NCBI GenBank assembly: GCA_965203055.1
Contig: OZ241863.1
Span: 1,760,001-1,824,000 of the forward strand
DNA length: 64,000 nt
From: Spirochaetia bacterium
GTDB taxonomy: Bacteria > Spirochaetota > Spirochaetia > SZUA-6 > Bin103
Direction: 5' to 3'
The notes under the pieces were generated by a model. It was not told where the DNA came from and ran no database searches. It saw only the letters and a list, made by a program, of their open reading frames with translations. Each line of letters begins with the position of its first letter. Position 1 is the first letter of the stretch. This document shows positions 1-64,000 of the stretch, piece after piece. The position numbers and the translations under genes are program-made.

Positions 1-963
1 CCCGCGGGTGGCGTCGTCGGGTGAACTGCCGTCCTCGAACCGGTAGAAGCCATGGTCCCGGGTGCCGACGAGGATGGTGCGGTCGATCTGCGTGAATGCG
101 GTCAGCGCCAACGCGCTATCGTCCGCCGCGGATGGCTGCGGCTGGCGCTCGATCTCGCCCTTGGTCCAAGTATTGCCGTCGGTGGTGAAGTGAACCAACC
201 CGTTCCCGCCGGCGACGTAGAGCCGGTCGCGCGCGGCGTTGAGAAACACGCCCTCGTACGATCCGCCGCCGCCCTCAGGCTGCTCCTCGTGCTCGACAAG
301 CTCTTCGAGCGTCTCACCGCGGTACAGCTTGGCGCCGGCCGTCATCCAGTACGCGCCGAACGCGTACGCCGCGTCGACCGGGCGGCTCGCCGTGTCCTGC
401 ATTCCCTCCACCGGGCTGAAGCTGCGGCAGTCAGCGTCACTCGCGTACACGCGGTAGGTGTGTTGAGCTTCCCCCAGCGTGGTGATCGTAATCGCCAGGA
501 GCTTGCCGTCGGGGCTGCGCGGCACGGCGAACACGCGCTGCACCTGCTCGCCGGCGTCCACTCCGGCGACCTGCTTCCAGTCGGGCGACGCGGCCGCCGC
601 GGCGCGGAACAACCCGCGTTCGGTGCCGGCGCACAGGTCGTTGCCGGCAGCCGCCAGCCCGAGGACGAGCAACTCCTCGCCGCGGGATCGAGGCCGCGCC
701 ACCGGCTGCCAATCCCTGTTCTCGTCCCGGTCGACCGTGCGCCACGCGCCCCCGGCCGCCAAGTAAAAATGCCCGCCTGCCCGCACCACCGCGGTCGCCG
801 TCAGCTCATCGTTCAGGTTGCCGTTGTCGCGCCGCGCTTCGGTTGCCAGGGTGTAGAAGATTCCGCGCCCCTCGCAGCCGGCCAGCGCCAGGATCACCGC
901 CGCGGCGCCCATCCCGCGCGCGGCCGCCGCCAGCGCGCCCCGCCGCCGCCCGGTCAAGCCCAT
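1..963 (-). CDS. Putative lipoprotein, partial (runs off the window start)
   Basis: ATG at 963 overlaps the upstream gene's TGA. Reads MGLTGRRRGALAAAARGMGAAAVILALAGC-EGRGIFYTL, with an LAGC lipobox. Absent from the ORF track, consistent with no stop inside the window. Confidence 0.75.
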   Translation of the reverse strand, partial: MGLTGRRRGALAAAARGMGAAAVILALAGCEGRGIFYTLATEARRDNGNLNDELTATAVVRAGGHFYLAAGGAWRTVDRDENRDWQPVARPRSRGEELLVLGLAAAGNDLCAGTERGLFRAAAAASPDWKQVAGVDAGEQVQRVFAVPRSPDGKLLAITITTLGEAQHTYRVYASDADCRSFSPVEGMQDTASRPVDAAYAFGAYWMTAGAKLYRGETLEELVEHEEQPEGGGGSYEGVFLNAARDRLYVAGGNGLVHFTTDGNTWTKGEIERQPQPSAADDSALALTAFTQIDRTILVGTRDHGFYRFEDGSSPDDATRG

Positions 964-1637
964 CAGAAGTGATACACCGCGGTGGCGGTGGCGGTAACGA
1001 AGTTGCCGAATATGTGGGGGTTGCCCTCCCCGCCCGACCACGGCGGCTCCCAGGTGAACCAGTACTCCGCGGTGACCCCGAATGACCAGTCCTCGGTGGC
1101 GCGCCAGAGGAACGACGCGGCCGGCTGCAGCGCGAAGGCGACGCTGGTCTTGTCCACCAGCCGCATGACCGTGGCGCCCAGACCCAGCATCAGCGGAATC
1201 TCGAACTGCGGCGTGTTGATCACGTAGCCGCCGCGCACCAGGATCGGCACCAGATACAGCAGCGCCTGGTTGATGTCGCCGGCCACCGCGCCGCTCACCT
1301 CCATGCCGAGGGTGAACGACGGGTTCAGGTAGGCGTTCCAGCTCACCGCGCCGGTGCCCATCACCGACAAGTTGGGCGCCAGCGCGATTCGGCTTCCATG
1401 CTCGTAGGTTTCGACCGCCTCGGTTGCGAGCAGAAACAGCGGGAATCCCGCGCCCAGGCGGATCGACAACGCGCTGTCGCCCAGGTCATAGCGCGGCGCC
1501 GAGACTTCCGCCTGCTCCGGGTCCTCCGCTTCCGCTTCCTGAGAAAAGACCGCCGGCGGACACCACCACGCCGCGCCCAGCAGCCACCACGCCAAGGCGG
1601 TTCCGGGCCGGAACCGCCGCCGGTAGAGATTCGCCAC
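963..1637 (-). CDS. Small outer-membrane beta-barrel protein (TP0733/OmpW-like)
   Basis: Signal peptide ending VFS-Q, amphipathic beta-strands, C-terminal AVYHF. GTG start at 1637 chosen within the 963..2054 ORF. Confidence 0.7.
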   Translation of the reverse strand: MANLYRRRFRPGTALAWWLLGAAWWCPPAVFSQEAEAEDPEQAEVSAPRYDLGDSALSIRLGAGFPLFLLATEAVETYEHGSRIALAPNLSVMGTGAVSWNAYLNPSFTLGMEVSGAVAGDINQALLYLVPILVRGGYVINTPQFEIPLMLGLGATVMRLVDKTSVAFALQPAASFLWRATEDWSFGVTAEYWFTWEPPWSGGEGNPHIFGNFVTATATAVYHF

Positions 1638-1696
1638 TGGCGTTACCCTACTACAGGGTGGCCGGCTGCGCCAAGCCGGATCCGCCGCTACTGCTG

Positions 1697-2149
1697 CTAC
1701 TGCGCCGGCCGGCGGGCGGCGCCGGCGCCGGCGCGCTCCGCCGCGGTCTTGCGCACCCCGTCCAGCACCCCGTTTACGAAGCGATACGAATCGTCGCCGC
1801 CAAACTGCCGGGCCACGGCCACGCTCTCGTCGATGGTCACCTCCGCCGGGATGTCGGGTTGATAGAGCAGGCAGTACACGCCGAGCCGCAGTACCGACAG
1901 GTCCACCCGCGCTACCCGGTCGAGGTCCCAGTGCTGCAGATGGCAGCCGATCATGCGGTCGACCGCGGCCAGGTTCTCGATGCAACCCGCGACCAGCAGC
2001 GAGGCGAAGTCCAGCGCGCCGGCCAGTTGCCGCCGGCGGCGCGGTTCGATCCACGAGTAATCCGCCAGCTCGGCCGGCGCCGGGCGCGCGATTTCGTACC
2101 GGTACAAGGTCTGCACGGCGATGACCCGACCGTCGCGCCGCATTCCCAT
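1697..2149 (-). CDS. nusB: Transcription antitermination factor NusB
   Basis: RRDGRVIAVQTLY, WDLDRVARVDLSVLRLG, VTIDESVAVARQFG, FVNGVLD motifs. Confidence 0.95.
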   Translation of the reverse strand: MGMRRDGRVIAVQTLYRYEIARPAPAELADYSWIEPRRRRQLAGALDFASLLVAGCIENLAAVDRMIGCHLQHWDLDRVARVDLSVLRLGVYCLLYQPDIPAEVTIDESVAVARQFGGDDSYRFVNGVLDGVRKTAAERAGAGAARRPAQ

Positions 2150-2162
2150 GGGTCGCCCCTGC

Positions 2163-3242
2163 CTACCAGCGGAGGTTGGCGTCGAAGATGCGCACTTCGG
2201 CCTGCTCCCGCAGCTCCTCCAGCGTGGCCAGCAGCGCATCCTGGTACGCGCGCGCCTGCACGTTGTTGGCCAACAACACGCGAATTCGATCCCGCACGCG
2301 GCCGCCGGACTGAGGATTCACCGGATCGTCGAGCCCCAGGATCTTGGCCTGCACCTTGTCCGTGACCCGGATGATGTGAAAGCCGACGTTGGAACGCAGC
2401 ACGCCGCTGGTTTCTCCGACCTGCAGCGCGAACGGGGCTTCGAAGAACTCCTGTCCCAGAAGCTGGCCGGTGGCGGCGTCGTCGCGCCGCAGGTAGGTGC
2501 CGAAGGTGCCGCCGGCCTCGCGCGAGCCGGGGTCCTCGGAGTATTCCAGTACCAGGGCGCCGAAGTCGGCGCCGGCCGCCAGCTCGCGGTGCACTCGTTC
2601 GGCGCGCTCCCGTACCGCGGCGCGCGCCGCGTCGTCGGTGATCTGCCGGGTATCGAAGTAGATGTGCCTGAACTGGACCATGTCCGGCTGCACGAACACC
2701 GAGGTCTTGTTCGCCTCGTAGAACTCCAGCACGTCCGCCTCGGTGGGCAGCGGGACGCTGCGCAGCTCGTCGCCGCGCACCCGCGCCACGTAGCGCTGCT
2801 GGATCAACGCCTTGCGGAGCTGTTCCTGATACTCCTCCCACGACAGCCCGGTCTGGCCGACCAGCGCCTGGTACTCGTCGAGCGTCAATGGGCGGCCGAG
2901 GTTGAGCCGCTCGCTTTCCTGCTGGCGGAGCTGGTCGATGCGCGCCGCGACGTCGGCGCTGGTCACTTCGATGCGCTCCTCGGCCGCGGCCTGCTCGAAC
3001 AGCTTCTCGCCGACCAGCAGGTCGAGAATGGCGCGGCGCTGCTCCGCCGGCACCGGCTGACCGGTGCGTCCCTCCAGGAAATCCAGTTGCGTGCGTAGCT
3101 GGCGCACGCTGATCACTTCCAGCTTCTGCAGCCGCACGGTGGCCGCCGGGCTGTCGATCGCCTGGGCGGCGGCCGCGGCGGCCGCCATGAGGCCGAGAAT
3201 CAGAGCAAGAACTGTCGCGCGCGCGGCCACTGCACCCCCCAT
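2163..3242 (-). CDS. SurA/PrsA-type periplasmic chaperone, parvulin peptidyl-prolyl isomerase
   Basis: Signal peptide, SurA-N-like helical region, rotamase motifs FRHIYF, YSEDPGS..GG, GFHII. Confidence 0.88.
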   Translation of the reverse strand: MGGAVAARATVLALILGLMAAAAAAAQAIDSPAATVRLQKLEVISVRQLRTQLDFLEGRTGQPVPAEQRRAILDLLVGEKLFEQAAAEERIEVTSADVAARIDQLRQQESERLNLGRPLTLDEYQALVGQTGLSWEEYQEQLRKALIQQRYVARVRGDELRSVPLPTEADVLEFYEANKTSVFVQPDMVQFRHIYFDTRQITDDAARAAVRERAERVHRELAAGADFGALVLEYSEDPGSREAGGTFGTYLRRDDAATGQLLGQEFFEAPFALQVGETSGVLRSNVGFHIIRVTDKVQAKILGLDDPVNPQSGGRVRDRIRVLLANNVQARAYQDALLATLEELREQAEVRIFDANLRW

Positions 3243-3310
3243 TCGCCAACCCCAATATACTACGCCGCGAGCGCTTGGCGGCCGCGGCAGCCGCGCGGGC
3301 GCCGGACCGC

Positions 3311-4129
3311 CTAGCGGAGGGAGCCGGCCAGGTCGCTGAACCCGATCTTCTCTTTCAGCTTCTTCACCCCGGCCAGCTTGCTGTCCAGCTCCAGGCCGCG
3401 GCGCAGATGATCGGCGGCGCGCTCGTTGGCGCCGTGATTGGAGTAGATCTCGGCGATCTTCTTGTGGAAGAAGGCCGACTCCTTGCGCGAAATCCGGAGC
3501 TCGATCAGTTCCTCGATGTGCGCGATGACCACGGCCGCCGGCAGCAGCGGCACCATCTTGAAGCAGGTCAGGAGCCGCAACCGTTCCACCACCTCTTCGA
3601 TGAAGTGATGGAAGTAGGGGCGCTCGCGCTCATGCAGGTAGAGGCGCCGGTACAACTCCGCGGCCCGGATCAGGTCGCCGCGGCGCTCGAACGCCTCGGC
3701 CAGCAGAAACGAGCAATCCATGAAGTCGTCGTGCGGCATGTACTCGCGCAAGTCGATGTGCGCCAGCAGGAGCTGCTCGTAGGTCTCCAGCGCCTCCTCG
3801 TCGTGGGAGTGCAGCAGGTCGTAGAAGATCAGCTTGGTCTGGCTGACGTAGTCGGTGCGCCGGCGGCGCAGGAATTCGCGGTAGTCGAAGGTGACGGTGC
3901 GGAACAGGTTGGCATGGGTGCGGTCGTAGTTGACGCGCCGCTGCGGGTCGCTCAACACCTCGTAGGCGTCGATCAGCGAGCGCATCCGCTCCTCGGAGCC
4001 GGATGACGTGGAGCCGGACGACGCGGTATCGGGATGAAGCTCTTTCGCGCGGCGGCGGAAGGAGCGTTTGATCTCGACCGCGCTGGCCTGGGGAGAGACG
4101 CCGAGGGTCTTGTAGTAGTTCCGAGACAA
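3311..4129 (-). CDS. J-domain (DnaJ N-terminal) protein with helical/TPR-like C-terminus
   Basis: NYYKTLGV..IKRSFRRRAKELHPD..AYEVLSDP..R..YD. No DnaJ zinc finger. Confidence 0.85.
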   Translation of the reverse strand: MSRNYYKTLGVSPQASAVEIKRSFRRRAKELHPDTASSGSTSSGSEERMRSLIDAYEVLSDPQRRVNYDRTHANLFRTVTFDYREFLRRRRTDYVSQTKLIFYDLLHSHDEEALETYEQLLLAHIDLREYMPHDDFMDCSFLLAEAFERRGDLIRAAELYRRLYLHERERPYFHHFIEEVVERLRLLTCFKMVPLLPAAVVIAHIEELIELRISRKESAFFHKKIAEIYSNHGANERAADHLRRGLELDSKLAGVKKLKEKIGFSDLAGSLR

Positions 4130-4181
4130 AGTACCCCTTCGCCTCGCCGAGGATTACCCCTCCCTGACAACCACGACGGAC

Positions 4182-5474
4182 CTACCCGGCATTGCCTCCG
4201 CCGGGCATTGCAGGGGACGGTAGTAGATCGCCGCCGGGCATGTCAACCCACCCTTCGGCGGCGCCGCCGCGGGCATACGGCACGACGTGATCGATCTGCA
4301 GCAGGTGTTGGGAGCCACAGCGGCGCCCGCTGGTGCCGTCCACGTAGCGGCAGCGGCCCCGGTCGCGCCGCCACACCTCGCGCTTGACCGCCGCCGGGAT
4401 GGCGCGGCCGGTCGCTCCGCCGACCTTCGCTGCCGAAGTTTGGGGCCGCGGCGGCGGGGTAGCCCGCGCCGCGCCTGCCGTCGCAGCCTGCCGGCCGGGG
4501 CGCCGCGTCTTCGGCGCCGAAGTGGTATCGGTCGCCGGCTTCGCTGCCGAAGTGTCCGGGCGGTCAGCGGCTTCGTCTCCCGGCTGCGCCGCCTGAGCCG
4601 ATACCTTCGCCGCCGAAGGAGCGGCGCTGTCTGCGCCGCGCGCCGAGGCCCCCTGCGTCTTCGCCGCCGAAGTTTGCTCGGCGCCTTTGGCCGACGCGGT
4701 GCGCCGCCCGCGCGGCGGCCGGGCCGGGTCGTGGCGGTCGAGCCCTTCCCGCACCAGCCGCCCCATGAGCTGCCCCAACGTCAGGTGCGGGTCGACGTGG
4801 GACAGGAGGCCCTTGAGCCGCTCCAAGCCGCGCCGGCACTCATCGTCGATCACCGCCTTGAGTTCCCAGCGCCCGCCGCCCAGGGGCCGCACCCGATCCG
4901 CCGGCGCCGCCAGTTCCGGGTCCACCTCGGCCAGCAACTGCATCACCTGCCGGCTGCTCTTGCCGGACGCCTGCTCCACCAGCTCCCGCCGCGCCTCCGG
5001 GTTCAGCACCGGCGCCGGCTTCCGCTCCGCCGGCCGCGCCGGCGCCGCGCCGTTCTGCGACTGAGCGGCAGCCCCGAACCCGGCCCCGCCCGGCGCGCTA
5101 CGCGCCGCGCGTTCCTTCTTGCGCTCCTGCCGGTCGAACGCATGCTGCAACTGCGCCGCCGCGTTCAGCGTCATTGAGCCATTCTGCAGGCGTTCGCGCA
5201 CCCCGTCGACGTCCGCGCAGAGCCGCATCGCCTTGATGCGCCGCCACGCTGCGGCGTCGCTGTAACCCAACTCGCGCACCGCGTAATCGAACAGGCTGGA
5301 GAACCCGCGCCGCAGATACAGGCGGCGCTTATCGATCTCGCGCAGGTGATCGATCACGACCACTTCGAGATGGTGTTCGATGCCGGAAAGTTCCTTGGTC
5401 CGCTCCAGCAGGCGGTCGTCTGAGAGGGCGGAAACGGTAGTGGTGACGGCCCCGTCGGAATCATGATTGTCCAT
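4182..5474 (-). pseudogene. HNH endonuclease family protein (helical N-terminal domain, T-S-A-[AP]-K repeat linker, HNH), copy 1, HNH domain truncated
   Basis: IPAAVKREVWRRDRGRC..C..LQIDHVVPYARGG is present, but the sequence diverges after GAAE and lacks the NLRLLCAAHH seen in copy 2. Confidence 0.75.
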
Positions 5475-5480
5475 AACATA

Positions 5481-5509
5481 AGTATAATCATGGAAACTAC
5501 TTGAGTCAA
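5481..5509 (-). promoter_or_regulatory. sigma70 promoter of HNH copy 1, leaderless geometry
   Basis: TTGACT (5509-5504), 17 nt spacer, TATACT (5486-5481), 6 nt, then ATG at 5474. No SD. Conserved at copy 2. Confidence 0.75.
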
Positions 5510-5578
5510 GTTTTCGTCGGGGTAAGATACCGCAAGCGGGCGTGGCTGGGGCTCTTTTCCAAACGGCTGAGCGTTACA

Positions 5579-8500
5579 TCAGAAGCTATTGCCGAGAATG
5601 TCGCCGGCGTCGACAGGGCGCGATCTGCGGGGTACCGGAGGGCCGGCGGCGATGCCGGCGCGGGCTTCGGCGGCGGCGCGGTCGGCGTTGAGGGCGAGCA
5701 GGCGGGCGAGCACTTCGTCGCGGACTTCATCTGGCCAACGCCAGCGGTAGGGCTTCTTCTTGCGGCCCCAGGAGGCTTCGTCGATCTCGTAGTCGAGGAG
5801 GAGGTCGCAGTCGGTGGGAATGTCGGTCCAGCCGTAGGCGTCGAGCACGGCGCGGTCCATGGCGGCGTGCAGCTCGCGCAGCTCGGCGATGCGCGGGTCG
5901 GTCTCGTAGAGGTCGTGGAAGCGGTTGTAGGTGCTGGTCATGCCCTCGTCGTTGTCCACCATGAGCGCGGCGCGGTACTCGTAATACGCCTTGCCGGCGG
6001 CTTCTAGAGCGGGACGGGTGTCCCAGCCTTCCGGGAACGGGAAGGTATCGAAGCAGTCCGAGGGGGTGTATTGCAGGGCATCCCCGAGCGTAGAGCTAAA
6101 GAACCTCGCCCATATTTCATGTATACGGGACTGAAGAACGCAAAACGGCGCCAATCTGTGAAACGGGAAGACGACTATTTTCTCGTTACATATCATTTTA
6201 TTGGGAAGAATCGTAAACGCGAATGAATCGCCAATTCTTGAAATAACCAGTATTCTTTCGAGATCGGTGATAGCGGCATGGAGCGCGGGCTGCCGGTCAC
6301 CAAACTGCCACCAACGGTCTCGTCGTACTTGTCGGTTTACCTTCATTCGCTCCGGTTTGACCCGCTCCTCGACAATCGCCATCAAGTCCGGCCAGCGCCG
6401 CCGGCACTCCGCCTCGCTTCGCTCGCCGAAGTTGATGACGTAGCGATGGTGCGCGTGAGTAGGACTGGTATTTACTTCCTGGCCGCCGATGTAGGGGAAG
6501 ATCACCTCGCGGTTGCGCGAGTCCTGATCGATCAGCCGCCGCATCTCGGCAAGCGGTGATGCGACTCCTTTCCGGTCGGTGTCGTCGAACGTAAAGCCCA
6601 TGCCGAGCACGATGCTGCCCTGAAAGCTCTTGCCGGCGTTGGCCGCCAGCCGCACCGGATCGGCATGCCCGCCCCGATGAAACAGAAACGCCGTGACGCG
6701 CTCCACCGGGGCGCCGTCGAGCATCCTCTTGCCGGCAAACTCGCCCTTGGCGACGTGCACCACGCTGACCACCACCGCGGCATCGCCCGGCCACTTGACG
6801 CGCTTGACGGCGCGGTAGATTTCCCCGCCGCGCTCGCAGATCCAGCGCAGGCCGCTGGAACGGGTGTCGCCCTGGGCGATGGTGTTGGTGGCGATCAGGC
6901 CGAACGCGCCGCCGCCGCGCAGCAGGTCGAACGCGCGCCGGTAGAAGTGCGCCACCAGGTCGGCGTTGCCGTGGCTCTGCGCGTGCAGTTCCTTGAGCCA
7001 GCTCGGATAGCCGGCGACGTTGCCGGCGGCAACGTTGTTCTTGCCCGCGAACGGCGGGTTGCCGACGAAGCCGTCGAAGCCCGGGTTCGCGCGCTCGAAC
7101 ACCTCGGGGAACTCGATCTCCCAGTGGAACGGCGCGAACGGCATCTCGGCGTTACGGCGCGTCTTCAACTCCGCAGCGTGGCGCCGCGCCTGCCGCGTCA
7201 GGATCGCTTCCTGATACGCCTCCCGGCGCGCCGCGCGCTCCTTCGGCTTCGAGCCCTCGAAGAACGCCGCCAGCGTCAGATCGCCGAACCGCCGCACCTC
7301 CGCCAGCGCGTCCTGCGCGCGGCGCCACAGACTCTGCAACTCGCGGTCGGTCACGGTGTCGTCCGCAGTGCGAATCTGGCGCCGCAACGCCGCGGCTTCC
7401 GCCAACTTCTCGCGCACCCCGAAGCCGGCCAGGATCGGCTGCCCGCCCTGCCAGTGCAGCGCTTCGAGCTGCCGCCGCGTCAGCCCGACGAGCGAGTCGC
7501 CGCGGCGGAAGGCGTGGTCCACGAAGGTGAACGGATGGTCGCGCGCCAGCGTGCTCAGCCACAGCGACACCTTGGCCAAGTCTACCGCCATCGGGTTGCG
7601 GTCGATGCCGTACAGACACTTCTGCGCCACCAGCCGGCGCGCGAAGGTCACCTCGTCTTCATCCGCCGGGATGTCAGGCAGCGCGCCGTGCGCGCCCCAC
7701 GCCTCGATCAGCGCGTCGGCCAACTGGCGGCAGGTCTCCACCAGAAACGCCCCCGAACCCATCGCCGGATCGCAGATCTTGAGATCGAGCACCTGCTCCG
7801 GGCGCGGCGGGCCGCTGTCCGCACCGCGCAGCCGCTCCAGCAGCGGCGCCAGGGTGTGGCGCACGATCGGCTCGGTCAGCTCCCGCGGCGTGTAGTGCGA
7901 GCCGGAACGGCGCCGCTCCTCGTTAGGCTGCAGCACCAGCCCGCCGCGCGGCACCAGGTCCGGCGTCGCGGCGTGATCCAGCACCCGGTCCAGCGCCGCG
8001 TGCAGGTCGTTCACCGTCCGCGCCGCGCGCAGCCCCTTCGTAACCGAGGCGCTGACGGGGCGGTCCGCGCGCTCCTGCAGCCAGCGCCCGCGGCGCCCCG
8101 CAGGCTGCGCCAGCAGCGCGTCCAGGTCGATGGTGGTGGGCGCCCCCAGCTTCTTGGCCGGCTTGACCGCCAGCGAACGCCCGGTGGCAGTCTCCAGCCG
8201 AAACCCCATGATCGTCTCGTACACCGAGCCGATCTGCTCCACGTCCAACGTCCGGTAGGAGAGCCGCTCCCCGTCCAGCACCAGCAGCTTTTCCAGCACC
8301 CGGTAGACCACTCCGTCCGACACCCGCGGCGGCTCCAGCCGCGCGTTCCGCTGCCGCGACCCGCTGCCGCTGCGGCCTTCCAGGAACCGGTAGCGGTCCG
8401 GGTCGAACAGCGCCCCGCGGCGCTCCGGCAGACTCACCGCGCCGCCGGTGCGGTCGGCCGGCACCCCGTCGTGGAGCAGGCGGAACAGCACCACCAACTG

Positions 8501-9532
8501 CGCCCAGGCGCCATAGCGCTGGTCCATCGTGTCCGGGTAGCCCGCAGCGTCCTTGCGCAGCCGCTGGTAGAGGCCGCCCAGCAAGTAGTGGCGCGCGAAG
8601 GTCTCGTCCTTTGGCAGCAGCAGGCCGCGCTCTTCCGCGTACAGCAGGAACGCCAGCCGCAGGATCACGGTGAGCAGCCCGCGGTAGATGGCGTTGCGGT
8701 CTCCGCCGGCGGCCAGCGGTTCGCTTAGCAGCGCGCCGTCGGTGGCGGCATGGGCGTTCTGGAAGCCGCGCACCAGTTCGTACAGCGCGTGCAGCACCTG
8801 TTCGGCGAGGCGCTCGGAGACTTCGTTTTGATACAGCCGGCTGTCGGCCAGCACGGCGGTGAGGCGTTCATGGCGCGGCAGCGCCAGCAGGCGCTGTTCG
8901 GACAGGAGCAGGTGCAGGGCGGAGCAGAGCGGGCGCCCGGCGGTGGTGAGCAGGTCGGCGAAGCGGAAGTCCATCCAGCCGGAACTTTCGCCGCGCGGGG
9001 CGGAGATCAGGCGCAGCGCAACGCCGTTGACCAGCACGCCGACGGGCACCCCGGTGGCGCGCAGCAGGCGCTCGGCGCGCCCCTGGGCGGATGCGTCCAG
9101 CCCGCCGGCGCCGGGCGCCGGGCGGTCGAACTCCTGCCCGGCGGCCAGCACCTGCACCAGCAGTTGCCACGGGGAGTCGCCGCTGCCGGGATCGCGCTCG
9201 CGCACCGCGAAGTCGGGGCGCAGGGTCTCGCCGTAATCGGGCAGCGGCAGCGTGAGTTCTTCAGGGATCGGAGCCTCTTCAGTGAAGCCGGCGTAGCCCC
9301 GGGGCGAGAAGCCCCAGCCGAGCACCGCAGCGGCGAACTCGCGGAAGTCTCGGATGCGCGGCTGCGGGTTGCCGCCCGGAGCGAGCTCGCGTTTCTCGGT
9401 GCAGCCGGCGAGCAGCGCCTGCCGGTGGGCGTTGTCGGGTCTCAGCGTGACGGCGCCGACCGTGACCTTTACGGCGGCGCCTTCCGGCGGCACCGACGCG
9501 ACCGGCATCGCCAACCTGGCGGCGGGCGGCAA
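5579..9532 (-). CDS. Large Type IIG/Eco57I-like (DrmMI/PglX-related) N6-adenine DNA methyltransferase with C-terminal target-recognition domain; true N-terminus uncertain
   Basis: GSHYTPREL, motif I CDPAMGSGAFL, motif IV VGNPPF, C-terminal YTPSDCFDTFPFP and LHAAMDRAVLDAYGW. Confidence 0.88.
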   Translation of the reverse strand: MPPAARLAMPVASVPPEGAAVKVTVGAVTLRPDNAHRQALLAGCTEKRELAPGGNPQPRIRDFREFAAAVLGWGFSPRGYAGFTEEAPIPEELTLPLPDYGETLRPDFAVRERDPGSGDSPWQLLVQVLAAGQEFDRPAPGAGGLDASAQGRAERLLRATGVPVGVLVNGVALRLISAPRGESSGWMDFRFADLLTTAGRPLCSALHLLLSEQRLLALPRHERLTAVLADSRLYQNEVSERLAEQVLHALYELVRGFQNAHAATDGALLSEPLAAGGDRNAIYRGLLTVILRLAFLLYAEERGLLLPKDETFARHYLLGGLYQRLRKDAAGYPDTMDQRYGAWAQLVVLFRLLHDGVPADRTGGAVSLPERRGALFDPDRYRFLEGRSGSGSRQRNARLEPPRVSDGVVYRVLEKLLVLDGERLSYRTLDVEQIGSVYETIMGFRLETATGRSLAVKPAKKLGAPTTIDLDALLAQPAGRRGRWLQERADRPVSASVTKGLRAARTVNDLHAALDRVLDHAATPDLVPRGGLVLQPNEERRRSGSHYTPRELTEPIVRHTLAPLLERLRGADSGPPRPEQVLDLKICDPAMGSGAFLVETCRQLADALIEAWGAHGALPDIPADEDEVTFARRLVAQKCLYGIDRNPMAVDLAKVSLWLSTLARDHPFTFVDHAFRRGDSLVGLTRRQLEALHWQGGQPILAGFGVREKLAEAAALRRQIRTADDTVTDRELQSLWRRAQDALAEVRRFGDLTLAAFFEGSKPKERAARREAYQEAILTRQARRHAAELKTRRNAEMPFAPFHWEIEFPEVFERANPGFDGFVGNPPFAGKNNVAAGNVAGYPSWLKELHAQSHGNADLVAHFYRRAFDLLRGGGAFGLIATNTIAQGDTRSSGLRWICERGGEIYRAVKRVKWPGDAAVVVSVVHVAKGEFAGKRMLDGAPVERVTAFLFHRGGHADPVRLAANAGKSFQGSIVLGMGFTFDDTDRKGVASPLAEMRRLIDQDSRNREVIFPYIGGQEVNTSPTHAHHRYVINFGERSEAECRRRWPDLMAIVEERVKPERMKVNRQVRRDRWWQFGDRQPALHAAITDLERILVISRIGDSFAFTILPNKMICNEKIVVFPFHRLAPFCVLQSRIHEIWARFFSSTLGDALQYTPSDCFDTFPFPEGWDTRPALEAAGKAYYEYRAALMVDNDEGMTSTYNRFHDLYETDPRIAELRELHAAMDRAVLDAYGWTDIPTDCDLLLDYEIDEASWGRKKKPYRWRWPDEVRDEVLARLLALNADRAAAEARAGIAAGPPVPRRSRPVDAGDILGNSF

Positions 9533-9743
9533 CGATCCGAGCCAGAACCTGTTCTGGGCGCGCCAGACCCTGGCTGGCCAACAGCTTCGGGTGCAGGTAG
9601 GCGGGGGAGAGTGACCGGAGTCCCCGCCTGCCTGCCGGCGCCGGCGTGCGACCGTTCCTCGTAGTTACCTGAGGTCAGCAACGGCGGTCTTCGGGCAGTT
9701 GCCGGGCGCTCCGTCTCATGGTACCTAAGGGGAGACTGGCGAC

Positions 9744-10517
9744 ATGCTCGGATTTCTGGTCAAGAAGGCATTCTTCGACACCTGGGACAATCTGTTCCGG
9801 GTGCTGCTGCTCAACATCGGCTTCTACGCGCCGATCGCGCTGCTGGTGTACGCGCCGCTGCTCACCCCGCTGCTGCCGCTCACCCTCCTGCTGCAGGTAA
9901 TCGCGCTGGGCCTGTTCTGCATCTACACCGGGGGCGCGAGCGTGGTAGCCAGCGCCATCGCCGACTACCAATCGCCCGACTTCGCCGCCTTCTGGCAGGC
10001 AATCCGGGACACCTGCCCGACCACGCTGCTGTTCGCCCTGGTCAACAGCGTCTACTTCGTGATCCTCTCGGTCGCGTTCCAGGTGTACTCGGTGGTGGAG
10101 CAGCAGCTCCTCGGATTCCTCGGTCAGGTGATCCTGCTGTGGGTCACCGTGGGGTGGGTGCTGGCGGCGCAGTTCTTCTTTCCCATCCAGTCGCGGCTGG
10201 AGCGCAACCCGCGCAAGATGTTGCGCAAGATGCTGCTGCTGTTCTTCGACAACACCGGCTTCATGATCTTCCTTGCCTTCGGCGCGCTGGTGACGCTGGC
10301 CGCGTCGGTGTTCACCGGCGGCATCCTGCCGGGCCTGGGCGCGGTGCTGGTGTGGCACAACGCCGCCCTCAAGCTGCGCCTCTACAAGTACGACCACCTG
10401 GAGCAACACCCGGAGACCAACCGCAAGAAGATCCCCTGGGACGCGCTGCTGGTGGACGACCGGGATCGGGTGGGGAAGCGTACCCTGCGCGGGATGATCT
10501 TTCCGTGGAAGGAATAG
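9744..10517 (+). CDS. Multi-pass membrane protein, function unknown
   Basis: About 5-6 hydrophobic segments, GGAG upstream, typical codon usage, ends IFPWKE. Confidence 0.8.
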   Translation: MLGFLVKKAFFDTWDNLFRVLLLNIGFYAPIALLVYAPLLTPLLPLTLLLQVIALGLFCIYTGGASVVASAIADYQSPDFAAFWQAIRDTCPTTLLFALVNSVYFVILSVAFQVYSVVEQQLLGFLGQVILLWVTVGWVLAAQFFFPIQSRLERNPRKMLRKMLLLFFDNTGFMIFLAFGALVTLAASVFTGGILPGLGAVLVWHNAALKLRLYKYDHLEQHPETNRKKIPWDALLVDDRDRVGKRTLRGMIFPWKE

Positions 10518-10533
10518 CGGCGTTGCGGAGCGG

Positions 10534-10947
10534 TTACTCGATGTGCAGGCGGCGGCCCACCGCCTCGGCCTCGACCGCGGAGTTCAGGACCCCGGAGTTC
10601 TTGAGGAACATCCCCTCCCCCTCCATCACCTTCATGAGCCGCTGCAGGGCCCGGTTGGAGCTCAGCGTGGCCTTGGACACGAACGCGTAGCAGCGTTTGC
10701 CGGAGATCATTCCCGCCCCTTTCAGGTAGCGGGTCACCACCTCCGGAATCTTGCCGGTGAAGGTGGTAGTGGACTCCCCGCCAACGGCAATGTATTGATA
10801 GATGGTCAACTTGCTGTTCACGTCGTGGCCGCCGTCGATCACGTCCACCTGGTGGCCCTGCTCCTGCATGCCCTTGGCCAGCCCCTGCGCCAGGCCCAAC
10901 ATGCGCTTGCGACTCTTTCCCTCGAAGAACACTACCGCGGTACGCAT
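10534..10947 (-). CDS. Flavodoxin-like fold protein
   Basis: MRTAVVFF..LAQGLAKGMQEQGHQVDVID alpha/beta pattern. ATG at 10947 chosen. Confidence 0.65.
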   Translation of the reverse strand: MRTAVVFFEGKSRKRMLGLAQGLAKGMQEQGHQVDVIDGGHDVNSKLTIYQYIAVGGESTTTFTGKIPEVVTRYLKGAGMISGKRCYAFVSKATLSSNRALQRLMKVMEGEGMFLKNSGVLNSAVEAEAVGRRLHIE

Positions 10948-11014
10948 GATCGGGCCGCGCCAGTATACGGAAGCGTCCAAATGCCGGTCAACGGCGCGGC
11001 CGCCGCAGCGCTGC

Positions 11015-12325
11015 ATGCGGCGGCCGCGCTGGCGGACCCTGGCAACCGCCCTGCTCGCCGCCCTGACGCTCGCCGCGGCCTGCCCCACCGCCGGCGCCCC
11101 CGCGCAGCCGCCCGCCAGCGTGGTGTTGTCGGAGGCGGCGGCGCCCTACTACTCGCTGCAGTTGAGCGCCGACCGCCGGCAGTGGGTGGCGGTGTTCGCC
11201 GATGCCGCCGAACTGACGCTCAAGGTCGCCCGCGGGCCGTTGGCCGCCGCCGCGGCCGAGGTCAGTTCCGTCATCACCATCGACCGCATCGACGTGCCGC
11301 CGGGGATCAACCCCTACTTCGGGCGCCATGCCTACGTGCAGCATGAGGGGTTCGAACATCTGTTCTACAGCGATCAGGAACTGGCTGACGTGCGGGTCAC
11401 CAAGTGGGTGCACCGGGAAACGGCGAGCGCCGCGCCGTGGCTGGTGGACCTGTTGCCGGAGCCGCTGCTGCCGGTCGCCGTGCTGCGGGCGGCGGCCGCG
11501 CCGGCGGCCGCCGAGCCGGCGCCCGCAGCGCCGCAGTTCACCCTCTACGGACTGGTCGACGCGCCGGTCGAGGAGGATGGCGGGGTGGCGTTCGCCGCCT
11601 ACGGCGTGCGTCCGGAGGCCGCCGCCGACAGCGTGGCCGCGGCCGTGACCGGGCGGCGGGTGATCATGACCGTCACGGCGCCGGACATCGCGCCCGGCGC
11701 CGCCGGGCCGGCGGTGAGCGGCTACTCCTGCGCCGGCCGCCGCGGGTTCGCCGCCGCGGACGGCGGCGGCCTGCTGCTGGTGGAGGCGGCGCGGGAACCG
11801 CAGCGCATCTCCCTGCCGCCGCCGGCGGCGGCCGCCGACGGCTCGGCCGCCCTCGGCTGCGGCCCGCAGGGAATGGTGCTGGCGTTCACCCGCGAGGACC
11901 CGCGCGCCACGCGCACCAGCTCGGGACCCGCGCTGCAGGCGCGCGAAGTGGTGGCCGTGCCGGTGGACGCCGGCGGCGCCGAGATCAAGGTCACGCTGGC
12001 GCGCGACGTACGAGTATTGGCGGTGTTCCCGGAACCGCCGCTCGCCGGCGGCGGCCAGCCGGCCCTGTCGGTGCTGTTCTCGGAACTCGCTCTGGACGAC
12101 TCCGGCGCGCCGGAGCACCGCCTGGCGATGGTGACGCCCGATGCCGGCGGCACCTACCGCAAGCAGCTCCTGGTGCGCGGCGGGCAGCCGGTGCGCGACC
12201 TGCGCGCGGTGCGCCGCGGCGGCGAGCTGATCGTGGCGTTTCGGCGCGGGCGCGAACTGCGTCTGCTGCGCGCTCCCCTCGCCGGCCGCGGCCCAGCCGA
12301 GCCGCAGAGCGGCGGGAGCTGGTAG
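11015..12325 (+). CDS. Exported protein, probable lipoprotein
   Basis: MRRPRWRTLATALLAALTLAAAC lipobox-like leader followed by a beta-rich body. Confidence 0.65.
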   Translation: MRRPRWRTLATALLAALTLAAACPTAGAPAQPPASVVLSEAAAPYYSLQLSADRRQWVAVFADAAELTLKVARGPLAAAAAEVSSVITIDRIDVPPGINPYFGRHAYVQHEGFEHLFYSDQELADVRVTKWVHRETASAAPWLVDLLPEPLLPVAVLRAAAAPAAAEPAPAAPQFTLYGLVDAPVEEDGGVAFAAYGVRPEAAADSVAAAVTGRRVIMTVTAPDIAPGAAGPAVSGYSCAGRRGFAAADGGGLLLVEAAREPQRISLPPPAAAADGSAALGCGPQGMVLAFTREDPRATRTSSGPALQAREVVAVPVDAGGAEIKVTLARDVRVLAVFPEPPLAGGGQPALSVLFSELALDDSGAPEHRLAMVTPDAGGTYRKQLLVRGGQPVRDLRAVRRGGELIVAFRRGRELRLLRAPLAGRGPAEPQSGGSW

Positions 12326-12326
12326 C

Positions 12327-12761
12327 TCAGCGGGCGCCGCTGCCGTGGTGGCGCCGGGCGACCGCCAAGCGGGTGGCGGAGTGGCGCAGGACGTCGTGCG
12401 CGTGGCCCAGCTCGATGCCGGTCGGGCCTCGTTCCAGCGCTTCCCGGGCGCGGCGATGAGCTTCCTCGGCCAACTCCAGGTCGATGTCGGCGGCGTGCTC
12501 CGCCCGGTCGGCGAGCACCACCACGTGATCGGGCAGCACCTGCATCACGCCCCCGCCGATCGCCAGGTAGCGGTCCTGCAGCCCGTCGACCCGGATGACC
12601 AGCTCGCCATGCTGCAGGGCGGTCAACATCGGCTGGTGGCGCGGCAGGATGGCGACCACGCCGTCCGCGCCCGGCGCGATCACCATGCTCACCTCTTCGT
12701 CCAGCAACTGGCGTTCGATGGTGACGATCTCGAGCCGCAGGCGCCCGGCAGCGGGACTCAC
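12327..12761 (-). CDS. atpC: F1 ATP synthase epsilon subunit
   Basis: LEIVT.ER, PGADGVVAILPRHQP, LADRAE..DID; last gene of the operon. Confidence 0.95.
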   Translation of the reverse strand: MSPAAGRLRLEIVTIERQLLDEEVSMVIAPGADGVVAILPRHQPMLTALQHGELVIRVDGLQDRYLAIGGGVMQVLPDHVVVLADRAEHAADIDLELAEEAHRRAREALERGPTGIELGHAHDVLRHSATRLAVARRHHGSGAR

Positions 12762-12763
12762 CT

Positions 12764-15186
<2,423 letters not shown>

Positions 15187-15210
15187 GCCGGGTGCCTTTG
15201 GCCAGGCCCT

Positions 15211-16743
15211 TTAGGCCTGGTCCTCCTCCGCCACCTCGTAACCCGCCTGCCGGGTGTATGCCGCGACCGCCTCCGACAGGCTCCCGTCAAGTTCGTCGGT
15301 GATCTCCAATTGCGACTCGATGGCGCGCAGCAGGGCCGGTTGCGAGCCGGCGACGTGCCGGATCAGCCCCGCGGCGTAGTCGCCGATGGCGCTGGCCGGC
15401 ACCCGCTTGGCGAAGCCGCGGGTGAGGGCGAAGATTCCGATTACCTGCTGGGCCAGATCCTGCGGCTGGTACTGCGGCTGCTTGAGCAGCTCGGTCAGGC
15501 GCTGCCCGCGCTCCAACTGCGCGCGGGTGGTCGGATCCAGGTCGGAGCCAAACTGGGCGAACGCCGCCAGCGCGTAGTACTGGGCCAGCTCCAGGCGCAA
15601 CTGCCCGGCCACCTGCTTCATCGCCTTGGTCTGGGCGTCGCCGCCGACCCGGGAGACCGACAGGCCGACGTGCACCGCCGGCCGCTGGCCGGCGTTGAAC
15701 AGGTCCTCTTCCAGATAGATCTGGCCGTCGGTGATCGAGATCACGTTGGTGGGAACGTAGGCGCTGACGTCGCCGAGCAGGGTCTCGATGATCGGCAAGG
15801 CGGTGAGCGAGCCGCCGCCGCGTTGCGGGGAGAGCCGCGCCGCCCGCTCCAGCAGCCGCGAGTGCAGGTAGAACACGTCACCGGGATATGCCTCACGCCC
15901 CGGCGGGCGGCGCAGCAGCAGCGAGATCTGGCGGTACGCCCAGGCATGCTTGCTGAGGTCGTCGTAGACCACCAGCACGTCCTTGCCCTGCTCCATGAAG
16001 TATTCGCCGATGGCGCAGCCGGCATAGGGGGCGACGTACTGCTGCGGCGCCGAGGCGGCGGCTCCCGCCACCACCACGACGGTGTGCTCCATGGCGTCGT
16101 ACTCGCGCAGCGTGGCCACCACCTGCGCGACCTGCCCCTGCCGCTGGCCGATCGCCACGTAGACGCAGATCAGGTCCTTGCCCTTCTGGTTGATGATGGT
16201 GTCGACCGCGAGCGCGGTCTTGCCGGTCTGGCGGTCGCCGATGATGAGCTGGCGCTGGCCGCGCCCGATCGGGGTCATCGTATCGATCGCCTTGATCCCG
16301 GTCTGCACCGGGGTGTCGACGTTGACCCGTTCCACCACGCCCGGCGCCACCCGCTCGAGCGGCATGGCCGCGGCCGCGCGAATCGGCCCCTGGCCGTCCA
16401 GCGGGGCGCCGGCGGCGTCTACCACCCGTCCCAGCAGCGCCTCGCTGACCGGAATCGAGGCGATGCGGCCGGTGCCCTTGACCAGCGCGCCCTCTTCGAC
16501 GTGGGTGTAGGCGCCGACGATCACCGCGCCCACCTGATCCGGCTCCAGATTCAGGGCGATGCCCTGCACCGCGCCGGGGAACTCCAGCAGCTCGGTCGCC
16601 ATGACGCCGGACAGACCGCTGACGCGGGCGATGCCGTCTCCGACCGACAGCACCGTGCCCACCTCGCTGGCCTCCAGCGGCGCCTCGAAGCCGTCGATGC
16701 GGCGCCGAATCTCACTGGTAATCCGGTCGAGCTTGAAATCCAT
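15211..16743 (-). CDS. atpA: F1 ATP synthase alpha subunit
   Basis: [38 protein letters not shown]. Confidence 0.99.
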
Positions 16744-16749
16744 GATCGG

Positions 16750-17268
16750 TCAGTCTCCTCGCACCAGCGCGCTGTCGATCGCCTGCAGCCGGGCCTGCAC
16801 GCTGCCGTCCAGCACCTGGTCTCCGATGCGCACCACCGCGCCGCCCACGATGTCCGCGTCCACCGCGAAGGAGACCTCCAGGTCGGCGCCGCGGTCCTGC
16901 CGCAACGTGCGCACGAAGCGCTGCCGTTCGCCGGCGTCCAGCGCGTAGGCGGTGGTGACGATCGCCATGCGCGCCTGCGGGCCCGCGCTGGCCATCGCCC
17001 CCATCCAGTCGACGATGGCCGGCAACTGCCCCAGGTCGCCGCGTTCCAGCAGCGTGAACAGGAAGTTGCGGCACGCGGCGCCGGCGCCGGCGGGCAGCAG
17101 CTCCTCCAGCCGCCGCCGGCGGGCGCCGAACTCCGCGCTACGGTCGCTGAGCTGCGCGAGCACCTGCGGTTCCCGTTCCAACTGCCCCTGCAGCGCGCGC
17201 AACGCGCTCAACCAGGGCGCGGCCGCGGCCGCGAACGCGGCCAGCGCATAGTTCCGCGCGTCGGTCAC
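16750..17268 (-). CDS. atpH: F1 ATP synthase delta subunit
   Basis: GTG start overlaps the atpF TGA. ARNYA..., VDADIVGGAVVRIGDQVLDGSV. Confidence 0.93.
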   Translation of the reverse strand: MTDARNYALAAFAAAAAPWLSALRALQGQLEREPQVLAQLSDRSAEFGARRRRLEELLPAGAGAACRNFLFTLLERGDLGQLPAIVDWMGAMASAGPQARMAIVTTAYALDAGERQRFVRTLRQDRGADLEVSFAVDADIVGGAVVRIGDQVLDGSVQARLQAIDSALVRGD

Positions 17269-17762
17269 CTGCCGCCCTCGCCCAGCTCCCGTACGAACTG
17301 ATCGACCAGCCGCCGCTGGGCGGCCTGATCGAGGGCCGCGCCGATTACCTTGCGGGAGATGGCCAGGGCCAGTTCCGCGGTCTGCCGCTGCAGCTCCGCC
17401 GCCGCCTGCCCGCGCTCCTGCTCGATCTCCTCGCGCGCGCGCTCCTTGATCTCCTCCGCCTCCTGTTCGGCCTTCCGCAGCACCTCGTGGCGTACCTGTT
17501 CCGCCTGCTGCGCCAACCGGGCAGCTTCCTCCTGGGCCGCGCCGCGCGCCTCCTGCAGCTCGCGTTCGAACTTGGCGCGCTGGTCGGCGGCCTCGGCCGC
17601 GGCGCGGTCGGCGGCGTCGAGCCCCTCGGCGATGCGCTGCTTGCGCCCCTCCAGCATCTGCTTGAGCGGCTTGTAGAGCAGCAGGCGCAACAGCACCACC
17701 AGGATCACGAAGTTGACCGCGTAGGCGAGCAACCCGAAGGCCGAGAGGCCGAGAGCTTCCAC
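17265..17762 (-). CDS. atpF: Fo ATP synthase b subunit
   Basis: N-terminal TM (VNFVILVVLL..YKPL) followed by a coiled coil. Confidence 0.95.
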   Translation of the reverse strand: MEALGLSAFGLLAYAVNFVILVVLLRLLLYKPLKQMLEGRKQRIAEGLDAADRAAAEAADQRAKFERELQEARGAAQEEAARLAQQAEQVRHEVLRKAEQEAEEIKERAREEIEQERGQAAAELQRQTAELALAISRKVIGAALDQAAQRRLVDQFVRELGEGGR

Positions 17763-17777
17763 GGTAAGCCTGGGGAC

Positions 17778-18038
<261 letters not shown>

Positions 18039-18047
18039 CTAGTTGAC

Positions 18048-18068
18048 GCAGGACCGCGGCGGTCCTGC
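18048..18068. other. Inverted repeat/hairpin between atpB and atpE
   Basis: GCAGGACCG-cgg-CGGTCCTGC. An mRNA-stability role is inference. Confidence 0.45.
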
Positions 18069-18110
18069 CGAGATGAAGGCGATTGGTGTTGAGCGCCGGC
18101 GCCGTCATGG

Positions 18111-19040
18111 TCAGTGCTCCTCATGCTGCTCGGTGGCCAGGTGGAAGAACGCCAGCGAGAGGATGAAGAACACGAACGCCTGAATCAGGCCGACGAACAT
18201 CTCCAGACCGAAGAACACCACTACCAGCACCAGCGACACCAGACTGCTGATCACGATCAGGATCACTTCTCCGGCGAAGATGTTGCCGAACAGCCGGAAC
18301 GAGAACGACACGATCTTGGTGAGCTCGCTCAGCCCCTCGAACAAGCCGACGAAGATGTCCACCAGGCCCATGGCGATGCCCTTGGTGCGCAGGCTCTTGA
18401 AGCGGAAGAACTGTCCGAGATAGCCCACGCCGCGGCTCCAGAAGCCGAACACCTGGACCATGAACATGGTGATCAGAGCCAACGTCAGGGTGAGGTTGAG
18501 GTCGCTGCTCGGAGCGCGCAGCAGCGGCACGATGACGAACTTGTCGTGCCCGGCGCCGCCGTGCGCTTCATGCTCGGCCAGCACCTGCTCCGCGCTGCCG
18601 CGCAGGAACACGATCTGGTCCGCGCTCAGGGTGCCGTGATCGCTGGCGTGGATCAGCCCGATGCTGCCGAAGGCCGGACCGAGGATCCCGAACCAGTTGC
18701 ATACCAGCAGAAAGATGAAGATGGTGACGCAGATGGGGAAGAAGCGCGGCGCCCAGGTGCGCGTCGCCGTCTGATTCACCAGGTTGTCGAGCGCTTCGAT
18801 CAGCGCCTCGATGGCATTCTGCAGCCCGCCGGGCCGCAACTTCAGATTGCGCCCCACGAAGAACGCGACCAGCAGGATCAAGGCGCTGAGGAGGAACGAA
18901 GTGAGCAGCGCATTGGTAAAGACCGGCCCCAGCCCGATCGGTTCGGCGGCCACCTCGATCGCCGCCCGCGGCACCGGCAGCAGCAGGTTGCCAACCACGA
19001 TCACTGCCAGCGCGAGCAGGATCAGCAGGGCGATCTTCAT
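18111..19040 (-). CDS. atpB: Fo ATP synthase a subunit
   Basis: PSSDLNLT, SFSFRLFGNIFAGE, LEMFVGLIQAFVFFIL. Confidence 0.97.
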   Translation of the reverse strand: MKIALLILLALAVIVVGNLLLPVPRAAIEVAAEPIGLGPVFTNALLTSFLLSALILLVAFFVGRNLKLRPGGLQNAIEALIEALDNLVNQTATRTWAPRFFPICVTIFIFLLVCNWFGILGPAFGSIGLIHASDHGTLSADQIVFLRGSAEQVLAEHEAHGGAGHDKFVIVPLLRAPSSDLNLTLTLALITMFMVQVFGFWSRGVGYLGQFFRFKSLRTKGIAMGLVDIFVGLFEGLSELTKIVSFSFRLFGNIFAGEVILIVISSLVSLVLVVVFFGLEMFVGLIQAFVFFILSLAFFHLATEQHEEH

Positions 19041-19046
19041 CGGCCG

Positions 19047-19577
19047 CTACGATTCGTCCGCGGCGGCGGCCGCTTCCCCGGCCGGCGCCGCCCCGTCAGC
19101 CGGCGCCGCGGCGGCTGGCGCGGCCGCGGGCTCCTCCGCCGGCGGCGCGGCGTTCTCCGCCGCGGCGGCGGGCGCGGGCGCTTCCCCCGCCGGATCCGCG
19201 CCGGCGGCGGTCGCGGCCGCCGCGGCCGGCGCAACCTGTTCCTCGGTCAGGAGTTCGGGCGGCGGCGCCTCCACCCACCAGTCGGAGCGCTCGATGCCGA
19301 GCAGGCGCTCGGCGCGGGCGCGGCCAATGACGTTGCCGGCTTCCGGGGTACGGTTGATCCAGGCCAGGGCGAAGGCCGCTACCAGGAAGATGATCGCCAG
19401 TACGGTGGTGAGCCGGGTCAGCACGTTGCCGGTGCGCGCCCCGAACGGGGTGCCGCTGCCGCCGCCGAACATGGCGCCGATGCCGCCGCCCTGATCGTCC
19501 TGGATCAAAACGACGGCCATCAACAACAGCGCGCTGACGACGAATACCACGAGGATGAGAACGGAAATTACTGCCAT
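19047..19577 (-). CDS. secG: Preprotein translocase subunit SecG with long Ala/Pro-rich tail
   Basis: VLIQ..GGGIGAMFGGG..FG..NVLTRLT; follows tpiA. Confidence 0.92.
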   Translation of the reverse strand: MAVISVLILVVFVVSALLLMAVVLIQDDQGGGIGAMFGGGSGTPFGARTGNVLTRLTTVLAIIFLVAAFALAWINRTPEAGNVIGRARAERLLGIERSDWWVEAPPPELLTEEQVAPAAAAATAAGADPAGEAPAPAAAAENAAPPAEEPAAAPAAAAPADGAAPAGEAAAAADES

Positions 19578-19647
19578 GCCGTGACGGCGCCGCGGCGGCA
19601 GGCGCTACGGTGCCGATGCCAACTATACCAACGCGCCGCTAGTCGAA

Positions 19648-20433
19648 TCAATCGCCGGAAGCCGGCGCCGTGAGCGCGGCCGCGACGATGCGCGCGAAGC
19701 TGGCCGCGGCGAGCGAGGCGCCACCCACCAGCAGGCCGTCGACGCCGTCGCAGGCGAGCAGCGCGGCGGCGTTGTCCGGCTTTACCGAGCCGCCGTACTG
19801 GATCACCAGGTCTTGCGCCGCGGCGGCGCCGGCCAGCTCGGCCACCACCGCGCGCGCCGCGCGGTGCATCTCGCCGGCGTCCGCCGGCGTGGCGGTGCGC
19901 CCGGTGCCGATCGCCCACACCGGCTCGTAGGCGACGGTGACGCGCCGCAGTGCCCCGGCGCCGCGCCCGGCCAGCGCCGCGCGGAGCTGGCGCCCGACGA
20001 CCTCCTCGGCGGCGCCCGCTTCCCGTTCCGCCAGGGTCTCGCCGACGCACAGCACCACTTCCAGGCCGGCCGCCAGCGCCGCGGTTACCTTGCGCGCAAT
20101 CAGCGCGTCGTCCTCGCCGTACACGTGCCGGCGCTCGGAGTGGCCCACGATTACCAGGCCCACGCCCAGCGCTTGCAGCATGGCGCAGGAGATCTCCCCG
20201 GTATGCGCGCCGGCCGCTTCCGGGTTCACGTTCTGCGCTCCCAGCTCCACCGCGCTGCGGCGCAGCACCTCGCCTACCACGGCCAGCGCCGTGAACGGCG
20301 GCGCCACCATGACTCGCGCCGGCGGCGCTGCCAGCCACCCCGCCACCTCGGACGCCAGCGCGGCCGCTTCGAGGTGGGTGCCGTGCATCTTCCAGTTGCC
20401 GGCTATGAACGGCTTCTTGCGCTTGGTATTCAT
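19648..20433 (-). CDS. tpiA: Triosephosphate isomerase
   Basis: IAGNWKM, GHSERR, AYEPVWAIGTG, YGGSVKP, LVGGASL; ATGA overlap with pgk. Confidence 0.98.
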   Translation of the reverse strand: MNTKRKKPFIAGNWKMHGTHLEAAALASEVAGWLAAPPARVMVAPPFTALAVVGEVLRRSAVELGAQNVNPEAAGAHTGEISCAMLQALGVGLVIVGHSERRHVYGEDDALIARKVTAALAAGLEVVLCVGETLAEREAGAAEEVVGRQLRAALAGRGAGALRRVTVAYEPVWAIGTGRTATPADAGEMHRAARAVVAELAGAAAAQDLVIQYGGSVKPDNAAALLACDGVDGLLVGGASLAAASFARIVAAALTAPASGD

Positions 20434-21620
20434 GACTCCTCCTGCAGCGCGGCCACGCCGGGCAGCGCGCGCCCTTCGAGCAGCTCCAGCGACGCGCCGC
20501 CCCCGGTCGAGACGTGGGTGATGCGGCCGGCCACCCCGGCCGCGTTGATCGCCGCCAGCGAATCGCCGCCGCCCACCACGGTGGTTCCCGGGCACTCCGC
20601 CACCGCCTGAGCCACGGCATGGGTGCCGGCGGCGAACGGGGCCAGTTCGCAGATCCCCATCGGCCCGTTCCACATTACGGTGCGCGCCGCGGCGATGCGC
20701 GCCTCAAACAGCGCCCTGGTGCGCGGGCCGATGTCCACCCCGACGGCGCCGCCGGGAATCGCCGCATGCGGCGTGACGGCGTGCGCCGCGGCGGCGCTGA
20801 CGGCCGCGGCCGCCACGTGGTCGCAGGGCAGCGCCAGCTCCACCCCGAGCTCGCCGGCGCGGCGCAGCAGCTCGCCGGCCGCGGCCACCAGGTCCGGCTC
20901 CACCAGCGAGCCGCCGACCGCGACCCCGCGCGCCTGCAGGAAGGTGTAGGCCATTCCCCCGCCGATCAGCAGCGAGTCCACCTTGGGCAGCAGGTGGTCG
21001 AGGACCGCGGCCTTGGAGGAAACCTTGGCGCCGCCGACCAGCGCCACGAACGGGCGCGCGGGCGCGGCGAGCAGTTGCGTCAGCACGGCAACCTCGCGCT
21101 CCATGAGCAGCCCGGCGGCGGCCGGCAGATGGCGCGCCACCAGGGCGGTCGAGGCGTGGGCGCGATGGGCGGCGCCGAACGCGTCGTTCACGTAGGCGCC
21201 GCCCAGGGCGGCCAGACGGCGCGCGAACGCGGCGTCGCCGGCCTCCTCCTCGGGATGGAACCGCAGGTTCTCGAGCAGCAGCACGCCGCCCGGCGGCAGT
21301 TCGGCCGCCAGCCGCTCCACCTCGGGACCGACGCAGTCGGGGGCCATCGTTACCGGGCGCCCGAGCAGCGCGCCGAGACAGGCGGCGACCGGCGCCAGGC
21401 TCAGCGCCGCGCGGGGTCTGCCCTTGGGCCGGCCCAGATGGCTCATCAACACCACGCTGGCCCCCGGCTGGTCGAGAATGGCGCGCAGCGTGGGGAGCGC
21501 CGCCCGGATGCGCGTATCGTCCGACACCGCCCCCTCCGCGAGCGGCACGTTGAAGTCGACGCGCAGCAGCACGCGCCGGCCGGCCAGGGCAAGATCGGTC
21601 AGCGCAGGCACCCGCGGCAC
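20430..21620 (-). CDS. pgk: Phosphoglycerate kinase
   Basis: RVDFNVP, SHLGRP, LLENLRF, NDAFGAAHRAH, STGGGASLE. Confidence 0.98.
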   Translation of the reverse strand: MPRVPALTDLALAGRRVLLRVDFNVPLAEGAVSDDTRIRAALPTLRAILDQPGASVVLMSHLGRPKGRPRAALSLAPVAACLGALLGRPVTMAPDCVGPEVERLAAELPPGGVLLLENLRFHPEEEAGDAAFARRLAALGGAYVNDAFGAAHRAHASTALVARHLPAAAGLLMEREVAVLTQLLAAPARPFVALVGGAKVSSKAAVLDHLLPKVDSLLIGGGMAYTFLQARGVAVGGSLVEPDLVAAAGELLRRAGELGVELALPCDHVAAAAVSAAAAHAVTPHAAIPGGAVGVDIGPRTRALFEARIAAARTVMWNGPMGICELAPFAAGTHAVAQAVAECPGTTVVGGGDSLAAINAAGVAGRITHVSTGGGASLELLEGRALPGVAALQEES

Positions 21621-21622
21621 CG

Positions 21623-22447
21623 CTAACCCTCCTCCCCGGCGCTGCCGCCGCTGCCGGCGCCCGCGGCAGCGCCGCGGCGGACCACGATCTTGACGCTGGT
21701 GACGCGGTTCCCCTCCATCTGCTGGATGACGAAGTCGGCCATGCCGTAGCTCTCCTTCTCGTACTTCACCGGAATCTTGCCGAACAGATCGAATACGAAG
21801 CCGCCAAGGGTTTCGAAATCGTCCGCCGGCAGGTCGAACTCCGAGTATTCGTTCAGTTCATCGAGGCCCACGCGCGCGTCGCAGAGGTAGATGCCCTCGG
21901 CGATCTTCTGGATCTCGTCGGCCTCGTCGTCGAATTCGTCCTGGATGTCGCCGACGATCTGTTCGATCACGTCTTCGAGGCAGACGATGCCGGAGGTGCC
22001 GCCGTACTCGTCCACGATCACGGCGATGTGCACGTGGCGAAGCTGGAATTCACGCAGCAGTTCATCGACCTTCTTGCTCTCCGGAACGAAGTAGGGACGG
22101 CGCATGATGCGCTCCAGTTCCGGCTCCTGCGCGGCGCCGTTGGCGGCGGCCGACGCCTGCGAGCGCAACAGGTCCTTGGCGTAGACCACCCCTACGATGT
22201 TGTCCATGTTCTGGTGGTAGACCGGCAGCCGCGAATGGCCGCTGGCGGCCACCTGTTCCACCAGCGTCTCGGCGGGCGTGTCCAATGGCACCGAAATCAC
22301 GTCGGGCCGCGGCACCATGATCTCCTTCACCGTGCTGCGGGACAGCTCGACGACGCCCTGGATCATCTCCCTGGCGGCGCCGTCGAGTCTGGCTAGGTCG
22401 TCCTCGTCCGAATCCGCTCGGCCGAGCAGCTTCTCCAGGAACCCCAT
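21623..22447 (-). CDS. CBS-CorC (HlyC/CorC, YbeX-like) protein
   Basis: VKEIMVPR, HSRLPVY, VDEYGGTSGIV.LED..E.IVGDI.DEFD, FETLGGFV. Confidence 0.92.
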   Translation of the reverse strand: MGFLEKLLGRADSDEDDLARLDGAAREMIQGVVELSRSTVKEIMVPRPDVISVPLDTPAETLVEQVAASGHSRLPVYHQNMDNIVGVVYAKDLLRSQASAAANGAAQEPELERIMRRPYFVPESKKVDELLREFQLRHVHIAVIVDEYGGTSGIVCLEDVIEQIVGDIQDEFDDEADEIQKIAEGIYLCDARVGLDELNEYSEFDLPADDFETLGGFVFDLFGKIPVKYEKESYGMADFVIQQMEGNRVTSVKIVVRRGAAAGAGSGGSAGEEG

Positions 22448-22448
22448 T

Positions 22449-22955
22449 TCATTCCTCCCCAGCGGCGGGCTGCAGGTCGGCCAGCAGCTGTTCCTGTAAC
22501 GATAGCATGGGCTCATCTTCAGCGGGCGGGTCGGCGTGGTCCATGCCGCGCAGGTGCAGCACGCCATGCAGCAGCAGCCGGCGCAGCTCGCGCTCCGGCG
22601 CCTCGCCGCGCGCCGCCGCCTGCCGCGCCGCGACGTCCACGGCAATGACGACGTCGCCGGCCGCGGCCTGCGCCGCCGCGCCGCCGGCTCCGGGCGGCGC
22701 GGCGCCCTCGAGCTGGCCGAACGACAGCACGTCGGTGGGCGCGTCGACGCCGCGGTAGCGGCGGTTGAGGCCGCGCATCGCGGCGCCGTCGCAGAGCAGC
22801 ACCGACACCTCCACCGGCCAGCGCAGGCGCTCGAGCGCGCGGTTCCCGAATCGCTCCAGCGCCGCGCGCAGGCGCTCCGACCCGGGCGCCGCCGGGCGCC
22901 CGGCGCCGTTCCAGCGCACCTCGACGCGCGCCGGCGCCGGCCCCGAGGCCGTCAT
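22449..22955 (-). CDS. ybeY: Endoribonuclease YbeY
   Basis: LNRRYRG...PTDVLSF, HGVLHLRGMDH. Confidence 0.93.
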   Translation of the reverse strand: MTASGPAPARVEVRWNGAGRPAAPGSERLRAALERFGNRALERLRWPVEVSVLLCDGAAMRGLNRRYRGVDAPTDVLSFGQLEGAAPPGAGGAAAQAAAGDVVIAVDVAARQAAARGEAPERELRRLLLHGVLHLRGMDHADPPAEDEPMLSLQEQLLADLQPAAGEE

Positions 22956-23911
22956 GACGCGCCGCGCGGCTGCTCGGCCGCCTCGTAGGCCTGCACGATC
23001 TTGCGCACCAGCACGCTGCGTACGACGTCTTCCTGTCCCAGGTGCACGAAGCAGATCTCCTGCACCGGTGACAACACCGACATGATGTGGATCAGACCGG
23101 AATCCTGGCGGCGCGGCAGGTCGATCTGGGTGATGTCGCCGGTGATCACCGCCCGGCTGCCCTCGCCGAGGCGGGTGAGGAACATCTTCATCTGCTCGCG
23201 GGTGGTGTTCTGCGCCTCGTCCAGGATGACGTAGCTGTCGGCCAGCGTGCGCCCGCGCATGTAGGCCAGGGGAGCCACTTCGATGACCCGCGTCTCCTCC
23301 ATGCGCCGCACCGTGTCGCTTGCGACCAGCGCGTCCATCGCATCGTACAGCGGGCGCAGATAGGGGTCCACCTTCTGCGCCAGGTCGCCGGGCAGGAAGC
23401 CGAGACTCTCCCCCGCCTCCACCACCGGCCGGGTGACCACCAGGCGGCGCTTGCGGCGGGCGAGCACGGCCTGCAGCGCCGCGGCCACCGCCAGAAAGGT
23501 CTTGCCGGTGCCCGCCGGGCCGATCGCGACCACCAGCTCGCGGCGGGTCAACGCGTGCAGGTAGCGCCGCTGCCGGTCGCTACGGGCATAGATGCGGTTG
23601 CGGCCGCCGGGGATCAGGACCGGGGCATCGTCGACGGCGTCCGCCGCCGCCGGTCCGGTCACCGCGGCATGCGCCGCGGCGATGGCGAACCGATCCATGG
23701 CGCGCCCGGCGCCGGCCTGCTCGCGCAGCCAGTCGAGCATGGCGGCAAAGCGCCGCCGTTGGTCCGCATCCCCGGTGTCCAGCAGCAATTCGTTGCCGCG
23801 GCTGCGCACCGGTACCCCGAACAGTTCCTCGAACGCGCGCAGATTGGCGTCGTTGGGGCCGCACAGTTCGCGCAGAAAGCCGAGATTGGTGACGGCTACC
23901 GCCAAGGGCAA
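22952..23911 (-). CDS. phoH: PhoH-like ATPase
   Basis: GPAGTGKT, LGFLPGD, PLAYMRGRT, DEAQN. Confidence 0.95.
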   Translation of the reverse strand: MPLAVAVTNLGFLRELCGPNDANLRAFEELFGVPVRSRGNELLLDTGDADQRRRFAAMLDWLREQAGAGRAMDRFAIAAAHAAVTGPAAADAVDDAPVLIPGGRNRIYARSDRQRRYLHALTRRELVVAIGPAGTGKTFLAVAAALQAVLARRKRRLVVTRPVVEAGESLGFLPGDLAQKVDPYLRPLYDAMDALVASDTVRRMEETRVIEVAPLAYMRGRTLADSYVILDEAQNTTREQMKMFLTRLGEGSRAVITGDITQIDLPRRQDSGLIHIMSVLSPVQEICFVHLGQEDVVRSVLVRKIVQAYEAAEQPRGAS

Positions 23912-24052
23912 GCGCCGTCAGCCGCCCGACCGCTCACGGGAAGGGGGGTGCTGGGTAGACGTGAACGCCGATAACAGTGAACGGCAGCGTGCGCGATCGA
24001 CGCCGAACTGTCAACTGGCCGCAACGCGCCGGAAACGCGCCGGACAACCAGC

Positions 24053-27000
24053 TCATTCGTTGATCGAAAACGACTCGTCGTCGGCCTGCAGGCGGCTGCG
24101 AATCTCCGGCAACGGCAGCCACTGCACCACGATCGAGAACTCGGAGGACAGTTCCTCGCGCCCCTCCTTCTGCTGCGGGCGCGCCGTATACGCCACCGTC
24201 AGGTCCCAATCCTGCAGATGGTGGACCGCGCTCACGCTCACCTGTTCGAGCTTGAACCCGGACCCGCGGCGCAGCTCCGGGTTCCAGAAGGCAAACGACT
24301 CCCACAGATCCTGGAGCGGATTGAGCGGCTCCACCCCCTCCTCCCGCGCCCAATCGGGCAGGTAGCGGTAGGTGCGGTCGTTGCGCGACGAGACGCTGAA
24401 CGTCAGGTCGAGGAACTCGTGCACCTTGGCGGTAAGGTCGGTGCCGAAGGTGAATCGATTGTTCCGCGGCTCCCGGAAGCTGATCGTCCAGCCGGCCCGC
24501 GTCGCCAGCTCCAGTCGCACCCGGTTGCGCCATAGATAGGCGGGCCCATGGGTCTCGTCATAGCCGAGGCGCAATTGCCGCAGACTGAGCGGCTCGTCTG
24601 CGCCGCGTCCCAGGATCAGCGCTGCGCTGAAGCCGCCCAGCCCCAGCGAGCTGACGCTGCGCGTGACGCGCGCCGCCGGATCCAGCTCGATGCTGAACTG
24701 CTGCTGCAGCGACAATGGTTCCAAGGGCGTCACCCCGGCGCTGAGCTCGAGCGGACGTGGCTTCCAGTCGCCACATTCCAACAGCGTCGATTCTTCGGGG
24801 TCGTCGCGGCAGCGGAACCCGGTGCTCGCGCTGGCGGTAAGGCGGGCGGCGTTCAGCGCCAGGCTGGCGCTCAGATCGTGCGGCAGAGGCGGCAGATCGG
24901 CGCTCAGCGTAAGGCGCTGCGGGTGGTCCGCCACCTGCACTTCGGCCAGCGTCTGCAAGCGGTGGCTGGTCACCGCGTCGACGTCCCAGCCGCCCCATTC
25001 GGTGCGCAGCCGCCGGCCCAAGTCATCGTTGGGATCCTTGGGATAGTCGAGGCGCAGCAGGCGCAGACCGAGGTCGTAGGTCACCGCCGAGGCTTCCCAG
25101 GCCGGCGCCCCGCGCAGCGGCCGCAGCGAGACCTGATTGCTCAGGCTGACGGTGCTGGCGAACTGCCCCAGGGCCTCGTCGAGCAACCGCTCCCGTTCGT
25201 CGTCCGGCAGCGAGTCGGCGGTATGCAGCAGGTACTGCGTGACGACGTGGTGGCGCAGGCTGTTGTCGAGCCCCACTACCCCGCCGAACAGCTCGGCGTG
25301 ATGCTCCAGCAGCGCGGTGTTGGTCAGTTGCACGGTGGCGTGGCGCAGCGCGTCGTCCACCTCCGCGGCGGTGTTCCAGTCGTCGTGGTCGTGGGTGCCT
25401 TCCACGGTGGCGCCGGGGCGCAGCTCGTAGCGCAGCCGCGCCCCGTCGCCGGCGCGCCGCGCCGGCAGCAGGGACGGCTGCTGCGGCAGGGCCTCCGGTT
25501 CGCGCAACCGCGCGCGGCGCGCCCCGCCGGCGGCCGGCTCCTCCTCCTCCGCCGCCGGCGCGGGATCGGTCCCGGCCGCGCCGGTTCGCGGGCGCAATCC
25601 GCCGCCGGGCAGATCGGGCGCGGGTTCCGGTTCCGGCGCCGTCTGCGGCGCCGCGGGGCGCTGCCACAACGTGCCTCCGAGCTGCGCCAGCAGCGGCAGG
25701 CGGAGGGTCGCGGGATAGAAGAATTCGCGCGTCGGATCGTCTGCCGGCAGCGCTGCGGGAGGCGGGTCCGATTTCTTGCTGCGCCACAGCCAATGCACGC
25801 CCACGTTCTGCAGGTGAAGCTGATCGAGCGCGGGCGCGGCGCCGCCGGCGAGCAACGGCGCGAAGTCGGCGTTGGCGTCGAGCTCCCAGATCAGGTTGGA
25901 ACGGCGCGCCGGCTCCTCCTCCTCGCCGGCGCCGCCGAATCCGATCAGCGACGGCCAGTCGAAGCGCTCCTCGCGGTTGCCGAAGTCGCTCAGGAAGTCG
26001 GGGTCGGAGAACAGTTCCAGACGGCCGTTCAGCGAACCGGCGGGAAACGCCAGGCGGCCGGCCAGTTCCGCCCCGTAGCGCAGCGGGACCGTTACCCCGA
26101 ACAGGGAGGAATCATGCCACCGGGAGCGCCCGGCGGGGTCGGCGGGGTCGGAGGCCAGGTATCCGCCGTCGCCGGGGAGCTCCCAGATGCCGCGCGAACG
26201 CGCCACCGCGGCCTGAAACTCCACCGCGCCGTCCCCGGCCAGCGGCAACACCCCGGCGACGCCGGTGAACAGGCCGAGGCGCGCGTACAGGTCCAGCATC
26301 AGCTTCAGGTAGTGGTCGTCGGGCGGCGCTTCGCCCGCCACCTTGCGCAGGAACAGGCCGCGCACCTCCTCCCGATACTGCCCCGGATCGGTCAGGCTCA
26401 GCACCGACAGCGGTTCCTCGTCCGGGGGGCGGCGGCCGATCAGGTACAAGGTGGTATTCAGAAACAACCCCTCCCGGTCTCTCACCCCCAGCGCGGGATG
26501 GAACACCAGCTCGTCGCCGGGCAGGAAGAAGAACGGCAGATAGAGCACCGGCACCTCACCCACGAACAAGGTGGCCCGCTCCAGCGCCCACTCGCCCGGG
26601 GCCAGCAGCCACATGCGGTGGGCGCGCAGCTCGTAGTTGGGCAGGCTCGGATCAGGGCTGGAGGTCACCCGCGCCCCATCCAGGATGATGGTGCCGTCGC
26701 CGAGGCGGGTAATCGTGTCGCCGGCGAAGCTGAACACCAGCGGGCCGGCCGCGCCCTGGCGCCGGTGGCGGGTGAAGCCGTCCACGAACACCACCTTGGA
26801 GGAGGCCAGGTCGAACGCCATGCTCGCCGCGCTCACCTCCTGCGGCTCGCCGCCGGCGGCGGACACCCGATACTCGACGCCGCCGCGCGCGGAGAGCAGT
26901 TCCTCCACCTGTTGATAGATCACTTCGTCGGCGCGGATCAGGTGCTCGGTGTCATCCTCCGCCTCCCGTACGGCCAGTTCCACGCCGCCGCGCAGGACGA

Positions 27001-27430
27001 GGGAGCGCGCGCCGGTCACGGCGTTGGCGCGGTACTCGGCATGGGCGGCCTGCCGCACCGCGACCGTCTGCTCCGGAGGCGGCGCCGGCGGCGCGGCTTC
27101 CGGCAGGGCGTAGAAGCGCCGCAACCGGGTCTGCAGGTCCTGCCGGCTGCCGGCGTCGTCGAGGCCCAGGCGGCGCGCTTCGGCGCGCAGCTCGGCGTCA
27201 TCGGCGCCGGCGATGTCGTCGGCCAGGGTGGCGCGCAGCAGCTCCTGCGCCGCCGGCGACGCCGCCCGCGCCGCGCCCGACGGGGCCGGGGGCGGCCGGG
27301 GGCCGCCGGAGATGCCGCCCGGCTCCGGGGCCAGGTCGGCGGTGACCGCTTCCTGCCCGCCCTGCTCCTCCGGCGGACCGGTCTGGGCCACCGCCGCGGC
27401 GACCGCCGCGGCCGCGAAGAGCGCCCGCAA
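24053..27430 (-). CDS. LptD-like large outer-membrane protein (spirochaete type); start uncertain
   Basis: 3' part of the 1713-aa ORF: signal-like LRALFAAAAVAAAVA, then LLAPGEWAL..A.LFVGEVPVLYLPFF and a C-terminal beta-strand region with HHLQDWDL; downstream of uvrA. Confidence 0.72.
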   Translation of the reverse strand: MRALFAAAAVAAAVAQTGPPEEQGGQEAVTADLAPEPGGISGGPRPPPAPSGAARAASPAAQELLRATLADDIAGADDAELRAEARRLGLDDAGSRQDLQTRLRRFYALPEAAPPAPPPEQTVAVRQAAHAEYRANAVTGARSLVLRGGVELAVREAEDDTEHLIRADEVIYQQVEELLSARGGVEYRVSAAGGEPQEVSAASMAFDLASSKVVFVDGFTRHRRQGAAGPLVFSFAGDTITRLGDGTIILDGARVTSSPDPSLPNYELRAHRMWLLAPGEWALERATLFVGEVPVLYLPFFFLPGDELVFHPALGVRDREGLFLNTTLYLIGRRPPDEEPLSVLSLTDPGQYREEVRGLFLRKVAGEAPPDDHYLKLMLDLYARLGLFTGVAGVLPLAGDGAVEFQAAVARSRGIWELPGDGGYLASDPADPAGRSRWHDSSLFGVTVPLRYGAELAGRLAFPAGSLNGRLELFSDPDFLSDFGNREERFDWPSLIGFGGAGEEEEPARRSNLIWELDANADFAPLLAGGAAPALDQLHLQNVGVHWLWRSKKSDPPPAALPADDPTREFFYPATLRLPLLAQLGGTLWQRPAAPQTAPEPEPAPDLPGGGLRPRTGAAGTDPAPAAEEEEPAAGGARRARLREPEALPQQPSLLPARRAGDGARLRYELRPGATVEGTHDHDDWNTAAEVDDALRHATVQLTNTALLEHHAELFGGVVGLDNSLRHHVVTQYLLHTADSLPDDERERLLDEALGQFASTVSLSNQVSLRPLRGAPAWEASAVTYDLGLRLLRLDYPKDPNDDLGRRLRTEWGGWDVDAVTSHRLQTLAEVQVADHPQRLTLSADLPPLPHDLSASLALNAARLTASASTGFRCRDDPEESTLLECGDWKPRPLELSAGVTPLEPLSLQQQFSIELDPAARVTRSVSSLGLGGFSAALILGRGADEPLSLRQLRLGYDETHGPAYLWRNRVRLELATRAGWTISFREPRNNRFTFGTDLTAKVHEFLDLTFSVSSRNDRTYRYLPDWAREEGVEPLNPLQDLWESFAFWNPELRRGSGFKLEQVSVSAVHHLQDWDLTVAYTARPQQKEGREELSSEFSIVVQWLPLPEIRSRLQADDESFSINE

Positions 27431-27534
27431 CGGCGCCGCGCGCGGGCGCGGCGCGGCCCACCGCCGCCGGCCGGCGGCGCGCGCCCCCGGCCGGCCGCCA
27501 GCGCCCGCCGCGCTCCGGGCCGGGGCGCGCTTGC

Positions 27535-30548
<3,014 letters not shown>

Positions 30549-30552
<4 letters not shown>

Positions 30553-33002
30553 GCCAGTCTCACCACGGTCTTGCCGGCGCCGCCCGCCTGCGGAGCGGCA
30601 AGGGCGAAGCCGACCACGTCACGGCGCCGCTCAAGATACTGGTGGATGCCGTGGCGGAGAACACCTTCGCCGGTGCCGTGCAGGATGGTGAACTGGTGCA
30701 GCCCGCCGAGCAGCGCGCCGTCGAGTTGGCGCTCCACCTGCGCCAGCGCCTCGCGCAGGCGCAGCCCGCGCACGTTGAGCTCCAGCCGCGGGCGCGGCGC
30801 CGCGGCCGTCACCTCCACCGGCGGGGGCCGCGGCGGGGCCGGTGCGCGCCCGGCCGCTTCCGGCTGGCCCAGGAGCTGCAGCTCGGACGCGCGGAAGGTA
30901 CCGCGTACGCTGCCGGTCGCCACCACCCAGGCGCCGCGGCGGGCGGCCCGCAGCACGACGCCCTCGCCGCCGCCGGCGGCGAGGCGCACGCGCGCCCCCG
31001 GCGCCAGCGCGCCGCCGGGCGCCGGCGCGGGGGCGGGCGCGGGTGAGGCGGCGGCGGGCGCCGCGGGCACGCTACCGGCGGCGGCCGGGGCGGAGCCGGG
31101 GGCGGCCGCAGCCCGCGCCGCAGCCCGCGCCGCAGCCTGCTCCACCACCGCGCGGGCCGCGGCGGCCGCGCTGCGCCAGCCGTCTCCGTCCCCGTTCGCG
31201 CCGCGGCCGCGCTCGCGCAGCTCGCGGATGGCCGCCTCCAGTTGCTGCCGGCCGCGGCGCAGGAAGACGCGTAGCTCGCGCCCCTCCGCGGCTTGCAGGT
31301 CGCGTTCCCGCGCCGCCAGCTCGGCTTCCCGCGCCGCCGTGTCCCGCAGCCGGCGCTCCAGCTCCGCCTGCGCCTGCGCCTGCTCCTCGGCCGCGCCGCG
31401 CAGCTCGTGCTGGCGCGCCGTCAGCGAGCGAATGATCTCGCCGGCGTCGCTGCGCCCCTCGGCCAGGTAGCCGCGCGCGGCGGCGATGACCGGCGCCGGC
31501 ATCCCCTGCCGGCGGGCGATCTCCAGCGCGTGGCTTTCGCCGGGAATGCCCGGCAGCAACCGGTAGGTGGGGCGCAGCGACTGCAGATCGAACTCCATGG
31601 CGGCGTTCTCCACCGCCGGGTTGGCGTAGCCGTAGTTCTTGAGCGCGCCGTGATGGGTGGAAGCGGCCGCCAGCGCGCCGCGCTCGATGAGGCTGTCCAG
31701 CACCGCCATCGCCAGCGTCACCCCTTCCTCGGGGTCGGTGCCGGCGCCCAGCTCGTCGAGCAGCACCAGGGAACGCTCGCCGGCCGCGGTCAGGATGTGG
31801 GCCAACTGCCGCACGTGGCCGGAGAAAGTGGACAGCGATTGCGCGATCGACTGCTCGTCGCCGATGTCGCACAGCACCTGATCGAACAGCGGCAGCGCGC
31901 TGCCGGCAGCCGCCGGCACCTCCATTCCGAACTGATTCATCAACGCCAGCAGGCCCGCGGTCTTCAACGCCAGCGTCTTGCCGCCGGTGTTGGGCCCGGT
32001 GATGATCAGCACCCGGCGCGCGCCGCCCCAGCGCAGGTCGATCGGCACCGCGGCAGGGCCGAGCAGCGGGTGGCGCGCGGCGCGCAGGTCGATCTCCCCG
32101 GAGCGGCGCTGCAGCGGCGCGCAGCGGTGCAGGCGGGCATAGCGGGCGCGCGCGTAGCGGGCGTCGTAGCGGGCGACCGCGGCCACCGCGGCGCGCACCT
32201 CCGGCGCGCGCGCGGCGACGCGGGCGGTAAGCTCGCGCATGATGCGGCGCAGCTCACGCCGGTAGGCCAGTTCCTCCGCGGCCACGCGATGGCCGGCGCG
32301 CACGCTCTCCTCCGGTTCGACGAACACCGTGGCGCCGCTGGCGGACACTTCGTGCACCACGCCGCGGATGCGGGCCTGCTGGCCGGCCTTTACCGGCAGC
32401 ACGGTCCGCCCGCCGCGCTCGGTGGCGCGGTCGCCGTTGAGCAGCGGGCGGAACTCCGGCGAGGCAAGGTAGCGCCGCGCCGCCAGGTCCACTGCCCGCT
32501 CCAGGCGGCGGATGCGGCTGCGAATCGCGGCCAGGGAAGGAATCTGCCGTTCGCGGATGGCGCCGTCCGGCTCCACTACCCGGAAGATCTCCGCCGGCAG
32601 TTCCGCTACCCCGTCGGCCGCGGCCAGCAGCGGCGCAATGCGGTCCATGGCCGGATCGTTGCGCCCGCGCGGCCGCAGCGCCCGGCGCAGGACGCCGGCG
32701 GTGCGCAGGAAGCGTCCCAGGCGCGCCGCCGCGTCCGGCTCCAGCACCGCCCCCGCCTTGGCCAGCGCCGGCAGCGCGTCGGCCACCTCCGGCAGGTCGG
32801 CTTCCGGCGGCAGCCGGTCGGCCTCCAGCAGCGCGCGCAGGGCGCCCACCTCGCCTTGCAACTCGGCGTGGGCCGCGGCGTCGCAGACGAACTGCTCCCC
32901 GGCGAGGCAGGCGGCGCCGGCCGGCGACAGGCACAGCTCGGCCAGCTCGGCGCGCACCGCGGCGAACTCCAGGAGGGTGAGCGCGTGCTGATCCATCGGC
33001 AT
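30549..33002 (-). CDS. mutS2: MutS2 family protein with C-terminal Smr domain
   Basis: [35 protein letters not shown], Smr HGTGEGVL. Confidence 0.95.
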
Positions 33003-33004
33003 GC

Positions 33005-33949
33005 TCAGCGGCGCTCGGCGGCGGCCTGCTGCAGCTCGCCGAGGATGCGGCGGTAGCCGAGGTAGCGGTCGCGCAGGATGTCGCCGCGCGCCAGCGCCGC
33101 GCGCACCGCGCAGCCCGGCTCGCCGGCGCACAGGCAGCCGGGGAACTCGCACTGCTCGACGAAGGGCAGGAAGTCGCGGTACCACAGCCGCAACTCGTGG
33201 GGCTTGATGTCGCTGATCTCCAGCTCGCGAATGCCGGGCGTGTCGACCGCCAGCACGTCCCCGGCGGCGGCCACCAGTTCGCCGTAGCGGGTGGTATGCG
33301 CGCCGCGGTCGTACTTGCGCGACAGCTTCCCCTCGGCGCGCCGCAGGGCGGGATCCAGCCGGTTCAGCAGCGCCGACTTGCCGACGCCCGAATGCCCTGC
33401 CAGCACCGGCAGCGCGGCCGCGGCCAGCAACCGGCGCAGTTCCGCCAGACCGCGCCCGGCCGCCGCCGAGCAGGTCACCACCTCGTAGCCCATGGCCCGG
33501 TAGCCGGCCAGCCGCCGGTCGATCGCCGGGCTGCTGCCCAGGTCGCGCTTGTTGATCACCAGCGCGGGGGCGGCACCGCCCAGCTCCGCGCACAGCAGCA
33601 GGCGGTCGAGAAACCGGGGCCGAAACGGCGGCGCCGCGAACGAACCGACAGCCAGCAGCCGATCCACGTTGGCGGCGATGGTCTGCGGCGCCTGCCGCTT
33701 CCGGTTCCAGCGCCGAATCGCCGAGGTGCGCGCGCGCCGCTCCAAAATCCAGCCCTGGCGCGGCGCCCCGGCCTCGAGCGAGATGGTAACCCAGTCGCCG
33801 GGCGCCAGCGGGTTGTAGGCCGCGTCCGACAGCCGCTGCTTGCCGCCCAGCACCTTGCCCATGATGCGGCACTCCACGACCGCCTCCGCCACCCGCACGC
33901 GATAGATGTTGTTGATGCCACTGGCCACCTGCCCCAGCACGGCCCGCAT
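33005..33949 (-). CDS. rsgA: Ribosome small-subunit-dependent GTPase A
   Basis: NKRD, GHSGVGKS, HTT, DTPG, CxFxxC..EPGC. Confidence 0.95.
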   Translation of the reverse strand: MRAVLGQVASGINNIYRVRVAEAVVECRIMGKVLGGKQRLSDAAYNPLAPGDWVTISLEAGAPRQGWILERRARTSAIRRWNRKRQAPQTIAANVDRLLAVGSFAAPPFRPRFLDRLLLCAELGGAAPALVINKRDLGSSPAIDRRLAGYRAMGYEVVTCSAAAGRGLAELRRLLAAAALPVLAGHSGVGKSALLNRLDPALRRAEGKLSRKYDRGAHTTRYGELVAAAGDVLAVDTPGIRELEISDIKPHELRLWYRDFLPFVEQCEFPGCLCAGEPGCAVRAALARGDILRDRYLGYRRILGELQQAAAERR

Positions 33950-34051
33950 GATAGGGCAAGTGCCGGCCGCTGCCCAACCCGCCCCCGGCAGGTCACCGCG
34001 AAGCGGCGGGCCGCGCCCGGTACGCCGGCGCGGGCGGCACGGGCGGCGAAT

Positions 34052-34201
34052 CTAATCTACCGGTCCGTCCGGACGGGGCTCTGCTGCCTCCTGATTACGA
34101 GGGGGAGGCGGTGACGGCGGCGGTGGCGGCGGGGGTCGTGACACGGGAGGCCGCGGAGGGGTACCGCGCTTCTCCGACGCTCCCTCCTTACGCGGCGGCA
34201 T
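34052..34201 (-). CDS. Putative 49-aa proline-rich microprotein
   Basis: GAGGAGG then ATG at 34201; MPPRKEGASEKRGTPPRPPVSRPPPPPPPSPPPPRNQEAAEPRPDGPVD*; overlaps the end of the upstream gene. Confidence 0.45.
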   Translation of the reverse strand: MPPRKEGASEKRGTPPRPPVSRPPPPPPPSPPPPRNQEAAEPRPDGPVD

Positions 34202-34685
34202 ATTCCTCCTCGATCACCTGATAGGTTTCCTCCGCGCAGGCTTTGTTCAGCGCGTCGTCGATACGGACTCCTACGCTTTCCGGCCGGGCCGTTACCCGGT
34301 CGATCTCTCGGCCCAGCTCCTCCAACTTCGACCTCGCCTGAAGGTCATCCAGTCGATCCCGGTTGAGGAACAATGCCCGGGTCTCCGTTTCAAGCTCCTG
34401 GCAGCGCTCGCTGACCAAGCGGACCACCGCCAACTTCTGAGCATGATTGTCAACCATCATCCAGACGGCCAGCAAGGCGACGGCCGCGCTGGTGACCAGC
34501 TCCACGGCCGGCGGAACAATGTTCAACAGCGACACCGCGGCGCTGGTGGCGAAGAACCCCAACGCCAGCGTCCGCAGACTGTGCCGACCAGTCATCCGCG
34601 AGGCGAGTCTGCCGTAGTACCGCGTCAATCGGTTGCTGTCCAGGAGCAGGCTCCACACGCGATCCTGCGTTTCCTTCGATACCAT
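34188..34685 (-). CDS. Two-TM protein, SLATT-domain-like
   Basis: N-terminal helix (RYY), two adjacent TM segments, helical cytoplasmic tail. Confidence 0.6.
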   Translation of the reverse strand: MVSKETQDRVWSLLLDSNRLTRYYGRLASRMTGRHSLRTLALGFFATSAAVSLLNIVPPAVELVTSAAVALLAVWMMVDNHAQKLAVVRLVSERCQELETETRALFLNRDRLDDLQARSKLEELGREIDRVTARPESVGVRIDDALNKACAEETYQVIEEEYAAA

Positions 34686-34768
34686 AGTGCTTCCCCTACA
34701 GCATCAATCATGCTTGGCCGCCTCGGGCATCGTCAAGGGATCGCGGCGCCAAGCCGGTGGTCGCTGGA

Positions 34769-36013
34769 TCATCTGCCGGCGGCCAGGCGCAGCTCGCCCG
34801 AGATCAGCTTCGGCAGCAGCGCGTCCCGCTGCGCCGTCAGGTTGCGGCATGCCTGCTGGTTCGCCAGGATGCGTGCCAGGTACGGAGACACCAGGTCGTC
34901 GAACATGACCGCGACTCTCGCGGGAGGAATGATCGTCGTTGCGACCGCGAACGTCTCCCGCGTTATCGTGTCGAAGATCGTACCGTGGGTCAGGCCGGAC
35001 AGCTCCTTGAGCGACCTTTTCAGGTTCCAGTAGGTGAAGAAATCCGGGTAGCCGTCACGTCCGCGAATCCCGTAGCAAGTCTGGTTCATGGCCATGGGAA
35101 CGCCCAGGCAGGCGATCTTGCCGACCGTGCCTCGCGCCGTGATCACCGTCGTCCGCGCCGGAAGAATCCGCGTGGAGCAATGGGCAACGCCCAGATCGGA
35201 TATGGTCCGCTCGGTGTCGATCGCGAACACGCCGTTGAACGACGGCGCGTCCTTTGCAGTGAACCAGGGAATACCGCCGTCCCAATACTCCGGCACCGAG
35301 GTTCGGGGCGTGCCGCCGTTGATGATCTCGATGACCTCCGCCAAGGCGCCAACCTGCCAACCGTCAGGCACAGGCACCGGTACGTTGGCGCCGCGGTTCG
35401 TCATCACGAAGCGGTCCGGGAACAGATCGGAGACGTGCTTGGGCAAGCCGGTAGCGCGGCCCTCCATCCTGGCGCGCACCGGCTCGAAGTCGACGAACCA
35501 CGACTTGAACAGCGCCCGCGCCATCGCCGCCAACGTTTCGTTCATGCGCCGGTTCAGCTCGATCCTGTCGTCCAGCGCGCCAAGCACGCGCCCGATTTCA
35601 CGTTGTTCGGAAACACGCTTCGGGAGCCGAACAATTTCCTGGTGCAAGTGATTCCGGTTCACTCCCGGTACCGCGGCCTTGTCCGAGTAGGACGAAAAGC
35701 GCACGCACTCCAGCAGATAGCTGATGAACCGGGGGTCATTGCCCTTGAAGTCCCGTACGTACAACGCCGTGTTGTGCGGCCAGTACTCGCCGGGGAGGTA
35801 GAAGACGCGCCCGAGCGTGCCGGTACGACCTGTTACCACGCCCGGCCCCGGCACTTTACCTTCCGCGTGGTAGTCGATGATCCCCGATGACGAAACGACA
35901 GGGATCGAACCGGCTACCCGCACTGCTGCCGGCAGGTCGTAACCACGCTTCAGCTCGATCACGCGGCCAAGCATGGTCTCCATCCAACCGCCGCCACGCA
36001 GCTTCTCATTCAA
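34769..36013 (-). CDS. hsdS: Type I restriction-modification specificity subunit (orphan in this window)
   Basis: Two TRDs (ELKRGYDLP; GGTP..PEYW.GGIPW), conserved EQREI..VL.ALDDRIELN and RDALLPKLISGELR. Start may be ATG 35983. Confidence 0.93.
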   Translation of the reverse strand: MNEKLRGGGWMETMLGRVIELKRGYDLPAAVRVAGSIPVVSSSGIIDYHAEGKVPGPGVVTGRTGTLGRVFYLPGEYWPHNTALYVRDFKGNDPRFISYLLECVRFSSYSDKAAVPGVNRNHLHQEIVRLPKRVSEQREIGRVLGALDDRIELNRRMNETLAAMARALFKSWFVDFEPVRARMEGRATGLPKHVSDLFPDRFVMTNRGANVPVPVPDGWQVGALAEVIEIINGGTPRTSVPEYWDGGIPWFTAKDAPSFNGVFAIDTERTISDLGVAHCSTRILPARTTVITARGTVGKIACLGVPMAMNQTCYGIRGRDGYPDFFTYWNLKRSLKELSGLTHGTIFDTITRETFAVATTIIPPARVAVMFDDLVSPYLARILANQQACRNLTAQRDALLPKLISGELRLAAGR

Positions 36014-36042
36014 GATCTAATCCAACCCCGGGTGGTCGGCCT

Positions 36043-37537
36043 TCAGCCGGCCGCTCGCCCGCCCGGGGGCGGGACCGGCGCCTGACGATCATTGCCGGGG
36101 CGGCCGAATCCGGCGCCGGCGTGGCGGTAGCGATGATGCGCGGCGCACAGCAGTCGGAGATTGTCCGGCTCGGCGGCGCCGCCCTGGGCATACGGCACGA
36201 CGTGATCGATCTGCAGCAGGTGTTGGGAGCCGCAACGGCGCCCGCTGGTGTGGTCCACGTAGCTGCAGCGGCCCCGGTCGCGCCGCCAGACCTCGCGCTT
36301 GACCGCCGCCGGGATGGCGCGGCCGGTCGGGCCGCCCTCCTTCGCTGCCGAAGTTTCGGTCCGCGCCGGCGGCGCAGCCCGCGCCGCCCCCGCCGTCGCA
36401 GCCTGCCCGCCGGGGCGCCGCGTCTTCGGCGCCGAAGTTGTGTCGCCCGCCGGGTTCACTGCCGAAGTGTCCGGGCGGGCCGGACCGCGGTCCGCCTGCA
36501 GCGGCGACACGGCTTCGTCTCCCGGCGGCGCCGCCGCCTGAGCCGACACCTTCGCCGCCGAAGGAGCCGCCCTGTCCGAGATGGCAGCCCGCTTCGCTGC
36601 GGAGGCAGCGCCGCGAGCCGAGACCTCCTGCGTCTTCGCCGCCGAAGTTGGCTCGGCGCCTTTGGCCGGCGCGGCGCGCCGCCCGCGCGGCGGCCGGGCC
36701 GGGTCGTGACGGTCGAGTCCTTCCCGCACCAGCCGCGCCATGAGCTGCCCCGACGTCAGGTGCGGATCGACGTGGGACAGGAGGCCCTTGAGCCGCTCCA
36801 AGCCGCGCCATGAGCTGCCCCGACGTCAGGTGCGGATCGACGTGGGACAGGAGGCCCTTGAGCCGCTCCAAGCCGCGCCGGCACTCATCGTCAATCACCG
36901 CCTTGAGTTCCCAGCGCCCGCCGCCCAGAGGCCGCACCCGCTCCGCCGGCGCCGCCAGTTCCGGGTCCACCTCGGCCAGCAACTGCATCACCTCCCGGCT
37001 GCTCTTGCCGGACGCCTGCTCCACCAGCTCCCGCCGCGCCTCCGGGTCCAGCACCGGCGCCGGCGCCGGCGCCGGCTTCCGATCCGCCGGCCGCGGCGGC
37101 GCCGAGCCGTTCTGCGACCGAGCGGCAGCCCCGAACCCGGTCCCGGCCCCGCCCGGCGCGCTACGCGCCGCGCGGGCCTTCTTGCGCTCCTGCCGGTCGA
37201 AGGCATGCTGCAACTGCGCGGCCGCGTTCAGCGTCATCGTGCCATTCCGCAGGCGCTCGCGCACGCCCTCGACCTCCGCGCAGAGCCGCATCGCCTTGAT
37301 GCGCCGCCACGCTGCGGCGTCGCTGTAACCCAACTCGCGCACCGCGTAATCGAACAGGCTCGAGAACCCGCGCCGCAGATACAGGCGGCGCTTCTGAATC
37401 TCGCGCAGGTGATCGATCACGACCACTTCGAGATGGTGTTCGATGCCGGAAAGTTCCTTGGTCCGCTCCAACAAGCGGTCGTCCGAGAGAGCGGATACGG
37501 TAGTCGTGACTGCCTCGTCAGAGGCATGGTTGTTCAT
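36043..37537 (-). pseudogene. HNH endonuclease family protein, copy 2, frameshifted by an internal 70-bp duplication
   Basis: Close paralog of 4182..5474; complete IDHVVP..GG..NLRLLCAAHH present but in a different frame from the N-terminus. Confidence 0.85.
36731..36879. repeat. Perfect 70-bp tandem duplication bounded by 9-bp microhomology AGCCGCGCC
   Basis: 36731-36800 equals 36801-36870; AGCCGCGCC at 36731, 36801 and 36871. Confidence 0.92.
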
Positions 37538-37543
37538 GGCATA

Positions 37544-37572
37544 AATATAATTATGGAAACTATTTGAGTCAA
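37544..37572 (-). promoter_or_regulatory. sigma70 promoter of HNH copy 2, leaderless geometry
   Basis: TTGACT (37572-37567), 17 nt spacer, TATATT (37549-37544), 6 nt, ATG at 37537. Confidence 0.72.
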
Positions 37573-37849
37573 CTGATCCGCACCGATTAATGGAGGTCGA
37601 TACGGTGTTTGGAAGCCAAACGCGGGGCGAGCGAACCGGGCACGTGCGCGGCTGACTTCGGGAGCACGTCTCGCCCGCGCGGCAGTGACGGTGACGCACG
37701 CGGGAGCGGTGAGATCCGACTCCCGCCCCGTCTTCGGCGCCGAAGTTGTATTGCCGCTGCCGGCGGCCTAATCGAAGTCCCCTCTGAGGATCCGCTCAGA
37801 GGTGGACGTGGCTTGGTCCTCGTCGGCGAGGGCTTGCCGTGTTCCATCG

Positions 37850-39060
37850 GCTCACCGGCCAGCGGGTCGATGCGGGTCTGACCGTTCCGGCGGCGGACCA
37901 CGAAGAGTGAATCGTCTGCCAGCAGGTCAGGCAGCCGCGGGGAGTGGTAGTGACGATGTACTGGGTCTGGCCCAGGCTCCGCTGCGTCCGCAGCAGCTCG
38001 GCGATCAGCTCGATGCGCGCGGGTGCACGCCGTTTTCCGGCTCCTCGAATCCGACCAGCGCGGGCGCTTCCGCGCTGGCCAGCGCCAGCAGCCCGAGCAT
38101 CCGCAACGTGCCTTCCGACAGCACGCTCGCGGGCATGGCGACGCCGCCTTCGATGATGCGGAGTTCGACCTCGCCGAGATCGGTCACGTCGAGATCGATT
38201 CCGTCGATATTGGGCAGCAGGCTGCGCAACGCCTTCTCTACGGCCTGGAATTGGCCCGGGTGGACCGCTTTGAGCGTGTTGAGAAACGCGACCAGCTCCT
38301 CGCCCATCAACCCGATGTGGCGCACCTCCTTGACCGGATTGGCAGCGCGCATCCGCTCGCGCGGCTCGAAGTAGAAGAACAGCCAGCGCTCCAGCTCGCA
38401 GCGCGCCGCGATCAGATGGGGATAATGCGGCGGATAGTGCGGCTAGGAGAGAATCGTGTGATCGAGATAGAGATCGTAGTAGGTCGGATGCGCCTGCCCT
38501 TCATGGCGCAGATGAAGGCGGCGGCCGCCGTGACGCTCGATGAACGGCTTGCGCTTGCCGGTCGGCTGGCCGCGGCTGTTGAGCGCCGCCAGGTATTCGT
38601 CAGCGACGCGCAGGATGCCGGTCCGCGGCAGCATCTCCACCTCCACGCGGTAGCGGAGATTCCTCTCACGGACGCCGGCGACCCGCCTGGCGGTGTTTTT
38701 GCTGCCGTCGTCGTCTTGCGGCCGGCGCCGCATCTCGCGTATCTGCCGGTCGACGGTTTCTGCCACTGCGTCGGAAATCTGCAGGTCCGCTTCGATCGAA
38801 AACGTCAACCGGTCCCGCTCGAGCAACCCCTTGATGCCCTGCTTCCCGATATGGAACGACTCCAGGGGCTTGCCGCGGCAGGGCGGATCGAATGCCTGCT
38901 TGAGGGTCCTGCCGGTCGCCAGCCCGGCCAATAGCTGCAGCGCATCGAGAAGGTTGCTCTTGCCGGAGGCGTTCGGCCCGATCAGCAGCGTGAGCGGCTC
39001 CAGGGACAGTTCGACGTCGACCAGCGACTTGTAGCCCTTGACGTGCAGGCGTTTCAACAT
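37850..39060 (-). pseudogene. ABC/AAA_21-type ATPase pseudogene (3' end approximate)
   Basis: Walker A GPNASGKSN, signature LSEGT, Walker B FEEPENGVHP, H-loop TT/HSP. In-frame TAG at 38445-38443 plus frameshifts near 38018 and 37945. Confidence 0.82.
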
Positions 39061-39472
39061 CGGCCGGGGCCTCCTCGGCCTCCTCTGTGCGACATTACCC
39101 TATTCACCGATACACGGCGCATCTGCTCCCGGCAGGGACCGATGAACCGCCGGATGGCCAATGACCAGGGTCGTCTTGACCTGGGTGGTCTTGAAGAAGA
39201 CAGGCAGAGGCTGATCTGATACGGGACAGGCCGGTTCGCTCCCTAAGGACAGGCTACCACCAGCGAAAACGACCCGGCCATATCCCTGCGTGCAACCTAT
39301 CCTCTCATCGCGTGCCTTTCAAGCCTGGGGACGCGGGCGGTGGGCGGCCGGTGGGAGGGCGGGAGCGGGACCGCACCGCTGCCGGAGGACGGCCGGCTTC
39401 AAGGCGGTTGGGCGTTGGGCGCTGGGCGTTGTGAACCTTGTGTCCGGTCGCAAGGTGGCGTAGCTTGAGCGC

Positions 39473-40057
39473 GTGGTGGCGAGCTTTCCCGTGTGCCGGC
39501 AGCGGGCGTGTACGGATTACGCCGTATACCGGCGCCCCTGGTGCGCCGCCCACTGTACGGACCGCGCCGCCTACGAGGCCGAGGCGATAGACCTGCTGCT
39601 GCGCGAGCGGCGGCTGGAAGGCGTCAATCTGGCCGGCGTGCGCTGCCGCGGTCTGGACCTGCGGGAGCGGGAGCTGATCGGCTGCCGGTTCACCGGCGCG
39701 ACCTGGGAGAACGTACGCCTCGACGGCTCCCGCCTGCACCACGCCTGCCTGGACTTCGCCGCGCTGCGTGCGTGCTCGCTACGCGGCATTGCCGCTACGC
39801 TGTCGGTGTTCGCCGGCGCGGCCATTACCGCCTGCCACTTCGAGGAGTCGGACCTGCCGCGCAACAACTTCGTCGGCCTCACCTGCGCCGACACCAGCTT
39901 TCGCGGCAGCGACCTCAGTTCCTGCCGCTTCATCGGGGCGCGGCTGGAGCGAGTCGACTTCGAGGACTGCAACCTGTATCACGCGCACTTCGAGACCGCC
40001 CGCCTGCAAGACATCAACCTGCGTTATGCCAACCCCGAGGCGGCGCATTTCTCGTGA
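39473..40057 (+). CDS. Pentapeptide-repeat protein with Cys/His-rich N-terminus
   Basis: Runs such as SFRGS-DLSSC-RFIGA-RLERV-DFEDC-NLYHA; GTGA overlap with the next gene. Confidence 0.85.
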   Translation: MVASFPVCRQRACTDYAVYRRPWCAAHCTDRAAYEAEAIDLLLRERRLEGVNLAGVRCRGLDLRERELIGCRFTGATWENVRLDGSRLHHACLDFAALRACSLRGIAATLSVFAGAAITACHFEESDLPRNNFVGLTCADTSFRGSDLSSCRFIGARLERVDFEDCNLYHAHFETARLQDINLRYANPEAAHFS

Positions 40058-40626
40058 CCCTGATCTCTTGCCACGCCAGGACCGGCTTCGCCAACTGCTA
40101 CGTCGTGGGACCCGACGACGGCGGACCGGCCGCGATCATCGATCCGGGCCATTTCGACGCGGGCCTGTTGGAGCGGGTGGAACGCATCGGGCTGAAGATC
40201 GTGGCGGTGCTGCTGACCCACTCCCACCGGGCGCACGCCGGCGGCGTCGGCGCCGTGCTGAGCGTATACCGGGCGCGCGTCTACGGGGGCGGCGGGAGCA
40301 GCCGGGCGCCGGATCAGACGCTGCAGGATGGTCAGACGGTGGCGGTGGGCGGATTGGAGTTCGAGGCGCGCGAGCTGCCGGGGCATGCCGACGACTGCCT
40401 CGCGTTCCGCACCGGCGACCTGTTGTTCACCGGCGACGCGCTGCTGGCCGGCGGCATCGGCAGCACCCCCAACGCGGCGGCGCGCAGCACCCTGATCCGC
40501 GCGCTGCGGGAGCGCGTGCTGTGCCTCCCCGACCGCGTGACCATCCTGCCCGGCCACGGCCCGCCCACGACGGTACGGGTGGAACGCGCCTTCAACCCCG
40601 CGCTCCGCGAGCACGCTGTCGGTTGA
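40054..40626 (+). CDS. Metallo-beta-lactamase-fold hydrolase (glyoxalase II-like)
   Basis: IIDPG, THSHRAHAGG (HxHxDH variant with D replaced by A), PGH, FTGDAL, PGHG. Confidence 0.88.
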   Translation: MTLISCHARTGFANCYVVGPDDGGPAAIIDPGHFDAGLLERVERIGLKIVAVLLTHSHRAHAGGVGAVLSVYRARVYGGGGSSRAPDQTLQDGQTVAVGGLEFEARELPGHADDCLAFRTGDLLFTGDALLAGGIGSTPNAAARSTLIRALRERVLCLPDRVTILPGHGPPTTVRVERAFNPALREHAVG

Positions 40627-40660
40627 CGAGGCGAACGCTCCTCGGAATCCTGTAACCTAC

Positions 40661-43081
40661 ATGGCGCCACCTCCCTTGAGGGAACTCGATTCCGACGGAT
40701 CGGTTCTGTTTCTCGGCTCCGGCTTTTCCCGGAGCTCCCGGAACATTCAAGGCAAGAATCTGCCCACCGGCGGCGAGCTGAAGGAACACTTCGCCAAGCT
40801 GCTTGGAGTCGCGCCTGACGATTACGATCTCCCTACGTTGGCGGACGCCGTCAACGCCGACCCGCAGGTCAGCCTGCGCGATCTACTCTATGAGACCTTT
40901 ACCGTCGCGCAGCTCGCCGACGGCCAGAAGGAGGTGCTGGGCCGGCCGTGGATGCGCATCTATACGACCAACTACGACGACTCCATAGAACTGTTCTACC
41001 AGCGTACCGGTCGTAAGGCGCCGAGTTTCAGCTACCACGACGCCAAGCCGCGGCGGCTGCCGAACAGTACCGTGATCCACCTGCACGGGATGATCCGCAA
41101 CATCACCGACGGCAACGTTCTCGACCAATTGATCCTCAGCGAAGAGGCGTACGTGCGACAGCATTTCGAGACGTCTCCCTGGTACGATGAGTTCGTCCGC
41201 GACCTCAAAGTGTGCAGCGCCTGCTACTTCGTCGGCTACAGCCTCAAGGACTATCACATTTCGGCCATCCTCATGCAGAATCCCGGCCTCCGCGAGAAGA
41301 CCTTCTTCATCACCGGACCGGTACCTGACCCGATATCCGCACGGACCATGGAACGGTACGGAACGGTCATGCCGATCGGCATGGACGCGTTCAGCGACCT
41401 CTGCAAGACACTTCCCCCACCGCAGCCCTCTACGTCCGATCCGCACTCGTTGAAGCTCTTTCGCTATCTCGATCCACTGAAGGACAAGAGGACGCTTGCT
41501 CCTCCGACCGCCGTCGAGATACTCAATCTGCTGAGATACGGCGCATTCAACCGTCAGCGTTGTATCTCCACCCTTCCGAAAGCGCAATACGTCGTCCCTC
41601 GACAAGCGCTCGCGAACGAAGCCGCCGAGAAGCTGGCAACGGCCCGCTGTCTGCTCGTGCACTCCCGAATCGGCAACGGCAAGACGACCTTCCTGCACAT
41701 ACTCGCGCACCGATTATTCGAAGCCGGCTATCGGTGCTTCTGGTGCAAGTCAGGCACCCCCGCATTGCATTCATATCACCCCCATTTACGCCGAGACATT
41801 CATACTCTGCGGAGCTTGGGGAACGTGGTCATCATCTTCGACTCCTACGACACGGCCATCGAGCTGTCGGACGCGCTCTCGGAATCGCTTTCCGACGTCA
41901 AGTTCATAGTTTCGGTGCGTACCGGGGTCCACAGCGTGCGGACGCACGAGATACACTCGAAGCTTCCCGATCCGATCCAGAGCGTCAATCTGAACGGCAT
42001 TCAGCAGACCGACGTCGACGACTTCAGGAAGCTGTTGGACAGCATCGGGATATCCACCGATGAACAACGCCGGCTGGTGCGCCACAAGAACGACTTTCGC
42101 GATGTCATGCTGGCGCTCTTCGACAACGCGACGGTCAGGAGCGGAATCCTGGAGGCGTTGAAGCCGTTGCTCGATGACGCGGAGTACAAGAGGGTATTCA
42201 TCGTATGCCATGTACTGAAGTGGGTCGGTCAAGAGGCGGACGACGCAATGCTCCGGATCGTCACGCGCAGTGATCCGTACCTTCAGATCAGACGGTATCC
42301 GGGCGTGTCCGCAGACATATTCAGTTTCGACGACGACAGCTTCGGCGTGCGGTCGTCGATCCTTTCCGAGTACCTGATCAAACAGCTTCTGACGGCGGAG
42401 GACGTTATCTCCTGGATCTACAAGATCGTCGTCGAGGCAGTCAAGAGAAAGTCGGAGCGACGCAATCAGACGACACTGAGACGGCTCATGCGCTTTTCGC
42501 CCTTGTATCAGGCATTTCGCAACGACGTGCGGCGGCTCGAACGGTTGACCGACCTGTTCGAGCTGTGGCGGCGCCACGAGCTGATTAGCAGAGAGCCGCT
42601 GTTCTGGCTCCAGTACGCCATATTGAAGACCGAGGCGAACGACTTGCAGTTGGCGGAGGCGTTTATCGAAACCGCCTACGGGCGCGCTCATGAGATACCG
42701 GGATTCAGGACCTACCAGATCGACACCTACGCGCTCAGACTGCTATTGATCTTGGAGACGCGCGCGGCGGACGCCGGTCCGGTCCGACGTTTCGACAGGA
42801 TCATCGACAAACTGGAGCAGGTACGGCCGATGATCGGCGACGTGAATTATCGATGGCACGCCGTCCAGGTACTCGCTGAACTGGAACCCTTCGTTGCTCT
42901 CCGTACCGGTTCGATGTCGAACGGCGAGCGGATCGCGCTGGTGCACCAACTGCGCCTCCTGCTTCAGAATATGCAACTTCTGCCGGCCGAGGCGCGCGCC
43001 GAGACCGGCGCTGACAAGGTGGAGCAGAAGGTCGAACGTTCGATCGAGACCATCGTGAACGCCAATCCCGACGTCAGGTAG
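40661..43081 (+). CDS. SIR2-like domain + P-loop NTPase + helical C-terminus; candidate anti-phage protein
   Basis: VLFLGSGFS, YTTNYDD, HLHG, FVGYSLKD; Walker A HSRIGNGKT and Walker B VVIIFD; visibly lower GC than neighbours. Confidence 0.85.
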   Translation: MAPPPLRELDSDGSVLFLGSGFSRSSRNIQGKNLPTGGELKEHFAKLLGVAPDDYDLPTLADAVNADPQVSLRDLLYETFTVAQLADGQKEVLGRPWMRIYTTNYDDSIELFYQRTGRKAPSFSYHDAKPRRLPNSTVIHLHGMIRNITDGNVLDQLILSEEAYVRQHFETSPWYDEFVRDLKVCSACYFVGYSLKDYHISAILMQNPGLREKTFFITGPVPDPISARTMERYGTVMPIGMDAFSDLCKTLPPPQPSTSDPHSLKLFRYLDPLKDKRTLAPPTAVEILNLLRYGAFNRQRCISTLPKAQYVVPRQALANEAAEKLATARCLLVHSRIGNGKTTFLHILAHRLFEAGYRCFWCKSGTPALHSYHPHLRRDIHTLRSLGNVVIIFDSYDTAIELSDALSESLSDVKFIVSVRTGVHSVRTHEIHSKLPDPIQSVNLNGIQQTDVDDFRKLLDSIGISTDEQRRLVRHKNDFRDVMLALFDNATVRSGILEALKPLLDDAEYKRVFIVCHVLKWVGQEADDAMLRIVTRSDPYLQIRRYPGVSADIFSFDDDSFGVRSSILSEYLIKQLLTAEDVISWIYKIVVEAVKRKSERRNQTTLRRLMRFSPLYQAFRNDVRRLERLTDLFELWRRHELISREPLFWLQYAILKTEANDLQLAEAFIETAYGRAHEIPGFRTYQIDTYALRLLLILETRAADAGPVRRFDRIIDKLEQVRPMIGDVNYRWHAVQVLAELEPFVALRTGSMSNGERIALVHQLRLLLQNMQLLPAEARAETGADKVEQKVERSIETIVNANPDVR

Positions 43082-43094
43082 ACGAAGGCTCCTC

Positions 43095-43869
43095 ATGTTG
43101 TGGTACAAGGTCCTCGGCCTGATCGCCACGCCGCTGGGAGTCGCACTCGGCTCTGGACTGCTGGCGCTGCCGGCGCTCCGGCGGCGCGGGCGCGGCCTTG
43201 CCGCCGGACTGCTCGGCTTCTCGCTGCTGTGGCTGTGGGCATGGTCGCTGCCGGTCACCGCGCAGGTGATCATGCGTTCGCTGACGACTCGGTACCCGCC
43301 GCAGCGGGCGGAGACGTTGCCCGGAGCGGACGCGATCGTGCTGGTCGGCGGCAGCGTCGTCCCGGCCTGGAACGGGGAACGGGCGCCCTATCCCGACCTG
43401 CGGGAAAGCGCCGATCGGGTGTGGCACGCGGCGCGCCTGTACCACGCCGGCAAGGCGCCACTGATCATCGTCTCCGCCGGCAACGTGTGGGACGCGCCCG
43501 GCCGACAGTCGGAGGCCGACGCCACCCGCATGGTGCTGGCCGCGTTCGGGGTCCCGGAAGCGGCCGTGGTCAGCGAACGGCGCAGCCGCACCACCCGCGG
43601 CAACGCGGCGTACAGCGCGGAGATCGCCGCCGCCCGCGGCCTCGAGACGGTGCTGGTGGTCACGTCAGCCTGGCACATGCGCCGCACTCTGGCCGCCTTC
43701 CGACGGGCGGGACTGCAGGCGCTCGCCGCCCCGACGGACCACGGGAGCAGAGACGCTCAACCTCTGCTCCTGCGGCTCCTCCCGGCGAGCTGGGCGCTGC
43801 GGGAAAGCACCAAGGCGTTCCGGGAAACACCTCGGTCTCCTCGTCTACCGCCTGCGAGGTTGGGCGTGA
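43095..43869 (+). CDS. YdcF/ElyC (DUF218) family protein with an apparent 1-nt insertion near the 3' end
   Basis: AIVLVGG, DRVWHAARLY, SRTTRGNA, VTSAWHMRR. Removing one A in GGGAAAC near 43825 restores ..FREHLGLLVYRLRGWA* (TGA 43867-43869). Confidence 0.85.
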
Positions 43870-43969
43870 GCAGCGCGACGGTAAAGCCGACGTGGCCCCG
43901 GTCGCCCGAGGGCCGCCGGGACTGTCGGCCAATCCCGCCGACATCGTCCCCGGAAAAAAAGGGGGCGGT

Positions 43970-44004
43970 GGGCCTTGACAAGTGAGGGGCATCAGGTGTA
44001 CAAG
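43970..44004 (+). promoter_or_regulatory. Candidate promoter of the surface-protein island
   Basis: TTGACA at 43975-43980 within GGGCCTTGACAAGTG..CAGGTGTA, a motif repeated near 52650; -10 element weak. Confidence 0.45.
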
Positions 44005-44092
44005 GGGATAGTCGGCAACGAGTGACAACAAGCTAATTGTTTGTATGAAAGCGCTTACTCGTACTTGACACATGCCTGCAAAAGGAGATAAG

Positions 44093-44991
44093 ATGGCTCA
44101 ACCGCTCAACCGCTCAACCGCTCAACCGCTCAACCGCTCAACCGCTCAACCGCTCAACCGCTCAACCGCTCAACCGCTCAACCGCTCAACCGCTCAACCG
44201 CTCAACCGCTCAACCGCTCTAAGCCGTTAGTCAGGCAACGGCCCCCGCACCCTCCGGGCGGGCCGATCGCGATAGCTTTTGGCGCTGTCGCCCTACTCCT
44301 CCTAGCAGTCCCGCAGCAAACACTATTTGCAGATAGCCACACCCCGAGGACCGGCATCTATGCCGACGTCGGCGCCGGCGTAGTTCTGATCCACAAGCAG
44401 ACCGACGGCATTTCAGGCTCAATCAAGACCGAACGAGACTCCCGCGTAATCAGCACGACGGATACGAAGGTCGTCTGGGAATACTCTCCCGGTTTCAGCC
44501 TTCACGGAGCCATTGGCTATGGATTCGGAGATGTTCGCGTCGAAGCGGATTTCAGCTATCTGACGGCCGGCGCCAAGGCGTACCAGCCACGCACGCCGGA
44601 CGCCGTCATCCGCGAAATCAAGGAAACTCTCCGAATGAACGTCATCGGCCTCATGGCGAACGGTTGGTACCGTTTCCAGACCGGTACGGGATTTATTCCA
44701 TTTCTCGGTGTCGGCGTTGGCGGAGCGAGTCTCACGGTACCCGCCACGAATGTCCCGGCCGGTACCGAGACTCCCACCCTCGCAGGTTGGGGGCTTGCGT
44801 ATCAGGCGAGTGCGGGCGCGGGCGTCGAAGTTGCTCCCGGCGTGGAGCTCAAACTAGGTTACCGATTCTTCGGAACGACCGAATCGAAGCTGGAATACAA
44901 GAACGAGATCGCGACAACGACGGTAACGGCAACGGCCAGCCCGACCATACTGAGCCATCGTTTCGAACTCGGCGCAAGTTTCCACTTGTAA
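44093..44991 (+). CDS. Opacity-protein-like (OMP_b-brl type) outer-membrane beta-barrel, out of frame at the SSR (phase OFF)
   Basis: The frame after the repeat encodes signal ..IAIAFGAVALLLLAVPQQTLFA, then GIYADVGAG, GAIGYGFGDVRVEADFSY, LMANGWY, PFLGVGVG, LAYQASAG, LGYRFF, HRFELGASFHL. It has no ATG/GTG/TTG of its own before 44635. Confidence 0.85.
44096..44215 (+). repeat. Simple sequence repeat (GCTCAACC)15 immediately after a start codon
   Basis: 120 nt = 15 perfect octamers following AAGGAG-ataag-ATG (ATG at 44093). Confidence 0.97.
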
Positions 44992-45015
44992 ATCCAAGCC
45001 TACGAGGTAGAGTCT

Positions 45016-47310
45016 ATGTCCAATCTGTGTAAATCCTTCCTCCGCGCGGCCAAGTTAGTAGTACTCACGGCTGCAGCCGGTGGCGCGATCCTCCTGATGG
45101 CTTGTGAGCCGGCGGTCCCGAAGCCACAGGCCGACACTCCTACAACGCCCACTACCATCCCGGATCACGGCCTCGGCCTTGAACGCATGGATGTCCGCGC
45201 CTACCAGAGTACCCACATCCTCCGAGCCGATCCTGTCTCCCTGCCGTCCTCCGTGGACATCAGCGTCGATCTGCCACCCCCGGGCGACCAGAAACAGCAG
45301 CCTAGTTGCGTTGGCTGGGCGGTCGCCTATGCCCTGAAAAGCTTCCAGGAACGAACCGAACGGGGTTGGCCACTCACCAACAATCGGCACATCATGAGCC
45401 CCGCGTACGTCTACAACCAAGTCAAGCTTCCCGGTGGCGGAGCATTCTTCGTCGATGCGTTCAGCTTGGTCCTCAACGAAGGAGTCTCGTCCTGGGCGAC
45501 GATGCCCTATAACCCGCGCGACGACCGCACCCAGCCTAGCGCCGCCGCCAGATCCGAGGCGGCCAATTACAAGATCGCTGACTGGGGTTCCGTGCTGCGT
45601 ACCACCCACGCTCAGTTCGTACGGGAGGTCAAACGCCATCTAGTGGCTCAGCAGCCGGTGGTGATCGGGATCCCCGTCAAGCCCGACTTCTATTCACTCG
45701 GAGAGAATGGCAACGATATCTACGATGACACCAGCGGCCAAACCTTCGGCGGACATGCGATCGTGATCGTCGGCTACGACGATGCGCGGTCGGCGTTCAA
45801 GATAATCAACTCGTGGGGCACCGGCTGGGGGTTCGGCGGCTACGGATGGATCGACTACGACGCCAGCGACGAGCTGATATGGGAGGCCTACGTAACCAAG
45901 GACGTACGCGCTGACGTCACCCCCGCGACGCCAGTGGCAGCCTCCAACCCGAACCCTGACAATGCAGCGACTGCGGTTGAGACCGACACGCAGTTGAGCT
46001 GGACGAAAAACGACCGGACCACCAGCTTCGACGTGTACATCGGAACGGAACGGAACCTGAGTGCGGCAGACTTCCAAGGCAGCGTAGCGGTACCGAGTTT
46101 CTCGACGCCGTTGGCTCCCGGAGCGACCTACTACTGGCGCGTCGACGCGCGCGGGCCGGGCGGATTGACGAACGGGCGGGTATGGTCGTTCACCACGGCA
46201 GGTGGAGACGTCGATACCGATACTACGCCAAGCGTGGCGATCATCAACCCTGACGTGAACCGGATCCTGAAGGCAGGTGTCCTCACTGACAGAGGTGTTT
46301 ACCATAGCATCGCCGTCGGAGAACTGGCGCAGCTCAGAACTGGACCAGGGAGAGACCAACTTTCTGGATGTATCGAGGAGAGAGAACATGAAAATATTTA
46401 CGAAATAAGTCCCGGATGCTACAGAGGCGTTGGACGGCAACGCGACTTCATTGGCCAGCTACTCGATACGAATGGATACGACGTGTCTTACTTCGAGGCC
46501 GGCGCGATGCCGGCTATCGACGCCGATGACTACGACGTCGTCGTGGTTCAGGATCCATTGAAGACGAACGGCCGAGCGTTCACCAAAGCGAGTATGGAGG
46601 GATCGGTTCCCGATCTGCTCGAACACGTGACGTCGTCGCGGTTCCGCTCGCGCGTTGCCGCCTATCACCAATCGGGTGGTACGCTCGTGCTCGTGGGAGA
46701 CGCGGTGCGCTTGTTGGAGAGCGGGACGAGTCGACTTGGAGCCAACAAGACCATTCGCCAAGTCTCGGTGGACAACACGGTGAGCGAATCAAACTCATTG
46801 CTGGCGACGCAATGGCTGTTTGTCAGGGGCAATCCGTTTTGCGGCGTTGACCGGTCGGGATCGGCCGAGTATACCGCCTCGAGTACCACACTGTTGGATT
46901 CTACGGGAGCCACGCTTGGGAGACTCCGTTTGTTCAACGGCAACGACATCCCTGTTCAGAACTTGTGGTCAGACACGATCTACGCTCCCACCGACGGAAC
47001 GTCCCTTCTCGATGTACGAGTGGCGGGAACGGGGAACTACGTGCTGCGCGGTAACGTCTGCAGTCCGCCGGTGCACACGGTCACGGTAGATGAGACGGTA
47101 ACGAGCTTCATGGGATACACGCTCTGGAATAGTCGAAAGGTGTTCTATATCGGCAGCGACTCGTTCTTCGACTATCGTTTCAGAAACCATGAAGGCGCTT
47201 GGCACGCGGGACAGTACATCGAGATCAACTTCCGAGTAACCGAAGACGGCCGTCGGGCGGTATTGGAACTTGTCAAGAAAGCAGCGGCGGAATCAGGAAA
47301 TGACCTGTAA
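45016..47310 (+). CDS. Lipoprotein with papain-like (C1) cysteine peptidase domain, FN3-like module and unassigned C-terminal domain
   Basis: Lipobox LLMAC; catalytic motifs DQ....SCVGWA, GGHAIVIVGYDD, IINSWGTGWG; TYYWRVDA..VWSFTT. Confidence 0.9.
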   Translation: MSNLCKSFLRAAKLVVLTAAAGGAILLMACEPAVPKPQADTPTTPTTIPDHGLGLERMDVRAYQSTHILRADPVSLPSSVDISVDLPPPGDQKQQPSCVGWAVAYALKSFQERTERGWPLTNNRHIMSPAYVYNQVKLPGGGAFFVDAFSLVLNEGVSSWATMPYNPRDDRTQPSAAARSEAANYKIADWGSVLRTTHAQFVREVKRHLVAQQPVVIGIPVKPDFYSLGENGNDIYDDTSGQTFGGHAIVIVGYDDARSAFKIINSWGTGWGFGGYGWIDYDASDELIWEAYVTKDVRADVTPATPVAASNPNPDNAATAVETDTQLSWTKNDRTTSFDVYIGTERNLSAADFQGSVAVPSFSTPLAPGATYYWRVDARGPGGLTNGRVWSFTTAGGDVDTDTTPSVAIINPDVNRILKAGVLTDRGVYHSIAVGELAQLRTGPGRDQLSGCIEEREHENIYEISPGCYRGVGRQRDFIGQLLDTNGYDVSYFEAGAMPAIDADDYDVVVVQDPLKTNGRAFTKASMEGSVPDLLEHVTSSRFRSRVAAYHQSGGTLVLVGDAVRLLESGTSRLGANKTIRQVSVDNTVSESNSLLATQWLFVRGNPFCGVDRSGSAEYTASSTTLLDSTGATLGRLRLFNGNDIPVQNLWSDTIYAPTDGTSLLDVRVAGTGNYVLRGNVCSPPVHTVTVDETVTSFMGYTLWNSRKVFYIGSDSFFDYRFRNHEGAWHAGQYIEINFRVTEDGRRAVLELVKKAAAESGNDL

Positions 47311-47312
47311 CA

Positions 47313-48560
47313 ATGCGGGTTTGGGATGCGTCCGTAGTTCGGCCAAGCTCTCGAGGAGCGGCGACCTCGCGCCTCTTGGCCGTTCTGCTACCGTTCCTTC
47401 TGCTGTGGCTGGCAGGTTGCTACATTACGACGCGGCCGACAAGCGTACCGCGGCCGACGAGCGAGCCTCCGGGAACAAGCGAGCCGCCAACGACAAGCGG
47501 GCCGCCGGGGACAAGCGAGCCGCCGACGAGCGAACCTCCGGGGACTACCTGGTCCGAAGCTGACAGCGGCACACGGGGCAGGCTCTCGAGTGTGGCATGG
47601 AGCGGCTCGCGCTTCGTTTCCGTCGGCAACGGCGTGCTCATGCATAGCGCCGACGGGGCTACCTGGGCCGCCACTTCCGGAGCTTCCGAGCGCGTTGTTG
47701 GTGCCGCTCTTAACGGAGTAACTTGGGGTGCCACGCGCTTCGTCGCCGTCGGCGGTACATCTTCAGGTTCTTCGGTGATCGCGTACAGCACCGACGGGGT
47801 CACCTGGACCACCACGTCCGGCGCCTTCGACAATGCCTTTCTTACCGGAGTGACGTGGAACGGCACCCGCTTCGTGGCCGTCGGCGGCCGATCGTCAGGG
47901 TCCTCGGCGTCGAACCTCACTGCCAGCGGGATGGTCTTGCACAGCGCCGACGGGGTTACCTGGACTGCCGCCTCCGGCGCCTTGGATGGTGCTTTTCTCA
48001 ACGCAGTGACGTGGAACGGCACCCGCTTCGTCGCCGTCGGCGGCACTTGGTCGTGGTCCCCGTCGGAGTCCACCTTTGATGTGGCGCCGGTGGTCGTGCA
48101 CAGCACGGACGGAGTTACCTGGACTGACGCTTCCGGCACCGGCACTTTGGACGATTCCTCCTATCTCAGAGGAGTGACGTGGGGTGGCGGGCGTTTCGTC
48201 GCCGTCGGCCAGTCCGATGCCTCCGGTCGTGCCACGATCGTGCACAGCGCGGACGGAGTTACCTGGACTGACGCTTCCGGCGCCGACGCTTTGGACGATG
48301 CCTCCTATCTCAGAGGAGTAACGTGGGGTAACGGTGTCTTCGTCGCCGTCGGTACGGGGAGCGATATCGTCGACACCAACACTGGCGAGGAATCCCCCCG
48401 GGGCGCCATGATCATGCGCAGCACGGACGGGGATACTTGGTCCGCCGTTTCCCGTGCCGGTGCTCTAGCTGGTTCTCTCAGAGGAGTCACGTGGGGCGGT
48501 ACGCGCTTCGTCGCCGTCGGCGAAGGCGCCGACGGCTGGACGATCTTGACGAGTCCGTAG
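47313..48560 (+). CDS. Lipoprotein with Pro/Thr linker and repeated beta-propeller-like blades
   Basis: Lipobox LAGC; TSEPP repeats; seven L.[SGA]V.W....FV[AS]VG units, mostly followed by S.DG.TW. Confidence 0.85.
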   Translation: MRVWDASVVRPSSRGAATSRLLAVLLPFLLLWLAGCYITTRPTSVPRPTSEPPGTSEPPTTSGPPGTSEPPTSEPPGTTWSEADSGTRGRLSSVAWSGSRFVSVGNGVLMHSADGATWAATSGASERVVGAALNGVTWGATRFVAVGGTSSGSSVIAYSTDGVTWTTTSGAFDNAFLTGVTWNGTRFVAVGGRSSGSSASNLTASGMVLHSADGVTWTAASGALDGAFLNAVTWNGTRFVAVGGTWSWSPSESTFDVAPVVVHSTDGVTWTDASGTGTLDDSSYLRGVTWGGGRFVAVGQSDASGRATIVHSADGVTWTDASGADALDDASYLRGVTWGNGVFVAVGTGSDIVDTNTGEESPRGAMIMRSTDGDTWSAVSRAGALAGSLRGVTWGGTRFVAVGEGADGWTILTSP

Positions 48561-48599
48561 GACGTGCTGACGGCGCCACCTTTGAGGTGAGGTGTGAAT

Positions 48600-49592
48600 A
48601 TGACTACAGATGATGACGGTACAGGCAGCGCCCTGCGCCGAGCAATGGCCGCCGCCCTACTCGGTTGCGTGGCCATACTAGTCGGTTGTCAAGGCGCTCC
48701 CGGAACCCAGCCTCCGACGCCTCAATCGCCGACTACTCCTTCGAGACCGACAGAGTACACCGGTTCCTATGGCGCAACTGTAGGCAGGACGGCAATCAAT
48801 CTTGAGGTCACGGCGGACGCAATAACGGCGGTCGCATTCACGGAGCCGAGCACGACTCAGCGCATCGCCACTTCTCCAAAGGCAGCGTCGGCGTTATCCG
48901 CGAACGCCGCGGCGGCGACTCCCGAGGTCGAAGTGTGGGTGATACTTACGGGCGACCTCACCGTCTCCGGCAGCAACGTAACGGTTACCATAACTGGGGT
49001 TGAGCGGGATGGACAGGAGTTGGAAGACGCAGAGCTTTCAGCGTACACGAGTTGCGCCATTATCGCGACAACCGGCGATACGTTTGATGACGAGATGATG
49101 GCTGGAGTCGTGAAGTGCATCGGCAGTACAGGACCGGTCATGTCGCATCGGCAAGAGCGGCCTTCGCTATTCGGAACATGGGGAAGCCAGGGCTACGGTT
49201 TCGAGATCAGTTCAACTCGGCTTAGACATTTCGGTTACTATGAACCAGCAGCTTGCCCCTCGCCCGCCCCACCTCCCGAACCGCCGCCACCGCCAGCCCC
49301 GGTATCCCCTTCGGGGAGCGAACACGGACTACCGGAGAGTTGCGGCGGCGTAACGAGTTTTGTCGAGTATATCTTTGATATCGAAGAAATCGGCGATACG
49401 ACATTAGACGTCGTGTTGCAAGACCTTCGGCGTACCCCCGATCCGGACGGCCTAGCCTCCCCAGAGGTGGTCGCTCGCGCCCGCGGGTATCGGATGACTC
49501 TTTACTACGTGTTTTCGTCAGACGGCAGACTTTCCTTGGGGGGCAGCTTGGTAGATCCACGCTTATGGTTGAGCAAGCAACCGGAACAATAA
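48600..49592 (+). CDS. Hypothetical lipoprotein
   Basis: GAGGTG upstream; leader [30 protein letters not shown]; Pro-rich linkers. Confidence 0.78.
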   Translation: MTTDDDGTGSALRRAMAAALLGCVAILVGCQGAPGTQPPTPQSPTTPSRPTEYTGSYGATVGRTAINLEVTADAITAVAFTEPSTTQRIATSPKAASALSANAAAATPEVEVWVILTGDLTVSGSNVTVTITGVERDGQELEDAELSAYTSCAIIATTGDTFDDEMMAGVVKCIGSTGPVMSHRQERPSLFGTWGSQGYGFEISSTRLRHFGYYEPAACPSPAPPPEPPPPPAPVSPSGSEHGLPESCGGVTSFVEYIFDIEEIGDTTLDVVLQDLRRTPDPDGLASPEVVARARGYRMTLYYVFSSDGRLSLGGSLVDPRLWLSKQPEQ

Positions 49593-49621
49593 CACGAGAA
49601 TCGAATCGATAGCGTCCACCC

Positions 49622-49721
49622 GGGACGGCCTGCTACCCAGGCGTGCAACTCGCCGCTCGCTGAACTGGCGCGCGAGGTGCGCGTGCGGCGGCCTGCCGGG
49701 TGACGATGATCACGCCGGAGG
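49622..49721. repeat. Degenerate ~100-bp copy of an internal rluD segment (54683-54795)
   Basis: Shared CGCCGCTCGCTGAACTGGCGCGCGAGGTGCGCGTGCG and ACGATGATCACGCCGGAGG, same orientation, small deletions. Confidence 0.88.
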
Positions 49722-49763
49722 GCGACGCAGAGGGAGAAGATGATGATTGAGGTGAAGGTGAAT

Positions 49764-51466
49764 ATGACGACAGATGATGACGGTACAGGCAACGCGCGCG
49801 CCCTGCGCCGAACAATGGCCGCCGCCCTACTCGGTTGCGTGGCCATCACCGTGCTATTGGCCTGCCCAAACCCGGGAGCCGAGCCGAGCGCATCGGCGCC
49901 GACCACTCCGACCGAACCAGCAACACCGACCGAACCAGCAACACCGACCCCGACAGAGACTGCAACGCCGGCGCCGCCAATACCAGGAGGTGGCGGGGGA
50001 GGCGGTGGTGGCGGCGGTGGCAGCCGCGACGCAACCGCCACTGCCACCATCAGCGCCGGCACCCGTGCAACCGCTACCGCCACCATCGGCGCCGGCGGCG
50101 GCGGTTCCGGTGCCGCCGCTACTGCCAGCATCACGAAGCAGGTGAGACGCGTGACGGTCACGGCCGGCGGCGGCAGCGGATACACCTCGGCGCCGTCCGT
50201 GTCGTTCACCGGCGGCGGCGGTAGCGGGGCCGCCGCTACTGCCTTTATCGGAACGATGATAGTGACAGAAGTGACGGTCACGAACGGCGGCAGCGGATAC
50301 CCGGGGCCGCTAGAGTTTGATGTGTTTCTCCGCGGCGGCGGCGGTTCCGGTGCCACCGCTACTGCCACCACCAACGCAAGCGGCGTGGTGACAAGCGTGA
50401 CGGTCACGAGCGGCGGCAGCGGATACACTTCGGCGCCGCGTGTGGTGTCCCCGACGGTAGCGGTAGCGGGGCCGCCGCTACTGCCAGCATCGGCGGTCCG
50501 GTGACAGCCGTGACGGTCACAAACGGCGGCAGCGGATACACTTCGGCGCCGACCGTGTCGTTCACCGGCGGCGGCGGTTCCGGTGCTACCGCTACTGCCA
50601 GCATCAGCGGCACGGTGACAGCCGTGACGGTCACAGCCGGCGGCAGCGGATACACTTCGGCGCCGCTTGTGCAGATCGGTCCAAACGCCGACGGTCATGT
50701 TAGCGCCGGCGGGTATGCCACCGTATCGAGCGGCGCGGTGACAAGCGTGACGCTCGTGAACGGCGGCAGCGGATACACTTCGGCGCCGACCGTGTCGTTT
50801 CGGGCGGTACCGGCGGGGAATGTGGTGACAGCCGTGACGGTCACGAACGGCGGCAGCGGATACACGACGACGCCGCTCGTGCGCATTGACAGCGGCGGCA
50901 CCATCGCCGCCGCTACTGCCACCGTATCGGGCGGCGCGGTGACAGGCGTGACGGTCACGAACGGCGGCAGCGGATACACTTCGGCGCCGGACGTGGGGTT
51001 CAGCGGCGGCGGTAGGGGGGCCGCCGCTACTGCCACCGTATCGGGTGGCGCGGTGACTGGCGTGACGGTCACGAACGGCGGCACAGGATACACGTCGGCG
51101 CCGTTCGTGGCGTTCAGCGGCGGCGGTGTTGGCTCGGCCGCCGCCGCTACTGCCACCGTATCAAGCGGCACGGTGACAGGTGTGACGGTCCTTCTAAGCC
51201 TTAGCGGCTTAACTTCGGCGCCGACGGTGACATTTGAAGCGCCGGGCAAGGTGACAGGCGTGACGATCACGAACGGCGGCCGCGGCTACACGTCGGCGCC
51301 GGACGTGGCGTTCGGCGCCGGCACCGGAGTCGTCGACTACTTTCTTGACGGTGGCGGCGCCAGCGCTACTGCTACGGTATCGGGGGGCGCGGTGACAAGC
51401 GTGACGGTCACAGACGGCGGCCGCGGCTACCCGTCAGCGCCGTCCGTGCGATTTATTAGGAACTAG
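49764..51466 (+). CDS. Gly/Thr/Val-rich repeat lipoprotein, paralog A, split by an apparent 1-nt deletion near 50448
   Basis: Lipobox LLAC-PNP; repeats [34 protein letters not shown]. ORFs 49740..50504 and 50501..51466 join as [19 protein letters not shown] if one base is added. Confidence 0.82.
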
Positions 51467-51669
51467 CGGGTGGCGAGCCGGTCGCCCCGTAGCAGCGCGA
51501 CTTCCACCGTCCGCCCGAAGCGGACCATTCGCGGCGGCCCCCGCTGGAAACACCGGCCCCGGATCGACCGCCGCGCCGCCGACTCACCGCGCCCGGACGC
51601 CGGCGCCGACCCGCCCCGGGGCGCACTTTCTCAAAAACGCAGGCAGCGTCAGTCGGACCTGCGGCGTAG
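51458..51669. repeat. ~210-bp direct repeat, copy 1 (copy 2 at ~54110-54313)
   Basis: Runs from the lipoprotein stop (AGGAACTAG) through the spacer to TCAGTCGGACCTGCGGCGTAG. Confidence 0.9.
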
Positions 51670-52542
51670 TAAGGCTTCGAGTTCGGCCAGACGCGCTTCG
51701 GCCGCTTGGCGGGCAGCCGTTTCCTGTTGGACGCGGGTTTCCGCGGCTTGGCGGGCAACCGACTCCTGGCGGCGTGCGGCCGCTTCCTGTTGGACGCGGG
51801 TTTCTGCGACCTGGCGGGCGGCCGCCTCCTGTTGGACGCGGGTTTCCGCGGCTTGGCGGGCGGCCGCTTCCCGCTCCACGCGAGCCTCCGCCTCCCGGCG
51901 TTGTTCTTCGGCCTCCTGCCGTCCGTCTTCGGCTTCCGCCAAGTCCCGCAGGTCCTCTCCCGCCTGCGGATCGTGGAACCGCAGCCGCCGGCCGGCCACC
52001 CGCAACTCCAGTCCCAGTACCTCGCTCCGCGCCGCCAACGTCCCGTCCGCCAACCTCCACCCCGACAGCGGCTGGTACTCTCCCCTCACCAACTCCAACC
52101 CCTGCAGCGGCGGCCGCAGGTAGTTCCGCGTCGGGTCGTACTGCCAGTATTCCCCCACTCCCAGCCGGCGATACAACTCCCGCTTCCGGTCCTGATCGTC
52201 CCGCCACGTCGCCGGCGACGTGATCTCCAGCACGAAGTCGGGCGCCTTCTCCTCCTCCCACAGCCGGTACGACGCGCGTTCTTCTTTGCGATTGCGCGCC
52301 CCGAACACCACGAACACGTCCGGCGCCACCCTTGCCAGCGTCCCTTCCTCGTAGTAGATCAGCAGGTTGCCGGAGGCGAACGCCTCCGGGCGGTTGCGGA
52401 AGTAGTGCCGGAGGCAGCTCACGGCGTACGTGAGGGGTATCAGTTGGGACTCGCTTTCCGCCATCGGCTTGCCGTCCGAGCTGGGGTAGTCTATCGCTGC
52501 CGCCCGCGCCGGCGCCGGCGGTGCGCTGATTGAACTTGCCAT
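51649..52542 (-). CDS. Uma2/DUF820 family PD-(D/E)XK putative endonuclease with coiled-coil repeat tail
   Basis: YPSSDGKPMAES, APDVFVV, PDFVLEITSP.T...D...K..LY..LGV.EYWQYDP; 14-aa EAAARQAAETRVQQ repeats. Confidence 0.92.
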   Translation of the reverse strand: MASSISAPPAPARAAAIDYPSSDGKPMAESESQLIPLTYAVSCLRHYFRNRPEAFASGNLLIYYEEGTLARVAPDVFVVFGARNRKEERASYRLWEEEKAPDFVLEITSPATWRDDQDRKRELYRRLGVGEYWQYDPTRNYLRPPLQGLELVRGEYQPLSGWRLADGTLAARSEVLGLELRVAGRRLRFHDPQAGEDLRDLAEAEDGRQEAEEQRREAEARVEREAAARQAAETRVQQEAAARQVAETRVQQEAAARRQESVARQAAETRVQQETAARQAAEARLAELEALLRRRSD

Positions 52543-52652
52543 TTGACCACGCCTCCAGACGCCGGCCAGCTTAGCACGCCGCGCGCGGGGGCGACAGCCC
52601 TTCCAGGTGCGGTGCTGGGGGCTCTGGGGGCTTTCTGGGGGCTGGCGGGGCC

Positions 52653-52681
52653 TTGACAAGTGTAGGACACAGGTGTATTCG
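52653..52681 (+). promoter_or_regulatory. Candidate promoter of paralog B, leaderless geometry
   Basis: TTGACA (52653-52658), 17 nt, TATTCG, 6 nt, ATG at 52688; -10 imperfect. Confidence 0.5.
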
Positions 52682-52687
52682 GGAACG

Positions 52688-54118
52688 ATGACTAATACAA
52701 CAGATACCGACAAAGCGCGCGCCGCGCGCCGAACAATCGTCGCCGCCCTCGGTTGCGTGGCCGTCAGCGTGCTGTTGGCCTGCCCAAACCCGGCAACCAA
52801 GCCTGACGCATCGCCTACTGCTGCACCCACGAAGCCGACAGGACCGACGGCCCCGACAGAACCAGCAACCCCGACAGAACCGACAGAACCAGCAACGCCG
52901 CCCCCGACCACCGGAGGCGGGGGCGACAGCGGCACCCGCGACGCAACCGCTACTGCCACCATCAGCGCCGGTACCCGCGCAACCGGTACCGTCACCATCG
53001 GCGCCGGCGGCGGCGGTTCCGGGGCCGCCGCTACTGCCACCATCGGAAGGATGATAGTGACAGGCGTGATGGTCACGAACGGCGGCAGCGGCTACACCTC
53101 GGCGCCATCCGTGGCGTTCAACGGCGGCGGCGGTTCCGGGGCCGCCGCTATTGCCTTTATCGGCGCCGAGGTGACAGGCGTGACGGTCGGGGTCGGCGGC
53201 AGCGGCTACACCTCGGCGCCGGCGGTGGGGTTCGTCGGCGGCGGCGGTTCCGGGGCCGTCGCTACCGCCACCGTATCGGGCGGCGCGGTAACGGGCGTCA
53301 TGGTCACGGACGGCGGCAGCGGCTACACCTCGGCGCCGTTCGTGGCGATTTCCTCGCCGCCGCCGGGCGGTGACGATGCCAGCGCTACTGCCAGCATCGG
53401 CACGGTCCAAGTGAATAGAGTAGGAATCCTGTCTCCCGGCGCGGGCTACACGTCGGCGCCGACCGTGGCGTTCAGCGGCGGCGGCGGTTCCGGGGCCGCC
53501 GCTACTGCCATCGTCGCCGGCGCGGTGACTGGCGTGCCGATCACGAACGGCGGCAGCGGCTACACGTCAGCGCCAACCGTGGCGTTCAGCGGCGGCGGCG
53601 GCGACGGTGCCAGCGGGTATGCCACCGTATCGGGCGGCGCGGTGACGCGCGTGACGCTCTTTGGCGGCGGCCGCGGCTACACGTCGGCACCGGACGTGAC
53701 GTTTACGGCGCAGTCGGGCAGCGTGGTGACAGGCGTGACGGTCACGAACGGCGGCAGCGGCTACACCTCGGCGCCGCGCGTGCAGTTCAGCGGCGGCGGC
53801 GTTGATAGTCCTGCCGCACTAGCTACTGCCACCATATCGGGCGGCACGGTGACTGGCGTGACGATCTTGATCAGCAAAGGCGGCTTAACGTCGGCGCCGT
53901 CCGTGACGTTTGACGCGCCGGGCAGGGTGACTGGCGTGACGGTCACGAACGGCGGCAGCGGCTACACCTCGGCGCCAACCGTGTCGTTCAGCGGCGGCGA
54001 CGGCGCCGGTGCCACCGCTACTGCCACCGTATCGGGCGGCGCGGTGACTGGCGTGACGGTCACGGAGGGCGGCCGCGGCTACGCGTCAGCGCCGTCCGTG
54101 GAGTTTGTGAGGAACTAG
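52688..54118 (+). CDS. Gly/Thr/Val-rich repeat lipoprotein, paralog B (intact)
   Basis: Lipobox LLAC-PNP, PTEP linker, same repeat unit and C-terminus (SAPSVxFxRN) as paralog A. Confidence 0.85.
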   Translation: MTNTTDTDKARAARRTIVAALGCVAVSVLLACPNPATKPDASPTAAPTKPTGPTAPTEPATPTEPTEPATPPPTTGGGGDSGTRDATATATISAGTRATGTVTIGAGGGGSGAAATATIGRMIVTGVMVTNGGSGYTSAPSVAFNGGGGSGAAAIAFIGAEVTGVTVGVGGSGYTSAPAVGFVGGGGSGAVATATVSGGAVTGVMVTDGGSGYTSAPFVAISSPPPGGDDASATASIGTVQVNRVGILSPGAGYTSAPTVAFSGGGGSGAAATAIVAGAVTGVPITNGGSGYTSAPTVAFSGGGGDGASGYATVSGGAVTRVTLFGGGRGYTSAPDVTFTAQSGSVVTGVTVTNGGSGYTSAPRVQFSGGGVDSPAALATATISGGTVTGVTILISKGGLTSAPSVTFDAPGRVTGVTVTNGGSGYTSAPTVSFSGGDGAGATATATVSGGAVTGVTVTEGGRGYASAPSVEFVRN

Positions 54119-54313
54119 GCGGTAGCGAGCCGCGGCCCCGGAGCAACGAGACTTCCACCGTCCGCCCGAAGCGGACCATTCGCGGCGCCCCCGCTGGAAC
54201 ACCGGCCCCGGATCGACCGCCGCGCCGCCGTCACCGCGCCCGGACGCCGGCGCCGCCCGGCTCCGGGCGCACTTCCAAAAACGCAGGTAGCGTCAGTCGG
54301 ACCTGCGGCGTAG
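54110..54313. repeat. ~200-bp direct repeat, copy 2
   Basis: Homologous to 51458-51669; includes the last codons of rluD. Confidence 0.9.
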
Positions 54314-55240
54314 CGGGATCGCCTCGGGCGGCGCGAAGCCGGGAGGCAGCGGCGCGGTGAAGACGCGCGGCTGAGCTTCTTCCGGGAGCAGGATCGTCAG
54401 CCGGCGCGCGTGCAGCAGCAGCCGCGGCGCGCTGCCGCGGGCGCGGCCGGCATAGAGCGGATCGCCCAGGATAGGATGGCCGAGCCAGCGCAGGTGGACG
54501 CGCAGTTGATGGGTGCGCCCGGTCACCGGCCGCAGCGCCACCAGGGAGGCGCCGGCGCGCGTCTCCCGCACCTGGTAGCGGGTGACCGCGGCCTTGCCCT
54601 GATCGTCGCGGCTCACCCGCACCCGCAGCGGGTTGCGCGGGTCGCGCCGCAGCCCGGTGGTGATCCGGCCGGCCGCGGGGATGGGACGGCCGGCAACCCA
54701 GGCGTAGTAGAGCTTGGCAACCCGCCGCTCGCTGAACTGGCGCGCGAGGTGCGCGTGCGCCGCGGCCTGCCGGGCCACGATGATCACGCCGGAGGTGTCC
54801 TTGTCCAGGCGGTGGACGATGCCGGGACGCGGCGAGCCGGGGAACCGGTCGGCCAGGTCCGGGTACCGGTGGAGCAGCCCGTTGACCAGCGTGCCGCTAC
54901 GGTTGCCGCTTCCCGGATGGACTACCAGGCCGCTGGGCTTGTTCAGTACCGCGACGGCATCATCTTCGTACAGCACCTCCAGGGGCAGCGGTTCCGGCAG
55001 CATGCCGGCGGCCGGCGGCGGCGTCAGGGTCACCTCCACCCGGTCGCCCGCGGCCAAGCGAGCGCTCGGTTTGGCGGCGCGCCCGTTTATCGTCATGCGC
55101 GCCAGGCGCTGGTGAAGCTGAGTGCGCGACGGCAGCCCGGCCCGGTCGGCGAGGTAGCGGTCGGCGCGCTGCCCGACGCCGTCCGCGGCCACCTCCAGGC
55201 AAACGGCGGCGCCGGCGGTTCCCGGCTCGGCGTCAGCCAT
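54293..55240 (-). CDS. rluD: RluA/RluD family pseudouridine synthase with S4 domain
   Basis: [42 protein letters not shown]. Confidence 0.93.
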
Positions 55241-55745
55241 GCGCGGCCGCAGGAGCGCCCGCGCCGCGCTGCCAGAGGGTGGCGAGCGACGGCAGGAACA
55301 GCTCCGGCCGCAACGGCGCCGCGGCCGGCGCCGCCGCGGCCGGGCGGGCGCGCGCGGCGCTGCGGGGCCGCGCCGGGTAGCGCGGCTCCTCCCCGGCCTG
55401 CCCGATGAGGTAGTCGGTAACGGCCACCGCCACCGCTACCCCGACGGCGGCCAGCGCGATGCCAACCTTCTCGCCGTCTTCGAACGAATCCCGGAACGGC
55501 GCCCACTCCTCGGCAAACCCGGAGCCTGCCCAGCGCGCGGCGTCGTACACCAGGGTGGAAAACAGCAGCGCGAACGGAAAGGCGCCCACGGCGACGATCT
55601 CGGCGCGCCGCAGGTGGTGCAGCGCCGGCGCGAACTCGGCCGGGTCGTAGGGCTCCGGGACCGGCTGCTCCTGCGCCGGCGCCGCGCCCGCGGCGGCCGC
55701 GGCCAGCAGCGCGGCGGCCAGCAGGCGGCGCCCCGCGGCCGCCAT
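55233..55745 (-). CDS. Hypothetical membrane protein
   Basis: Signal-like N-terminus, PEPY..EF....LRRAEIV..G.FPF, two TM segments; overlaps both neighbours. Confidence 0.65.
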
Positions 55746-56494
55746 CAGCGCGGCGCTCCCGGCGGCGGCGCGGCGGCGCGGGCCCCGAACAGGACCGTCC
55801 CCAACCGTACCAGCGTAGCGCCCTCCTCGACCGCGATCTCGAAGTCCCCGGACATGCCCATCGAGAGGGTGTCGAACCCGGGCCGGCCCGCAGCCAGGTC
55901 TTCGAACAACCGGCGCAAGGTGCGGAAGCAGCCGCGTACGGCCCCGGCATCGGCTTTCCACGCCGCCATGGTCATCAAGCCGCGCACCCGCAGGCGGTCC
56001 AGCCGCGCGATCGCATCGAGGGCGCGCCGCAGCTCGGCGGCGCTCGCGAAACCGTGCTTGGCCGCTTCGCCGGAGGTGTTCAGCTCCAGCAGCACGTCCA
56101 TGCTCCCCCCGGTGGCGCCGAGGACGCGCTGCAAGGCTTGCGCCGTGGCCAGCTTGTCGATCGACTGCACGGTATGGAACAGGCGCGCCGCGGGCCGCGC
56201 CTTGTTGCGCTGCAGGTGGCCGATCAGGTGCACTTCCGCGCCGGCGCCCGGCAGCGGCGGGTCGAGCTTGGCGGCCGCCTCCTGCACCCGGTTCTCGCCG
56301 AGCAGGTCGAGGCCGGCGGCCAGCGCCGCCTCCAGCGCGGCGCGCGGCTGGGTCTTGGTCACCGCCATGATGCGCACCTCGGCGCCGGAGCGGCCGCTCC
56401 GCGCCGCCGCGGCCGCCACCCGCTCGCGGGCGCGCGCCAGCCGCCGGCGCAGTTGCGCCGCCAGTGCCTCCGCCGGTTCCGTCACGCTCCCCAC
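55745..56494 (-). CDS. yggS: Pyridoxal phosphate homeostasis protein
   Basis: [50 protein letters not shown]. Confidence 0.95.
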
Positions 56495-56723
56495 GGTACC
56501 GGAAACTCCCGCCGTTGACGAGGCGCCGGCCCCCGGATGGCGGGCGCCGCCGGACGCCCGGGACGGCCCGGAGGCGCGCCGCGCCGCCGCGCCCGCCTGC
56601 GGGCGGCGGGCCGGGCGCGGGCCGGCGATGCGCGTCTGCGCGTTGTCAGCCTGGCGATCAGCGACCTATATTGAAGATGGAGCCATTAGATTGGAGCCAT
56701 TGAAGACGAACGGAGAAGGCAGC

Positions 56724-57620
56724 GTGGTAAACGGCGACAAGAAGACCGGCACCTGGACCGTGAAGGCGGGGCTGGCGCAGATGCTCAAGGGCGGCGTGAT
56801 CATGGACGTGGTAACCGCCGATCAGGCCAAGATCGCGGAGGACGCCGGCGCCTGCGCGGTGATGGCGTTGGAGCGGGTACCGGCGGAGATCCGCGCCGCC
56901 GGCGGCGTCGCGCGGATGGCCGATCCCACCAAGATCAGCGAGATCCAGGAAGCGGTGACGATTCCGGTGATGGCCAAGTGCCGCATCGGTCACTTCGTCG
57001 AGGCGCAGGTGCTGCAGGCCCTCGGCATCGACTACATCGACGAATCGGAAGTGCTGACCCCGGCCGACGAGGCCCACCACGTGTGGAAGCATGACTTCAA
57101 GGTGCCGTTCGTGTGCGGCTGCCGCGACCTGGGCGAGGCGTTGCGGCGCATTGCCGAAGGCGCGGCCATGATCCGCACCAAGGGCGAGGCCGGAACCGGC
57201 AACGTGGTGGAGGCGGTGCGCCACGCCCGCGCGGTGCTTGGCGAGCTGCGCCGCATCGCCACCCTCGGCGACGACGAGCTGGTGACCGCCGCCAAGCAAC
57301 TCGGCGCGCCGCTGCAGCTCGCGCAGCAGATTCGGCGCGACGGCCGGCTGCCGGTGGTGAACTTCGCGGCCGGCGGCATCGCCACCCCGGCGGACGCTGC
57401 GCTGCTGATGCAATTGGGAGTGGACGGGGTGTTCGTGGGCTCCGGCATCTTCAAGTCGGAGCAGCCGGCGCGCATGGCCGACGCCATCGTCAAGGCCACC
57501 ACCCACTACCAGGATGCCGGCCTGGTGGCCGAGGCGTCACGCGGTCTCGGCGCCGCCATGCCCGGCCTCGACGTGCATGAGCTCCCGGCCACCGAGCAGC
57601 TCGCCGCGCGCGGCTGGTAG
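56724..57620 (+). CDS. pdxS: PLP synthase lyase subunit
   Basis: [52 protein letters not shown]. Confidence 0.97.
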
Positions 57621-57651
57621 CGGCGGGTCGGGCACTTCCCCCGCGAACCGC

Positions 57652-58236
57652 GTGCTGATCGGAATCCTGGCGCTGCAGGGTGACGTCGCCGAACATCAGG
57701 CGGCGCTGGCCGCCCTGCGGACGGATACCCTGCCGGTGCGCCTGCCGCGGCACCTGGAGGCGGTCGACGCTCTGATCATCCCGGGCGGCGAGAGCACCAC
57801 CATGGCGCTGCTGCTGGACCGCTACCGGTTGCGGCAGCCGCTGCTGGCGCGCCTGGCGGCGGGCATGCCGGCCTGGGGCACGTGCGCCGGCATGGTGCTC
57901 CTGGCGCGGCGGCTGACCGACGATCGCCCGCAGCCGCTGGGCGCCATCGACATGGTGGTGAGCCGCAACGCGTTCGGACGTCAGGTAGACAGCTTCGAGA
58001 CCGAGCTGACGGTGGCCGCCATCGGCGCGGCGCCGCTGCATGCCGTCTTCATTCGCGCTCCGGCGGTGGTGGAAGTGGGCGCCGCGGCGCGCGTGCTGGC
58101 GCGCCTGCCGGACGGTCGCGCCGTGGCGGTGCAGCAGGGCCCGCACCTGGCCACCGCGTTCCATCCCGAGCTGACCGCCGACCGGCGCCTCCACCGCCAC
58201 TTCCTGCGCACCGTGGCCGGCCGGCCGGCACGTTGA
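57652..58236 (+). CDS. pdxT: PLP synthase glutaminase subunit
   Basis: GILALQG, PGGESTT, GTCAG, RNAFGRQVDSFE, FHPE. Confidence 0.96.
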   Translation: MLIGILALQGDVAEHQAALAALRTDTLPVRLPRHLEAVDALIIPGGESTTMALLLDRYRLRQPLLARLAAGMPAWGTCAGMVLLARRLTDDRPQPLGAIDMVVSRNAFGRQVDSFETELTVAAIGAAPLHAVFIRAPAVVEVGAAARVLARLPDGRAVAVQQGPHLATAFHPELTADRRLHRHFLRTVAGRPAR

Positions 58237-58341
58237 TTGACCGGAGCGGCGGCGGTGCGCTACCGTACCGGGCCGTGACGACCGCGGCGTCCCCGGTTCG
58301 TCCCGGCGCGGCCGCGGCGGCATAGTCGGAGTCTCGCAAGC

Positions 58342-59364
58342 GTGCACCTGGAAGCTGCCATCGCCGCCGGTTTCTTCCTTCTCGTCGGCATCGAAACCAC
58401 GCTGAGCTGGGTGCGCAATCTGCGCACCTACGAACTCAGGGACACCGCGGCGAACTTCGCCCTGGCGCTTGGCGACCTGTTCATGGCGGCGGCCATGAAG
58501 GCGGTGTTCCTGCTGTTGTTCGCCTTCCTGCACCGGTTCGCGCCGGTGGACCTGGGCCTCGCCTGGCATAGCTGGGCGCTGCTGGTGCTGGTCAACGACT
58601 TCATCTACTACGTGTTCCACCGCCTGGGGCACCGCAGCCGCTTCATGTGGGCGTTTCACGTCACGCACCACTCCTCGCAGAAGTACAATTTCTCGGTGGC
58701 GATACGGCTCAATCTGTTCATCCTGCCGCTGCACTTCCTGTTCATGCTGCCGCTGGCGCTGATGGGCTTCCGGCCGGAAGCGATTCTGGCGGTCAACTCG
58801 ATCACCACCCTGTATCAGCTCTGGGTCCATACCGAGCTGGTGGGCAAGCTCGGCATCCTCGACCGGATCTTCAACACCCCGTCCAATCACCGCGTCCATC
58901 ACGGCTCCAACCCGCAGTACCTGGATCGCAACTACGGCGCCATGTTCATCTTCTGGGACCACCTGTTCGGCACCTACGAACCGGAGCGCGAAGAACCGGT
59001 GTACGGCCTCACCAAGAACGTCGATACCTACAACCCGGTGACGCTGACGCTGCATGAGGCGCGGGACATGTTCCGCGACGCGGCGCGGCCCGGGCCGCTG
59101 CGCCAGCGCCTGATGTACCTGTTCGGGCCGCCCGGCTGGCGCCCGGGCGCGGCGTCCGCGGCGGTGCCCGGCGGCGGGCGCTGGCCGGCGCGGCGCGGCC
59201 GGCGCCCGGGGGGCCGCGCGGGGCCGGCGCCGGCGTTGCTGCGGCTGTCACGGTACCGGCAGGCGCTCCGTCCGGTCCGTCCGGCGGCGGGCGCCGGCGG
59301 CGCCCGCGAGACCGCGCTGGAGTCCGGGGCCGGCGACCGGCGGCGCGGGCGCGCCGGCCGCTGA
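58342..59364 (+). CDS. Sterol desaturase / fatty-acid hydroxylase superfamily membrane protein (alkylglycerol monooxygenase-like)
   Basis: His boxes HRLGH, HVTHH, HRVHH; YLDRNYG..FWDHLFGT; low-complexity tail after PPGWRPG. Confidence 0.9.
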   Translation: MHLEAAIAAGFFLLVGIETTLSWVRNLRTYELRDTAANFALALGDLFMAAAMKAVFLLLFAFLHRFAPVDLGLAWHSWALLVLVNDFIYYVFHRLGHRSRFMWAFHVTHHSSQKYNFSVAIRLNLFILPLHFLFMLPLALMGFRPEAILAVNSITTLYQLWVHTELVGKLGILDRIFNTPSNHRVHHGSNPQYLDRNYGAMFIFWDHLFGTYEPEREEPVYGLTKNVDTYNPVTLTLHEARDMFRDAARPGPLRQRLMYLFGPPGWRPGAASAAVPGGGRWPARRGRRPGGRAGPAPALLRLSRYRQALRPVRPAAGAGGARETALESGAGDRRRGRAGR

Positions 59365-59432
59365 GAGCCGCCGGCCGCTTGACGCGCGCGGCGGCGCCCC
59401 GCCGGCCGGGGGCCGGCGGGGGCGGTTGACGG

Positions 59433-60419
59433 ATGGCGCGCACGGTACTGGTCACCGGCGCCGGCGGCCAGCTCGGCTCGGCGCTCGCCTTGTCGCTGCG
59501 GCAGGGCGGTTACCGCGTGCGCGCGCTGGTGCGGAACGAGGAGCGCGCCCGGCGGCGGCTCGGCGACCGGATCGAGCTGGTCCGCGGCGACCTTACCGCG
59601 CCGGACAGCCTGCGCGCGGCGCTGCGGGGGGTGGCGGCGGTAGCCCATCTCGCCGGCGCGGCCTCCTACTGGCCGGCGCGGGCGGCCGAGATGCGGGAGG
59701 TCAACCTGCAGGGCACCGCGCACCTGCTGGACGCCTGCGCCGGCGCCGGGGTGCGCACGCTGCTGCACACCAGCTCCATCGCCACCCTGGGCTGGCTGCC
59801 GAACGACCGGCTCGGCGACGAATCCACCGCCTACAACTGGCAGCGCTTCGGCATTGCCTACTTCGACACCAAGTACGAGGCGGAGCGCATGGTGCTGAGC
59901 GATCCGCGGCTGGCGGCCATCGTGGTCAACCCCGGTCTGGTGTTCGGCCCCGGTGACCGCGCCGGCCACGGGCTGCGATTTCTGCGCGAGGTCGCCGCCG
60001 GCGTACCCGGCTACCCGCCGGGCGCCACCACCGCCGCGGTGCTGGAAGACGTGGTGGCCGGCCACGTCGCCGCCCTGGAGCGCGGGCGCCCGGGGGAACG
60101 CTATATCCTGGGCGGCGCCCCACTCTCGTTCCGCGAGTTGTTCGCGGAGATCGCCGCCGTGGTCGGCGTGCCGGCGCCGCGGCGCCGGCTGGCGCCGTGG
60201 ATGCTGCGAGCGCTGGCGCTGGCCCACACCGCGGCCTCCCTGGCAACCGGGAGGGAGCCGCGCGTCTCCCTCCCCTCCTGTCACGTCCTGACCCGTAACC
60301 GGCGCTACCGTTCCGCCAAGGCGGTCGCCGAACTGGGCTACCGCATCTCGCCGCTCGCCGGCGGCCTGCGCCGCTGCTGGGACTGGCACTGCCGCCGGCA
60401 AGCGGCGGCGCGGCGCTGA
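59433..60419 (+). CDS. Extended SDR, NAD-dependent epimerase/dehydratase (HpnA/3beta-HSD-like)
   Basis: TGAGGQLG, HTSS, YFDTK, VNPGLVFGPGD, GRPGERYILGG. Confidence 0.88.
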   Translation: MARTVLVTGAGGQLGSALALSLRQGGYRVRALVRNEERARRRLGDRIELVRGDLTAPDSLRAALRGVAAVAHLAGAASYWPARAAEMREVNLQGTAHLLDACAGAGVRTLLHTSSIATLGWLPNDRLGDESTAYNWQRFGIAYFDTKYEAERMVLSDPRLAAIVVNPGLVFGPGDRAGHGLRFLREVAAGVPGYPPGATTAAVLEDVVAGHVAALERGRPGERYILGGAPLSFRELFAEIAAVVGVPAPRRRLAPWMLRALALAHTAASLATGREPRVSLPSCHVLTRNRRYRSAKAVAELGYRISPLAGGLRRCWDWHCRRQAAARR

Positions 60420-60437
60420 ACGGCGCGCCGCGCTCCG

Positions 60438-61682
60438 CTACGACGAATCCCGCTCCGCGGCCGCGGTCACCTCGGCGAGCGCGGCGTCCGCGATGTCGAT
60501 GGTGCGCTCGATGTCCTCGGCGCTGTGGGCGGCGCTCAGGAACCAGTTGTGGAAGGGATGGAAGTAGGCGCCGCGGCGGGTCGCGGCCGCGCAGAACCGC
60601 TGAAAGCGCATGAAGTCGCTCTCGGCGGCGAAGCGCAGCTTGGGCATGCTCGGCAGGCCGGAGACGTGGAGGCGTTCGCCGTGGCGGAGCGCGACTTGCC
60701 GCAAGCCGTCGATGAGCTGCCGCCCGCGCCGCCGCATGAGCTCCACCGCGTCGAGCTCCTGCAGGCGCCGCTGGCAGGCCAGCGCGGCCGCCATCGGCCC
60801 CTGCTGCATCCAGAAGGTGCCGGTGGCGAACACCGCGCCGGCCGCGGCCAGCAGGCGGCGGTCGCCCATGCAGGCGGCGATCGGATAGCCGTTGGCGATT
60901 GCCTTGGAGTAGCAGGCCAGATCGGGCGTGAAGTCGAACACCGTGTGGGAGCCGTCGAGGGAGGCGCGAAAGCCCACCCGCACGTCGTCGCTGACCACCA
61001 CCGCCCCGTGGCCGCGCGCCAGGGCGCACAGCCGTTGCAGGAACCCGTCGGCGGAGAACTCCGAGTCGGCGAACAGCGGATGGTGATAGGGCGTGACGAT
61101 CACCGCCGCCAGATCGCGCGCGTGCGCCGCCACCAGCGCTTCCATGCCGGCGTGGTCGTTCCAGGTGAAGTCGTGGACGTGGGCGCGGTCCGCGGGCGTC
61201 AGCCCGGCGTGGCCGGGAGTGGCCCAGGGATGGGACCCATGGTAGGCGCCGGCGGCCTTGAGCACGGTGCGGCGGCCGGTGTGCTCGCGCGCCACCTGCA
61301 GGGCGAAGGTGGTCGCGTCGGAACCGTTCTTCCCGAACAGCGCCCAATCCATCCCCCGGATGCGGGCGGTGAAGAACTCCGCCAACTCGACCAGCGCCGC
61401 GGTGGGATGGTTGAAGCCGAAGCCGGCGCCGTCCGCGGCGCGCGCCGCGGCGTCCACCGCGGCGTCGGCGTAACCCAGGACGCTGGCTCCGAACCCGCAC
61501 AGGTAGTCGATGTAGCGGTTGCCGTCGGCGTCCCAGTAGTGCGCGCCGCGCCCGCGCGCGGCGAACAGCGGGTAGGAGCCGGGCACCACCAGCAGCGGCC
61601 CGCGGGTACCGTAGATGCCGCGCGGAATGACGCGCGCGGCGCGCCGGAACAGGGCGTCGCTGCGCTCGAATCGGGTGCTCAC
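60438..61682 (-). CDS. Class III aminotransferase (glutamate-1-semialdehyde aminomutase-like)
   Basis: WDADGNRYIDY, KNGSDAT, YHG, DDVRVGFR, SKAIANG (PLP lysine); GTGA overlap with the upstream gene. Confidence 0.9.
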   Translation of the reverse strand: MSTRFERSDALFRRAARVIPRGIYGTRGPLLVVPGSYPLFAARGRGAHYWDADGNRYIDYLCGFGASVLGYADAAVDAAARAADGAGFGFNHPTAALVELAEFFTARIRGMDWALFGKNGSDATTFALQVAREHTGRRTVLKAAGAYHGSHPWATPGHAGLTPADRAHVHDFTWNDHAGMEALVAAHARDLAAVIVTPYHHPLFADSEFSADGFLQRLCALARGHGAVVVSDDVRVGFRASLDGSHTVFDFTPDLACYSKAIANGYPIAACMGDRRLLAAAGAVFATGTFWMQQGPMAAALACQRRLQELDAVELMRRRGRQLIDGLRQVALRHGERLHVSGLPSMPKLRFAAESDFMRFQRFCAAATRRGAYFHPFHNWFLSAAHSAEDIERTIDIADAALAEVTAAAERDSS

Positions 61683-62437
61683 AGGAACCGGCCGACGCGC
61701 GCCATGAGCTGGAAGATCGGCTCCAGCAGCGGCAGGCGGCCGCGCAGGCGCAGCGCGCCGGTGCCCAGCGCAGTCCACAGATCGAGCGCGCCGCTCAGCA
61801 CGCCGTAGGCGGCTTCGGGATCGGCGAACTCCGCGGTCACGTTGGGCGCGCGCGGCGCGCCGCGCGCGGCTTGCAGGCGGCCGCTTGCGTTGCCGAGCTG
61901 CAGCGGCGGGTGGCCGGCGATGCCGATGGCGGCCACCCCGTCAACGCCGGCCTGCGCGGCAATGCGGCGGCCTTCGTCCCAGGCCTCGGCGAGCACGCCG
62001 ATGGCGTACACCAGCACCGCCAAGCGAATCGCGACCGCGGCGGCGAAGGTGCCGTCGGCATCGAGCCGCTCGCGCTCGCTGCGCAGGTAGTATTGCAGCC
62101 GGGCGCTCAGCGCGCGCAGGCCGTTGATCAGGCGCGGGCGCCAGGCGCCGATCCAGGGCACCGGCGCCGCGCCGCCGCCCTCGAACAGGCGCACCGCGGC
62201 GCCGTGACCGAGCAGCAGCAGGCCCAGCGAGGGCAGCCCGCGGCCGCGGCGCAGCGCGCGCAGCCGGCCCGCGGCGACCTCCAGCCGCAGCCCCGGGCCG
62301 CCGGCAACGCGCAACGCAATGCTGCTGCGCCAGCCGGCCACCTCCTCCTGCGCCGCGGCATCGACGCGCACCACCTCCTCCAGTTGCGGCAGCACCGCAT
62401 GCAGATAGAGATGCGCTTTGATCCGTTCGCTGGTCAC
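61679..62437 (-). CDS. Hypothetical protein with SCP2 (sterol carrier)-like halves
   Basis: C-terminal VLSGALDLWTALGTGALRLRGRLPL resembles SCP2 ends; family assignment is inference. Confidence 0.55.
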   Translation of the reverse strand: MTSERIKAHLYLHAVLPQLEEVVRVDAAAQEEVAGWRSSIALRVAGGPGLRLEVAAGRLRALRRGRGLPSLGLLLLGHGAAVRLFEGGGAAPVPWIGAWRPRLINGLRALSARLQYYLRSERERLDADGTFAAAVAIRLAVLVYAIGVLAEAWDEGRRIAAQAGVDGVAAIGIAGHPPLQLGNASGRLQAARGAPRAPNVTAEFADPEAAYGVLSGALDLWTALGTGALRLRGRLPLLEPIFQLMARVGRFL

Positions 62438-62552
62438 CGGCGGCCAGCCGCAACGTAGCCCGCCCCCCGCCTCCCTGGCAACGCTTGCCCCGCGGCGTAG
62501 CGCGCTGCGGAGGTTACCGGTATGCTTGGGCCCCTAGACCGCGGGAGACAGG

Positions 62553-63116
62553 ATGAAGGTCTACTACGAAGATGACATCGACCGCCAGTGGATAGACGGC
62601 AAGAAGGTTGCGGTGATTGGTTACGGCAGCCAGGGTTCTGCGCATGCCAACAACCTGCGTGACTCGGGGGTGGATGTTGCCGTTGGGCTGAGCCCCAACA
62701 GCGCCAGCGCCGCCAAGGTGCGGGCAACCGGGATTCAGGTAATGGATATGGCCGCAGCAGCGGCCTGGGCCGACGTGGTCATGGTCCTGGTGCCGGACCA
62801 TCTCCAGGCCGAGATCTACCAGCGCGACCTCAAGCCGGGGCTGGCGCCCGGCAACAGCCTGATGTTCGCCCACGGCTTCAACATCCACTTCGGATTGATC
62901 GAGACGCACGCGGACGTCGACATCACCATGGTCGCTCCCAAAGCCCCAGGCCACACCGTGCGCCGCCAGTACGAACTGGGACACGGCGTGCCATGTCTGG
63001 TGGCGGTCGCCAACGACCCATCCGGCCGGGGCAAGAACCTCGCCCTCGCCTACGCCGCGGCCATCGGCGGGGCGCGCGCCGGGGTCATCGAGACCAACTT
63101 CCGCGAGGAGACCGAG
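62553..63116 (+). pseudogene. ilvC: Ketol-acid reductoisomerase, N-terminal domain only
   Basis: MKVYYEDD..VAVIGYGSQGSAHANNLRDSG..FAHGFNIH..MVAPKAPGH..VIETNFREETE; homology stops where the conserved TDLFGEQ should follow. Confidence 0.88.
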
Positions 63117-63206
63117 CGGGCCGTGCCCTGCGGCATGCGGGGCGTGGGCTTGTATCGCCTGACAGCGCTATCATCACTTCAAGGATCCGGCTATACGCCG
63201 AGCACA

Positions 63207-64000
63207 ATGACCTACCAGGGATTCCTACAGCGTCACAGCCAATCCCCCGACGCGGTCGTCGCCGCTGTAGCTGACAACTGTCGCTTCGACGAACGGGCAG
63301 GAATTGGCCGCTGGCAACGATTCGACTCGCTGCTTCGGGACGAGGCGGCGAATCTCAGCGCGATGGACTGGAAGGACTGGAATGCAACCAATAAGCGGCA
63401 CCGCGACCGTTACTGCAAGGTCCACAGACCATGCGTGCCCGATGCCTTTCTTGAAATCAATCGGTGCGCTTGGCTCCAGGATCTTCCCGCCAACCAGTCC
63501 CTGGTACGCATCGAGGACCTCACACGTCCGCTAATACGAAGCAGCCGTTTGGATAATCTGGATCATCTGAAGGACTTGTTGCAGGGGGCGGACAACGGTA
63601 ATGATGATGCGCGCCGTGCGGTCCAGGACTTCTTCGACGAATGGAATCAGGACCGGGATGCCCGCCCTGCGTTCGCCGCATTTTACGACCAAGTGCAACA
63701 AGAGGCGGACGGCTCTGATTGGCCCCACGCGCTGAGAGACCGTCTCGGGCTTGGGCACTACTGCGGCGCCACACTCCCCGTGGCGTTGATGCGCTACCCG
63801 TTCGCCGAGGTCTTCTCGGCTCGAGCAAGTCGGCAACTGCCTGTCGCCTGCGCCGTACCCACGGTTCTGGACGACGGCATGCACCAATTCTTCTTCCCGG
63901 CGCCGCGGGAGCGCTCCTCCGGCGCCACCGTCCACTTGGCGCCGAAGCGCGCCGGCACCATTACTGCCGAAATACTCCATTGCCGGATCGATTACCGGCG
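63207..64000 (+). CDS. Uncharacterised protein, partial, in frame with the ilvC fragment
   Basis: Open from ATG 63207 to the window end: RPAFAAF..WPHALRDRLGLGHY..VPTVLD..FFFPAP..EILH; lower GC than ilvC. Confidence 0.65.
   Translation, partial: MTYQGFLQRHSQSPDAVVAAVADNCRFDERAGIGRWQRFDSLLRDEAANLSAMDWKDWNATNKRHRDRYCKVHRPCVPDAFLEINRCAWLQDLPANQSLVRIEDLTRPLIRSSRLDNLDHLKDLLQGADNGNDDARRAVQDFFDEWNQDRDARPAFAAFYDQVQQEADGSDWPHALRDRLGLGHYCGATLPVALMRYPFAEVFSARASRQLPVACAVPTVLDDGMHQFFFPAPRERSSGATVHLAPKRAGTITAEILHCRIDYR

Follow-up and report, generated by a model that had tools for sequence, protein, structure and literature searches.

An octanucleotide array of variable length between the start codon and the signal peptide of a predicted Opa/NspA-type barrel gene: a probable translational phase variation locus in a Spirochaetia bacterium

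Introduction

What is made from a gene whose start codon is immediately followed by fifteen perfect copies of an octamer, and does the number of copies decide it? The question is raised by a locus located at positions 44093-44991 of the window, i.e., the whole stretch of 64,000 nucleotides of a Spirochaetia bacterium (GCA_965203055.1, contig OZ241863.1, positions 1,760,001 to 1,824,000, forward strand) that was analysed here. Host-adapted pathogens provide the textbook examples of slippage switches, and the repeat-mediated frame switching of outer-membrane proteins is a classic case. The original prediction for this locus was an Opacity-like outer-membrane protein under an octamer ON/OFF switch, arisen independently of that of the Neisseria opa genes.

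Results and Discussion

Structure of the Locus and Reading Frames

The Shine-Dalgarno sequence AGGAGA (44083-44088, plus strand, as all the features given below for the window) precedes an ATG at 44093-44095, which is directly followed by the slippage-prone array (GCTCAACC)15 plus GCTC (44096-44219, the 15 units spanning 44096-44215). Tandem Repeats Finder describes the array with a period of 8, 15.5 copies, 100% matches, and a score of 248; a perfect array of 120 bases cannot be the outcome of chance. The array is free of stop codons and is translated as AQPLNRST in each of the three sense frames; in single-stranded form, it shows less structure than its shuffled versions (z = +3.09). The genome-wide octamer search that had been proposed with the original prediction revealed exactly one GCTCAACC array in the genome (4,557,819 bases, 68.75% GC, a single contig), and among the 41 related genomes searched the pattern was retrieved from one, namely, this same genome (G000).

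The frame of the ATG at 44093 encodes 45 residues, M(AQPLNRST)5ALSR, and ends at the TAG 44228-44230, which is met when the number of units is n = 0 mod 3 (15 units here; 3 in one of the metagenomic runs discussed below). When n = 1 mod 3 (e.g., 16 units), frame arithmetic leads to the TAA 44220-44222. The remaining frame extends over 299 codons without a stop, bounded by the TAA 44089-44091 and the TAA 44989-44991; according to frame arithmetic on the 15-unit array, it is thus n = 2 mod 3 (14, 17, and so on) that connects the ATG to the barrel. These data agree with what had been anticipated for the locus: a ribosome-binding site and an ATG directly ahead of 15 octamers with termination at the TAG, termination at a TAA with 16 units, and read-through into a signal peptide and a barrel with 14 or 17 units, the third frame being indeed open up to 44991.

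Direct reading, the ORF scan, and the in-frame calls available in public data indicate that the ATG 44093-44095 is the sole usable start codon for the barrel. The claim that the barrel has no other start also held, since its frame contains no ATG, GTG, or TTG from the array to position 44635; the internal ATG at 44635-44637 is the one chosen by gene callers and gives a 118-aa ORF. That gene callers would report only such a fragment is borne out by a public protein from this genome (P0007), which is 118 aa long. A second in-frame ATG lies upstream, at 44072, and lacks a Shine-Dalgarno sequence; the public in-frame alleles are called from the equivalent of 44093.

This arrangement outlines a simple switch. 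The octamer array separates the only usable start codon from the signal peptide and the barrel, and slipped-strand mispairing at replication would add or remove units of eight bases; since eight is not a multiple of three, each one-unit change would shift the barrel among the three frames. With n = 2 mod 3, the cell would produce a precursor consisting of Met, (AQPLNRST)n/3, the charged region, the signal peptide, and the barrel; read in either of the other frames, the message would be left by the ribosome one or three codons past the array. The reference genome (n = 15) is in an off state.

The Predicted Product

The product of the open frame comprises a K/R-rich stretch, a hydrophobic helix ending with ...TLFA|DS, and then about 218 residues. 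The charged N-region (KPLVRQR...) and the hydrophobic signal peptide correspond to positions 44221-44331, as judged from the translation, the helix of the structural model (residues 16-28), and the alignment of this region with the signal peptides of paralogs starting with MRIFATLL...; cleavage probably occurs after LFA (LFA|D). The mature protein, a putative outer-membrane beta-barrel of the Opa/NspA/OMP_b-brl type, is encoded by 44332-44991 (stop codon included). Its C-terminus is ...SFHL, and most homologs terminate in F.

Probing Pfam retrieved OMP_b-brl (PF13505; 6.8e-11, 43.1 bits with a cut-off of 28.7), Surface_Ag_2 (1.6e-9, 38 bits with a cut-off of 22), and, marginally, Opacity (PF02462; 2e-4, 21.9 bits vs. 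a cut-off of 21). A profile built on 15 homologs matched Neisseria Opa60 (1.3e-10) and NspA (7.4e-10) in the PDB, and 14,457 cluster representatives of a large protein library at E ≤ 0.001. The AlphaFold model obtained with an 87-sequence alignment has a pLDDT of 89.8 and a pTM of 0.79, and the best Foldseek matches were small outer-membrane barrels, i.e., Legionella porin III (9nh2_A, 6.6e-9) and NspA (3.4e-8, with a target-normalised TM-score of 0.76), followed by OprG, OmpW, OpcA, and OmpA. DSSP assigned 12 strand segments to the model, in which two putative loops are modelled as hairpins. Four family-variable segments (approximately residues 61-80, 121-135, 171-188, and 221-240) lie between conserved ones and embed most of the differences between strains; in the model, this pattern fits four loops, two of them being those built as hairpins. 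The product is thus predicted to be an Opa/NspA-type barrel: the marginal Opacity score, the Opa60 and NspA profile matches at about 1e-10, and the predicted fold all speak for the Opa-like outer-membrane protein that had been proposed, and the structure prediction suggested as a check returned a fold like that of the solved small outer-membrane barrels. We infer that the barrel reaches the outer membrane and that its precursor is exported with a hydrophilic extension of 29 to 85 residues.

As for the family, many representatives (P0027-P0041 and others) are 420-640 aa long and match the profile in two or three stretches, which points either to tandem barrels within a single polypeptide or to adjacent paralogs merged by the gene caller.

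Repeat-Number Alleles in Public Data

A word-index protein search retrieved a 287-aa protein, 97% identical to the barrel, whose 90%-identity cluster has eight members. Three of them are full length (287, 304, and 344 aa; 97-99% identical) and start with MAQPLNRST...; their 31, 47, and 87 repeat-encoded residues, counted on the protein sequences, amount to 11, 17, and 32 units, and the three numbers are all n = 2 mod 3. The 17-unit product is identical to the window translation at all the shared residues past the array, and allele P0010 carries an in-frame insertion of two residues in the last variable segment. The other five members, one of them from this genome, are stumps of 118-120 aa, which may come from cut contigs instead of off alleles.

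At the DNA level, Logan contigs of four runs were compared over window positions 44190-45015; such contigs cannot count the units of a long array. In run X1 (a sponge metagenome), a 164-base contig passes from ...GATAAGATG straight into the final 28 bases of the array, that is, three units. The shortest Logan records measure 31-32 letters, which points to 31-letter words, and we take the contigs to have been built with k = 31; a 28-base repeat being shorter than these words, the three-unit array of X1 is not a collapsed long array. An allele of three units would hardly slip, so that the X1 strain may be fixed in the off state. Run X12 is near-identical to the window and probably the source of this genome; its flank contig begins exactly 30 bases inside the array, the position expected for a long array, and the pure-repeat contigs have a depth of 48-50 vs. 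4.5 for the flank, i.e., about 11-fold, the prediction for 15.5 units being 11.75-fold. In run X13, the contig begins exactly at 44192, a break that hints at a mixture of a short and a longer allele. The same run contains a second allele diverging just upstream of 44257, a 14-letter loose end that may represent a further 5' variant of the gene in this sample. The runs containing the locus are labelled as sponge and marine metagenomes, and none of the 17 listed is recorded as RNA. A protein search of genome and metagenome contig collections, in which near-identical records are possibly absent, did not retrieve any relative.

Repeat number hence varies among near-identical strains, with 3, 11, 15, 17, and 32 units observed, and those with 11, 17, and 32 units are in frame; an invariant repeat length had been named as one of the observations that would overturn the prediction. 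The repeat counts of assemblies can be off by one unit, long perfect arrays are error-prone in assembly, and the roughly 11-fold k-mer depth ratio cannot separate 14 from 15 or 16 units; in principle, the out-of-frame count of the reference might be an assembly error, the true genome carrying an in-frame array. We regard this as extremely improbable, as miscounting a single length cannot account for 3, 11, 17, and 32 units together; besides, such an error would alter only the state of one genome and not the mechanism.

The locus shares the features of a translational contingency locus: the array is perfect, has a unit not divisible by three, and sits inside the ORF, after the start codon and ahead of the functional part, and its length toggles between a full-length product (287, 304, or 344 aa) and early termination (stops at 44220 and 44228). 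In our opinion, it is very likely that the locus undergoes translational slipped-strand phase variation, and the interpretation as a slippage ON/OFF switch is supported; switching would presumably be frequent and reversible within a population.

A Pentamer Array at the Same Site in a Congener

Homologs of the barrel gene are present in 21 of the 41 related genomes. The closest belongs to a member of the same genus (G010, 57% identity), where the matching place, on the minus strand, reads GGGGAGATAAA-ATG-A-(CCGCA)28-TAA. There, translation from the ATG meets an immediate stop, and the barrel has to be read in the +1 frame, which is open for 313 codons; this allele is off, and 26 or 29 units would turn it on. 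Both off frames terminate within three codons past the array in this species as well as in G010, and the (CCGCA) array occurs at one place only in the genome of the latter. The protein cluster of the congener ortholog has nine members, one of which (P0020, 287 aa) starts with M(TAPHR)3TAPHK..., corresponding to 11 pentamers in frame, and the remaining eight are stumps of 213-220 aa. Two congener alleles can thus be recognized, with 28 and 11 pentamer units, the latter counted from the protein.

More distant congeners (loci L003-L008) possess ordinary, repeat-free genes starting with MRIFATLL..., which suggests that the switch is a derived feature of one subclade. Judging from the two sequences, the repeat appears to have been retained at the same site despite a change of unit, the octamer being equal to the pentamer plus TCA (CCGC-A vs. 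CCGC-TCA-A).

Four further paralog matches were found in this genome, and according to the genome-wide list of arrays none of them has a long array at its 5' end. A G22 tract (genome position 205565) was considered as a second switch acting on the barrel family and rejected, as it sits just past the stop codon of a paralog and not at a 5' end.

Constraint on the Coding Part

In the four runs compared, the coding part contains no indels. The X1 strain differs from the reference by 31 bases in 27 codons, 21 of which are nonsynonymous and 6 synonymous; over 570 and 198 sites, respectively, this gives a crude dN/dS of about 1.2, a value that would fit diversifying loops but also relaxed constraint. 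The 21 nonsynonymous codons sit on gap-rich positions of the 87-sequence alignment (mean gap fraction of 0.32 vs. 0.11, permutation p = 0.0004), as well as on variable ones (entropy, p = 0.00055). They fall in four segments separated by conserved stretches, the arrangement that surface loops would be expected to give.

These data bear on the possibility that the gene is a decaying pseudogene, inactivated by a hypermutable microsatellite at its 5' end, with length variation as neutral noise. A dN/dS near 1 between X1 and the reference would be in line with decay, and so would the fact that the three alleles seen as DNA (15 and 3 octamers, and the 28 pentamers of the G010 ortholog) are all out of frame, an outcome with a chance of about 0.3. 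A decaying gene is, however, at odds with the existence of full-length, in-frame alleles in both species, with a 299-codon frame that is open and indel-free in four runs, and with a 313-codon frame kept open in a species where the protein is only 57% identical. Furthermore, substitutions avoid the conserved core (p = 0.0004), the site retained a repeat even though its unit changed, and immediate stops occur in both off frames. Decay is, in this light, improbable, and the substitution pattern fits better with a working surface protein with diversifying loops.

Translation Start, Promoter-Like Sites, and the Downstream Peptidase Gene

Under the switch model, translation starts upstream of the array. 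This locus and its ortholog in G010 have in common the Shine-Dalgarno sequence, the ATG, and, 17-18 bases upstream, a TTGAC motif, the segment GGAGATAA[G/A]ATG being kept in G010. The consensus scan of 43600-45300 revealed a sole promoter-like match, TTGACA-N18-TAAGAT (44065-44094; 10 of 12 positions), the second hexamer of which overlaps the ATG; at this place, G010 retains TTGACC-N17-TAAAAT. If this promoter were used, transcripts would begin within the array and lack the ATG. A distal promoter-like site, TTGACA-N18-TACAAG (43975-44004), was recognized by eye, outside the calls of the consensus scan, and could yield a translatable mRNA; at a similar distance, G010 carries TTGACA-N18-TAAAAG. 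Probing Rfam did not retrieve any known RNA in 43700-45100.

The proximal site leaves room for a different view, in which the barrel is made whatever the length of the array, either from a non-canonical start past it (e.g., the ATC at 44266) or through use of the proximal promoter, which would leave the array as just a variable leader. The transcription start expected from 44065-44094, inside the array, would agree with this, and the Met of the repeat-free paralogs (MRIFATLL...) aligns with I16 of the product, whose codon is the ATC at 44266. Nevertheless, ATG, GTG, and TTG are absent from this frame before 44635, the position aligned with I16 is not occupied by a near-cognate codon in G010, and a start at I16 would lose the K/R-rich region conserved before the hydrophobic core in both species; the conservation of the Shine-Dalgarno sequence and of the ATG before the array also argues against a start past it. 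A barrel made irrespective of the array is, accordingly, very improbable.

The gene downstream, starting 24 bases past the barrel stop (45016-47310), codes for a papain-family (C1) peptidase with a lipoprotein-like N-terminus (Pfam Peptidase_C1, 2.8e-12). Synteny, checked by ORF-based tblastn, showed that the peptidase gene also lies directly downstream of the ortholog in G010 (64.6% identity over 345 aa), and no terminator-like site was detected between the barrel and peptidase genes in the scan of 43600-45300. The two genes are possibly co-transcribed, and under the proposed switch the off state may lower the expression of the peptidase by polarity. The upstream genes (DUF218 and SIR2-STAND) are not common to the window and G010. 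The latter gene (40661-43081), 1 kb upstream of the switch locus, codes for an 806-aa protein with a SIR2-like N-terminal region and a STAND NTPase (SIR2_2, 7.8e-14; nSTAND NTPase 5, 3.5e-7), an architecture typical of anti-phage defence.

Other Arrays in This Genome and Elsewhere

At the thresholds adopted here, the genome harbors 40 long repeats with units not divisible by three, many of which lie directly before signal-peptide-like N-termini, and G or C runs of up to 26 bases. Three perfect arrays of CCGCCGAA (or its complement), with 28, 22, and 19 units (G000:C1:2802673-2802896, 2988110-2988285, and 2992981-2993132, respectively), are each located between a TTGACAC-ATG motif and the N-terminus of a GT39-like membrane protein (...LPWRDALVAL...YGVAWDE); a TTG past the first of them could be an alternative start, and the logic there may differ from that of the barrel locus. 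A (ACCGCCG)12 array, one in the genome (G000:C1:2793543-2793626), directly follows TTGACA-N17-TACAAA and precedes a long ORF, probably at its transcription start; its placement resembles that of the window array, which follows a -10-like hexamer. An AACCGC or ACCGC core is shared by GCTCAACC, CCGCCGAA, CGCCAAC, and ACCGCCG, as well as by the CCGCA array in the congener, which could reflect either the GC-rich composition or a sequence bias in the origin of arrays.

Within the window, there are also tandem repeats of 114-117 bases (50092-51190 and 53005-54094; 3-6 copies, 72-80% matches), which probably encode a repeated module of large surface proteins, and a 70-base unit in 2.2 copies with 97% identity (36724-36879).

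Searching public collections for (GCTCAACC)3 retrieved at least 120 metagenome and 109 genome stretches from many phyla, with 213 distinct arrays. These numbers do not single out GCTCAACC as a special octamer, since a rough estimate from the eight octamer arrays per 4.6 Mb of this genome suggests that about 100 matches per octamer class may be ordinary. In the literature collection searched, the doubled GCTCAACC string was not found on either strand. In five of the retrieved loci, GCTCAACC arrays of 4.8-6 units begin 0-12 bases past an ATG, before signal-peptide-like N-termini; their records are titled Planctomycetaceae (L168), Flavobacteriales (L148), and Pseudomonadales (L165) or are metagenome contigs (L042 and L081). 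The proteins downstream are DUF1559/N-methyl pilin-like (in frame), a PQQ propeller, Fib_succ_major, and a weak metallopeptidase match; the arrays of L148, L042, L081, and L165 are out of frame.

A multi-copy element with identical flanks of 45 and 40 bases has 22.9, 9.9, 5.9, 4.9, or 3.9 GCTCAACC units depending on the copy (L199, L176, and L196, from CP050890.1, Thiohalocapsa sp. PB-PSB1; also L048, L034, L039, L241, and L220). As unit number differs between copies of this element, the GCTCAACC array changes its length readily in another organism.

Biological Meaning

The logic of the switch, with natural on and off alleles, is here documented in an uncultured bacterium from sponge and marine metagenomes, which suggests that symbionts of animals, too, diversify their surface as a hedge against phages, host recognition, or grazers. 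A literature search, judged by title and the start of the abstract among the matches listed, did not retrieve any report of repeat switching in sponge symbionts. The locus also illustrates how automatic annotation hides such genes, stumps accounting for five of the eight entries here and for eight of the nine of the congener ortholog, and it represents a concrete amplicon target for measuring switching in nature. The turnover between pentamer and octamer at a single site illustrates how selection can preserve mutability and not sequence.

A more ambitious scenario can be depicted, which we propose only tentatively and, taken as a whole, consider unlikely. The locus might be one piece of a switchable gene set of pathogen scale in a non-pathogenic, host-associated bacterium; its array might gate a conserved two-gene surface module, made up of the barrel and the papain-family lipoprotein peptidase; the in-frame alleles of 11 to 32 units, with 29 to 85 extra N-terminal residues, might tune export and act as a volume control; and the replacement between pentamer and octamer, together with the shared AACCGC core, might reveal a sequence-biased process that seeds and renews arrays.

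Comparison with Known Systems

In Neisseria opa genes, according to PMC3745409, a CTCTT repeat in the region coding for the leader peptide switches a small outer-membrane barrel at the translational level. The locus described here is similar in that a repeat not divisible by three lies between the start codon and the mature protein, and the profile points to homology with Opa60 (1.3e-10). Nonetheless, it is not a Neisseria opa switch in the strict sense: the unit is GCTCAACC, of eight bases (five in the congener, where it is CCGCA and not CTCTT), the array codes for a hydrophilic extension ahead of the charged region, whereas that of opa lies within the hydrophobic core of the signal peptide, and a single array-bearing locus exists in the genome, whereas opa is a multigene family sharing its repeat. 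Moreover, the bacterium comes from sponge and marine metagenomes and is not a human pathogen, and a function of the CEACAM type is not implied. The different unit and the position of the array support the idea, already part of the original prediction, that the switch is an independent analogue of the Neisseria one.

In Hop-family genes of Helicobacter pylori, CT dinucleotide repeats in the 5' coding region set the frame of outer-membrane proteins. There too, the repeat follows the start codon and precedes the signal peptide, but its unit comprises two bases and the proteins belong to another family. Promoter poly-G tracts of variable length control the putative outer-membrane protein genes tpr/tp0126 of Treponema pallidum (PMC7864442); those tracts are homopolymers located in promoters and act on transcription, whereas the present array is an octamer in the coding region that would act on the reading frame. 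As a comparison within one lineage, this parallel applies only if the bacterium is indeed a spirochaete; FlaA (PF04620), taken as a marker for that label, gave no match in this genome or in any of 14 control genomes, and is thus uninformative here. The hmw genes of Haemophilus influenzae biogroup aegyptius (PMC3309571) have 12-15 copies of the octanucleotide GCATCATC; the two arrays have the same unit length, are similar in copy number, and are both associated with a surface-protein gene, but that of hmw is in the putative promoter region and not in the coding region. A survey of Type I restriction-modification genes (PMC7383803) likewise included octanucleotide tracts among those regarded as phase-variable. 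The mechanism is, therefore, a known one; what is unusual here is a coding-region octamer placed before a signal peptide, the turnover of its unit between species, and the setting in a host-associated non-pathogen.
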